38,374 bases of DNA from positions 1 to 38,374 of the IMG/VR virus record IMGVR_UViG_3300045988_093617; one strand, given 5' to 3'. Positions 1 to 38,374 of this stretch are shown here, piece by piece. Position 1 is the stretch's first letter. Each line of letters opens with the position of its first letter. A program made the translations under genes and the position numbers. Origin of the DNA: a virus. The notes beneath the pieces are model-generated. The model saw nothing but the letters and a program-made list of their open reading frames with translations. It was not told the origin of the DNA and did not search any database.

Positions 1-123
1 ACAAGAAATTGAGTGAATTTGACAAAATTCGAGCAATGTTTTAAATTTTTGACCAATTTTTGACCAAAAAAAATAAAACCGCTGATTTCAACGATTTGAA
101 AGCTTTATTATTATATCCAAGCT
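1..123. repeat. Terminal duplication copy 1 (identical to 38252-38374); circular-closure overlap
   Basis: Read directly: acaagaaattgagtgaatttgac...tatatccaagct occurs at both ends. It includes the last 41 coding nt plus the stop of the integrase ORF, so it is not an att core. Confidence 0.9.
46..67 (+). repeat. 2 x 11-bp tandem repeat TTTTTGACCAA (candidate integrase arm-type sites)
   Basis: Perfect tandem copies at 46-56 and 57-67, immediately after the int stop. Confidence 0.45.
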
Positions 124-237
124 TTAATTTTTTAAAAAAATTATTTCCACAAACATTTAACAAAATAACCAAATTTCAACGTTTTACGCTTTTAAAAGTT
201 TCTATCTTTTAAAATTTTTTATAAATTTAAATTTAAT

Positions 238-259
238 TTTTTGACGGATTTTTGACCAA
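238..259 (+). repeat. 2 x 11-bp tandem repeat TTTTTGACGGA / TTTTTGACCAA (candidate arm-type sites, second arm)
   Basis: Same motif and orientation as 46-67, about 190 bp away. The first unit has 2 mismatches. Confidence 0.45.
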
Positions 260-287
260 AAAAAGAGCCTTCGTGGCTCTTTTTTTT
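258..287 (-). terminator. Rho-independent terminator (bidirectional shape) ending moron cassette B
   Basis: AAAAAAAGAGCC-ttcgt-GGCTCTTTTTTTT. The stem 264-269/275-280 is flanked by an A-run and a T-run, and overlaps the stop codon of 286-621. Confidence 0.75.
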
Positions 288-621
288 ATTTGTTGTATTT
301 TTTGTTGAAATCAATAACCCATTTTTTGTAAGTTTTTCCATCAATTATTATTTTTTCATTTAATTCTTCTTCGCTTAAAGTCTTTTTGTAAGCATCCATA
401 TTTTTGTATTTTTCTTCTGCATTTTCTCTATCAGATTTTTTCTCAATGTAGAAGTCATTTACAGTTAAAACATCTTCGCCAGCTTTTTTTACAAGATCTA
501 TTCTTGCTTGGTCTGCAAAGCTTGTGCATTCTTCTCTGCTTCCTGCGAATATTATTTCTTCATTTCCTTTAAAGCTTTCAACTACTACATACATTTCTTT
601 TTCATTAACTAAGTTTTTCAT
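286..621 (-). CDS. Hypothetical protein (moron cassette B), 111 aa
   Basis: ORF track. SD AAAGGAG lies 9 nt before the ATG. It has its own promoter copy upstream and a terminator downstream. No motif recognised. Confidence 0.6.
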   Translation of the reverse strand: MKNLVNEKEMYVVVESFKGNEEIIFAGSREECTSFADQARIDLVKKAGEDVLTVNDFYIEKKSDRENAEEKYKNMDAYKKTLSEEELNEKIIIDGKTYKKWVIDFNKKYNK

Positions 622-642
622 GATTTTTAACTCCTTTGTTTT

Positions 643-730
643 TTTAATTTCTATCTTTAACTTAATTATATTTTAGTACATGTACTAAAATATGTCAACA
701 GTTTTTTTATTATTTTTTAAAATTTTTTTT
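643..730 (-). repeat. Promoter/operator/leader segment, copy 1 of 2
   Basis: 643-718 is identical (76/76) to 1243-1318. The match continues to about 730/1331 with one T indel, and the copies are exactly 600 bp apart. Confidence 0.9.
670..698 (-). promoter_or_regulatory. Sigma-A-type promoter with embedded 20-bp palindromic operator (drives 286-621)
   Basis: Minus strand reads TTGACA (698-693), 17 nt, TAAAAT (675-670). The perfect palindrome TTTTAGTACATGTACTAAAA at 671-690 fills the spacer and -10. Confidence 0.6.
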
Positions 731-897
731 CTTTTTTCAACTAATTCTTCTATCTCTTTTAAATCTTCAAGTTCAGCGTAATTGTTGAGAAAAGTCCTTG
801 TCGTGCTTCTATAAGATAAGTATCTTCTCTTCTCTCTATTCTTCTCTATCCATTTCTTATCATATTCAGCCTGATTATATTTTTTTTCTTCTTTCAT
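685..897 (-). CDS. Hypothetical small basic protein, 70 aa (moron cassette A, second gene)
   Basis: ORF track. SD AAGGGG lies 6 nt before the ATG, and the gene starts 10 nt after the stop of 908-1225. It has a very basic stretch, KKWIEKNREKRRYLSYRSTTR. Its 3' end lies inside repeat copy 1. Confidence 0.55.
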   Translation of the reverse strand: MKEEKKYNQAEYDKKWIEKNREKRRYLSYRSTTRTFLNNYAELEDLKEIEELVEKRKKILKNNKKTVDIF

Positions 898-907
898 TTA
901 ATACCCC

Positions 908-1225
908 TTATTTAACTAAATCTCTACAAGCATTAACTTTTGCTTTGTTTGACAATAATTCAAAATGTCTTTCAGTATAGCTGTCTATTCTTTCTTGCAC
1001 ATCTTCAATATCTCCAGCAAACATGTGATCAATAATTAATAAGATTTCATTTTCTCTGTCTTCAACACTTTTATTAGAATCATAGCCGTAATAGTCTGCT
1101 AAATCGTAAAATTCTGTCATAACCCATTTTTCAATCTTTAATTCGCCTTTTTTTGCTTTTGAATAAATAACACCTATTTGCTTTTTTGTAAATTCAGTAG
1201 CTTTCATTGCTCCGTAGTTTTTCAT
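908..1225 (-). CDS. Hypothetical protein, 105 aa (moron cassette A, first gene)
   Basis: ORF track. SD AAGGAG lies 8 nt before the ATG, directly downstream of promoter copy 2. Confidence 0.6.
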   Translation of the reverse strand: MKNYGAMKATEFTKKQIGVIYSKAKKGELKIEKWVMTEFYDLADYYGYDSNKSVEDRENEILLIIDHMFAGDIEDVQERIDSYTERHFELLSNKAKVNACRDLVK

Positions 1226-1242
1226 TTTTTTATCTCCTTTTC

Positions 1243-1331
1243 TTTAATTTCTATCTTTAACTTAATTATATTTTAGTACATGTACTAAAATATGTCAACA
1301 GTTTTTTTATTATTTTTTTAAAATTTTTTTA
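1243..1331 (-). repeat. Promoter/operator/leader segment, copy 2 of 2
   Basis: See 643-730. Confidence 0.9.
1270..1298 (-). promoter_or_regulatory. Sigma-A-type promoter with embedded 20-bp palindromic operator (drives 908-1225 and 685-897)
   Basis: Identical copy of 670-698, with the palindrome at 1271-1290. Confidence 0.6.
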
Positions 1332-1356
1332 ATTTTTTTTATGGTATAATTAACTA

Positions 1357-1467
1357 AGCTCCTTTGAGCTTTAACTATTTTTAACTTGTCCGTGTCGATT
1401 TTAAATTGATGCGGACTTTAAACTTTTTAAACAAAAAAAGACCTGGAGTTTATTCTCCAGGTTTTTT
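1357..1467 (+). ncRNA. Candidate plus-strand structured small RNA (speculative)
   Basis: Extended -10 TGgTATAAT at 1342-1350. Hairpins at AAGCTC-cttt-GAGCTT (1356-1371) and GTCCG...CGGAC (1388-1416). It ends at the terminator hairpin 1442-1461 plus a T-run. There is no credible plus-strand CDS here. Confidence 0.2.
1433..1467. terminator. Bidirectional rho-independent terminator at the end of the lysis cassette
   Basis: AAAAAAAG-A-CCTGGAG-tttatt-CTCCAGG-TTTTTT. It overlaps the stop codon (1450-1452) of 1450-1695. Confidence 0.75.
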
Positions 1468-1695
1468 AAAATCATCTGTTTTAATGATATTCGTAACATC
1501 TTCGCTCTTGCTGTCTGCCATGCCTTCGCTAAGCATATATACACATAGACCTCCTATAGCTCCTACAAGAGCAACAATTCTTTCCAGCGTTTCTGGTGTA
1601 GCCTTAGTGAAAGCTATTAAGCTCACTATCACAGCTGTTATGCAGGCCCAAAACTTTCTGCTTGATAATTTTCTTAACAAATCTTCTTTCTTCAT
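1450..1695 (-). CDS. Holin-like membrane protein, 81 aa, two predicted TM helices
   Basis: Hydrophobic segments FWACITAVIVSLIAF and IVALVGAIGGLCVYML, with a charged C-terminus. SD AAAGGAG. It is the last gene of the lysis cassette. Confidence 0.5.
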   Translation of the reverse strand: MKKEDLLRKLSSRKFWACITAVIVSLIAFTKATPETLERIVALVGAIGGLCVYMLSEGMADSKSEDVTNIIKTDDFKKPGE

Positions 1696-1733
1696 CTTCT
1701 CGCTCCTTTCTGCGGTTAAAGTATCTATCCTGT

Positions 1734-2327
1734 TTAATCCAAAATTCTTACGCAGTGATTTAACTTTCTAACACTTTTAACAATATCCTTACCATTAAAC
1801 CTCATTTGAGTAGAGCCTCCACCATCTAAAGCTATAAGACCATCAAAGGCAATGCTACTATTTAAAATTCTATTTCTGAACTCTTCAAGGGTGTACTTTC
1901 TATCAGAAGCTATTAAATATACTTTTCTGCCTCTGAACCCTATAGCCGTGTGTGCAGTCGCTCTTAATACGTCCATATATGGGCCCACAAAGCCCTCTTT
2001 TTTAGTGTTCCATACTGGATATAGACTTATACCCGAAATCGCCCACCTGACGTCTGTATGGACTTCTGTGCGTATGTTATATATCATACCCACACTCATA
2101 TTATTTCCATCAAACCAAATCGTCCCTCTTTTTAAACCTTCAAAATTACTGACGTAAGAATTAGCTTCAAGAGGTCTACCATCTTGAATAGCTATTCCAT
2201 AAATAGGCTTCTTGCCTATCGCATAAAAAGTGCCATTAATTCCATCAACATTTAAAGGTTTATTATCAACAAGCTCTATTCTGATTCTGTCTGCTTCTGT
2301 TTCAATGAAATTTATATTGTTTTCCAC
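1734..2327 (-). CDS. Phosphodiester glycosidase (NAGPA/DUF2233)-like protein, 197 aa
   Basis: C-terminal pattern ...HTAIGFRGRKVYLIASD...TLEEF...GLIALDGGGSTQM matches my recollection of the NAGPA family signature (..LDGGGS..). No search was run. Confidence 0.55.
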   Translation of the reverse strand: MENNINFIETEADRIRIELVDNKPLNVDGINGTFYAIGKKPIYGIAIQDGRPLEANSYVSNFEGLKRGTIWFDGNNMSVGMIYNIRTEVHTDVRWAISGISLYPVWNTKKEGFVGPYMDVLRATAHTAIGFRGRKVYLIASDRKYTLEEFRNRILNSSIAFDGLIALDGGGSTQMRFNGKDIVKSVRKLNHCVRILD

Positions 2328-2348
2328 AAAAAATCTGTTTTCTGCTCT

Positions 2349-3074
2349 TCAGGTTGGTTCTTTGCTGATGTTAGGCAGTTTTTCGCCTTTTGCAATCTTA
2401 ATACCTCTTAACACCATCATTGCAACCTCTTCTCGTGTCGCTGGGTCTTTTGGTCTTGAACCGTCTGTGATTCCTATTTTCTTAGCTTCTTCAAATTCAC
2501 TATTCATAGTTTTATTTTCCTTTCCAAATTCTGAATCCTTTGATAGATCTATTTTCCACTCGATAGGATTCTTAATATCTTCTTTAAATTGCCACCACTT
2601 AGCCCAATTATTGGTACTCCAACTTCCAGGACAAATTTTGCCCGTTGCATCAAAATGTCGGATGACTCTATCTTGTGAAATATTAAACTTCTTCATTAAG
2701 TTCTTTGTAAGTTCTACTAAGTTCTTATATGCCTTTGCCTTATCTATATCAGAATTAATACATAGCTCTATGGATATTGAATTGGAGTTTAGAGCGTCTT
2801 TAATTCTATTAGGGTTATTTCCATATCCCCATTTATCACCAATAGACCAAGCAGTATAGCTATCTCCGATTATTTGTATGATTTCTTTATCATCTAAATA
2901 ATAGTGTGCAGAGCCATATCTTGTAGCAGCTTGTAAATACCTATAATGGGACTTAGCATCTGATCCCTTTGTTGTGTTTCCTGTATCATGTATAACTAAA
3001 TATTTAATATCTGAATATTTTCTTGTTTTCCCAATTTGTCTTTTGTTAGAAATTGGCAAATATTTAAAATTCAT
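2349..3074 (-). CDS. Endolysin: N-acetylmuramoyl-L-alanine amidase (Amidase_2/PGRP type) with short C-terminal SLH-like motif
   Basis: Motifs LVIHDTGNT, SISIELC and RHFDATGKICPG (T7-lysozyme-type Zn amidase). The C-terminus GITDGSRPKDPATREEVAMMVLR resembles a single SLH-type wall-binding motif. Confidence 0.85.
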   Translation of the reverse strand: MNFKYLPISNKRQIGKTRKYSDIKYLVIHDTGNTTKGSDAKSHYRYLQAATRYGSAHYYLDDKEIIQIIGDSYTAWSIGDKWGYGNNPNRIKDALNSNSISIELCINSDIDKAKAYKNLVELTKNLMKKFNISQDRVIRHFDATGKICPGSWSTNNWAKWWQFKEDIKNPIEWKIDLSKDSEFGKENKTMNSEFEEAKKIGITDGSRPKDPATREEVAMMVLRGIKIAKGEKLPNISKEPT

Positions 3075-3116
3075 AATCTCATTCCTTAATCAAAGAGGAG
3101 GATCCTGTCCGCCCCA

Positions 3117-3398
3117 TTATTTTCCCAGAGCATCTACTTTATTTTCAATTCTTAAAAGTATCTCTTTGCAAGCCTCACTGTCTTTTCCTGCTTCTTTGAG
3201 TTGCTCGATGTCTATCTTCATATCAGTTAAACACTCGTCCATTTTTTGATGATAGACTTTAGCGTCTTTGATTACTTCAGTGTTTGATTCTACTACTTTT
3301 GTTATTTTTTCTATCATTTTCGGCATTTGCCATAGATACAGTCCAGCTATGACGATTAAGATCCCAAAATTTGCTATTGCTTGATATTCTGCCATCAT
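3117..3398 (-). CDS. Holin-like protein, BhlA/UviB-type architecture (N-terminal TM + coiled coil), 93 aa
   Basis: N-terminal TM FGILIVIAGLYLW followed by a charged helical region. It lies immediately upstream of the amidase. Confidence 0.45.
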   Translation of the reverse strand: MMAEYQAIANFGILIVIAGLYLWQMPKMIEKITKVVESNTEVIKDAKVYHQKMDECLTDMKIDIEQLKEAGKDSEACKEILLRIENKVDALGK

Positions 3399-3417
3399 TG
3401 AAGATCACTTCCTTCCT

Positions 3418-3555
3418 TTAAAATTCTTGTCCTGTGATTTCCTTAAATTGTTCTTTTGTGATATCGCCAAAAGGATTGGTATCAGTTATTACTGCTTGTC
3501 TTAAAAGACTGATATCTATCCACTGGTTATCATATGCCATTTTCCAAAAATCCAT
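3418..3555 (-). CDS. XkdX-family small tail-region protein, 45 aa (not in ORF track)
   Basis: My translation is MDFWKMAYDNQWIDISLLRQAVITDTNPFGDITKEQFKEITGQEF. The ATG overlaps the upstream stop (TAATG). The ...ITxEQFxEITG ending and the position after the fibre genes match PBSX XkdX. Confidence 0.6.
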   Translation of the reverse strand: MDFWKMAYDNQWIDISLLRQAVITDTNPFGDITKEQFKEITGQEF

Positions 3556-3899
3556 TATTTGCCTCCTTTAATTTGCATTAATTGTATCTTTAAACTTGCT
3601 ACTTCCTGACCAAGTTTTTTATTAATTTGCTTATCTTTTATTGCATCTATCTTTAAATTTGCCACTTCTTTGACCAAAGTTGCAGTCATATCAGGTTTAG
3701 GTTCTACTGCTGGTTCTTTCGGGTCATTGTTTCTTTCTTCGTAAAGCTTTCTTATTTTTTCTGCTTGTTCTTCGTCAACAAGCACAGGATTTTCAACTGT
3801 TCCCTTTTTACCTGTAACTTCTTGAACTATTGCAAAACCTAAGTTTTTGTCTACTGGTTGCCAGGTTATTTCGCAACCACTTCTCATTATTCTATACAT
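3555..3899 (-). CDS. XkdW-like tail-fibre-associated protein, 114 aa (start moved to Met30 of track ORF)
   Basis: RBS AAGGTGGTGG precedes ATG 3899, which overlaps the stop of 3892-4164. It has a C-terminal heptad-like LVKEVANLKIDAIKDK...LKIQLMQ. Position matches PBSX xkdW. Confidence 0.4.
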   Translation of the reverse strand: MYRIMRSGCEITWQPVDKNLGFAIVQEVTGKKGTVENPVLVDEEQAEKIRKLYEERNNDPKEPAVEPKPDMTATLVKEVANLKIDAIKDKQINKKLGQEVASLKIQLMQIKGGK

Positions 3900-4164
3900 T
3901 TTCCACCACCTTAAATACCAAAACTGAAGCAGTATTTTTAGATTCCACCCAATCATTTTTATTACAATTTTTAATTTTCGCTCCACCTGTCAAAATAGTT
4001 CGTACCCATGTTTTGGGTCCAGTTCCCGAAGCAACGCTGTCATTGATAAAGAGTTCAGCACCGTTGTGCAACCAAAAAGACCACACTTCGTCTTTGGGGA
4101 CAGTGATGACTTCTTGCGGGTTTAATACGACTTCAAAAGCTCTATCAAATTTTAATTTTGCCAT
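3892..4164 (-). CDS. Hypothetical tail-fibre-module protein, 90 aa
   Basis: ORF track. Tightly packed after the fibre gene. No motif recognised. Confidence 0.5.
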   Translation of the reverse strand: MAKLKFDRAFEVVLNPQEVITVPKDEVWSFWLHNGAELFINDSVASGTGPKTWVRTILTGGAKIKNCNKNDWVESKNTASVLVFKVVENV

Positions 4165-4175
4165 ATTTACCTCCT

Positions 4176-4721
4176 TTAACTATAAGCAAGTATTTGTTCT
4201 ATAATATCGCTTCCTACTTCTTCTCTAAATTTCTTCAACTCTTTAGATATAAGGGCATCCACCTCTTTTTTCGTATACATTTTGCCCATCTCATCTTCCA
4301 GAGCCTTGCCCCTGGCACCATCAAAAGCGGTGTCTTTGACCTCTCCTATCTTAAGTTGAGGAGATAACTCAACATAAGTAGACCCAGTCCACCTATAAAT
4401 CCTACTGTCAGACTTATCTACATAAAGCTTTTTGCTATTGCCAGTAGATGGAAAGTTACCCCTTGCCTCATACATAAGCACATCTTTATAGACATCAAGG
4501 TCAGGCAGTTGACTTACAAGTACCTTCCCCTTTTCGTCAAGGTCGGCTTTTTTATTTAAGAGATCCATAAGATTAACCCCATCTGTACTCAGTACATCAA
4601 GAGCATCGTTGACAGCCTTTATAAGCTTATCAATCTCGTCCATGTTGTAGTTTAAGTCACCTACGATGACATAGTCATCGGCTTCTGGCTTGTTTAGTTT
4701 ATAATTTTCTGTTTTTAACAC
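4176..4721 (-). CDS. Short tail fibre / receptor-binding candidate, 181 aa
   Basis: The N-terminus YKLNKPEADDYVIVGDLNYNMDEID resembles the conserved N-terminal motif of Firmicute prophage fibre proteins (recollection only). It follows the baseplate genes. Confidence 0.45.
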   Translation of the reverse strand: MLKTENYKLNKPEADDYVIVGDLNYNMDEIDKLIKAVNDALDVLSTDGVNLMDLLNKKADLDEKGKVLVSQLPDLDVYKDVLMYEARGNFPSTGNSKKLYVDKSDSRIYRWTGSTYVELSPQLKIGEVKDTAFDGARGKALEDEMGKMYTKKEVDALISKELKKFREEVGSDIIEQILAYS

Positions 4722-4727
4722 CTATTA

Positions 4728-5555
4728 TCACCCCTTATACTCATTAAATTTTTTCCAACTTACAAGCTCTAAATCTCGCCATCTTATATCCTTTGTAGCT
4801 TCCTTCCAAGTCTTTTGAGTGTAGGTAAATTTCCAGTCCAAATCGGCTGGCATATTTAACCTAAGCATCCTCTCAAACTCATCAAGATTATTAGGCAAGC
4901 CATTTGCCACAAAGCGTATTTCATAGACATAAGGATTTTCTGTTTTTAAAACCTCAACCCCAGCATCGTTATTAGAAAAGGCACTACACAAGTCTTTTAT
5001 AGCTTCCTCATCTGTCTGCTTGTGCATCAAGTTTAAGACTGCTTGTATCTGCCTTCTCCTTTGTTTGTAAGATATATCTGGGTCTGTCCTTATACCAAGT
5101 CGCTCCTCAAAATAAGGTAGCATCTCTATGGCACTATCAAGATTAAGATTTCTATCTACCCTTGCTACTTGCTCTTCCATATACCTATAAGACACATCAA
5201 GCACTCTACAAAGATTTATAAAAGTTGGATTGATTTTGTCATACCAAGGCAAGAAGTAGATTAGCATTTCAAAGAAATTAATAGCAGATACAAAGATTGC
5301 AACCTGCATATCTGTTTCCTCTTTCATTACTAAGGTCTTTGACATAAGTTCAGACACTAAAATAGAGACATCACTTATTTCCGTGTCTGTCTCCATTCCA
5401 ATCTTTCCCCTATCAACTTTTACTCCCTTGGTTTTTAATTCCTGATCCATTTCCATAAGGACCAAGGCAAAGTCTTGCCACTGATTACCCCTTAGACTGG
5501 ACCAAGTCCTTTTTTTGACTGTCCCATAAGAGGACTCAAAAATTATTTTCCCCAT
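4728..5555 (-). CDS. XkdU/YmfQ-like (DUF2313) baseplate/tail protein, 275 aa
   Basis: The segment LPYFEERLGIRTDPDISYKQRRRQIQAVL resembles the DUF2313 signature. Synteny places it after baseplate J. Confidence 0.5.
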   Translation of the reverse strand: MGKIIFESSYGTVKKRTWSSLRGNQWQDFALVLMEMDQELKTKGVKVDRGKIGMETDTEISDVSILVSELMSKTLVMKEETDMQVAIFVSAINFFEMLIYFLPWYDKINPTFINLCRVLDVSYRYMEEQVARVDRNLNLDSAIEMLPYFEERLGIRTDPDISYKQRRRQIQAVLNLMHKQTDEEAIKDLCSAFSNNDAGVEVLKTENPYVYEIRFVANGLPNNLDEFERMLRLNMPADLDWKFTYTQKTWKEATKDIRWRDLELVSWKKFNEYKG

Positions 5556-5556
5556 A

Positions 5557-5901
5557 CTATCTCAACCTTATAATCATATAGCCTCTTGGTATCTTATATT
5601 GACTTGCTACCCCTATGGACTTAACAACTTCGGGAGTGCCTTCCCAAATTTTGTTACCGCCACTTAGAGCATCGTAAAGGCTAATCTTTGTGATGTTGCC
5701 CCAGTCCTCTTGGGCGATTGGAAATTCAATGTCCTTAGAGTTCTGCACCTGCCCATTTGATGGCTCTGTAAAAGATACAGCCACCCTCTTATAAGACCCT
5801 GTCTTAACTTCCTCTGTGTTTTCTAAGGCACAGTAGACTTGTCTTGATATAAGGCTTTCTTTTAAGACCCTATTCTTTTCAACCATTTGCATGTTATTCA
5901 T
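5557..5901 (-). CDS. Hypothetical baseplate-associated protein, 114 aa
   Basis: ORF track. Overlaps the baseplate J stop by 8 nt. No motif recognised. Confidence 0.5.
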   Translation of the reverse strand: MNNMQMVEKNRVLKESLISRQVYCALENTEEVKTGSYKRVAVSFTEPSNGQVQNSKDIEFPIAQEDWGNITKISLYDALSGGNKIWEGTPEVVKSIGVASQYKIPRGYMIIRLR

Positions 5902-6952
5902 TTGTTGTCACCCCCAAACTTTCTAATTCTGGTACTTCAGTTTCCTTCATTTCAACGTTCCCCATACTGCCATTAAGTTTTAAGTCATCGTAGTCAGCGA
6001 CTCCAGGGACTTTAAGTATTTCAGCCCCCACTTTGGCATATGACACGGTATTTTCTTTAAAGGATATGCTATAAAAGTATTTTTCTATCCTGTCTTTTAT
6101 TTCTTCCTTAACCTCTATTAGGTTTGCGTTTTGAGTGAGTTTAATTTTTACATCAACCTTAACTTTTTTTGTTGTCGCACTCTCAACTGTTAGACTTTCA
6201 TATCTAATTGGCGCTTCTTCCAGGATATGCTTTTTGACCTTTTCTATTAGGTCAGGTCCTACTGCCTTGCGATTAAGTCCTATAACTACAACCTTGACAG
6301 TTCCACCACCTTGCCAAGTTCTGAAGACTTTTGCGTTCCAAATTCCGTCAACTTCCGTTGCCCATAGTTTATAATGGGCAGGATTACCAGCCTTTGGTGG
6401 GTGAAGTAATTTCTCCAAATATCTCTCTCTTAAGTCATCGTCAGTTTCTTGGTCATAGCCATTGTTAATCTCTTTTGCGTTGGATATGTTATCCACTCCC
6501 ATTATTTGAGGATTGGACTTGTCAATAGCATTAGGTAAGACATTGGCATCACCGCCATAGGGTACAGACTTGACCTTGATAGTGATATTACCTGTGTCGG
6601 GTATTACATAATCTTGGTCGATTTTAAATTCAAGGCTACCTGCTAAAAATACTGTTTCCTTTGGTATAACAGTCTTAGGCAGGCCAGTTATTGTCACTTC
6701 TCCCGTTGACTGTGTGGCTTGTTTTCTTTTGATACCTGCTATTTGTAATACTCTTGCATCAAGTTCCTCGTCCTCAAGGTTCATGACGTCAAACTTTTTA
6801 AAGAGTTCTAAGATGACCCTTTGAAAGTCCTCAAAAACAATAGCTGCCGCCGATAAAATGTCATAAGAAAAAGAATTAGGAGTCTTGTCCTCTGTGTTGC
6901 TCAAATTACTAAGCATTGACTGTAAAAATTCTTCTTGCGTTTTTTCTTGCAT
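5894..6952 (-). CDS. Baseplate J-like protein (XkdT-like), 352 aa
   Basis: Size, position and general similarity to Baseplate_J family proteins in PBSX-like tails. Confidence 0.7.
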   Translation of the reverse strand: MQEKTQEEFLQSMLSNLSNTEDKTPNSFSYDILSAAAIVFEDFQRVILELFKKFDVMNLEDEELDARVLQIAGIKRKQATQSTGEVTITGLPKTVIPKETVFLAGSLEFKIDQDYVIPDTGNITIKVKSVPYGGDANVLPNAIDKSNPQIMGVDNISNAKEINNGYDQETDDDLRERYLEKLLHPPKAGNPAHYKLWATEVDGIWNAKVFRTWQGGGTVKVVVIGLNRKAVGPDLIEKVKKHILEEAPIRYESLTVESATTKKVKVDVKIKLTQNANLIEVKEEIKDRIEKYFYSISFKENTVSYAKVGAEILKVPGVADYDDLKLNGSMGNVEMKETEVPELESLGVTTNE

Positions 6953-6956
6953 TTAC

Positions 6957-7409
6957 TCACCTCCTAATACTTAAATTGTTCATTTCTAATTTTCCATATA
7001 TTGTTATCGCTCTAAAGTCTATATATAGAGTTACTTCCTCAAACCTAACCTTAAATTCTTCCAGCCTTATGATGTAAGCTTCCAAGGCTCTTTTGATTGC
7101 TTCTTTGACAAATCTTTCCGCCTCTGAATTGACATAACCTTGAGTGTAGGCTTGACCTATAAGAGTTTCTAACTCGTGACCATAGGACCAAGGGAAAACT
7201 ACCCAACGGTACCTTTCCGACATAAACAACTTCCAGAGTTTAACCTTCAAAGCCTCGTTTTCATAGACAAAGTACATCTTCCCGTCCTTTGTCTTAAATC
7301 TTGCCCTGTCCATATCATAGGCATATTCCTTAGCTATTGGCACTTCTATAAAGTTTTTTCTCACAAGCTGCGGATCCATAAAAGGATAAAAATCTGCCAT
7401 ACTTACCAC
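6957..7409 (-). CDS. XkdS-like (DUF2634) baseplate protein, 150 aa
   Basis: Called by synteny (P-Q-R-S-T order of PBSX) and size. Confidence 0.45.
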   Translation of the reverse strand: MVSMADFYPFMDPQLVRKNFIEVPIAKEYAYDMDRARFKTKDGKMYFVYENEALKVKLWKLFMSERYRWVVFPWSYGHELETLIGQAYTQGYVNSEAERFVKEAIKRALEAYIIRLEEFKVRFEEVTLYIDFRAITIYGKLEMNNLSIRR

Positions 7410-7783
7410 CTCGCTATTTTATAGATGACATAGAGAGTTTGCTTATCCTTGGACTGTAAGCAAGCCACCAAGTCCCCAGCTTTTAACTCGTCTTTGAAGA
7501 TGATTTTTGCCTTTGGAAAGCCACCTTGTACGTGGGAATCTCCCCTGCTGTCACTGCCAGTTAAAGGTGCCATAGGGATCTCTATTTCCCTTTCATGACC
7601 CTTGACCCAATATTCGTCTAATTTTATGTTTTTCTTTTTATAGTCGATGTCCCTAACCTTAACTACTAAGTCAGGTAGAGGACTTATGACCTCTCCAGTC
7701 TCACAGTAGGGTAATACCTCAATTTCTGGACTTGGGTCAAATAATTTCACAATTTCTTGTGCCCCATTTTGTTTTTCTTGCAT
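7403..7783 (-). CDS. XkdR-like (DUF2577) baseplate protein, 126 aa
   Basis: Called by synteny and size. Confidence 0.45.
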   Translation of the reverse strand: MQEKQNGAQEIVKLFDPSPEIEVLPYCETGEVISPLPDLVVKVRDIDYKKKNIKLDEYWVKGHEREIEIPMAPLTGSDSRGDSHVQGGFPKAKIIFKDELKAGDLVACLQSKDKQTLYVIYKIARW

Positions 7784-7785
7784 TT

Positions 7786-9165
7786 TTAACCCCCTACATA
7801 TCTATAAGCCTTTGAAAACTTTCGGCCACTTGCTTTTGAAATACAGACTCCACTATATCCAAGGATCCTCTTACTAACTCCGCCAGACTCAATTATTCTC
7901 GAGGCATCATACTGCATGGCTACGTGTCCTTTTTGCCAGAGGACATCACCAGGTTGCCTTTGGTCAAATGGTATTTCTACAAAGCCTAAAGCCTTTGGAT
8001 TGCTTCTTATCCCTGCTGATGTAATTCTACCTGGTATATTTGCCCCTGCTTGTTTATATGCCCAGGTTACGAAGCCAGAGCAGTCTACACCAGTCTTAGG
8101 GTCAGTTCCACCCCACTTATAGTGAGTGCCTTTGATTGACTCACCAATTTGAATTGCCTTTTGTGCAGTACTTCCAGAAGCAGCCATTGGTGTAGTCTTC
8201 ATTGGTGATGTTGATTCTGTTGATTCTGTTGAAGTGTCGATATCCTCCATGACGTTGTCATAGGACAACTCCAAGTCCACTACGTGGTAATTGTTGGAAA
8301 AGGTGTGTTTATCAGAAGTGATATAAAATTTGCCATTAAGACCAGTAAAAGGCTCCTTGATAATGACTGCATTACCTGTAATCAAGTCAAAGTCCCCTTT
8401 AACTCTTACACTTGCAGTCCTTTCTATATCCTTTAGCATACCTTTGGCTCTTGCTTGTGGATCCTCGTCTTTTTCTTGGCGGTAGACCTCTACAATTCCA
8501 TCCTCAACATCATTGGTAACCTCGCCGATTGGCTTGCCTTCGGTGTCAAACATCTTAACCTTAGATACAACATTTTCAGAGTTTTCTCCGTAAGTTGCAT
8601 TATATAAATTACTTTTTCCATCAAGTACATACTTAGCAACAATCTTACCTTGCTCTACTATGTCAACTGCTCCGTTGTTCATACGTATCATATAAGGCTT
8701 GCCAGTCTTTTCATTTTCTATTTTGTAGGCTGTAAAGACGATATTATAGATTGTTTCAAGGTCAAACTTTCTGTCTATTGGACTTCCTGATTCTGCTTTT
8801 CCTACGCTTAGTCCTATGGATCCAAAGGCTTCTCTTGCTATAGCATCAGGTGTCTTTTTTTCAAAATTAAAAGTTCCCTTGCTCTTATTTGCAAGTATCA
8901 ACTTATCAAGACAAGTTACTGACATTATATTGCTATCTATGGATTTTTCCTTGCTAAAGACAAATCCATCAAATAAGACTATTCCGTCATTATTAATGAG
9001 TTGTACCTTTGCGTTCATCGGGACTGTGATTTTTGGTAGGTTTTTGTCAGTACCGCTAACAACCACCCCAAAATCTAATTGCCTTGCAGCTTGTCCTTTA
9101 TCTCCACCCCAAGTGACCTCATTGTAAAATTGGGAAATATCCTTGCCGTTAAGTATTAGTTTCAT
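7786..9165 (-). CDS. XkdQ/gpD-like baseplate hub protein fused to C-terminal NlpC/P60 peptidoglycan endopeptidase, 459 aa
   Basis: C-terminal about 125 aa: HYKWGGTDPKTGVDCSGFVTWAY (catalytic Cys) ... GDVLWQKGHVAMQYD (His). It is joined by a TSTESTESTSPMKTTP linker. Confidence 0.7.
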   Translation of the reverse strand: MKLILNGKDISQFYNEVTWGGDKGQAARQLDFGVVVSGTDKNLPKITVPMNAKVQLINNDGIVLFDGFVFSKEKSIDSNIMSVTCLDKLILANKSKGTFNFEKKTPDAIAREAFGSIGLSVGKAESGSPIDRKFDLETIYNIVFTAYKIENEKTGKPYMIRMNNGAVDIVEQGKIVAKYVLDGKSNLYNATYGENSENVVSKVKMFDTEGKPIGEVTNDVEDGIVEVYRQEKDEDPQARAKGMLKDIERTASVRVKGDFDLITGNAVIIKEPFTGLNGKFYITSDKHTFSNNYHVVDLELSYDNVMEDIDTSTESTESTSPMKTTPMAASGSTAQKAIQIGESIKGTHYKWGGTDPKTGVDCSGFVTWAYKQAGANIPGRITSAGIRSNPKALGFVEIPFDQRQPGDVLWQKGHVAMQYDASRIIESGGVSKRILGYSGVCISKASGRKFSKAYRYVGG

Positions 9166-9782
9166 AGCTTGATACCCTTTCCAGCAATTAACTTTTTAAG
9201 ACCACTTTGTTTTAGGAGTTGCTTTCCATTTTTACCATTTCCAGTGATTTTTTTGCCTAAGGTCCAAAGTGTGTCATATTTCCCAATGGTCAAAAGTGCC
9301 GCAGTAGGTGCCACCAGTCCAACAAATCGTTTAATGTCATTTGCTTTGATGGTCCTTTTTATCTCTGGTGGCTCATACTCTGTGGCTTCTATTCTTACAT
9401 ACTCACTAAGGCTAAGACTGTAATAGACATCGCCAGTTCCGTCCTGTTCTCCACTTGTATAACTGTCAATTAAGACTTCAAAGTTATGTGGAGTTTCTGT
9501 AATTATTAGTCTTATAGGCTCGTCAGAGTTTGCCCAACTTCTTATCTTATCGTCATAGTAAAAGGGATCTAAGACGGCATCACTCGACTCCAAAAAGTCA
9601 TATTCCTTGCTTGGGAAAAAACTCTCTATTGTAAGACTTCTAAGACCTTTCTTGCCTTTAAGATTTACAGTTCCCACCTCGTTAAGAGTCTCGGTATTGT
9701 TATTCTGTGACTCCTCTATGTTATAAAAAGGAGTGATTGGGAGCCTCAATCTCTCGCCTTTATGTGTTAACCATACTTCCAT
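9162..9782 (-). CDS. XkdP-like tail protein with C-terminal LysM-like motif, 206 aa
   Basis: Lies directly after the tape measure. C-terminal YDTLWTLGKKITGNGKNGKQLLK is LysM-like. Confidence 0.5.
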   Translation of the reverse strand: MEVWLTHKGERLRLPITPFYNIEESQNNNTETLNEVGTVNLKGKKGLRSLTIESFFPSKEYDFLESSDAVLDPFYYDDKIRSWANSDEPIRLIITETPHNFEVLIDSYTSGEQDGTGDVYYSLSLSEYVRIEATEYEPPEIKRTIKANDIKRFVGLVAPTAALLTIGKYDTLWTLGKKITGNGKNGKQLLKQSGLKKLIAGKGIKL

Positions 9783-11881
9783 TAAGTTAAGCCCCCAATC
9801 CTATTTTGTTTAGCAATTTTTAACTTGTTTGCTATGCCATTAACTATCCTGTCTATGTCGGCATCTTCTCTTACTACCACTTGGTCAGCTATCTTAGGGA
9901 TTGTAATTGTGATATTGTTATTCTTGGTATTGCCCATCTTGTAGGCTTCGGCAACTGATTTATCATGTGGCATAACTCGACTACCTCTTGGCAAGTCAAC
10001 AATTTCTCCGCCTCTTTCGTGAACTTGTACCAGTCCACCGCTCCAAAAGTTTGTACCCTTGGCAAGTTGAGGTATTAGTGGGATATTGATTCCCTTGCCC
10101 CCAATTGCTGGCACCCAGTCAGGCACTTGGATTTTATTAAGTCCACCAATACCACGGTTGATAAAGCTTATAACCCCGTTCATTACTGATTTTACAAGAG
10201 TTTTAACTCCACCGAAAATGGACTTAAAAGCACCAACTACACCATTCCAGGCACTGTTCCAAGCACCTAAAAAAGTGCCAGTTATAAAAGAAATGATACT
10301 GTTAAATAGTTTTTTTGCACTATCAATAAAGCCTTTTATAACCTCGACAATGTGATTAAACACATTACCTGCGACCTCTTTGAAGTGGTTAAAACCGTTA
10401 ACTACTGCGCTTATAACCTTAGTAACTACAGGTTTAATTTTTTTCCAGTTAACAATTAGTAGTACTACTGCCGCAATAACTGCCATTATCGCCCAACCTA
10501 CTGGTCCAAGTCCGATAACAAACTTACCTATGGATAAGGCTCCTTTTCCTACAAACTTGCTTAGTTTAGCAAATCCACCAACCATCTTACCTATTCCAGT
10601 ACCACCAAACCACTTAGTTATACCGCCAGCCTTGCCAACTGCCTTGGCAAAGTCAAATAACTTAAAATTAACCTTACCTGCAAGTTTAAAGACCTTGCCA
10701 AATCCGATTAGCATTGGTCCCATTGCCGCCGCCATACCCAACCACTTAACTATGTTTTGTTTCTGTTTATCTGATAAACCAGCAAACCACTTAGTAAGTT
10801 GTTGTACTTTTCCAATCGCTTTTTCTATAAGTGGTCCCCAGATACCAGCTGAGGCATCAAAGAGATCAGCCCCTGCAACCTTTAAGCCATTAAATAACCT
10901 TTTAAAATTGTCTATTGGATCCAATGTCTCGTCAAAGGTAGCAGATACAGATCCCTTAGCTAATTCTGCCGCATTGGCAAAACTCTTAAAGTCTAAGGCT
11001 CCACGATTTATGGCATCAAGCATAAAAGTTGCTCCCTTTGAGCCAAAATACTTACTTGCTATATTTACTTTCTCGATGTCTGACCCTGCTCCATCAAGTT
11101 GTTTTTGTAGGTCCTTAAGTCCCTCGCTTAGTCCCTTGCCATCCTTAGCAAAGGCAACTTGCGCCTTAGACATATAGGACATGGTCCTACCTGTATCAAT
11201 ACCAGATTTTTCCAAGTTACCCATAAGGGCAGTAGCTTGTGCAAAGTCTAATTTAAGGCTCTTAAGTTGTGGTGCTCCTCTTACAAGAGCATCAAAAAGC
11301 TTGTCAGTGCCTTGACCCGTATCTTGTGCGGTCTTAGTAACTGCATCTAAGACCTTGTCTAAGTCCTTACTCTCAACTCCAAGTGCTGACATTGCCTGTT
11401 TAGCTTGGATTGATGCTTGGGATATATCTTGTCCATTGATCTTAGAAAACTTAATCATGTTTTCGGAGGCATCTTCTAAGGCTTTGCCTGTAAATCTAAA
11501 TTGGGTATTTACTTCGCCCACTGCATCTCCTATTTCTTGGAGGTCTGCTGGCACCTTATTGGCTAAATTTTTAAATGTACCCTCAAAGGCTTTCATATCC
11601 TTGCCAGTTGCACCAGTTTTTGTAGCTATGGTGTCAAGTGCATCGTCCACTTCTTTCCAGGCTTTAGTGCTTAATGCACCTATGGCAACTATTGGAGCAG
11701 TAACTCCCTTAGTCATGGTCTTACCAAGACCTTCCATACTTTTACCAGTTGCCCAAAGGCTTTTGCCAGTCTGCTTATAGTGACTCTCAAACTTGGTCAA
11801 GTGCCTATCTACAGTTTCAAGAGGCTTGGAAAACTTGTCTACAAGTCGCAAAGTTGCATCATATATTTTACTTTTCGCCAT
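9782..11881 (-). CDS. Tail tape measure protein, 699 aa
   Basis: Long helical protein with Gly-rich hydrophobic segments (MAAAMGPMLIGFG, GWAIMAVIAAVVLLIV). It follows the frameshifted chaperone. Confidence 0.85.
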   Translation of the reverse strand: MAKSKIYDATLRLVDKFSKPLETVDRHLTKFESHYKQTGKSLWATGKSMEGLGKTMTKGVTAPIVAIGALSTKAWKEVDDALDTIATKTGATGKDMKAFEGTFKNLANKVPADLQEIGDAVGEVNTQFRFTGKALEDASENMIKFSKINGQDISQASIQAKQAMSALGVESKDLDKVLDAVTKTAQDTGQGTDKLFDALVRGAPQLKSLKLDFAQATALMGNLEKSGIDTGRTMSYMSKAQVAFAKDGKGLSEGLKDLQKQLDGAGSDIEKVNIASKYFGSKGATFMLDAINRGALDFKSFANAAELAKGSVSATFDETLDPIDNFKRLFNGLKVAGADLFDASAGIWGPLIEKAIGKVQQLTKWFAGLSDKQKQNIVKWLGMAAAMGPMLIGFGKVFKLAGKVNFKLFDFAKAVGKAGGITKWFGGTGIGKMVGGFAKLSKFVGKGALSIGKFVIGLGPVGWAIMAVIAAVVLLIVNWKKIKPVVTKVISAVVNGFNHFKEVAGNVFNHIVEVIKGFIDSAKKLFNSIISFITGTFLGAWNSAWNGVVGAFKSIFGGVKTLVKSVMNGVISFINRGIGGLNKIQVPDWVPAIGGKGINIPLIPQLAKGTNFWSGGLVQVHERGGEIVDLPRGSRVMPHDKSVAEAYKMGNTKNNNITITIPKIADQVVVREDADIDRIVNGIANKLKIAKQNRIGGLT

Positions 11882-12457
11882 ATAAGTCCTCCAATTCCTT
11901 TTGTTCTTTCTCTAACTCTTCAATTTCCCTAAGAAAAAATGCCCTGGTGATTACTTTTTCTCCATAGGGCATCTTAAGGTACTTATAGGGACTCCAACCC
12001 TTTTCTTTATACAGCCAGTAAGCGGTCTGCACTTGTGGATTGGAGTCTATGAGTTTTTTACTTTACTTTCTTCGTCCTCGTATCCTGATAGGTCCTCAAT
12101 GGCGCCTGAAAGGATATCCATTTCTCCAGATAACATCAACTTTTCTACAAGTTCGTTAGGTGTTTTTGCACCAAATTTCTTTTGTAGGTCTTGGTTTTTA
12201 AAGACATCAGGGCAACCCTCTACGATAGTTCTTAGCTGTGCTTGGTATCTTACCAGGTTAACCTTGGCACTGTTGCCCTTACGCATTGTAATATCCATCA
12301 TATTCTCGGCAATTTCTCCTGCAAGGGCAGGGTCTAAAGCTTGGATAGGGAAAATAAATTCTTCCCCACCCAGTTTATTTAGTCTTATTTTCTTTTCGCT
12401 TTTTGGCATTTGCACCTTGCCAGCATCAAATTGCATTAATTTTTCTACTGCGTTCAT
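11868..12457 (-). CDS. Tail assembly chaperone, long form made by -1 programmed frameshift
   Basis: After a slip at A_AAA_AAC, the -1 frame stays open for 64 codons (..KKLIDSNPQVQTAYWLYKEKGWSPYKYLKMPYGEKVITRAFFLREIEELEKEQKELEDLYGEK). It stops at 11868-11870, overlapping the tape measure start. Confidence 0.6.
12047..12457 (-). CDS. Tail assembly chaperone (XkdN-like), short form, 136 aa
   Basis: ORF track. Sits between the tube and tape measure genes, with an acidic C-terminus. Confidence 0.65.
   Translation of the reverse strand: MNAVEKLMQFDAGKVQMPKSEKKIRLNKLGGEEFIFPIQALDPALAGEIAENMMDITMRKGNSAKVNLVRYQAQLRTIVEGCPDVFKNQDLQKKFGAKTPNELVEKLMLSGEMDILSGAIEDLSGYEDEESKVKNS
12053..12059 (-). promoter_or_regulatory. 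-1 ribosomal slippery heptamer A_AAA_AAC
   Basis: Minus strand reads GTA AAA AAC TCA TAG. The heptamer ends 3 nt (one codon, TCA) before the zero-frame stop. Confidence 0.6.
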
Positions 12458-12461
12458 CTCA

Positions 12462-12899
12462 TCACTCCTCTATAAAGTCATATAGTTCATAGTGTCTAAA
12501 ATTAAATGGTAAGTTTTCTTCAAGATCCTTAGCATGTTCAAAATCAAGTAGTGTTAATTCTGTGAAAGTAACATTTTTAAACATGATTCTTTCCGCTCCT
12601 AAAGCTGTTGGATCATCTAACTTACCCATGATTTTAACTACAGGTGTTCTACCTGCTTGAAGTTTCTCGTGCATAAGCCTTAAGCCTACACTTGAATATT
12701 TACCGATAACGATTGAGCCTGTTCCTTCTAATTCAAGTAGTTTCTTGCCCTTCCAAAGGTCTCTCGGTCTAACTACATCTGCGTAGGACATAGAAACTTT
12801 AGCATCAAACTTCTTGAGGGTTGCCATGTATTCGTCATCAATCCAAATTTCGCCGAAACTTCCGTTAATTATTTGTTCGTCTTGTATATCTCTTTTCAT
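12462..12899 (-). CDS. Tail tube protein (XkdM-like), 145 aa
   Basis: Size and position right after the sheath gene. The N-terminus INGSFGEIWIDDEY is typical of XkdM-type tubes (recollection). Confidence 0.7.
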   Translation of the reverse strand: MKRDIQDEQIINGSFGEIWIDDEYMATLKKFDAKVSMSYADVVRPRDLWKGKKLLELEGTGSIVIGKYSSVGLRLMHEKLQAGRTPVVKIMGKLDDPTALGAERIMFKNVTFTELTLLDFEHAKDLEENLPFNFRHYELYDFIEE

Positions 12900-12910
12900 T
12901 GTTTCACCCC

Positions 12911-14020
12911 CTAAATTGCTACATCAAGTTCAATTTCTTCGATGGCATCAAGGATTTTACAGTAAGCCTTTAAAAAGACCTTATCTTTCGTGTCGGCTTC
13001 TTTAATTTCCTTAAGATCCATTTCGTCAACAGTTCTTTTGTCAATTGTTTCAAATCCCATTGACTTTAAAAAGGCTTTTTGTGCTTCGATGTTAATTTCT
13101 ACATGAGATGATCCTTTAGCAAGCAGCCCGTCATTTTCAAGAATTTCCATGTAACCCTTAATTGCTGACATTAAAAGTACCTTATTGTCATAACTATTGG
13201 CATACTTACCGATATAAGAATCTTGAGCCGCCCATTGGATGTCATCTGCCATGGCATCCATGATATCTACTATCTTAATTTTCCTAAAGGATTCTCCCTC
13301 GATTTGGCTTGTAGTTACAAGAGAATTAACTCCTCTTGCTACCTTGATTTTTTCGCCGTCATTTAAAAGTACAAATTCACCCTTGCCAATTTTTTGACCT
13401 ATCTCCTCTTGGGTATAATGAGTACAAGCCTTAAGCTCAGGTAGTGGTGCATAAGTACAAGCTATTTGCATTGGTGTACCTGCTATAAGACCTGCAATTC
13501 TTGATGTATATTCATTTGTCTTATATTCTTTTTCCTTTGTGCTTACACTCGGCATTGTGAAATTGATAATCTTTTTGTTATCAGCATTTACATTAGCTGC
13601 GACAAATTTACATCTCTTGTCTTTGTTATCATTAAGTGTTTTTATCCAAGTTGCTATCTTTTCACTGTCTGTTTCGTCTGCAAATGGCACTGCAAGATAG
13701 TCCCATCTTAGGGTTTCAAGCATTTTAAATGCTTCAGTAGTTACATCAAATTTAGGATTGTCAGCAGTTTCTGATTGTTCAACTACTACAATTAGTTTTT
13801 TTGGTGTCTTTTGATAGCCTATAAGTGCTAACTCAACTTGTTCTCTGTTCTTTTCAGATAGTTCTTTGGGTATATCAGATGCTGTATAGATGTCATAAGT
13901 CCCCTTCATTTGTTTTTCTTGGAGGACTAAGGCAACGATACCTCTTATGCTTCTACCAATTCTGGCAATTCCTTGCTCTGTAAAGCGTATGTGTAGATAT
14001 GGTAAGCCTAATTTAGCCAT
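12911..14020 (-). CDS. Contractile tail sheath protein (XkdK-like), 369 aa
   Basis: Size, position and N-terminal MAKLGLPYLHIRF...GIVALVL as in the phage sheath family. Confidence 0.8.
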   Translation of the reverse strand: MAKLGLPYLHIRFTEQGIARIGRSIRGIVALVLQEKQMKGTYDIYTASDIPKELSEKNREQVELALIGYQKTPKKLIVVVEQSETADNPKFDVTTEAFKMLETLRWDYLAVPFADETDSEKIATWIKTLNDNKDKRCKFVAANVNADNKKIINFTMPSVSTKEKEYKTNEYTSRIAGLIAGTPMQIACTYAPLPELKACTHYTQEEIGQKIGKGEFVLLNDGEKIKVARGVNSLVTTSQIEGESFRKIKIVDIMDAMADDIQWAAQDSYIGKYANSYDNKVLLMSAIKGYMEILENDGLLAKGSSHVEINIEAQKAFLKSMGFETIDKRTVDEMDLKEIKEADTKDKVFLKAYCKILDAIEEIELDVAI

Positions 14021-14447
14021 TTATATCTCCCCTTTCGTATTTCATTTGTATTTCTTTCATAAGTTCGTAATTTACAGTATTTTTTAATTTATCCACGTAA
14101 AATCCAAGTTCAAAGGTGAAAAATAGGGCATTATCCTCTATATACCAAGAATTATTGGTAATTAGTAGGTATAGGTCATCAATCTTTAAGCTATAATTAA
14201 AGATTTCAGATAATTTATCCCCGATTTCCATAAGTGAGTTTTTGTCTGCTTTTTGATACTGGACTACTACTCCATAGTTAACATAATCGTTTGTATTTGA
14301 GTAGGATTCCCTTTCAAAAGTTTCAAAATAGACAAAAAAATAAGACTCCTTAAAGTCTTGTTGTGCCTCACTATTTAATACTTTTGCCTTAAAATTCTCG
14401 TGGATTTTCTTTGTGATACCTCTTTTGAGGTCTTTTCCTTTTATCAT
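14013..14447 (-). CDS. Hypothetical virion protein (XkdJ position), 144 aa
   Basis: Lies between the HK97 gp10-like gene and the sheath gene. No motif recognised. Confidence 0.45.
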   Translation of the reverse strand: MIKGKDLKRGITKKIHENFKAKVLNSEAQQDFKESYFFVYFETFERESYSNTNDYVNYGVVVQYQKADKNSLMEIGDKLSEIFNYSLKIDDLYLLITNNSWYIEDNALFFTFELGFYVDKLKNTVNYELMKEIQMKYERGDING

Positions 14448-14881
14448 CCAAACACCTCATCAAAGAGTTCATCTATCATTTTTTCTTGCTCTGCGATTAT
14501 CTCTGGACCTAACTGAGCCATCTTCTTTTTATAGAAAAATTTACCCTCTACATAGTCTTTGCCTTTTTTCTCTTTCGGATTTCCTCTTCTGCCTACCTTA
14601 TGGCCACGTTCAACTACACCAAATATTGGTGATTTATTTCTAATTCTTTTGATGTAGATCCCTTGTTCTTTTACTGTCGGTTCAGCAGTCCATTTTCCTT
14701 TTAATCTTTCACTTGGTTTCTTTTTTAAGTTAGATACTGGAGTGGCAGACTTTAACTCTTTTACAACTTTTTTCCCAAGCTTGTCATACCTATCTATGAT
14801 TAAGCCTGGTGCTTTTTTCTCCAAGAGCCTTAACTTGTCTGCAAACTTGTCCAGTCCTTTAATTTCTGTTAACTGTGCCAT
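14444..14881 (-). CDS. HK97 gp10-like head-tail joining protein, 145 aa
   Basis: Position and general resemblance to the HK97 gp10 family. Confidence 0.5.
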   Translation of the reverse strand: MAQLTEIKGLDKFADKLRLLEKKAPGLIIDRYDKLGKKVVKELKSATPVSNLKKKPSERLKGKWTAEPTVKEQGIYIKRIRNKSPIFGVVERGHKVGRRGNPKEKKGKDYVEGKFFYKKKMAQLGPEIIAEQEKMIDELFDEVFG

Positions 14882-15207
14882 AGGACCACCACTTCCATAT
14901 ACCTATTTTGGACTGTAGGTTCTATAAAAGGTGCGATGTAGATGATTTCTGCCCTTATTCCGTTAAATTCTACATAGTCATTAACTTCGATGTCATTTCT
15001 CTTTCGCATTTTAAACCTGTAAGTCATTTCACTTTCAGATTTTCTATTTTGCAAAAATTCTCTTCCCGTTGTAGGTATGAGTTCAACCCAATCCTTACAA
15101 ATAAGCTTGGGTTTTTGTTCATATTCTCCCACATCATTTAAGACATCTTCGGTTTCTGACCTATCGTAAAACTCAACCTTTACTCGGTTTCTTCCTGGGT
15201 TATACAT
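14869..15207 (-). CDS. Head closure / head-tail adaptor protein, 112 aa
   Basis: Called from position and size. N-terminus NRVKVEFYDRSETEDVLNDVGEYEQKPK... is typical of SPP1 gp16-like adaptors. Confidence 0.55.
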   Translation of the reverse strand: MYNPGRNRVKVEFYDRSETEDVLNDVGEYEQKPKLICKDWVELIPTTGREFLQNRKSESEMTYRFKMRKRNDIEVNDYVEFNGIRAEIIYIAPFIEPTVQNRYMEVVVLWHS

Positions 15208-15484
15208 TTACATCACCATACTCTAATTGAGTTATCATACTTCTTACGATGTAGTTCATTTCAAGGTTTTGTCCCATCATATATCTTTCATCATATAGGT
15301 TTTGTATGATTACGAGTTTAACTATTTCAGCCCTTGCCTTAAAGTGGTCATTTTCTTTTTTCTTAAGATAATCAGTTACTCCAGCTATAAGATAATCTTC
15401 GGCTACCTGCATTAAGCTTGTCAGATAGCCGTCATCATCATCGTATGTTACTCGCAGATAGTTTTTTACTTCTTCAAGGGTCAT
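15200..15484 (-). CDS. gp6-like head-tail connector protein, 94 aa
   Basis: N-terminal LEEVKNYLRVTYDDDDGYLTSLMQVAEDYL motif of the gp6/QLRG-type connector family. Confidence 0.6.
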   Translation of the reverse strand: MTLEEVKNYLRVTYDDDDGYLTSLMQVAEDYLIAGVTDYLKKKENDHFKARAEIVKLVIIQNLYDERYMMGQNLEMNYIVRSMITQLEYGDVNV

Positions 15485-15502
15485 AATTTACCCCCTTTTT
15501 GT

Positions 15503-16633
15503 TTAGGCAACTGTTGTTTCTGGGATTGTTAGGTAGATAACTGCCTCATCATCAACTACTTTTACGTCAAATCTTTCAATTACTCTTAGTAGAGTTGCAT
15601 TTTTTGTAAATCCAGCTTCAGTAGATCTTGCTATTTCAACACCTTTTCTGTCATAGAAGTTGACAAATTCTGCAAAGTCACCAACATAGAATGGGAATTT
15701 CTTAGCATCTTGAGGTAGAATTTCGTCAGCTAATGGCAAAATTCTCTTACCTTTGAATAGTTTTTTACTGGGATCTGATAAGTCGGTAGTTAATAGTGGT
15801 CTTCCGTTTTTGTCTTCAAGTTTGTCAAGGTAGTCAAAACCTGATTGGTTAGTAACTATAACTGCTGTGTTGGCAATTGCAGGATCTAATTTAACGTTTA
15901 AAGCTGTTATTAAGTCTTTGTAGTCTTTACCAGTTACTTTAGTCTTAACAGTCTTTAATAGTTTTAAGATTTCAGCGTTTTCAGTGTTTACTGCTTTCTT
16001 AACAAAGTTAGATCCAATAATTTCTACAAGTGGTAGGTTAGTATCTTCAAGTAGTGTATTAGATACTGGAATAATATCTCCATAATCTTTTACTTCCCAA
16101 GATTGTTGAGCGAATGTAATTTCAGATTGTCCGATTTCTGTAAGTTCTTCAAAATTAGTTAAAAGTCCCTTTTGGTCTGTTGCTACTGGGAATTTACCAG
16201 ACATTGTGTTTACAGATACCACATTACAGTAATCTTTTAGGGCAATTTGAGTTCTTCTAAGTTCTTTTAAAGTGTTTGCTTGTTCTTCTGGTACTAAATA
16301 TCCACCCTTTTCTGGTGTGTGTTCTACTTGACCTGGAGTTCCAATGTTGTAAACTTCCATTTCAGCTTCAGTCACTGGTTTACCCATTACAAGCTTGTTA
16401 AATACCTTGTTTACATCGATATCAGCTTTAGGAGTTCCCACTTCCTTGCCATTTTCTACGATGTTCTTAAATTCTTCTTTTTCTTCTTCAAGGGCTATTT
16501 CAAGTTCTTTTCTTGCTTGGTTTAAAAGTTCAATTTTTGCATGTGCTTCATCAAGCTTTCCTTGTTCTTGAAGGGCTTTCATATCATTTTTGATATTCAC
16601 GATTTTGTTCTTAATTTCTACGCTTTTTAACAT
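15503..16633 (-). CDS. Major capsid protein, HK97 family, 376 aa
   Basis: N-terminal coiled-coil delta-like domain, then a capsid-sized body. It follows the protease. Confidence 0.8.
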   Translation of the reverse strand: MLKSVEIKNKIVNIKNDMKALQEQGKLDEAHAKIELLNQARKELEIALEEEKEEFKNIVENGKEVGTPKADIDVNKVFNKLVMGKPVTEAEMEVYNIGTPGQVEHTPEKGGYLVPEEQANTLKELRRTQIALKDYCNVVSVNTMSGKFPVATDQKGLLTNFEELTEIGQSEITFAQQSWEVKDYGDIIPVSNTLLEDTNLPLVEIIGSNFVKKAVNTENAEILKLLKTVKTKVTGKDYKDLITALNVKLDPAIANTAVIVTNQSGFDYLDKLEDKNGRPLLTTDLSDPSKKLFKGKRILPLADEILPQDAKKFPFYVGDFAEFVNFYDRKGVEIARSTEAGFTKNATLLRVIERFDVKVVDDEAVIYLTIPETTVA

Positions 16634-16649
16634 ATTTTTACCTCTTTTC

Positions 16650-17324
16650 TTAGTTCATCGCCATAGCGATTTCGATTTCTTTAAGCTTTCTTTCTTCCTC
16701 GTCTGTGTTTTTAATCAATTCTTTTGGAGTGTGCTTGTAGTTTAAGACTGATGTTCCAAAGTCATTTTTTACAGTAGATGCATTTGTAACCTGGATATTA
16801 AAAATCTCACTTGCAGATTTGCCAGTGAGCCAAGTTTCTTTGTCTATTAAGTTGTTGATTTCCTCTGCTGTCTTACCTTCTACTGCTTTGGTCATGTAGG
16901 TTTCTACAAGTCCTTTTTGGAGTTCGTCCAAAGTGTCTGCCCACTTGAGTAGGTCTTCAGAATTTCCCATAACTCCCACCATTGGCTTGTGTATCATAAG
17001 ATAAGCATTTGACGGCATTTCAATCTCATCACAGCCAAAGGCTATAATTGATGCGGCAGATGCTGCAAGTCCATCAATAATTGCTTTTGTGTGTCCCTCG
17101 TGTCTTTGCAACATATTGCTTATAGCCATACCTGCAAAGAGATCGCCGCCACCAGATGATATGATGACATCGATGTTTTTCTTGGCATCTTTTAAAAGGT
17201 CTCTTATGTCCTGTGGATAAGTTTCTACATCCTCACTCCAGGCCCAACCTCGCCAAGCATCGTCGACTATATCTCCACTTACAAAGATTGTAGTTTTATC
17301 TGCTTCATTTTTAACTTTGATCAC
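16650..17324 (-). CDS. Head maturation protease, ClpP-like (S14), 224 aa
   Basis: SSGGGDLFAGMAI...GLAASAASII...MIHKP pattern of ClpP-type prohead proteases. Confidence 0.8.
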   Translation of the reverse strand: MIKVKNEADKTTIFVSGDIVDDAWRGWAWSEDVETYPQDIRDLLKDAKKNIDVIISSGGGDLFAGMAISNMLQRHEGHTKAIIDGLAASAASIIAFGCDEIEMPSNAYLMIHKPMVGVMGNSEDLLKWADTLDELQKGLVETYMTKAVEGKTAEEINNLIDKETWLTGKSASEIFNIQVTNASTVKNDFGTSVLNYKHTPKELIKNTDEEERKLKEIEIAMAMN

Positions 17325-18562
17325 TATTTCTCACCCCCTTTTTCGTATGCTTTTCCTATATTATCAATTGGCACATAAGTACCATTAACCATAAGGACAT
17401 CTCCACCATCAATCTTTGGCATACCAGAATAGATCCTTGCTTCGTTTGGAGTGTAAATTCCACCTGATACATACTTTTGTAGGGCCTCTGCTTGAGATTT
17501 TAAATCTCCTCTTAGGATAGTCGCTACGTTAAATTCAGTGTGTACTCCCCTATTAATTTCATCCTCAAATAGTAATTTGTAGTCAAATTCTTCTTCGTAT
17601 TTTTTGAGGATAACCAAGAGTGTATCAATTAAAAAAGTCAAGTTTTGCATCTCCGAAGAGTTATAACTTGACTTATCATAGTTATTTAATTGATTTGGTT
17701 TTATCCCAAAAGCCGCCGCAATTTGTAAGCCTGTAAACTTTCTAAGTTCAAAAAATTGTGCATCTGTAAGTTTGATATCAAGTGGAGTAAGTTTCATTCC
17801 CAAAGGTATAGGCACGATGTTGCCATTGTCCTTATCCCTTACAAATTCTGTTATAGTCCTTACAAGTTCTTTTTTCTTGTCCTTGTTAAGTTCTCCCGTG
17901 TATTCCAGGATTGCATTGGCAGTAAGTCCTCGACTGTATAAATCATTGAGATACTTTTGTGCTTCTATGGATCCCCTTATTGTTCCTGCAAGTTCCTCTG
18001 CAATTGATGTCCCAACTATCCCATCTCTTGACAGTCCACCTTTTAAGTGGATAATTTCCTTGTCCTGGTAGTAGTAGTCCTTGCCCTTGTCGCTGTACTT
18101 GTAGTAGTACTTAGTAAGTTGGCTTAGGATATGTCCATCATCAACAACTACTTTGACCTTTCTTGGGTCTAACGGATGCAGTCCAACTCTCTTATTGCCG
18201 TTGGTTTCTATCAAGGCATAAGCATTTCCATAGTGGTTTCGGTTAAACTCCATCAAGGTTTTAAAGTCTGTAGGAGTCATAAAGGGATTTGGTCTTACTT
18301 TTAAGAGATAGTTTATATCGCTATCAGTGATTTTTATTCCTTCTCCATCTTTCAAGTGGATTGATAACTTACCTATGGACTCACTAAGGATTTTTAGACA
18401 AATGTAATAAGTTATTTCTGATGTATTTGCTTTTGTGATTAGGCTTTCAATGTTTTCTCCTGTACTGATGTTTATAGTTTCCCAGCCATCTGTCTCATTC
18501 TTCCAAGCAAAGGTGTTTTTAACTGCTCTTCCAAAGTTTTTAATTATTCCCATCTTTCTCAC
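17324..18562 (-). CDS. Portal protein, HK97 family, 412 aa
   Basis: Size and position between TerL and the protease. Met4 (18553) is an alternative start. Confidence 0.8.
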   Translation of the reverse strand: MRKMGIIKNFGRAVKNTFAWKNETDGWETINISTGENIESLITKANTSEITYYICLKILSESIGKLSIHLKDGEGIKITDSDINYLLKVRPNPFMTPTDFKTLMEFNRNHYGNAYALIETNGNKRVGLHPLDPRKVKVVVDDGHILSQLTKYYYKYSDKGKDYYYQDKEIIHLKGGLSRDGIVGTSIAEELAGTIRGSIEAQKYLNDLYSRGLTANAILEYTGELNKDKKKELVRTITEFVRDKDNGNIVPIPLGMKLTPLDIKLTDAQFFELRKFTGLQIAAAFGIKPNQLNNYDKSSYNSSEMQNLTFLIDTLLVILKKYEEEFDYKLLFEDEINRGVHTEFNVATILRGDLKSQAEALQKYVSGGIYTPNEARIYSGMPKIDGGDVLMVNGTYVPIDNIGKAYEKGGEK

Positions 18563-20282
18563 CGCCTTTCTCTTTCATAATTTCAAGCCATTCTTCTATG
18601 TCTGTTTCTGCGTTATATCTCTCAGTATTATCTATCGCCATAGCTAACTTCCAGGCATCTATGACAGCATCTACAACGTCAATCCTGTCTGTGTTAGTCT
18701 CTTTCATGACCTTAATTTCCCCAAAGGAGTTTTGCGTGGTCTTAGCATTGGCAAAGGACCATCTAAACAGGTCATTGTGTTTGTCATACTTAACTTGTAG
18801 AGCTTGTATCGATAACTGTAAATCTACAGTGGCATCATTTAAGGACTTAGCAGATTGGACTATTTCCACTAAGTCGCAGTTTAAAAAGTCTAAGTCAGCC
18901 AAAAAAGCATTGGCATTGTGACCATCATAACCACAAGCTGTAATTACTAAGTTAAAGTCCTCAATTAACTTTTTTAAGTGACTAATGATGTACTTGTAGT
19001 CTGTTTTCAGACCAAAAACACCCTCTGTTAATGTTAGATAACCCTGCCTTGCCCACATTCTGTAAGGTGCCTCGTCTGTCTTTTCGTGTTCCTCTAACCT
19101 CAAAATCGGCATAAAAGAGTGAGAATAGACATAGTAATAGTCTCCAAATTTAAAGACTAAGGCTATTGAGGTTAAGTCTCCACCTGATGACAAGTCAATC
19201 CCAAGTATGCACTCTTGACCCTTGAAATCTTCTAAGGTTAAGTCAGATTCACACTCTTTGAACTTATCAAGGTCTACATATCCTGCTCCAGAGTATTTAA
19301 CCCAAACATTTAAGGACTTGGTCATGAAGTTTATTAACTCTTGACCACCTTTTTCCTTGGCATCTATAGCCTTTTCGGACATATCCTTGACCTTCTCCAT
19401 GTTATAGGAGTTGTCCTCATTCCATAATAGGAGTGGATTGGCTTTTGCCCAGTTTTTATAGTCCCAAATGTCGTCATCTTCGTCCATTTCAGCGATGTAA
19501 ATAAAAAGGGATTCCTTTTCTACTACACCAGATAGGACTTTCTTGGCAAGCTCGTATTGTTCATAGCAGGGACTATTGATGTTAAATCCTGCCGTTGTTA
19601 TGGCTAAGGTTAGTGGACTTCCCACACTTATTTGACCATCAAGCATAAGCTTATACATTTGGTTGTTAGGATGAGCGTGGTACTCATCGATTATAGCCAG
19701 GATTGACCTAAAGCCATCTGCAGACTTGGTATCTCTACCAACTGACTTTATCTCAGTCCCTGTTATTTTTGATGTTATTGTCCTTTCGTGCCTTCTAATT
19801 CTGTATAACTCTGCAAGTTCCTCGTCGGCAATTATAAATTTTTCAACCTCATCCCAAACGATGTTAGCTTGGTCTTGCTTAGTGGCTGCACAGTAGATTT
19901 TACCTTTTTGGTAGCCAGAGAATGTTGCACGATTATTGATTTCAGTTCCTGACAAAAAGGACTTGCCGTTTTGTCTTGCCATTTGTACATAGGCTTCCCT
20001 AAATCTCAACTTCTTACTTCGTTTTTTTCTCCAGCCGTGTAAGGATCCAATTATGAAGTTTTGAAAGCCCCTGGTTTTTAACCTGGTAGGCTCCATCCCC
20101 TCAAGGATAGTGAGTTCATTTGCTATGTTTATTGCTCTTTCAGATAGTTCGACATCCCAAACATAGTCAAAGTCTTTTCTCTCCAGGTCCCTTAAGTGCC
20201 TTTTACAGCAGTCAATCTCGGCTTGTCCCTTTAAGACTTTGCCGCTGACTACTAACTTGGCATATTCTGTTACTCTATCCAT
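18540..20282 (-). CDS. terL: Terminase large subunit, 580 aa
   Basis: Size and position. Walker A-like VQMARQNGKS, Walker B-like AIIDEYH, and a C-terminal nuclease region GIDLSSGGDLTS. Confidence 0.85.
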   Translation of the reverse strand: MDRVTEYAKLVVSGKVLKGQAEIDCCKRHLRDLERKDFDYVWDVELSERAINIANELTILEGMEPTRLKTRGFQNFIIGSLHGWRKKRSKKLRFREAYVQMARQNGKSFLSGTEINNRATFSGYQKGKIYCAATKQDQANIVWDEVEKFIIADEELAELYRIRRHERTITSKITGTEIKSVGRDTKSADGFRSILAIIDEYHAHPNNQMYKLMLDGQISVGSPLTLAITTAGFNINSPCYEQYELAKKVLSGVVEKESLFIYIAEMDEDDDIWDYKNWAKANPLLLWNEDNSYNMEKVKDMSEKAIDAKEKGGQELINFMTKSLNVWVKYSGAGYVDLDKFKECESDLTLEDFKGQECILGIDLSSGGDLTSIALVFKFGDYYYVYSHSFMPILRLEEHEKTDEAPYRMWARQGYLTLTEGVFGLKTDYKYIISHLKKLIEDFNLVITACGYDGHNANAFLADLDFLNCDLVEIVQSAKSLNDATVDLQLSIQALQVKYDKHNDLFRWSFANAKTTQNSFGEIKVMKETNTDRIDVVDAVIDAWKLAMAIDNTERYNAETDIEEWLEIMKEKGGEKDGNN

Positions 20283-20742
20283 CTAAATATCTTAGATACT
20301 TGTTAGTCTCGCTTTCTTCTTTGATAGGGACAATTAATTTAAGTCTATCAGTTGTTGCAAGTCCTAACTTCCCGGAGCAAGTCATTATTTGCTTGATGAT
20401 TTTATCCTGAGCATTTATGAGTGGAGATATCTTGTTATCTTCTGTAACATACCTGTAAGTGATTTCTTCTCTTTGGATTTCTTCCGTCACTTCCAGGTAT
20501 TGAGAATAAGCGTTGCAATAGATGGCAAGTATTGACAAGTCAAGATTGTCTAAGATTTCAATTTTGCTTGCTTCTTCTACTACCCTTGCAAATTCCAATT
20601 TTGCAGTTTCTGAAAGATAGGCAGGTGCTTTAAGATTTTTATTATCCAGTTTGATTTTGTTTTCTTGTTCCTGTCTCTCTTTTATTTTCTCTTTTCCAAT
20701 TTTCCCAGTCGATGTTGTAGTTGTCTTTCTTGGTCTCGCCAT
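20275..20742 (-). CDS. terS: Terminase small subunit (P27-like), 155 aa (start at Met7 of track ORF)
   Basis: RBS GGTGGTGAGATT precedes ATG 20742 (MARPRKTTT...). It overlaps the terL start by 8 nt. Confidence 0.65.
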   Translation of the reverse strand: MARPRKTTTTSTGKIGKEKIKERQEQENKIKLDNKNLKAPAYLSETAKLEFARVVEEASKIEILDNLDLSILAIYCNAYSQYLEVTEEIQREEITYRYVTEDNKISPLINAQDKIIKQIMTCSGKLGLATTDRLKLIVPIKEESETNKYLRYLDG

Positions 20743-20842
20743 AATCTCACCACCTTTCACACTTAGTCCGATTTATTAAGATTGATCACAATTTTCTTGT
20801 AATAAAAAAGCACCTTGTGTTAAAAGGTACTTCCTAAAATTT

Positions 20843-21319
20843 TCAGTTTTTGGCATTTTCTCGCAAGAAAAGTCCGGCGCTGGTCTTTGAGACCTCGTCT
20901 AAAACTTTCTGACCCACCCCCGTGCCGTTTTTATTTATTCTGAATAGTAATTGTTGAGTTTTCTTTTTAGTGTCCTCATCTCGGTTATACAGTGCGTGTA
21001 TCTCTTGATGGCTCCTATCCGTCAACCAAAAAAGATTAATAACATCATAAGCCATAGACAAATCATCAGCCACCTCAATGATGTGGTGTGCCAACCTGCC
21101 CTCAACAATCTTACCCGTCTTGTAATAGATCCATAAGTCAATACCATTAGCCCTGGATTTGCAAACATTTTTTACAACAGCCCATCTCTTATCAGTGTAC
21201 ACGCTGTGGTTGTCTCGACTGTACTTGTCATAGGACTTATGATACTTACTCATGCAATCCTTACACATTTTATCAGTAATAGGAATAGACTTCCCACACT
21301 TGCATAACTTTTTAAGCAT
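20843..21319 (-). CDS. HNH endonuclease (terminase-associated), 158 aa
   Basis: N-terminal Cys pairs (CKCGK..CKDC). HNH core RLAHHIIEVADD...NLFWLTDRSHQEIH. Confidence 0.75.
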   Translation of the reverse strand: MLKKLCKCGKSIPITDKMCKDCMSKYHKSYDKYSRDNHSVYTDKRWAVVKNVCKSRANGIDLWIYYKTGKIVEGRLAHHIIEVADDLSMAYDVINLFWLTDRSHQEIHALYNRDEDTKKKTQQLLFRINKNGTGVGQKVLDEVSKTSAGLFLRENAKN

Positions 21320-21436
21320 TTCTCTTCCTTCTGTTACATCTCATGCTCCCACCCCTGCCTTATTCAAGATGTACTTTCCCTTAGCTTTGTTATACTCAAA
21401 GCTACTTCCTTTTGTATGAAGAAAATTTAGGAGGTG

Positions 21437-21471
21437 ATTAAAAATAGGAAGTCTTATTCATACTTCCCTAT
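21437..21471 (-). terminator. Rho-independent terminator separating the early/replication and packaging regions
   Basis: Minus strand reads TAGGGAAGT-atgaataag-ACTTCCTA followed by TTTTTAAT, 20 nt after the stop of 21491-22144. Confidence 0.55.
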
Positions 21472-21490
21472 TTTATATTAAAACATTAAA

Positions 21491-22144
21491 TTATTTCCCT
21501 GGTGTTGCAACATTACCAAACTTTGAAATTATTTTTTCTAACTTCTGAATATCTTTTGAAATTAAAGAAGCTGGTATATGAATTATTTTCCAATCCATGC
21601 CTAAACTTAACTGAATAACTGCTTCTCTATCTGTCTTATAAATATTCTTATGATATACTTCACCGTCAACTTCTATAATTGTTTTTATATCTTTTAAAGC
21701 AAAGTCAACTTTATATCTGCCAATCTTTTGTTGAGGTATGACCGAATGACCTAATCTAACAAGTTCTATAGCAACCATTGCTTCTGGAATACTGTCATAA
21801 TCATTTAACCTTGTTCTTGCTAATCTTATTGCGTCTTCGTAATCATCAAAATTTCTCACTTGTCTGCTAATGCTTTCTATGGCTGAATTAAATCTTTTTT
21901 CCCACTTAGTCTCAACGTTTATAAACTTATCTTCATAAGCTTTCTTTTTCCTGGTTTCGTTCCTTTTACATATAGGACAAAGATAAACTTTATCACCATT
22001 ATAAATTTGTCTTTTTATTATTGTTCCACACTCACTACAAGGTATTAAATAATTAATCACTCCATCTTTTCTACCTCTTCCAGGTCCTCTTTCTGATTTT
22101 ATTCCATCTCTTCTTGCATAGTATTCACTTAAAGTTTCATTCAT
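21491..22144 (-). CDS. Zn-ribbon + DUF559/Vsr-like (PD-(D/E)XK) endonuclease-domain protein, 217 aa
   Basis: CSECG...CPICK zinc ribbon. C-terminal half YKVDFALKDIKTIIEVDGEVYH resembles the DUF559 core. Confidence 0.45.
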   Translation of the reverse strand: MNETLSEYYARRDGIKSERGPGRGRKDGVINYLIPCSECGTIIKRQIYNGDKVYLCPICKRNETRKKKAYEDKFINVETKWEKRFNSAIESISRQVRNFDDYEDAIRLARTRLNDYDSIPEAMVAIELVRLGHSVIPQQKIGRYKVDFALKDIKTIIEVDGEVYHKNIYKTDREAVIQLSLGMDWKIIHIPASLISKDIQKLEKIISKFGNVATPGK

Positions 22145-22539
22145 ATTAAATCAAACCTTTCCGCCACCTCATGAATAAATTTGCTTTTATATCGTCCATA
22201 AGTAGATCTATCAGCATCTAGAGGATAGGCTTTATATTTCGTTATATTATCCCAAACTCCTCTTTGATATTCAGTAGGAATAACATTCAAAGAGTTCTCT
22301 ATAATTGTAACATATTTAATATACTTTTCTCTTTTAATGACCTTATTCAACACAGGATCACTTACGAAATTTGTTTTTATAAAACGATTAACATCTTTAC
22401 TATAACTCGAACTATTTAGAGTTTCTTCTAATTTTTTTTTCATTCTGTCATAATCTCTAATTATCCAAAGAGTTTGGTGGTATATCGCTCTTGGCAATTT
22501 GTATTTATTATTAATTTTTCTCTGATAGTCTCTGCCCAC
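22141..22539 (-). CDS. Possible late-gene transcriptional activator (ArpU/RinA-like position), 132 aa
   Basis: Called only from position (last early gene before the packaging region) and size. No motif is firmly recognised. Confidence 0.3.
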   Translation of the reverse strand: MGRDYQRKINNKYKLPRAIYHQTLWIIRDYDRMKKKLEETLNSSSYSKDVNRFIKTNFVSDPVLNKVIKREKYIKYVTIIENSLNVIPTEYQRGVWDNITKYKAYPLDADRSTYGRYKSKFIHEVAERFDLI

Positions 22540-22540
22540 A

Positions 22541-22939
22541 TCATGCCCCTCTTTTGCTAACTGGTATCAAGTCCCAGTCATTATTCCACTTCTCACTTAA
22601 TATAAGCTGCGCATCTTCTGGACTTCTAGCTACTCCATAGATCAGTCCTTCAGCTAATGCCCATAGCCTAAACTCTTCCTGTTCTGGACTAAGTACACCA
22701 CGTTCCCTTTTAACTTCGATAAAGAATATTTTGTGATCGCTATACCTAAAGCCCATTAAGTCTGGAGTACCTTTAGGAAACGTAGTGATCCATCTAGTAG
22801 TACCACCACTCTTAGCCTTGAAAGTTCCCGTCACCACGTTGTATACCTTAGCCACTGGAGACAGCACTGCTCTTATACAGCCTTTAATATCTGTTTCAGG
22901 AATTGGCTTACCTGTTAAATCGTAACCTTGTTTAATCAT
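22541..22939 (-). CDS. VRR-NUC domain nuclease, 132 aa
   Basis: PDLMGF...IFFIEVKRERGVLSPEQEEF fits the VRR-NUC D..(E)VK..Q pattern. Confidence 0.65.
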   Translation of the reverse strand: MIKQGYDLTGKPIPETDIKGCIRAVLSPVAKVYNVVTGTFKAKSGGTTRWITTFPKGTPDLMGFRYSDHKIFFIEVKRERGVLSPEQEEFRLWALAEGLIYGVARSPEDAQLILSEKWNNDWDLIPVSKRGA

Positions 22940-23708
22940 TCAGTATGTCCTCAAATAGCTTTCTTTTATTTTGCCCAATGGATTTTCTAAGAGGTGTAAC
23001 TGCTACTTCAAATGGTTGGCACATCTCTGCAATTCTATCAAAGGTCCTTGCGACTCCATCTTGACCAGTCAGTCTTTGCTCCAATGTCTTCAAGTCCAAG
23101 TTTGTAGTTACTATTAAAGGCTTCTCTGCTCTATATCTGAAATCTATAATTTCATAAAGCTTAGCCTTTGCCCAAGAGTTGACCTCTTCTGCTCCTAAAT
23201 CATCTATGATTAAAAGTTCCGCATCTTGTAGTGTTCTTAAAAAAGTATCTGTTCCCTCTTGTCCGAAGCTTGACAGCTCTCTTAACCTTTGTAAGATTCT
23301 TGATGAAGTAGTTGCTATAACTGACACTCCTTTATCTAACAAATGATTTGCTATGCAAAAGCTTAGATAACTCTTACCAGTACCAGGTGCACCATAGATC
23401 AGTAGGCCTATATTCTCTTCTCGCATACGATTAAACTTAGTAGCATACTTCAAAGCCAAGTTTTTATATTTTGAATTTTCTTTTGTTATTTTAAAATTTT
23501 CAAAGGTGCAGCTTTCAAATCTCTTATCCATCAAAGAGTTAATCTTTAATCTTTTAAGTCTTTCCATCTTTTCTCTTTCTCTGTCTTCTTGTAGGAGTCT
23601 TTCTCTTTCTTTGTCTTCTTCTTCGCTTAATACTCTTACTCTAAATGCCTGACCTAAGACATATATTGTCTTAAAGGTCGAGTGGTTTGTACCAATCGTA
23701 TTTGTCAT
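22932..23708 (-). CDS. DnaC/IstB-like AAA+ helicase loader, 258 aa
   Basis: Walker A GAPGTGKS and Walker B LLIIDDLGAE. Confidence 0.8.
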   Translation of the reverse strand: MTNTIGTNHSTFKTIYVLGQAFRVRVLSEEEDKERERLLQEDREREKMERLKRLKINSLMDKRFESCTFENFKITKENSKYKNLALKYATKFNRMREENIGLLIYGAPGTGKSYLSFCIANHLLDKGVSVIATTSSRILQRLRELSSFGQEGTDTFLRTLQDAELLIIDDLGAEEVNSWAKAKLYEIIDFRYRAEKPLIVTTNLDLKTLEQRLTGQDGVARTFDRIAEMCQPFEVAVTPLRKSIGQNKRKLFEDILND

Positions 23709-24393
23709 CTTTCACCTCTTCTTTCTTTTCGTAATCTTTATATTTATCTTCTGTGATTGAATTAAAAAACTTCTTACTGATTTTATTAAGGTCAATGTTC
23801 TCTTTTAACCAAGTGCTTTCGTTTATCTTTTCTGCAAGCAGTTTGATATTATCCGCTCCATAAGTTTTAATTAATTTTTTCACTGATGATTGAGAGATTT
23901 TTTTGTTGAGTGTCCGCTCTAATATATTTAATATATATATCTCATCATCATCATTATTATCATTATTAATCATTATTCTTTCATTATTGTTTATGTTCCT
24001 CAGTTGTTCCTCAGTTGTTCCTCGGTTGTTCTTCAGTTGTTCCTTTTGAGTATTATCATCTTGATAAAAGTTGTAATTTACAATGGTTATAGTGGTGTAT
24101 TTACCTTGTTCCTTTTTTGCGATTATCATTCCATCTTCTTCTAACAAATTTAAAAAGTTAGTTACTTTTTTTCTTGACCACTTCCATCTTTCGGCTAACT
24201 TATTTACGCTTGTAATTCGCTGACCTCTTTTGATTGTTTCAAGTTTGCCATTGATTAAAACTTTCTTATCCTCGTGGTTCACCATCAAAAGCAGGTCAAT
24301 CCATGCAGATCTTTTATCAAATTCTTCCTTATCGGTCCAAATCCAGTGATTAAATAAGCTTCTATGAATACTTATCCAGCCTTGACTTGCCAC
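23671..24393 (-). CDS. Replisome organiser / replication initiator (N-terminal winged-helix, DnaD-like C-terminus), 240 aa
   Basis: N-terminus WISIHRSLFNHWIW...RGQRITSVNKLAERWKWSRKKVTNFL is typical of phage replication proteins. It contains iterons and lies upstream of the DnaC-like gene. Confidence 0.6.
   Translation of the reverse strand: MASQGWISIHRSLFNHWIWTDKEEFDKRSAWIDLLLMVNHEDKKVLINGKLETIKRGQRITSVNKLAERWKWSRKKVTNFLNLLEEDGMIIAKKEQGKYTTITIVNYNFYQDDNTQKEQLKNNRGTTEEQLRNINNNERIMINNDNNDDDEIYILNILERTLNKKISQSSVKKLIKTYGADNIKLLAEKINESTWLKENIDLNKISKKFFNSITEDKYKDYEKKEEVKDDKYDWYKPLDL
23990..24044. repeat. Iteron array: about 4.6 x 11-bp CAGTTGTTCCT (putative origin)
   Basis: Units at 24001-11, 24012-22, 24023-33 (cggttgttctt) and 24034-44, plus a partial unit at 23990-24000. 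The adjacent AT-rich tract 23941-23989 carries repeated CATTATT. Confidence 0.55.
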
Positions 24394-24405
24394 GAAATCA
24401 CCACC

Positions 24406-25119
24406 TTAACAAATTTCTATAGGTACACCTGTAAGTTCTTGCAGGCTCTCTTTGATGACCTTGGCATCAGAATTAGCATCTGATAAATGCAAAACATAAA
24501 TTTTTTTAAGCCTTGATAAATTGCATTTTTCTAATAAGTCGATTGCAGTTTCTAAAGACATGTGATTTCTTTTAATTCTCTCTCTTAAAGCAGGGTTTAA
24601 ATTGTCGCTCTTATTAATTGTTTCTTTTACATAGTTAACTTCAATCATGAAGTAAGTTGGGTTAAAGCTATATATTGAATATTGAGTATCTGTAATAAAT
24701 ACTAATTCTTCTTTTGCCAATGTGTCATAGATAACGAATCCTACTGGTTCTCTTGCATCATGGATTGTTTCAAAAACTTTAACCTTAAAACTCCCAATTT
24801 CAAAGAAGCCCATATCGCGATTAATGTATTTAGAGTAAAAGTCAATTATTTTAACTCTATGACTCTCTAAATTCAAAGCTTCTTTAGTTCCTTTCGTCAT
24901 GTATAGATCTATGCCAGCCTTGATTAAATCTTTACAAGCTTTTGAGTGATCGCCGTGCTCGTGGCTGACTAAAACTCCGTCTATATCAGTAGTCTTAAAA
25001 TTTAACACTTCTTGTATTCTTTTATAAGGAATACCACACTCAATCAAGAGTGTAGTATCCTCATTGCTTATCTTGTAGCAGTTACCAGAACTGCCACTTG
25101 CAATTATTTCAATTTCCAT
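24406..25119 (-). CDS. MBL-fold metallo-hydrolase, 237 aa
   Basis: HEHGDH motif. Confidence 0.75.
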   Translation of the reverse strand: MEIEIIASGSSGNCYKISNEDTTLLIECGIPYKRIQEVLNFKTTDIDGVLVSHEHGDHSKACKDLIKAGIDLYMTKGTKEALNLESHRVKIIDFYSKYINRDMGFFEIGSFKVKVFETIHDAREPVGFVIYDTLAKEELVFITDTQYSIYSFNPTYFMIEVNYVKETINKSDNLNPALRERIKRNHMSLETAIDLLEKCNLSRLKKIYVLHLSDANSDAKVIKESLQELTGVPIEIC

Positions 25120-25124
25120 ATCTT

Positions 25125-25931
25125 TTAAAATGGCGCTTCTGCTTCTTCAATGATTTCGCCAGTATCAGGATTTACCTCAATGGTTTTTTCTGGACCTGCC
25201 ATTTCAAGCATAGCGTTCTCTTCTGTAGCTTTTAATACTTCTTCGTCTTCTTCTCTCTTAGCTGCTTCCTGAAATTCAGTAGTTAAAACTCCATATTTTG
25301 TGAGAAGTCTTCTAAGCACTGTCTTTTGTGCCATTTCATCAAATTGATTCTTCCAAGGACTGTAATCACTTCCGAAAGATTGAGAGTATCTTTTTGCGTG
25401 GTTTGTTATATCTTCTTTGCTCATGAAGAGTGCTTTTTCATATCCGTTTAAAAGTTGGAAATATGCGAAATATCCTATCGCTTTGTCTGATTTAGGTTCT
25501 CCTACGATTTCAAAAGTTCCTCTCAAAAAGTCTTTTTTAATTTCCATTCCCTCAAACATTATTCCAGCGTTTAAAGCCTTATATTGTCCGCTTCTTTGTG
25601 CCATTTGAATATATCCCTTATATCCTATTTGGAATTGTGGTGTTAATTTGTTTTTATTCTTAAATGGCACAATGTAGGCATAGCCAAGACTTTTATTAAT
25701 CGGCAAGTTAAGAGTTGCCGCTTTTAAAGCTTCCATTGCGACTTCTTTCGGGTCGCAGTTTTGAAGATAGTTGTCGCCATTGTAAAGGTCAATTATTGAA
25801 GCTATGAATCTGTCTTTATTTTCCTTCAGAGCATCTGCAAATAAGTTTTGCATGCCTTGATTTGCCAAAAGATTCTTCATTTGGTTAACTGGACTTAGTT
25901 GTCTTTGTTCTTGTTTTTGTATATTTGTCAT
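25125..25931 (-). CDS. recT: RecT-family single-strand annealing protein, 268 aa
   Basis: QFQIGYKGYIQMAQRSGQYK and overall RecT-like pattern. Confidence 0.75.
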   Translation of the reverse strand: MTNIQKQEQRQLSPVNQMKNLLANQGMQNLFADALKENKDRFIASIIDLYNGDNYLQNCDPKEVAMEALKAATLNLPINKSLGYAYIVPFKNKNKLTPQFQIGYKGYIQMAQRSGQYKALNAGIMFEGMEIKKDFLRGTFEIVGEPKSDKAIGYFAYFQLLNGYEKALFMSKEDITNHAKRYSQSFGSDYSPWKNQFDEMAQKTVLRRLLTKYGVLTTEFQEAAKREEDEEVLKATEENAMLEMAGPEKTIEVNPDTGEIIEEAEAPF

Positions 25932-26485
25932 TTTAAATCTCCTTCTTTGATAAATACTCCGTTTATAGTTTTTCCTTTTCTATCTTTGATTTTTTCGTAA
26001 GCTCTATATAAGCACTCAATAGGCTCTAAATTTAATTGGTCGCATAAAATAATTAATGTAACGAATATGTCGCCCATTTCAAGCCTCGTATTGTCTTGTG
26101 CTTCTATTAGCCTTTCATAATCACAGTGGACATTTTCTGACGACTGACCTATTCTATCGAAGTGGTCCATCTCCGTCTTAAACTCAAAGACTTCTTCAAT
26201 AAATTTCATAAATTGTTTTTTCGCATTTTCTATGTGGAGTAAGTCTTTATCTTTTGCCCATTCAAGGACCTTTTCTCTCAGTATCTCGAAGACATGGTCC
26301 TCATTAAATCTACCAACATTTAAATTATCAAGAACCAAATCAACATTATCTTCATAATCTTCTAAAGTCCTTATATTTAAATCAAATTCGTCAGCATCGT
26401 CATTCTCATTTTCATAAGTTACACACCTAACCTTTGCATCTGGGTCACAATAAATCAGTTTCATTATTAAGTCTTTTACTTTCAT
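25928..26485 (-). CDS. MazG-like nucleotide pyrophosphohydrolase domain protein, 185 aa
   Basis: EEVFEFKTE ... LEMGDIFVTLIIL fits the EXXE...EXXD arrangement. Confidence 0.5.
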   Translation of the reverse strand: MKVKDLIMKLIYCDPDAKVRCVTYENENDDADEFDLNIRTLEDYEDNVDLVLDNLNVGRFNEDHVFEILREKVLEWAKDKDLLHIENAKKQFMKFIEEVFEFKTEMDHFDRIGQSSENVHCDYERLIEAQDNTRLEMGDIFVTLIILCDQLNLEPIECLYRAYEKIKDRKGKTINGVFIKEGDLK

Positions 26486-26495
26486 TTCTCACCTC

Positions 26496-26894
26496 TTAAA
26501 ATGGAATATCTTCATTATTCACAGGATAGAAGTCTGCACTTTCTGCGGGCTTGCTATTCTTAGAACCTATAAAAGTGATGCTTCCTATTAAAACATCAGT
26601 AGTATATACCTTTGTTCCGTCCTCTTTTTCATAACTTCCTGTTTGAATTCTTCCCTCAACTCCAATTTGGCTTCCCTTAAAATGATAATTTGATATGACT
26701 TCTGCTGTACTTCCAAAAGCTACACAGGATATAAAATCCGCTGTCGGTTGGTTGTTTCTTTGAGCTTCTTCTTTCTTTTCCTTACTTAGCTTTCTATCAA
26801 CTGCAACTGTAAATCTTAAAACTGCTGTTCCTGACTGACTGTATCTTAATTCAGGATCTCTTACTAATCTTCCAATTAAATTTACTGAGTTCAT
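26496..26894 (-). CDS. ssb: Single-stranded DNA-binding protein, 132 aa
   Basis: MNSVNLIGRLVRDPELRY... OB-fold start and C-terminal acidic tip DIPF. Confidence 0.9.
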   Translation of the reverse strand: MNSVNLIGRLVRDPELRYSQSGTAVLRFTVAVDRKLSKEKKEEAQRNNQPTADFISCVAFGSTAEVISNYHFKGSQIGVEGRIQTGSYEKEDGTKVYTTDVLIGSITFIGSKNSKPAESADFYPVNNEDIPF

Positions 26895-27211
26895 TCTTTC
26901 ACCTCTTCAAATAATTTTTCAAATTCTTCAATGTTATCTTCGTCATAAATTTCATGACCTATATAAAAACTCCATCCATAATCTTTTATAAGTCGCAAGC
27001 ATATCTCTTTTTCTGACAATTCCTCACAGTTATCCAAACTCTTAGCTCTAATTGCTCTTATGCTTGTAAAGTTATCTACCTCAAGGTCGCATTGATACAA
27101 ATAAGGACTATCATAATTAGCTTGTATTTTTGCCTTACCTCTCGATTCAGCCCATACAAGGCTACTATAATTTTCTGGACTCTCATCTGAACTTAATATC
27201 CACGCTCTCAT
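26891..27211 (-). CDS. Hypothetical early protein, 106 aa (start at Met10 of track ORF)
   Basis: ATG 27211 forms an ATGA overlap with the upstream stop. Confidence 0.5.
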   Translation of the reverse strand: MRAWILSSDESPENYSSLVWAESRGKAKIQANYDSPYLYQCDLEVDNFTSIRAIRAKSLDNCEELSEKEICLRLIKDYGWSFYIGHEIYDEDNIEEFEKLFEEVKE

Positions 27212-27510
27212 TGCTCCCACTCCAATCTTTGACCACATTCATGACAATATTTTTGAACTTGATTGCTATCTAATCTGCACCCACATTTTGGACATTCACT
27301 GATATAAAAAGTTGCACCACAATGGTCGATTGTATATTCTTTTACTTTAGAATTTTTATCCGTTTCAATTTCTTCAATATTTATCTCACCGACAAACACA
27401 TCACCTAAGCGATATATGGGGGATAATATTTTCCCAACCATTCCTTTAACGCCCACTTTAGACCAATCGTCATCTGCTTCAAAATTAAAAGATATTTTAA
27501 ACTCTTTCAT
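27208..27510 (-). CDS. Hypothetical Zn-ribbon protein, 100 aa
   Basis: CPKCGCRL...CHECGQRL. Confidence 0.55.
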   Translation of the reverse strand: MKEFKISFNFEADDDWSKVGVKGMVGKILSPIYRLGDVFVGEINIEEIETDKNSKVKEYTIDHCGATFYISECPKCGCRLDSNQVQKYCHECGQRLEWEQ

Positions 27511-27665
27511 TTTTCCACCTCAATTATTTCTCTATCATCTGATTTAACGTCTATAAATCTTGGTAAATAACCGTAAATTTTATCTATCGCATCATCTTCG
27601 TTTAATGCTCTAACTTCCATTTTGATTTTGTAACTTCCACTTTCTTCAATTAAAAATTTTTTCAT
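27507..27665 (-). CDS. Hypothetical small early protein, 52 aa (not in ORF track)
   Basis: My translation is MKKFLIEESGSYKIKMEVRALNEDDAIDKIYGYLPRFIDVKSDDREIIEVEK. RBS GAGGTGGAGGA. ATGA overlaps at both ends. Confidence 0.45.
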   Translation of the reverse strand: MKKFLIEESGSYKIKMEVRALNEDDAIDKIYGYLPRFIDVKSDDREIIEVEK

Positions 27666-27826
27666 TCCTCCACCTCGACTATTCCTCTGTATTCATATGT
27701 TGTTAAATATCTTGTATTAGTTTTGTTTTGTTCTTTAAGAAATTTTTCCGCTTTTTCTTTACTGTCAAAATAAAATTTATTATCAGGATATGTGTCAAAA
27801 TATTTAATAACTAAATGTCTTTTCAT
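27662..27826 (-). CDS. Hypothetical small early protein, 54 aa (not in ORF track)
   Basis: My translation is MKRHLVIKYFDTYPDNKFYFDSKEKAEKFLKEQNKTNTRYLTTYEYRGIVEVEE. ATGA overlaps at both ends. Confidence 0.45.
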   Translation of the reverse strand: MKRHLVIKYFDTYPDNKFYFDSKEKAEKFLKEQNKTNTRYLTTYEYRGIVEVEE

Positions 27827-28164
27827 TCCTCGTCTTCCTCATCTAACATATCTATTTGATTACTTTTCACTTTTTCCAAAACAACGACACCATCATCAAG
27901 TTTAAATTCCATGCCCTGGTATGCATCGCCACCGTCTAAGCTTGATTTCTTTTGTAGATTAGTTCCTATCTTGTAATTAAAAGCTGGCATTTTATAAGCT
28001 TTTTCGTCTTTTTGCTCATACACAGTGCCGATTTTTAATTTGAGAGTTATATCGCCTTGTTCAAATTCTCCAGCTGCTATTTTCTTTGCAACATGGACAA
28101 TTGATGCATTTAAACTCATCTGCATATCTTCAAATTTTTCATCCTGTAAATTAAATATTCTCAT
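27823..28164 (-). CDS. Hypothetical early protein with acidic C-terminal tail, 113 aa (start at Met14 of track ORF)
   Basis: Strong RBS GGAGGAAACA before ATG 28164. C-terminus DMLDEEDEE. Confidence 0.5.
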   Translation of the reverse strand: MRIFNLQDEKFEDMQMSLNASIVHVAKKIAAGEFEQGDITLKLKIGTVYEQKDEKAYKMPAFNYKIGTNLQKKSSLDGGDAYQGMEFKLDDGVVVLEKVKSNQIDMLDEEDEE

Positions 28165-28378
28165 TGTTTCCTCCAAATATTTCTGGATAAAATCTATCTC
28201 CATATTTTAAAATTCTTTCAATATCTTCTTCTTCATCATGTCCGTATCCTGTGCCTATATAAAATTTAATTTCGCTCTCTGTCTTGACTTTAACTATTCC
28301 AATTACAGGAATTTCAGCGGTGAAAGGTGTGTACCACCAAGCGTTTAAAACTTCACTCAATTTTAAGCTCCTTGTCAT
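28151..28378 (-). CDS. Hypothetical early protein, 75 aa
   Basis: ORF track. Overlaps both neighbours. Confidence 0.45.
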   Translation of the reverse strand: MTRSLKLSEVLNAWWYTPFTAEIPVIGIVKVKTESEIKFYIGTGYGHDEEEDIERILKYGDRFYPEIFGGNNENI

Positions 28379-30149
28379 TACTAACTATTAACCTTACTAA
28401 CTGTGTATCTGTCTTAATTAGCTCATTTACGCTTTCTGCGTTGTCTATAAATATCGGTACTTTTAAATTTAGTTTGTCTGATAGAGTATTAATCACATCA
28501 AGACCTGCGTTTATTTTTGCCGCATTATTTAAGTCGCTGTAAGGCACACCATCAAGTGTAACTTCGCAAGTTTCAGTAATTCCGCCGTTTATTTGATTTT
28601 CAAAAAGCTTAAATTTAACTAAATTAAAACTGTCATTTATCTTATCGCTTACAAGTTCTACATAAGTTTTTGTATATTCTTCACATAAATAGATGATTCT
28701 TTGTTGCTCTTCATAAGCCTTGGCAAGGTCTTTTTCTTGGCTTTCAAGTTCTTTAATTCTTTCGTCAATCTTATCGTCTTGACCTTTAAGTGAAAGCTCT
28801 CTATTGACTTCATCTAACTCTTTATTAAGCTCGTCTTTTTTCTTCAAAAGTTCTGTCTTGTCAGTTAATGAAAAGCTATTTAATCTTTCTTTGGTTTCTG
28901 CTATTTCCTGGTCAATTTCTTTAAGTCTTTCAGGCTCAGTTGGCAGGTCTTCTGTCTTATATTCCTTGACCACATAGATTACTATTTCGCATTCTTCAAT
29001 TTTTATCTTTAAATCTTTCGCTCTTTCTTCAATGCTTGCTAACTTCTCAGACTTTTTCTTATTAAAGTTGGCCATAGTTTTTTCAATTTGGTCAGGCAAT
29101 AAATCCTGGCCACATGTCGGACATTTAAAATTTCCTTGATATTGGCTTTGATGAACTTCTTGCCATTCTTTCCTAAGCTTTTCGATTGATTCTTTAAAGA
29201 CTTCTAATTTCTTTTTAGCTTCTTCTGCTTCTGCTTTTTCTCTTAATTCTGTCGCTTTAATTTCGTTATTTTTGTTTTTAACTTTTAAAAGGTCTTCCTG
29301 GAATTTTTCTGTTAGATCTGTTTTCTCTTTTTGTAGTGCAGTAATTTTCTCGGCGACTTCAGTCATTCCCTCAGCTGATTTTGAAACATCAGCAAGTTTC
29401 GTGTCTATTTCTTTAATTGCTGGCAGGATTCCTCTTTTTCTGAAATCTAAAGCACCAAAATCTATATCTTTAACCTTAGATTTGTTTAGTTCGTCAATTC
29501 TTGCTGGTATAGACTCAATGTCCTTATTAATTTTTTTGGCACTATCCTTAGCGATTTTCTTTAATTCATCTACTGTGTAAGTTTCAAGGTTCAATTCTTC
29601 TAAGTTCTTGTTCTTTGCAATTATGTCTTCAGGCTTTACTTCGTCTATTAGTCCTAAGATGACTTCACGTCTTTTGTTCTTGTCCAAGATTTGATTAAAG
29701 TACAAAGGATTTGAAAGTAGATTAAAGTTCTCTTCGTCAATGACTGTAGCCAGTCTATCTGTGTACTCTTTCTTCTTAATCGGCACTGAGTTGATGTAGT
29801 AGTCGGTAGTGTGACCTGTGAATTCTGCTTGTGTAGATCCTCTCTTCTTAGTCCAGATTTCTTTGTAGATTTTCTTCAAGGTGATTTCTTCATCATCAAA
29901 TTCCAGAGTACCCTCAACCATAGATTCTAAGTTGTGGATCTCTTGTCCGTTTTTGTCAAAAGGCTTGATTGAGAAGTCCTTGCGATTTAAACTGTCCTTA
30001 TCCCAAAGTAACCAGGAATAAGCGTCAAAGATTGTTGTCTTACCTACTGCATTATCGCCACTTATGTTAGTTGTGTCCTTAAATTCTATGGTTAAGTCCT
30101 TAATGCCCTTAAAATTTTGTAGTTTTAAATTTTTAATTTTTATTCGCAT
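28353..30149 (-). CDS. Rad50/SbcC/T4 gp46-like ABC ATPase with coiled coil and CxxC zinc hook, 598 aa
   Basis: N-terminal Walker A GDNAVGKTT, a long charged coiled coil with a central FKCPTCGQDL, and a C-terminal Walker B-like VPIFIDNAES. Confidence 0.7.
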   Translation of the reverse strand: MRIKIKNLKLQNFKGIKDLTIEFKDTTNISGDNAVGKTTIFDAYSWLLWDKDSLNRKDFSIKPFDKNGQEIHNLESMVEGTLEFDDEEITLKKIYKEIWTKKRGSTQAEFTGHTTDYYINSVPIKKKEYTDRLATVIDEENFNLLSNPLYFNQILDKNKRREVILGLIDEVKPEDIIAKNKNLEELNLETYTVDELKKIAKDSAKKINKDIESIPARIDELNKSKVKDIDFGALDFRKRGILPAIKEIDTKLADVSKSAEGMTEVAEKITALQKEKTDLTEKFQEDLLKVKNKNNEIKATELREKAEAEEAKKKLEVFKESIEKLRKEWQEVHQSQYQGNFKCPTCGQDLLPDQIEKTMANFNKKKSEKLASIEERAKDLKIKIEECEIVIYVVKEYKTEDLPTEPERLKEIDQEIAETKERLNSFSLTDKTELLKKKDELNKELDEVNRELSLKGQDDKIDERIKELESQEKDLAKAYEEQQRIIYLCEEYTKTYVELVSDKINDSFNLVKFKLFENQINGGITETCEVTLDGVPYSDLNNAAKINAGLDVINTLSDKLNLKVPIFIDNAESVNELIKTDTQLVRLIVSNDKELKIE

Positions 30150-30415
30150 GATAAACCTCCGTCAAATACATCTTTAAAGGCTTCTATATCTCTTAACATG
30201 ATTTCTGTGAGATAGTCGACAAATAAGTCTTTAGCATTTTCTCCGCTATAATAGCTTTTAGATATGATAGTTTTTAAAGAACTTTCTTTAATGCTTACAT
30301 TTAAAGTCATTCTTAAATCATCTTCAATTTTTCTTTTTTCTTCATAGCTTTGAGCGTCTTCGTATCTCTCAAAAAGTGTTCCATCTGACACTTTAAAACA
30401 TTCAATTTTTTTCAT
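30140..30415 (-). CDS. Hypothetical protein, 91 aa
   Basis: ORF track. SD GGAG lies 9 nt upstream. Overlaps both neighbours. Confidence 0.5.
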   Translation of the reverse strand: MKKIECFKVSDGTLFERYEDAQSYEEKRKIEDDLRMTLNVSIKESSLKTIISKSYYSGENAKDLFVDYLTEIMLRDIEAFKDVFDGGLSCE

Positions 30416-30944
30416 TTTTTATTACTCCTTCAATAATTTCATCTAAAATGCCATTTCTACATTTTTCTAAATCTTCTATTTGTTTTTTAATGATTTTCTC
30501 TTGTTCCTGTAATTCGTATCTATAACTTTTCAACACATATACTACTTTTCTTTGTCTTTCTAAATCTGGCACTTTAATCTCTAAATTTAAAAAGGCTTTT
30601 TCATTCAATTCTGTAATCAAAGCTGGTATTTTAAGTTGCTTAATCAAATATTCCTCATTTTTAAGCCACTCATAAAGATAGTCTTCTAAAATCGCTCGAT
30701 TTTTAACCTCAACTATAAAACTTGCTTCAGTTACGAAGTGTTTAAACTCTCTCTTATAGACTTTGCCAACTGTGCCTTTTCTCGTGATGGTTATTCTGCC
30801 GTCATTGTTCCAGGTTTCAGAGTAGCCTGTTTCTTTTTCGCCAGCTCCAAAAATCGGATATTTTTCATTTTCTTTTGATTCAGTTCTTTTGCCTTTTTTT
30901 AAAATAATTAAATCTCTGAGTTTAAAAGATTGAAATTTGTTCAT
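30402..30944 (-). CDS. Half-size Type I-like specificity (HsdS-like) subunit, 180 aa (start at Met6 of track ORF)
   Basis: SD GGAGGTG precedes ATG 30944. It has one TRD-like region (YPIFGAGEKETGYSE...ITRKGTVGKVY) plus one conserved helical region (VPDLERQRKVVYVLKSYRYELQEQEKIIKKQIEDLEK). Confidence 0.65.
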   Translation of the reverse strand: MNKFQSFKLRDLIILKKGKRTESKENEKYPIFGAGEKETGYSETWNNDGRITITRKGTVGKVYKREFKHFVTEASFIVEVKNRAILEDYLYEWLKNEEYLIKQLKIPALITELNEKAFLNLEIKVPDLERQRKVVYVLKSYRYELQEQEKIIKKQIEDLEKCRNGILDEIIEGVIKNEKN

Positions 30945-31785
30945 TTTCTTCACCTCCACAGGTTAAAGGCTTGGCTTCTTCTTCAATGAATTTATCTAAA
31001 GCTCGCATAGATTTTAATATCTTAATGTTATTGATTTTAATTTCAGCTTCTAGCTTCTTGATGTCGATTTCTTCCTTTTCCTCGACTTCTCTCGCTACTT
31101 CCCAGTGTTCAAAATCAATTTCAAAAGTTTCTTTAACTTTCACGGTTTGAGTTCTACAATCATAAATTTCGCTCGTATAGGTGTTTTCTGCTTTTTCTTT
31201 GTCAATAACTATAAAAACAACTGGAATAGTTGTATCTTCAAAGCCGTTTTCAATAAAATTCAATTCTAAAAGTCTATTTCCAACAAGTTCTCTCATCTTC
31301 TTCTCTGTCTTTCTATAGGCTATTCCAGGAAACAAGATATAAAATCCGTATCTTTTCGTGAAATTCAAACTTTTTAATAAAAATATATCGTCTAAAACTC
31401 CTGACTTTTTCCAAGAGAATTCAGATTGTATCGCTTCAATCTCTTCTTTTGTCTGATCTTTAAATTTCAGACTAAAAGGCGGATTAATTAAACTCGCATC
31501 ATATTCTTTGTACTCGTCAAATAGAAAGAAACTCATTACGTGAACTTCTGCATTTGGAAAGTTTTCAAGGAGCGTATCTGCTGCTTGTTTTTGAATTTCA
31601 ACGGCTATTATCTTTTCTGCGTTGATAAACTGTTCAAGTTGGCCACTTCCTGCCGCTCCGTCAAAAATCGTCTTTAAATCTGGTACGTATTTTTTAACTT
31701 TTTCAGATGCATATTTTCTCAAAGCTTGACCTGTGATATATTCAGCGTGTTGATCGGCTATCTGCCTATTATTAAATTCTTTCAT
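30922..31785 (-). CDS. N6-adenine DNA methyltransferase, short HsdM-like (gamma class), 287 aa
   Basis: Motif I FDGAAGSGQL is followed by motif IV NPPF. Confidence 0.7.
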   Translation of the reverse strand: MKEFNNRQIADQHAEYITGQALRKYASEKVKKYVPDLKTIFDGAAGSGQLEQFINAEKIIAVEIQKQAADTLLENFPNAEVHVMSFFLFDEYKEYDASLINPPFSLKFKDQTKEEIEAIQSEFSWKKSGVLDDIFLLKSLNFTKRYGFYILFPGIAYRKTEKKMRELVGNRLLELNFIENGFEDTTIPVVFIVIDKEKAENTYTSEIYDCRTQTVKVKETFEIDFEHWEVAREVEEKEEIDIKKLEAEIKINNIKILKSMRALDKFIEEEAKPLTCGGEENEQISIF

Positions 31786-31813
31786 TTCTTCTCTCTTATG
31801 CTATAATTAAACA

Positions 31814-31866
31814 AAAGTTATTTTTTTAAGTCCTTATCTTGCTTGGCGGCTGTGAGGACTTTTTTT
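31814..31866 (+). ncRNA. Candidate plus-strand small antisense RNA (speculative)
   Basis: Extended -10 TGcTATAAT at 31799-31807. The hairpin AAGTCCTTAT (31828-37) / GTGAGGACTT (31852-61) has two G-U pairs that exist only in plus-sense RNA, and is followed by TTTTT. Confidence 0.2.
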
Positions 31867-31883
31867 CTTGCTCTTTTTCATTC

Positions 31884-32102
31884 TTACTTCCTCTTTAAAT
31901 ACTTGTTTTTTACATATTTTGTGAATTTCCCATAATCTTTGAGGAAAACATCATCAACTCCACACTCTTTGCGATAAGCTTCCCTTTCATCTTCCAGGAA
32001 ATTCCTATAGTCTTGTATTTCATAATCTTCTCCATCGGCGATATTGTTTTTCTCTAAATATGCTCTTAAAATTCCTGTTGCAGTTCTTCTATTTGCTTTC
32101 AC
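31884..32102 (-). CDS. Hypothetical early protein, 72 aa (GTG start)
   Basis: ORF track. RBS GGTGGT lies 6 nt before the GTG, with a GTGA overlap with the upstream small ORF. Confidence 0.45.
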   Translation of the reverse strand: MKANRRTATGILRAYLEKNNIADGEDYEIQDYRNFLEDEREAYRKECGVDDVFLKDYGKFTKYVKNKYLKRK

Positions 32103-32257
32103 TTTTTTACCACCTGGCTAAACTTATATTTAAGCGTTTTTCCGTCTTTATAGGTTATTTTGCAATCCTCTTGCCTATCTCTGTGCATTGCTCTGTGTCT
32201 TGCAATACCAAGAGAATTAAATTCTTTGTCGCAAGTATGACAATAACAATCTTTCAT
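32099..32257 (-). CDS. Small C2H2-type zinc-finger-like protein, 52 aa (not in ORF track)
   Basis: My translation is MKDCYCHTCDKEFNSLGIARHRAMHRDRQEDCKITYKDGKTLKYKFSQVVKK. RBS GAGGTG lies 7 nt upstream. Confidence 0.5.
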   Translation of the reverse strand: MKDCYCHTCDKEFNSLGIARHRAMHRDRQEDCKITYKDGKTLKYKFSQVVKK

Positions 32258-32311
32258 TCTCATCACCTCACTAAAAACTTAAAAAAAACCGTCTATAATT
32301 TCTGTGCCTTT

Positions 32312-32524
32312 TTAATATCTTTTTTCTTCAGGAATTTTTGCAACTTTCGAGTTGCATTCACAACAATAGTAGTACACACTTTTAAGCCTATAATTTGCTT
32401 CGTCATAAGCTCCCGCATTATCAAAAGTTAATTCGCCACTAGAATTGACAATTAATTCCGCAACTCCCGAAAACTTCTCTTTAATGAAAAAATTTTCTTC
32501 ATTCCCACATTTTTTACATTTCAT
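32312..32524 (-). CDS. Hypothetical Zn-ribbon protein, 70 aa
   Basis: CKKCG ... CCECN. Confidence 0.5.
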   Translation of the reverse strand: MKCKKCGNEENFFIKEKFSGVAELIVNSSGELTFDNAGAYDEANYRLKSVYYYCCECNSKVAKIPEEKRY

Positions 32525-32704
32525 CTTCTAACTCCTATTCCTATTTTTTCTTCATCTTTTACTCAACTCCATAATTTCAATCTCCTACAAGTGCAAACAT
32601 TAAAATTAAAAGCACTGTAACAACTATGGCTTTTAACCCTACCCAAATTCCTTTATTAAAATCGATATAACTGCCATTTTTAAAAACTAATTTCATATTT
32701 CACC

Positions 32705-32893
32705 TCATTCAACGATTTCAACTCTATCAAGTGCGAATTCTAATAATTCGCAAGCTACTGTTGAATATTCTTTGTTTATTTCGTTCGCTATGGCTTTAAT
32801 TCTGTCTGCTATTTCTGGGTTAATCCTTATATAGGCCGTAGCTGGTGCGTAGCTCTTTTGCACTTTTAATATTAATTTTTCATTGTTTTCCAT
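32705..32893 (-). CDS. Ribbon-helix-helix (Arc/CopG-like) small DNA-binding protein candidate, 62 aa
   Basis: The pattern TAYIRINPEIADRIKAIANEINKEYSTVACELLEFAL fits strand-helix-helix. It is preceded by the shared leader motif (32908-32926). Confidence 0.4.
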   Translation of the reverse strand: MENNEKLILKVQKSYAPATAYIRINPEIADRIKAIANEINKEYSTVACELLEFALDRVEIVE

Positions 32894-32934
32894 TTTTGCC
32901 CCTCCTATTTTTTAATTTCTATCTTTGCAGTCTC

Positions 32935-33234
32935 TCATCTGATAACCACCGCAGTTTCAACCCTAATCTTCTTGAGTATGGCCTCTAAGGCTCCTACACG
33001 GTCTCTAAGGCCTTGATTTTCTTTTTCAAGTCTTCGTCTCTCGAATGGAGATAGAGGGTCTGTATCCATGCCCAGTGCTTCAAGCTGTTCGATATAACTT
33101 AGTAGAAACTTTTGACCAGGTGCGTCAGGTATTATTTTTAGTTTTCTTGAATTAACCTTTGTCCTAATCGCATTCTCTGAGCATTGCCATCTTTCAGAAA
33201 GTTCAGCGACTGTTAAAACTGTTGTGTTTTCCAT
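32935..33234 (-). CDS. Helix-turn-helix DNA-binding protein (excisionase/MerR-like candidate), 99 aa
   Basis: N-terminal LTVAELSERWQCSENAIRTKVNSRKLK HTH, then a coiled coil. Confidence 0.45.
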   Translation of the reverse strand: MENTTVLTVAELSERWQCSENAIRTKVNSRKLKIIPDAPGQKFLLSYIEQLEALGMDTDPLSPFERRRLEKENQGLRDRVGALEAILKKIRVETAVVIR

Positions 33235-34028
33235 GACTGCTCTCCTAAAAGCTTATTAGTGAAATATATTTGACCTTTACCAGTCATCTTAGTTGTAGTT
33301 GTTGTCCTTGTACTACCATCAGGATTGTTGATGACTCTTACCTTGGTTTCAAAAAGTCCTTGTTCCATTGACCTCTGTGTAGGTTGATTTCTTCTTTCGC
33401 CATTCCTACATAGATAGCCTTGATTTCTTAGATAGGTAAATAACCTGTTCTGACCCATGTTTGGAAGTCCGTTTTGCTTCATTCTTTTCGCAAATTCTCC
33501 AATTAAGATTGAGTTTTCAGCTACTTCGCAGGAATCGGAAAATAAAACCTTCGGCTTGTTTCTTTCGTTCTCTGCTTCTGCAAGTATTCTTCTTTGTTTC
33601 TCTTCTTTTAAGGTTGTTGCAAGCTGAATTAAATAATCTGGATCTGTAAGTGTCCTTTCAATGACTGTTTCTGTCATGTAGGCTCCGTGTTTTCTTATGG
33701 TTGGTAAGACTTCTGACGTAACCCAATCAGCAAATCTCTCGGCTTCAGGCTTTCTACTTTGAAATATTAATTTGTAGAGGTTAGACTCGTTGATGAAGTT
33801 CATCTTCACATATTGAATAGCGTCAGATCCATCTGCTTTTTTACCAGTTACTACCCCTACCTCGGTAGTACCGACCCCGTCTTTTCTTAATCTGGATTTT
33901 GCATCGCTTGGATTTCTGATGTCCAAAACCCTACACACATCATTTAAATTAAAATAAGGTTCGTTGTTAATAATTGATGTTCTTACTTGTCCGAATTCTT
34001 GATTTTCAAAAATTTTTAAATCATTCAT
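33213..34028 (-). CDS. Antirepressor, Bro-N + KilAC/ANT domains, 271 aa
   Basis: N-terminus FENQEFGQVRTSIINNEPYFNLNDVCRVLDI (Bro-N). C-terminus LIGEFAKRMKQNGLPNMGQNRLFTYLRNQGYL (KilAC). Confidence 0.75.
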   Translation of the reverse strand: MNDLKIFENQEFGQVRTSIINNEPYFNLNDVCRVLDIRNPSDAKSRLRKDGVGTTEVGVVTGKKADGSDAIQYVKMNFINESNLYKLIFQSRKPEAERFADWVTSEVLPTIRKHGAYMTETVIERTLTDPDYLIQLATTLKEEKQRRILAEAENERNKPKVLFSDSCEVAENSILIGEFAKRMKQNGLPNMGQNRLFTYLRNQGYLCRNGERRNQPTQRSMEQGLFETKVRVINNPDGSTRTTTTTKMTGKGQIYFTNKLLGEQSWKTQQF

Positions 34029-34038
34029 TTCTGCTCCT

Positions 34039-34281
34039 TTAAATTTTGTTCAAAATCTTCCATTCATTAATGCCTATTTCTTCATCAGTTACTGTTGTGA
34101 TTATTCCTGCACTCTCGTAAAAGTTTTCAAGCTTACCAGCGTATTGGTAGGCTTTTTCTTTAGAAGTAAAAAACACTGAATCGCTTTTTGATAGCGATAA
34201 TGTACCTCCTAAATCTGCTAAATACCTGTCAATGTTATTAATCCGAAATTTCAAAATATAAACTTTAAAATCTTTTTCCAT
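34039..34281 (-). CDS. Hypothetical early protein, 80 aa
   Basis: ORF track. RBS AAGGAAGGTGA. Confidence 0.5.
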   Translation of the reverse strand: MEKDFKVYILKFRINNIDRYLADLGGTLSLSKSDSVFFTSKEKAYQYAGKLENFYESAGIITTVTDEEIGINEWKILNKI

Positions 34282-34335
34282 AATTCACCTTCCTTTTTAT
34301 TTGCTATAATCACCATAGAAAGTGAGGTGATTATT

Positions 34336-34506
34336 GTGATTGTTGACTTGCAAAAAATTAAATCTGATGTATTGCAAAATATTGCTAATCGCTATAAAAA
34401 TTCTAATGACGGAAGTTTGGAAATCCTTGAATTAGTTGAAACTACCGCTTTAGATACAACTATCCTTGTTCTTCAAAAGTACCAAGAAGAACTTAAGAAA
34501 GAGTAG
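34336..34506 (+). CDS. Opposite-strand small ORF, 56 aa, GTG start (not in ORF track)
   Basis: Extended -10 TGcTATAAT at 34302-34310 and SD GAGGTGA at 34324-34330. The GTG at 34336 opens 56 codons (IVDLQKIKSDVLQNIANRYKNSNDGSLEILELVETTALDTTILVLQKYQEELKKE). It fills a 210-nt gap that has no minus-strand ORF. Confidence 0.4.
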   Translation: MIVDLQKIKSDVLQNIANRYKNSNDGSLEILELVETTALDTTILVLQKYQEELKKE

Positions 34507-34684
34507 CTTTAGCATCTTTCAAACGATCAGCTAATTGCTTGGCTAATTTATCAATATCAATTTTGTCATTACAAGCCGTTGCAATTGCGAGAGCTTCACT
34601 ATTTATTTCTTGTAATAAATTATGGAGCTCTTTTAATTTGTCCATTAATTCGTCTAAGCCTATTACTTCTACTTTAACTTTCAT
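34493..34684 (-). CDS. Hypothetical early protein, 63 aa
   Basis: ORF track. RBS AAGGAAGGTGA. Confidence 0.5.
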   Translation of the reverse strand: MKVKVEVIGLDELMDKLKELHNLLQEINSEALAIATACNDKIDIDKLAKQLADRLKDAKATLS

Positions 34685-34702
34685 ATGTTTTCACCTTCCT
34701 TT

Positions 34703-34906
34703 TCATACTTCTAAAATTTTTCTGATTTGCTCCAACCTTTCAGCATTTGTCCTATTGCCTTTAGCGATGTCATACACATAACCAGTGCTAATTCCCATTT
34801 CATCAGCTAACTTTTGGTATGTGTAGCCTTTTCTTTTCATAGCAACTGCAATTTTTTCTTCTAATGATAAATTTTTGAGCGTCAAACGATCACCACCTTT
34901 AAACAT
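34703..34906 (-). CDS. Cro-like XRE-family HTH regulator, 67 aa (or 60 aa from TTG 34885)
   Basis: HTH YTYQKLADEMGISTGYVYDIAKGNR. ATG 34906 has no SD. The strong SD GGTGGTGA (34897-34890) sits 4 nt before the in-frame TTG at 34885. Confidence 0.7.
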   Translation of the reverse strand: MFKGGDRLTLKNLSLEEKIAVAMKRKGYTYQKLADEMGISTGYVYDIAKGNRTNAERLEQIRKILEV

Positions 34907-34927
34907 TGTATTATTTTACATTTTGAG

Positions 34928-34956
34928 TTGACTCCCATTGTAAAATATGCTAATAT
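34928..34956 (+). promoter_or_regulatory. Rightward promoter candidate (towards repressor operon)
   Basis: TTGACT (34928-33), 17 nt containing TGc, then TAATAT (34951-56). It is flanked by the inverted repeat TATTTTACA (34912-20) / TGTAAAATA (34939-47). Confidence 0.45.
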
Positions 34957-35054
34957 TTAAGCATAAAAACAACACTTGATTATAAGTTCCCGCTTTAATC
35001 AAAAATTTTTAAAATTTAGGTGCTAAATTTATGCTTAATTTTTAGCTTAAATTA

Positions 35055-35083
35055 AGTATAATGGAATATTTTCCATTTGTCAA
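35055..35083 (-). promoter_or_regulatory. Leftward (lytic/cro) promoter candidate
   Basis: Minus strand reads TTGACA (35083-78), 17 nt, TATACT (35060-55). The spacer is the operator-like repeat GGAATATTTTCC. Confidence 0.5.
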
Positions 35084-35110
35084 TAATATTTTTTGGAATA
35101 TTGTCCATTT
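35063..35110. promoter_or_regulatory. Two operator-like direct repeats GGAATATT(T/G)TCCATTT
   Basis: Copies at 35063-78 and 35095-110 match 15/16 and lie 32 bp centre to centre. Each contains the partial palindrome GGAA-N4-TTCC / GGAA-N4-GTCC. Confidence 0.5.
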
Positions 35111-35137
35111 ATTTAGTGCCATTTAATGAGGTGCTAT

Positions 35138-35449
35138 ATGGATATATTAGAAAGAGTCAAGGACTTATGCTACAAGCAGGGTATGACTGTAGCTGAATTA
35201 GAAAGAAAAGCCGATTTAGGAAATGGTAGTGTTAGAAGATGGTGTACATCAATACCAGCAGCCGATAAACTCCAAAGAGCGGCAATAACTTTAGGAACAA
35301 CAATGGATTATTTGCTAACAGGAAATGAACCAAAAGAAAATTCTGAAACTCTGTTACTTGCAAGAGAAGCTAACTCACTTACCAAAGAACAGTTAAACGC
35401 AGTAAAAAGTATAATTGAAGAGTTTAAAAGAAATAATAACATAAGGTGA
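35138..35449 (+). CDS. CI-like XRE-family repressor (ImmR-like, no S24 peptidase domain), 103 aa (start at Met5 of track ORF)
   Basis: RBS GAGGTG lies 6 nt before ATG 35138. HTH MTVAELERKADLGNGSVRRW. Confidence 0.75.
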   Translation: MDILERVKDLCYKQGMTVAELERKADLGNGSVRRWCTSIPAADKLQRAAITLGTTMDYLLTGNEPKENSETLLLAREANSLTKEQLNAVKSIIEEFKRNNNIR

Positions 35450-36021
35450 TGCTATTGGATTGGAAAAGTAAAGATTATTTATACTATAAAATAATGCAGT
35501 TTTGTAATGACAATAAAGTTGAAGCTAATATAGATCTTGAAAAATTATGTGAAGAAAAAAACTGGTTTTTAATTCCTTATCCTAAAGAAAAATATCAAAT
35601 ATTTAAATCAATATCTAAAGATGGATTTACTGTCAAAGATGGAAATAATTTTTTTATAAATTATAATCCTGAATTAAAAGAAAAGTGCTTTGGAAGGTAT
35701 AGATTCACCCTTGCTCATGAAATAGGACACATATATTTGTATCATCACATCTATGTGGACTATTATGTTTTGATGCACTGTGATGATAAGAAAACTATAT
35801 GGGAACAACAAGCAGATATATTTGCTCAAAACTTGCTTATGCCTATTAAGTACAAAGATTATTACAAAAAGTATAACAATATGGATCTACAAAACATATT
35901 TGGTGTAAGTAACGAAATGGTAAATACCAGATTAAGTAAATTATATCAGGATGAGCTTTTTTCAAGAAAATTGATTACAAAACTAAGAAACAAAACTTTA
36001 GTTTATGGAGATAAGAAATGA
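35446..36021 (+). CDS. ImmA/IrrE-family zinc metallopeptidase, about 190 aa
   Basis: HEXXH motif in RFTLAHEIGHIYLYHH. The start (GTG 35446 or ATG 35449) overlaps the repressor stop. Confidence 0.75.
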   Translation: MMLLDWKSKDYLYYKIMQFCNDNKVEANIDLEKLCEEKNWFLIPYPKEKYQIFKSISKDGFTVKDGNNFFINYNPELKEKCFGRYRFTLAHEIGHIYLYHHIYVDYYVLMHCDDKKTIWEQQADIFAQNLLMPIKYKDYYKKYNNMDLQNIFGVSNEMVNTRLSKLYQDELFSRKLITKLRNKTLVYGDKK

Positions 36022-37154
36022 AAATACTAAGAAAAATTGTTGGAACATTATTTATTTTTGCGGCTATTGGCGGCTTTATTGCAAAAGACTTTTTACCTGC
36101 TTTAATTATTTTGTCAGTTGGAATACTCCTAATAAAAGGTATTTCAAAAAACAATAAAATTAATAATGTTGATAAAGAAACTAATATCGCTAATGAGCCA
36201 AAAAATATAGAAGACGACAAAAACAATAAACAGACAAACAAAGTAATTGCTAAAAAAATTAATTTTGATAGTGATAAAATTAATAATAAAAACTTGAAAG
36301 ATTTTACAATAATTGATTTTGAAACTACAGGTATATCCGTATTTAGTAATGAAATTATAGAAATAGGAGCAATCAAGGTAAGAGATTTAGAAGTTATAGA
36401 TACTTTTGATACACTTTGCAATCCTCTTATGACCATAGAAAATACACACATTCACGGAATAAAAAACGATAAAGTTATGGAATATAAATACCCAATGGTT
36501 TACATGAATGATTTATTAACATTTATTGGTGACGATACTATATTTGCATATAATGCCCCTTTCGACATAGAGTTTTTAAACTCTTACTTGCCAAGTAACA
36601 TAAATAATAAGATTGTAGACGTGTTAGCTTTAGCACGTGCTAGAGAAAATAGAGAATCATATAGACTGGTAGATGTTAGAGAAGACCTAAACATTAATAC
36701 CGAATGCCATAGATCCATAGGAGATTGTGAAGCTACGCTTGAATACTATAAATATTTGCTTTTTAAATATGATATCAAAAGGTTGCAATATACTCATGTA
36801 GATTCAGAACTAACATCTCTAAGATCTAAGCGTAACGCTAAATATGCAAATTATATTTTAGAAAATCACATACCTGATTCTTCTACATTTGATGAACAAA
36901 GTTATTTTTATAATAAAAATGTTTGTTTTTCTGGAGATTTCGATAATTTTTCAAAAGCAGATGCTTATTTAAAGATTCTTGATATTGGAGGACACGTTCA
37001 ACAAAACGTCACTTTGAAAACAGATATTTTAGTAATAGGAACTTATAAACAAAAAACTTCAAAAGAAAAAAAGGCTGATGAGTATAATCTAAGAACTAAT
37101 ATCAAAATAGAAAAACTACATGAAGATGATTTTCTACAACTATTAAACGAGTAA
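36018..37154 (+). CDS. Membrane-anchored DEDDh (DnaQ-like) 3'-5' exonuclease with C-terminal BRCT-like domain, 378 aa
   Basis: Two N-terminal hydrophobic helices and an N/K-rich linker. Exo I IIDFETTG, Exo II AYNAPFDIEFL, Exo III HRSIGDCEAT. BRCT-like NVCFSGDF..ILDIGGHVQQNVTLKTDILVIG. ATGA overlap with the ImmA-like gene. Confidence 0.7.
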   Translation: MKILRKIVGTLFIFAAIGGFIAKDFLPALIILSVGILLIKGISKNNKINNVDKETNIANEPKNIEDDKNNKQTNKVIAKKINFDSDKINNKNLKDFTIIDFETTGISVFSNEIIEIGAIKVRDLEVIDTFDTLCNPLMTIENTHIHGIKNDKVMEYKYPMVYMNDLLTFIGDDTIFAYNAPFDIEFLNSYLPSNINNKIVDVLALARARENRESYRLVDVREDLNINTECHRSIGDCEATLEYYKYLLFKYDIKRLQYTHVDSELTSLRSKRNAKYANYILENHIPDSSTFDEQSYFYNKNVCFSGDFDNFSKADAYLKILDIGGHVQQNVTLKTDILVIGTYKQKTSKEKKADEYNLRTNIKIEKLHEDDFLQLLNE

Positions 37155-37160
37155 AATAAA

Positions 37161-37246
37161 TTATGATACAAAAAAAAGAGCCTGCACGAATGCAAGCTCT
37201 CCAAAACACAAAGTGTGTTTTCTTCCCAAAATTAATTGTATCATAA
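37161..37246. repeat. 11-bp perfect inverted repeat TTATGATACAA / TTGTATCATAA bracketing two hairpins between the exonuclease gene and int
   Basis: Arms at 37161-71 and 37236-46. Inside are AGAGCCTGCA-cgaa-TGCAAGCTCT (37177-37200) and AACACA-aa-GTGTGTT plus a T-run (37204-37224). Confidence 0.5.
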
Positions 37247-37275
37247 ATCCGTCAAATTTAAAAGGAGTATGATAT

Positions 37276-38295
37276 ATGAATACAACTATTAGACAAAGAA
37301 AAAATGGCAAATACCAAGCTATTATTTCTTACAAGGTTAATGGCGCCTGGAAGCAAAAATCTAAAGGCGGCTTTGACCGAGTTTCGGATGCCAAAAAATG
37401 GGCAAAGGATAAGTCTTTTGACCTTGTCGAGATTGAGAGACAAGGTATAGTAGATAGTGACATGACAGTCGGTGAGTTATTTGATCTCTACATTGAAGAC
37501 CTTGAACTTCAAGGTAAGCCGAGAAATACGATCAGAGCCTATACCGATACCAAGAAATTCTATGAAAGAATTTGTTCGACCCAATTAAAAAAACTAAAGG
37601 CTCATGACGTTAAAAGGCATATTTTCTATAAGCAAAAAGAGACCAACTTTAGCTACCAAGATTTTTTCAAAAGACTTAAAAGCGTGTTAAATTTCGCCTG
37701 CAGAGAACTTAAAATCATACCATCAAATCCAATCTGTGATTTAAAAATAAAATTTGAAAGTACCGACAAAAGAATTAAATTCATCACCAAAGAAATTTAT
37801 CAAAAAATCTTAGATTCTATTGATGACGATCTTGAAAAGCTATACGTTCAAGTCTTATATGAGACTGGTATGCGTAGAAGTGAAGCCTTAGGAATTACAG
37901 TTTTTGATGTTAAAGACTGCAAAATTTCAGTAAATAAACAATATGACGAAACTTTGAAAAAATTCGCATCTTTAAAGACTGCAAATTCTAAAAGATTTAT
38001 ACCTATCAAAAAAGAACTTGAAAAAAAGCTACTTTCTCAAATTCCAAACATTGAAGGCAGGCTCTTCTATGGATTCGATTCAAATACTATATATAACAAA
38101 TATATCAGGCCTTTCAATACCTCAATTCACTGCTTTCGACATACTTTCGCTACAAATCTTGTAAGCTCTGGCATAGATCTTACTATAGCTGCTCAGATTA
38201 TTGGCGATGATATTAAGACAGTCTTAAGCACCTACACTCAAGTCAATGAAGACAAGAAATTGAGTGAATTTGACAAAATTCGAGCAATGTTTTAA
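37276..38295 (+). CDS. int: Tyrosine integrase, 339 aa
   Basis: ETGMRRSEALGI (Arg), HCFRHTFATNL (H-x-x-R) and LSTYTQV (Tyr). N-terminal arm-binding-type domain RQRKNGKYQAIISYKVNGAWKQKSKGGF. RBS AAAGGAG. Confidence 0.9.
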   Translation: MNTTIRQRKNGKYQAIISYKVNGAWKQKSKGGFDRVSDAKKWAKDKSFDLVEIERQGIVDSDMTVGELFDLYIEDLELQGKPRNTIRAYTDTKKFYERICSTQLKKLKAHDVKRHIFYKQKETNFSYQDFFKRLKSVLNFACRELKIIPSNPICDLKIKFESTDKRIKFITKEIYQKILDSIDDDLEKLYVQVLYETGMRRSEALGITVFDVKDCKISVNKQYDETLKKFASLKTANSKRFIPIKKELEKKLLSQIPNIEGRLFYGFDSNTIYNKYIRPFNTSIHCFRHTFATNLVSSGIDLTIAAQIIGDDIKTVLSTYTQVNEDKKLSEFDKIRAMF

Positions 38296-38374
38296 ATTTT
38301 TGACCAATTTTTGACCAAAAAAAATAAAACCGCTGATTTCAACGATTTGAAAGCTTTATTATTATATCCAAGCT
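38252..38374. repeat. Terminal duplication copy 2 (identical to 1-123)
   Basis: Exact 123-bp match to the window start (offset 38251). Confidence 0.9.

Follow-up and report, generated by a model that had tools for sequence, protein, structure and literature searches.

Related phage proteins and nuclease systems

PHROG 192 is a family of phage proteins labelled "DNA polymerase exonuclease subunit"; temperate phages of S. aureus, pneumococci and clostridia have members annotated as "exonuclease". The layout of an exonuclease followed by a BRCT domain is shared by the S. aureus phages phi12, phiN315, phiNM3, phi47 and phi2958PVL, the pneumococcal IPP prophages and S. suis phages. Their proteins comprise about 300-310 amino acids, and the genes are placed between int and a repressor, or a repressor-ImmA pair, which they follow directly. 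The family is annotated in at least 119 GenBank phage records, out of 50,697. The record annotations of the family contradict each other, with helicase, ligase, Pol III epsilon and exoribonuclease all in use. No family member with a reported phenotype or function was found in the literature searched, nor was experimental support for defence by any of them. The searches returned no publication on the exonuclease and BRCT layout, and two mentions of BRCT proved irrelevant.

The candidate defence protein PDC-S48 belongs to the guilt-by-embedding set published by Payne et al. (bioRxiv 10.1101/2024.01.29.577857) and has a similar layout from end to end. It was derived from genes within BREX, DISARM and type I RM loci, and not from prophage lysogeny modules.

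The catalytic fold also occurs in other DEDDh exonucleases. Mammalian TREX1 is a DEDDh DNA exonuclease that is C-terminally tail-anchored to the ER and clears unwanted cytosolic DNA. A defence-associated 3′-5′ exonuclease, presumably Cap18, was reportedly described by Liang et al. in 2022. The TONDO/ISG20 homologues target RNA phages at RNA 3′ ends; they join a DEDDh exonuclease to variable auxiliary domains, occur in prophages and defence neighbourhoods, and in some cases confer nuclease-dependent defence (PMC13344964).

Two further systems act against phage DNA as it enters the cell. SNIPE is a membrane-bound GIY-YIG nuclease that cuts phage DNA during injection. It is a single protein with N-terminal TM segments at the inner membrane (10-20 residues in homologues) and a variable N-terminal adaptor region, and self is told apart from non-self by location (PMC13190303). 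[quoted passage not shown] The lipoprotein is extracellular and blocks injection without enzymatic activity.

The lysogeny module of the Peptoniphilus phage

The window is the whole stretch of 38,374 nucleotides that was analysed (IMG/VR record IMGVR_UViG_3300045988_093617), from a temperate Peptoniphilus phage. The gene of interest, termed Exo-BRCT, lies near its right end among the following features.

34703-34906, minus strand: Cro-like HTH gene, 67 amino acids; Pfam HTH_3 (weak), PADLOC capH-like HTH (E 6e-7)
34928-35104, plus strand: switch region with rightward promoter-like sites, from a consensus scan only
35126-35449, plus strand: XRE-family repressor, 107 amino acids (103 from the gene callers' start at 35138)
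35446-36021, plus strand: ImmA/IrrE-type M78 metallopeptidase, 191 amino acids; Pfam, PADLOC, PHROG
36018-37154, plus strand: Exo-BRCT gene, 378 amino acids; ORF, Pfam, PHROG, AlphaFold2
37177-37222, no strand assigned: two adjacent hairpins between exo and int; terminator scan, RNA fold
37276-38295, plus strand: tyrosine integrase, 339 amino acids; Pfam Phage_integrase (E 1.5e-14), Arm-DNA-bind_4
38368-38374, minus strand: attachment core AGCTTGG, from comparison of attP, attR and attB; crossover with host cas9

The repressor matches Pfam HTH_3 (E 9e-5), the PHROG 8 transcriptional regulators (E 4e-13), PADLOC capH (E 1e-7) and an NCBIfam RstR-like model (E 6e-7). The peptidase carries a HEIGH zinc motif at residues 91-95 (35716-35730) and matches Pfam Peptidase_M78 (E 6e-11), PADLOC capP (E 3e-17) and the PHROG 87 metallo-proteases. 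The Cro-like gene is divergent from the repressor operon and marks the genetic switch. An XRE HTH gene, a co-oriented M78 gene with HExxH and an opposite cro-like gene make this an ImmR/ImmA-type module of the ICEBs1/phi105 type. The consensus scan placed rightward sites at 34928-34956 (TTGACT-17-TAATAT with TG) and 35077-35104 (TTGTCA-16-TATTGT) and a leftward site at 35083-35055 (TTGACA-17-TATACT), in numbers not above shuffle expectation.

The repressor stop codon (TGA, 35447-35449) lies within the ImmA start, be it GTG at 35446 or ATG at 35449. In turn, the Exo-BRCT start (ATG at 36018) shares an ATGA with the ImmA stop and is preceded by GGAG at a distance of 8 nt. The initial annotation had proposed a single rightward operon of three genes, and the overlapping start and stop codons throughout bear this out, with Exo-BRCT translationally coupled to the two upstream genes; Exo-BRCT would then be expressed in the lysogen from the repressor operon. 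A CapH/CapP-regulated immune operon was considered and rejected. Here the two genes belong to the switch of the phage itself, facing cro, a Bro/ANT gene and early genes, and Exo-BRCT is on the repressor's own transcript and not under repressor control; in a CapH/CapP system the adjacent immune operon has a transcript of its own, induced by cleavage of CapH.

The operon had also been described as ending in hairpins before int. Two hairpins are present, and the exo-int spacer folds with a z of -5.7 against shuffles. The first (37177-37200) follows an A-run and has a T-run on the minus strand only, so it would terminate leftward transcription; the second (37203-37222) is a weak rightward terminator. 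The integrase gene is co-oriented with the repressor operon, and a search of IMG/VR returned no close relatives of it.

Domain architecture of Exo-BRCT

The 378-amino acid ORF and all of the motifs on which the initial annotation was built were located as claimed: DFETTG (100-105), NAPFDIEF (179-186), HRSIGDCE (231-238) and NVCFSGDF...GGHVQQNVTLKTDILVIG (300-341). The protein consists of two hydrophobic helices (7-22 and 25-39), an N/K-rich linker (42-95), a DEDDh exonuclease and a LigA-type BRCT domain (294-378). All parts are encoded on the plus strand.

36036-36134, plus strand: N-terminal hydrophobic helical hairpin, probable membrane anchor; hydropathy, AlphaFold2, clade conservation
36141-36302, plus strand: N/K-rich disordered tether, residues 42-95; composition, pLDDT, alignment gaps
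36303-36767, plus strand: DnaQ/PolC-type DEDDh 3′-5′ exonuclease domain, residues 96-250
36315-36323, plus strand: catalytic D100 and E102 (DFETTG)
36564-36566, plus strand: catalytic D183 (NAPFD)
36708-36710, plus strand: catalytic H231 (HRSIGD)
36723-36725, plus strand: catalytic D236 (HRSIGD)
36897-37151, plus strand: C-terminal LigA-type BRCT domain, residues 294-378; Pfam, NCBIfam, PDB, AlphaFold2

The complete DnaQ-type core noted earlier is borne out by a match of residues 98-243 to Pfam RNase_T PF00929 (E 2e-21; 77.7 bits against a cut-off of 24) and by the presence of all motifs of the DEDDh superfamily: the D-x-E of Exo I, the D of Exo II and the H-x4-D of Exo III. D100, E102, D183, H231 and D236 are invariant or nearly so in alignments of 22 and 39 sequences, and judged by these residues the exonuclease looks catalytically intact. 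AlphaFold2 modelled residues 96-250 with a pLDDT of 90-98 as an RNase H-like alpha/beta fold, with Foldseek target TM-scores of 0.70-0.82 to the PolC exonuclease, DnaQ, epsilon and ExoX. Foldseek also matched the S. aureus DinG exonuclease domain and TREX1/2, while sequence matches in the PDB were the PolC exonuclease 2p1j (1.4e-17), DnaQ 8h18 and Cas2-DEDDh. As the nearest relatives in sequence and modelled fold are DNA enzymes, the substrate class is presumably DNA.

Several narrower assignments did not hold. The JGI name, Pol III epsilon or proofreading subunit, is contradicted by NCBIfam equivalog scores far under the cut-offs: 52.5 against 222.7 for TIGR01406 (dnaQ_proteo), 47.7 against 196 for PRK05711, 66.7 against 373 for PRK06195 and 103.4 against 335 for PRK06807. 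The diDNases (NrnC-like, PMC11706625) and the TONDO/ISG20 homologues each belong to a different DEDD subfamily. The best PADLOC match of the domain is the CRISPR-associated DEDDh model (E 1e-31); Exo-BRCT has no Cas2 domain by Pfam, and membership of the CRISPR-associated Cas2-DEDDh proteins was rejected. A partner of RecT-type recombination would have the opposite polarity and would lie in the early operon, as RecT and SSB of related prophages do, and not in the repressor operon.

The LigA-like character of the BRCT domain was confirmed by profile and PDB searches. Residues 294-359 match Pfam BRCT PF00533 (E 3.9e-7; 30.6 bits against a cut-off of 21.3), the domain aligns with positions 569-645 of NCBIfam LigA TIGR00575 (E 3e-9), and its sole sequence relatives in the PDB are the E. 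coli LigA BRCT structures 2owo and 5tt5. PHROG NAD-ligase families are matched by this part as well. The AlphaFold2 model (pLDDT 91-97) has strands at 301-305, 326-328, 337-340 and 365-368 with helices in between.

The initial annotation did not recognise the architecture from any named defence system; it is already represented by PHROG 192: residues 49-377 match profile positions 60-365 of 397 (E 5.3e-37). The PHROG 192 phage proteins named above are 25-31% identical to Exo-BRCT over residues 95-378 and, unlike the window protein, lack the N-terminal hydrophobic hairpin and the linker. The exonuclease and BRCT layout itself is therefore not new. As for named defence systems, PADLOC matched both ends of PDC-S48, the exonuclease at positions 4-167 and the BRCT alone at 334-405 of the 411-position model. 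About 170 central positions were left unmatched, and the score of 86 bits refers to a model that has no curated threshold and candidate status only. TREX1 shares the catalytic fold at 17-18% identity and has no BRCT domain. TONDO and the Liang exonuclease differ from Exo-BRCT in having neither a BRCT domain nor a position in a repressor operon.

The probable membrane anchor

The two hydrophobic segments, IVGTLFIFAAIGGFIA (7-22) and FLPALIILSVGILLI (25-39), are joined by K23-D24 only and are the only membrane-compatible stretches of the protein. Summed over 15-mers, their Hessa insertion energies come to -1.3 and -1.9 kcal/mol, and the most favourable stretch in the rest of the protein to +7.0; the Kyte-Doolittle 19-residue maximum is 2.23. 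AlphaFold2 gives a helical hairpin, with helices at 2-21 and 25-40 and a pLDDT of 81-90. The hydrophobic pattern is retained in 41 of the 43 clusters of the clade of at least 42% identity, even though the sequence drifts. The two helices of the initial annotation are thus corroborated; since they are short (15-16 residues), their membrane insertion is probable rather than proven. The hairpin is flanked by MKILRK and KGISKNNK, both positively charged, which predicts an N-in/C-in topology. The linker that follows contains, as claimed, many such residues (14 N and 12 K among the 54 of 42-95). It appears disordered, with a pLDDT of <50 at residues 42-80, and its length differs among homologues, the total lengths of which range from 338 to 424 amino acids.

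A signal peptide or lipoprotein was rejected, as a lipobox Cys is missing, positions -3/-1 are not occupied by small residues, and the first hydrophobic helix leads directly into the second. An internal start that bypasses the hydrophobic region was also rejected: Met does not recur until residue 137, the TTG at codon 93, which is the sole candidate, lacks an RBS, and 41 clusters conserve the N-terminal pattern.

The accessory modules of the family vary: some members have a TM hairpin, others a Cys-rich domain or 170-200 additional amino acids at the C-terminus; the Cys-rich partner ORFs gave no family in a Pfam search. The same kind of variation is seen in two nucleases that act in defence, SNIPE and TONDO. 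A membrane anchor is present in only 3 of the 84 distinct ORFs of the family, and about 90% of the members are without one. As the anchor is a minority variant, action at the site of DNA entry is not the general mechanism of the family. The entry-site action first proposed can describe at most the Peptoniphilus clade. An anchor does recur independently, in DnaQ-like exonucleases of E. faecium conjugative megaplasmids and in fusions to a TM2 domain.

A cargo slot between repressor and recombinase

The repressor-to-integrase interval had been described as a classic position for cargo genes, and both the IMG/VR loci and slot swaps in streptococcal phages uphold this. Among the best 80 IMG/VR loci, a recombinase lies downstream on the same strand in 52 (median gap 428 bp) and a repressor-like gene upstream in 45, in a survey biased by seed-based phmmer calls for recombinases and repressors and by IMG/VR consisting of viral contigs only. 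All four further clade members examined lie between repressor and recombinase, and a tyrosine integrase is found within two to three ORFs in 11 of about 24 species-representative genomes. Across genomes and viral contigs, family genes are nearly always either flanked by a repressor and a recombinase, each of any type, or in the company of defence-type genes.

The neighbours in this slot are diverse. The repressor side may be XRE with M78, paired with a tyrosine integrase (the window and locus L009) or, in one clade member, a serine recombinase; it may be HTH-S24 with a tyrosine integrase, XRE alone in another clade locus, or cI in S. aureus phi12 and the pneumococcal IPP phages. A special tie to ImmA was not sustained. 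The link is to repressors in general, as HTH-S24, plain XRE and a plasmid S24 peptidase also precede such exonucleases.

In streptococcal phages with flanks that are >90% identical, the same slot holds the exonuclease, a lipoprotein, a HIRAN protein or a DUF4429 protein, and in loci L004 and L006 identical exo and int genes accompany a different repressor/ImmA pair. This marks Exo-BRCT as swappable prophage cargo and not as a part of the lysogeny switch or of integration. About a third of the chromosomal homologues adjoin defence-type genes, the non-prophage copies lying beside DUF3427/ResIII, AbiEii, AIPR, Schlafen-like helicase, NERD, Vsr or HicAB; one homologue adjoins rpsB and tsf. Overall, the homologues are overwhelmingly on mobile elements. 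The family is present in prophages of S. aureus (PVL-carrying phi2958PVL, phiN315, phiNM3), S. pneumoniae, S. suis, clostridia and gut anaerobes.

Possible functions of Exo-BRCT

The swaps between near-identical flanks point to swappable, lysogen-expressed cargo, for which a role in defence or exclusion is the best guess. Exo-BRCT is, on this best guess, a good defence candidate, from a widespread phage family and in the usual position of prophage anti-phage genes. The cargo slot, the defence-type neighbours and the match to both ends of PDC-S48 agree with the defence or exclusion factor first suggested, which stays a candidate role. The reading favoured here, which falls a little short of probable, is that of an active DnaQ/PolC-type 3′-5′ DNA exonuclease with a LigA-type BRCT domain and a clade-level membrane tether, made in the lysogen as swappable cargo and serving as a single-gene barrier against incoming DNA. 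It draws on the observed architecture, catalytic residues, operon linkage, conserved slot, cargo polymorphism and conservation of the anchor in the clade; expression in the lysogen, DNA as the substrate, the membrane topology, the BRCT role and the defence phenotype are presumed.

The targets would be superinfecting phages and possibly other mobile DNA. In the Peptoniphilus clade, the hairpin and the flexible linker of about 55 residues would tether the enzyme to the cytoplasmic face of the membrane. LigA-type BRCT modules bind DNA ends and nicks, and this one may recognise the free ends of a linear genome that has just entered and annealed, or the nicks in it. Resection of the 3′ strand by the exonuclease would follow and would prevent ligation, circularisation and replication of this genome. 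The prophage, being integrated, and the chromosome would be spared as they offer no such ends, and the clade may further shield its own DNA by confining the enzyme to the membrane.

SNIPE is the closest match to the mechanism of the initial annotation and, as a precedent for a membrane-bound nuclease that attacks injected phage DNA, supports the entry-site idea. Only the logic of the membrane tether is common to both. SNIPE is a GIY-YIG and DUF4041 endonuclease, whereas Exo-BRCT is a DEDDh and BRCT 3′-5′ exonuclease in which neither Pfam nor PADLOC matched GIY-YIG or DUF4041. Ltp/Sie-type proteins of Gram-positive temperate phages, which are membrane-associated, prophage-transcribed products of the lysogeny module directed against incoming phage DNA, would resemble it, and in Streptococcus phage OlisA1 this very slot is filled by a lipoprotein. 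Ltp acts outside the cell, in contrast to the predicted cytoplasm-facing nuclease. Against a barrier, a processive-looking DnaQ-type exonuclease has no obvious way to discriminate self from non-self, and chromosomal nicks and replication ends would also be substrates. If defence is confirmed, an end- or nick-directed 3′-5′ exonuclease would add a simple one-protein mechanism, with effects on the host range of phage therapy and on prophage-mediated competition. The anchored variant would be a second, unrelated case of location-based immunity at the site of DNA entry, after SNIPE.

A wider claim is rather doubtful: that Exo-BRCT is a widespread, so far unrecognised Gram-positive form of single-gene prophage immunity made from the repressor operon, in which BRCT-guided recognition of ends or annealed cos nicks is coupled to 3′-5′ resection, the hairpin was added independently in Peptoniphilus and Enterococcus, and, in the Peptoniphilus phage, the Cas9 immunity lost on integration is replaced. 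On that view, the anchored enzymes would correspond to SNIPE among DEDDh nucleases and would parallel, in bacteria, the membrane-anchored TREX1.

The tight link to SOS-type repressors, even on integrase-less plasmids, fits a regulatory role equally well. Such an exonuclease could adjust the ssDNA and 3′ ends of the lysogen, which activate RecA-dependent (S24) repressor cleavage and ImmA/CapP-type peptidases, and in this way set the threshold of prophage induction. Lysogeny would be stabilised by degrading ssDNA or sensitised by resecting ends. The gene is directly downstream of and co-oriented with damage-responsive repressors (XRE with M78, and HTH-S24), and on an E. faecium plasmid without an integrase it is an S24 peptidase that precedes such an exonuclease. 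HIRAN domains bind DNA 3′ ends, and a HIRAN protein is an alternative cargo of the same slot. It has further been reported that ssDNA activates CapP-type M78 peptidases (PMC13228613), and the upstream pair matches capP and capH. Nonetheless, control of induction is an unlikely function, as the gene is dispensable to lysogeny modules, few phages have it and near-identical switches carry the lipoprotein or DUF4429 instead. In addition, some homologues lie in defence-type neighbourhoods without a repressor, and a membrane tether is odd for controlling a nucleoid-borne signal. If it were true, a nuclease input into ImmA and RecA-type lysogeny switches would be revealed; defence or induction control, either outcome would give a function to a contradictorily annotated gene.

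The independent recurrence of the anchor in the E. faecium megaplasmid exonucleases and the TM2 fusions could also point to an enzyme that degrades ssDNA entering by the competence or conjugation machinery. It would guard the prophage from recombinational replacement or competing elements rather than from phages, and the 3′-5′ polarity would suit ssDNA with a free 3′ end. This is less likely again, given that most family members are soluble and that the loci examined contain no linkage to competence or transfer genes.

It is improbable that the gene serves the host through DNA repair, as an ExoX- or TREX-like end-trimming or proofreading helper that raises lysogen fitness under DNA damage. Its nearest relatives in sequence and fold are repair and proofreading exonucleases, BRCT occurs in the repair ligase LigA, and there is the homologue beside rpsB and tsf. 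The housekeeping scores in NCBIfam and the distribution on mobile elements speak against this, and a repair enzyme would not be expected to have a membrane tether.

A counter-defence enzyme that removes substrates or signals of host immunity, such as CRISPR prespacers or nucleotide messengers, and so complements the disruption of cas9 by this phage, is the least probable: the Peptoniphilus phage and its relatives do insert into or beside CRISPR-cas loci and the CRISPR-associated DEDDh model is the best PADLOC match, but this match is explained by the DnaQ fold in general (PolC and DnaQ score equally well), the Cas2 domain is missing, the family is widespread in hosts and phages without a CRISPR link, and such genes are usually early lytic rather than in a repressor operon.

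Integration into cas9

The phage integrates inside cas9 and removes the PAM-interacting domain. The AGCTTGG core occurs at 117-123 as well, and the ends of the window repeat. An exact-pattern search for the host junction gave no match, and the junction was then sought by a protein search with Cas9. The proximity of the exonuclease gene to cas9 in lysogens is a result of the integration. Varble et al. reportedly found integration into CRISPR repeats to be a tactic of phages, and integration into cas9 with loss of the PAM-interacting domain would extend it.

Domain architecture and family of the Exo-BRCT protein

Exo-BRCT, the 378-aa product of the open reading frame (ORF) at 36018..37154 (+), belongs, as a probably membrane-anchored variant, to a widespread and catalogued family of prophage genes without a characterised function. 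All the motifs quoted in the initial annotation were found in this ORF, and its reading as an exonuclease joined to a BRCT domain was borne out by Pfam profiles above their curated thresholds: RNase_T at residues 98-243 (E 2e-21) and BRCT at residues 294-359 (E 3.9e-7). Alignments show that the DEDDh residues D100, E102, D183, H231 and D236 are invariant, or nearly so, in homologues down to 23-33% identity. The nearest PDB sequences to the exonuclease domain are the PolC proofreading domain (PDB 2p1j, E 1.4e-17), DnaQ and Cas2-DEDDh, and the nearest folds identified by Foldseek are the S. aureus DinG exonuclease domain, PolC, E. coli epsilon, ExoX and TREX1/2. All of these relatives are DNA 3′-5′ exonucleases. 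The C-terminal domain belongs with the BRCT domains of LigA: it aligns with positions 569-645 of the NCBIfam LigA model, and its sole relatives by sequence in the PDB are entries for the E. coli LigA BRCT. The AlphaFold2 model, built on a 39-sequence alignment, has a mean pLDDT of 85.8.

Regions of the Exo-BRCT protein in the AlphaFold2 model
Residues 2-21 and 25-40: N-terminal helices (pLDDT 81-90)
Residues 42-80: disordered stretch (pLDDT <50)
Residues 96-250: exonuclease domain
Residues 266-283: connecting helix
Residues 300-377: BRCT domain

The architecture had at first been described as not recognised from any named defence system, yet the exonuclease-BRCT layout is already that of the phage exonuclease family PHROG 192, which covers residues 49-377 (E 5e-37), and tblastn places it in at least 119 GenBank phage records. 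These include the S. aureus phages phi12, phiN315, phiNM3, phi47 and phi2958PVL, the pneumococcal IPP prophages, and phages of S. suis, Clostridium, Paenibacillus, Bacillus and Listeria. The GenBank labels are in conflict, naming the product as an exonuclease, DinG helicase, DNA ligase or Pol III epsilon.

Probable membrane anchor

The only membrane-compatible stretches of the protein are residues 7-22 and 25-39, with summed Hessa energies of -1.3 and -1.9 kcal/mol, respectively, against +7.0 for the best other stretch. The two hydrophobic helices are parted by K23-D24 alone. Both flanks (MKILRK and KGISKNNK) are basic, so by the positive-inside rule the two ends of the hairpin, and with them the enzyme, are predicted to lie in the cytoplasm. 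Since the helices are short, the role of the hairpin as a membrane anchor is graded as probable but not proven. Of the 43 protein clusters that make up the clade with at least 42% identity, 41 retain the hydrophobic pattern, while the sequence itself drifts; linker length differs among the members and total length ranges from 338 to 424 aa.

Outside this clade the anchor is rare. A survey of the family's termini took in 84 distinct ORFs for Exo-BRCT, drawn from IMG/VR and from species-representative genomes. An N-terminal extension was absent or short in 76, the N-terminus was hydrophobic in three and one carried a Cys-rich N-terminal domain; a C-terminal extension of 170-200 aa was present in 12. 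The mechanism first proposed, whereby the enzyme would meet phage DNA at its site of entry, could thus hold at most for the anchored minority clade and does not extend to the family. Membrane anchors also recur on DnaQ-like exonucleases that lack BRCT, including fusions to a TM2 domain. One such enzyme, found on E. faecium conjugative megaplasmids, aligns with query residues 1-247 and has two N-terminal hydrophobic segments (cluster representative P0057).

The Cys-rich domain contains a conserved motif, CCSxYxECxxxxxCxHxD...C.Y[KR]..L..G.IF, which is fused N-terminally to Exo-BRCT in one cluster representative (P0044, residues ~140-190). In several Clostridia and Ruminococcus phages it forms a separate ORF of 150-190 aa directly beside the exonuclease gene. 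No Pfam family matched the motif or these partner ORFs. The module may be a partner or adaptor that takes the place of the transmembrane hairpin.

Separate Cys-rich ORFs in the comparison loci
L017, 2171-2641
L018, 5409-5951
L021, 6815-7384
L022, 11-247
L036, 6887-7396

Lysogeny operon and genomic slot

The proposed co-translation of repressor, ImmA and exonuclease is reflected in the start and stop overlaps of the three genes. The stop codon of the repressor gene (35447-35449) shares bases with the start of ImmA, and the exonuclease ATG overlaps the ImmA stop (ATGA), with GGAG located 8 nt upstream. Residues 91-95 of ImmA read HEIGH. A cro-like HTH gene, a Bro/ANT gene and the early genes lie opposite the operon, which is therefore the phage's own switch. 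Two hairpins (z = -5.7 by RNA folding) are found 3′ of the exonuclease gene. The stronger of them was identified by a terminator scan as a terminator of leftward transcription, and rightward read-through from the operon into the integrase gene (int) is possible.

In most of the listed phage records that begin at int, the exonuclease gene resides 1-4 kb from the integrase end. The order is repressor, ImmA-like, exonuclease and int in IPP44, and cI, exonuclease and, further along, int in phi12. Some members of the anchored clade are preceded by an XRE and M78 pair and followed by a serine recombinase, others are preceded by an HTH-S24 repressor and followed by a tyrosine integrase, and the Cys-rich fusion follows a plain XRE repressor. 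The link is not to ImmA in particular, as HTH-S24, plain XRE and cI repressors also precede the exonuclease; the stable partner is therefore the repressor, and neither ImmA nor any one recombinase.

Among the best 80 IMG/VR loci, a same-strand recombinase lies downstream in 52 (median gap 428 bp), with the contig too short to judge in a further eight, and a repressor-like gene lies just upstream in 45. A tyrosine integrase is present within two to three ORFs in 11 of approximately 24 non-redundant species-representative genomes. The remaining copies mostly adjoin DUF3427/ResIII, AbiEii, AIPR, Schlafen-type helicase, NERD, Vsr, HicAB or relaxase genes, and one adjoins rpsB and tsf. The linkage of repressor and exonuclease reaches beyond phages onto plasmids, where the exonucleases follow S24 peptidase or HTH genes and no integrase is present.

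DnaQ-like plasmid exonucleases lacking BRCT
L097, 5421-6891: E. faecium pNB2354_1
L098, 4908-6233: C. kluyveri pCKL555A

In Desemzia sp. RIT 804, three identical 12.9-kb Exo-BRCT loci (L030, L031 and L032) lie approximately 73 kb apart on one contig (788-947 kb), reflecting a large tandem duplication or else misassembly of the contig.

Exchange of cargo between repressor and integrase

When the 3 kb from repressor to int of IPP44 was compared with phages, streptococcal phages were found with flanks (repressor/ImmA and int) more than 90% identical but a differing middle. Ten of the streptococcal records retain the exonuclease. Others carry, at exactly its position, a lipoprotein (OlisA1), a HIRAN-domain protein (phiARI0995b) or a DUF4429 protein.

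Slot genes of the streptococcal loci
L184, 1066-1491
L185, 1060-1974
L007, 3989-4912

HIRAN domains recognise 3′ ends of DNA, so the same DNA feature may be addressed by two of these alternative cargoes. One lipoprotein known from streptococcal lysogeny modules is Ltp, an experimentally characterised exclusion factor whose gene is transcribed in the prophage (PMC3952083). Among the Peptoniphilus phages, L004 and L006 combine the identical exonuclease and int genes with a different repressor/ImmA/cro set. Such swapping at a fixed slot, together with exchange of the repressor set, is what would be expected if the gene were cargo made in the lysogen rather than part of the switch.

Defence catalogues and proposed role

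Exo-BRCT matches two PADLOC models, the CRISPR-associated DEDDh model (E 1e-31) and the candidate PDC-S48 (E 6e-25). Searched by itself, the BRCT region aligns with positions 334-405 of 411 in PDC-S48, which suggests that this candidate has the same exonuclease-to-BRCT layout. The PDCs are 145 candidates derived from guilt-by-embedding and are explicitly untested (Payne et al., bioRxiv 10.1101/2024.01.29.577857). No report of a phenotype for any Exo-BRCT protein was found in the literature searched. The PADLOC capP and capH models match the upstream ImmA/repressor pair; the pair is not arranged as in a CapH/CapP-regulated immune operon, since the exonuclease shares a transcript with the repressor itself.

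The initial annotation had suggested a prophage defence or exclusion factor. Its contextual support is now much better, and the interpretation, reasonable as a hypothesis and no further advanced than that, is partly supported. The best-supported reading, held tentatively, is that Exo-BRCT is a DNA 3′-5′ exonuclease expressed in the lysogen and aimed at incoming DNA. The protein would be produced in the lysogen, where its BRCT domain, by analogy with that of LigA, would recognise DNA ends or nicks, and the exonuclease would then act on the incoming DNA. Integrated DNA, being without such ends, would be spared, and in the anchored clade confinement to the membrane could give additional self-protection. 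There are precedents for several of these elements. SNIPE, a nuclease bound to the membrane, cleaves phage DNA as it is injected, and its homologues have short N-terminal transmembrane segments and variable adaptors (PMC13190303). The DEDDh TONDO proteins provide nuclease-dependent defence with variable auxiliary domains (PMC13344964). Type III Druantia is reported to block phage DNA circularisation as a defence, and TREX1, among the fold matches, is a further precedent.

The main rival, which is unlikely, is that the enzyme tunes induction by adjusting the ssDNA or 3′-end signal behind RecA- or ImmA/CapP-type repressor cleavage. Activation of CapP by ssDNA (PMC13228613) favours this proposal, and it would account for the invariable linkage to damage-responsive repressors, but it fits poorly with the slot polymorphism, the membrane tether and the repressor-less copies in defence-type neighbourhoods. 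A factor acting against transformation or conjugation is rather improbable, a host repair enzyme more doubtful again, and a counter-defence function very improbable.

Integration within cas9

The phage, whose host is an uncultured Peptoniphilus species, has identical ends (bases 1-123 and 38252-38374, 100% over 123 nt), which makes it a closed circular genome of 38,251 bp; attP lies just past int. In lysogen contigs, a convergent cas9 of only 1060 aa lies 67 bp past the integrase gene. Comparison of the junctions places a 7-bp att core, AGCTTGG, inside cas9.

Sites of the att core and cas9
Window, 38368-38374 and 117-123
L001, 10345-10357
L100, ~2195-2215
L101, 6001-10095

Two prophage-free relatives, one a MAG of the same species (99% identity) and the other P. 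duerdenii, share the type II-A order cas9, cas1, cas2, csn2 and CRISPR array, with 17-28 repeats of 36 nt in the array. The P. duerdenii cas9 ORF is uninterrupted (1364 aa); that of the MAG is cut at the contig start and runs approximately 300 codons beyond the junction. On integration the last ~300 cas9 codons give way to I-stop, with loss of the entire PAM-interacting domain (Pfam Cas9_PI, residues 1094-1357) and of a portion of RuvC, which ends at model position 90 of 151 in the lysogen Cas9. With the 38-kb prophage in between, cas9 is also cut off from cas1-cas2-csn2, which serve adaptation, and from the CRISPR array. We know of no described case of phage integration into the cas9 coding sequence. 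A known parallel is S. pyogenes phage AP1.1, which integrates into CRISPR repeats.

Two further Peptoniphilaceae phages (L090, 6252-9200; L091, 6252-8140) carry the same anchored clade of Exo-BRCT (P0018) and a serine recombinase. In both, 45-550 bp separate the phage end from the 3′ end of cas2, at the place expected for a leader and array; the cas2 gene concerned encodes Cas2-DEDDh in L090, within a type I-E locus, and belongs to a type I-C locus in L091. Their positions suggest that this group of phages repeatedly targets CRISPR-cas loci.

Other features of the phage genome

One product of the early region at 28353-31785 (-) is a 598-aa ATPase of the SMC/ABC type, which has weak LmuB, AriA, PtuA and Old-like matches. 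The region also encodes a 185-aa protein resembling a half-size type I specificity subunit, overlapping a 287-aa N6 methyltransferase-like gene; this pair could be an orphan methylation module that evades restriction.

Near attP there is a 99-nt direct repeat with 95% identical copies at 639-737 and 1239-1337, which includes the palindrome TTTTAGTACATGTACTAAAA. One copy overlaps the 3′ end of the minus-strand ORF 685-897 and the other is just upstream of ORF 908-1225 (-); the repeat may be a duplicated regulatory element. At 23994-24048, within ORF 23671-24393 (-), a 22-nt unit with the motif TGTTCCTCAGT occurs in four overlapping copies offset by 11 nt.
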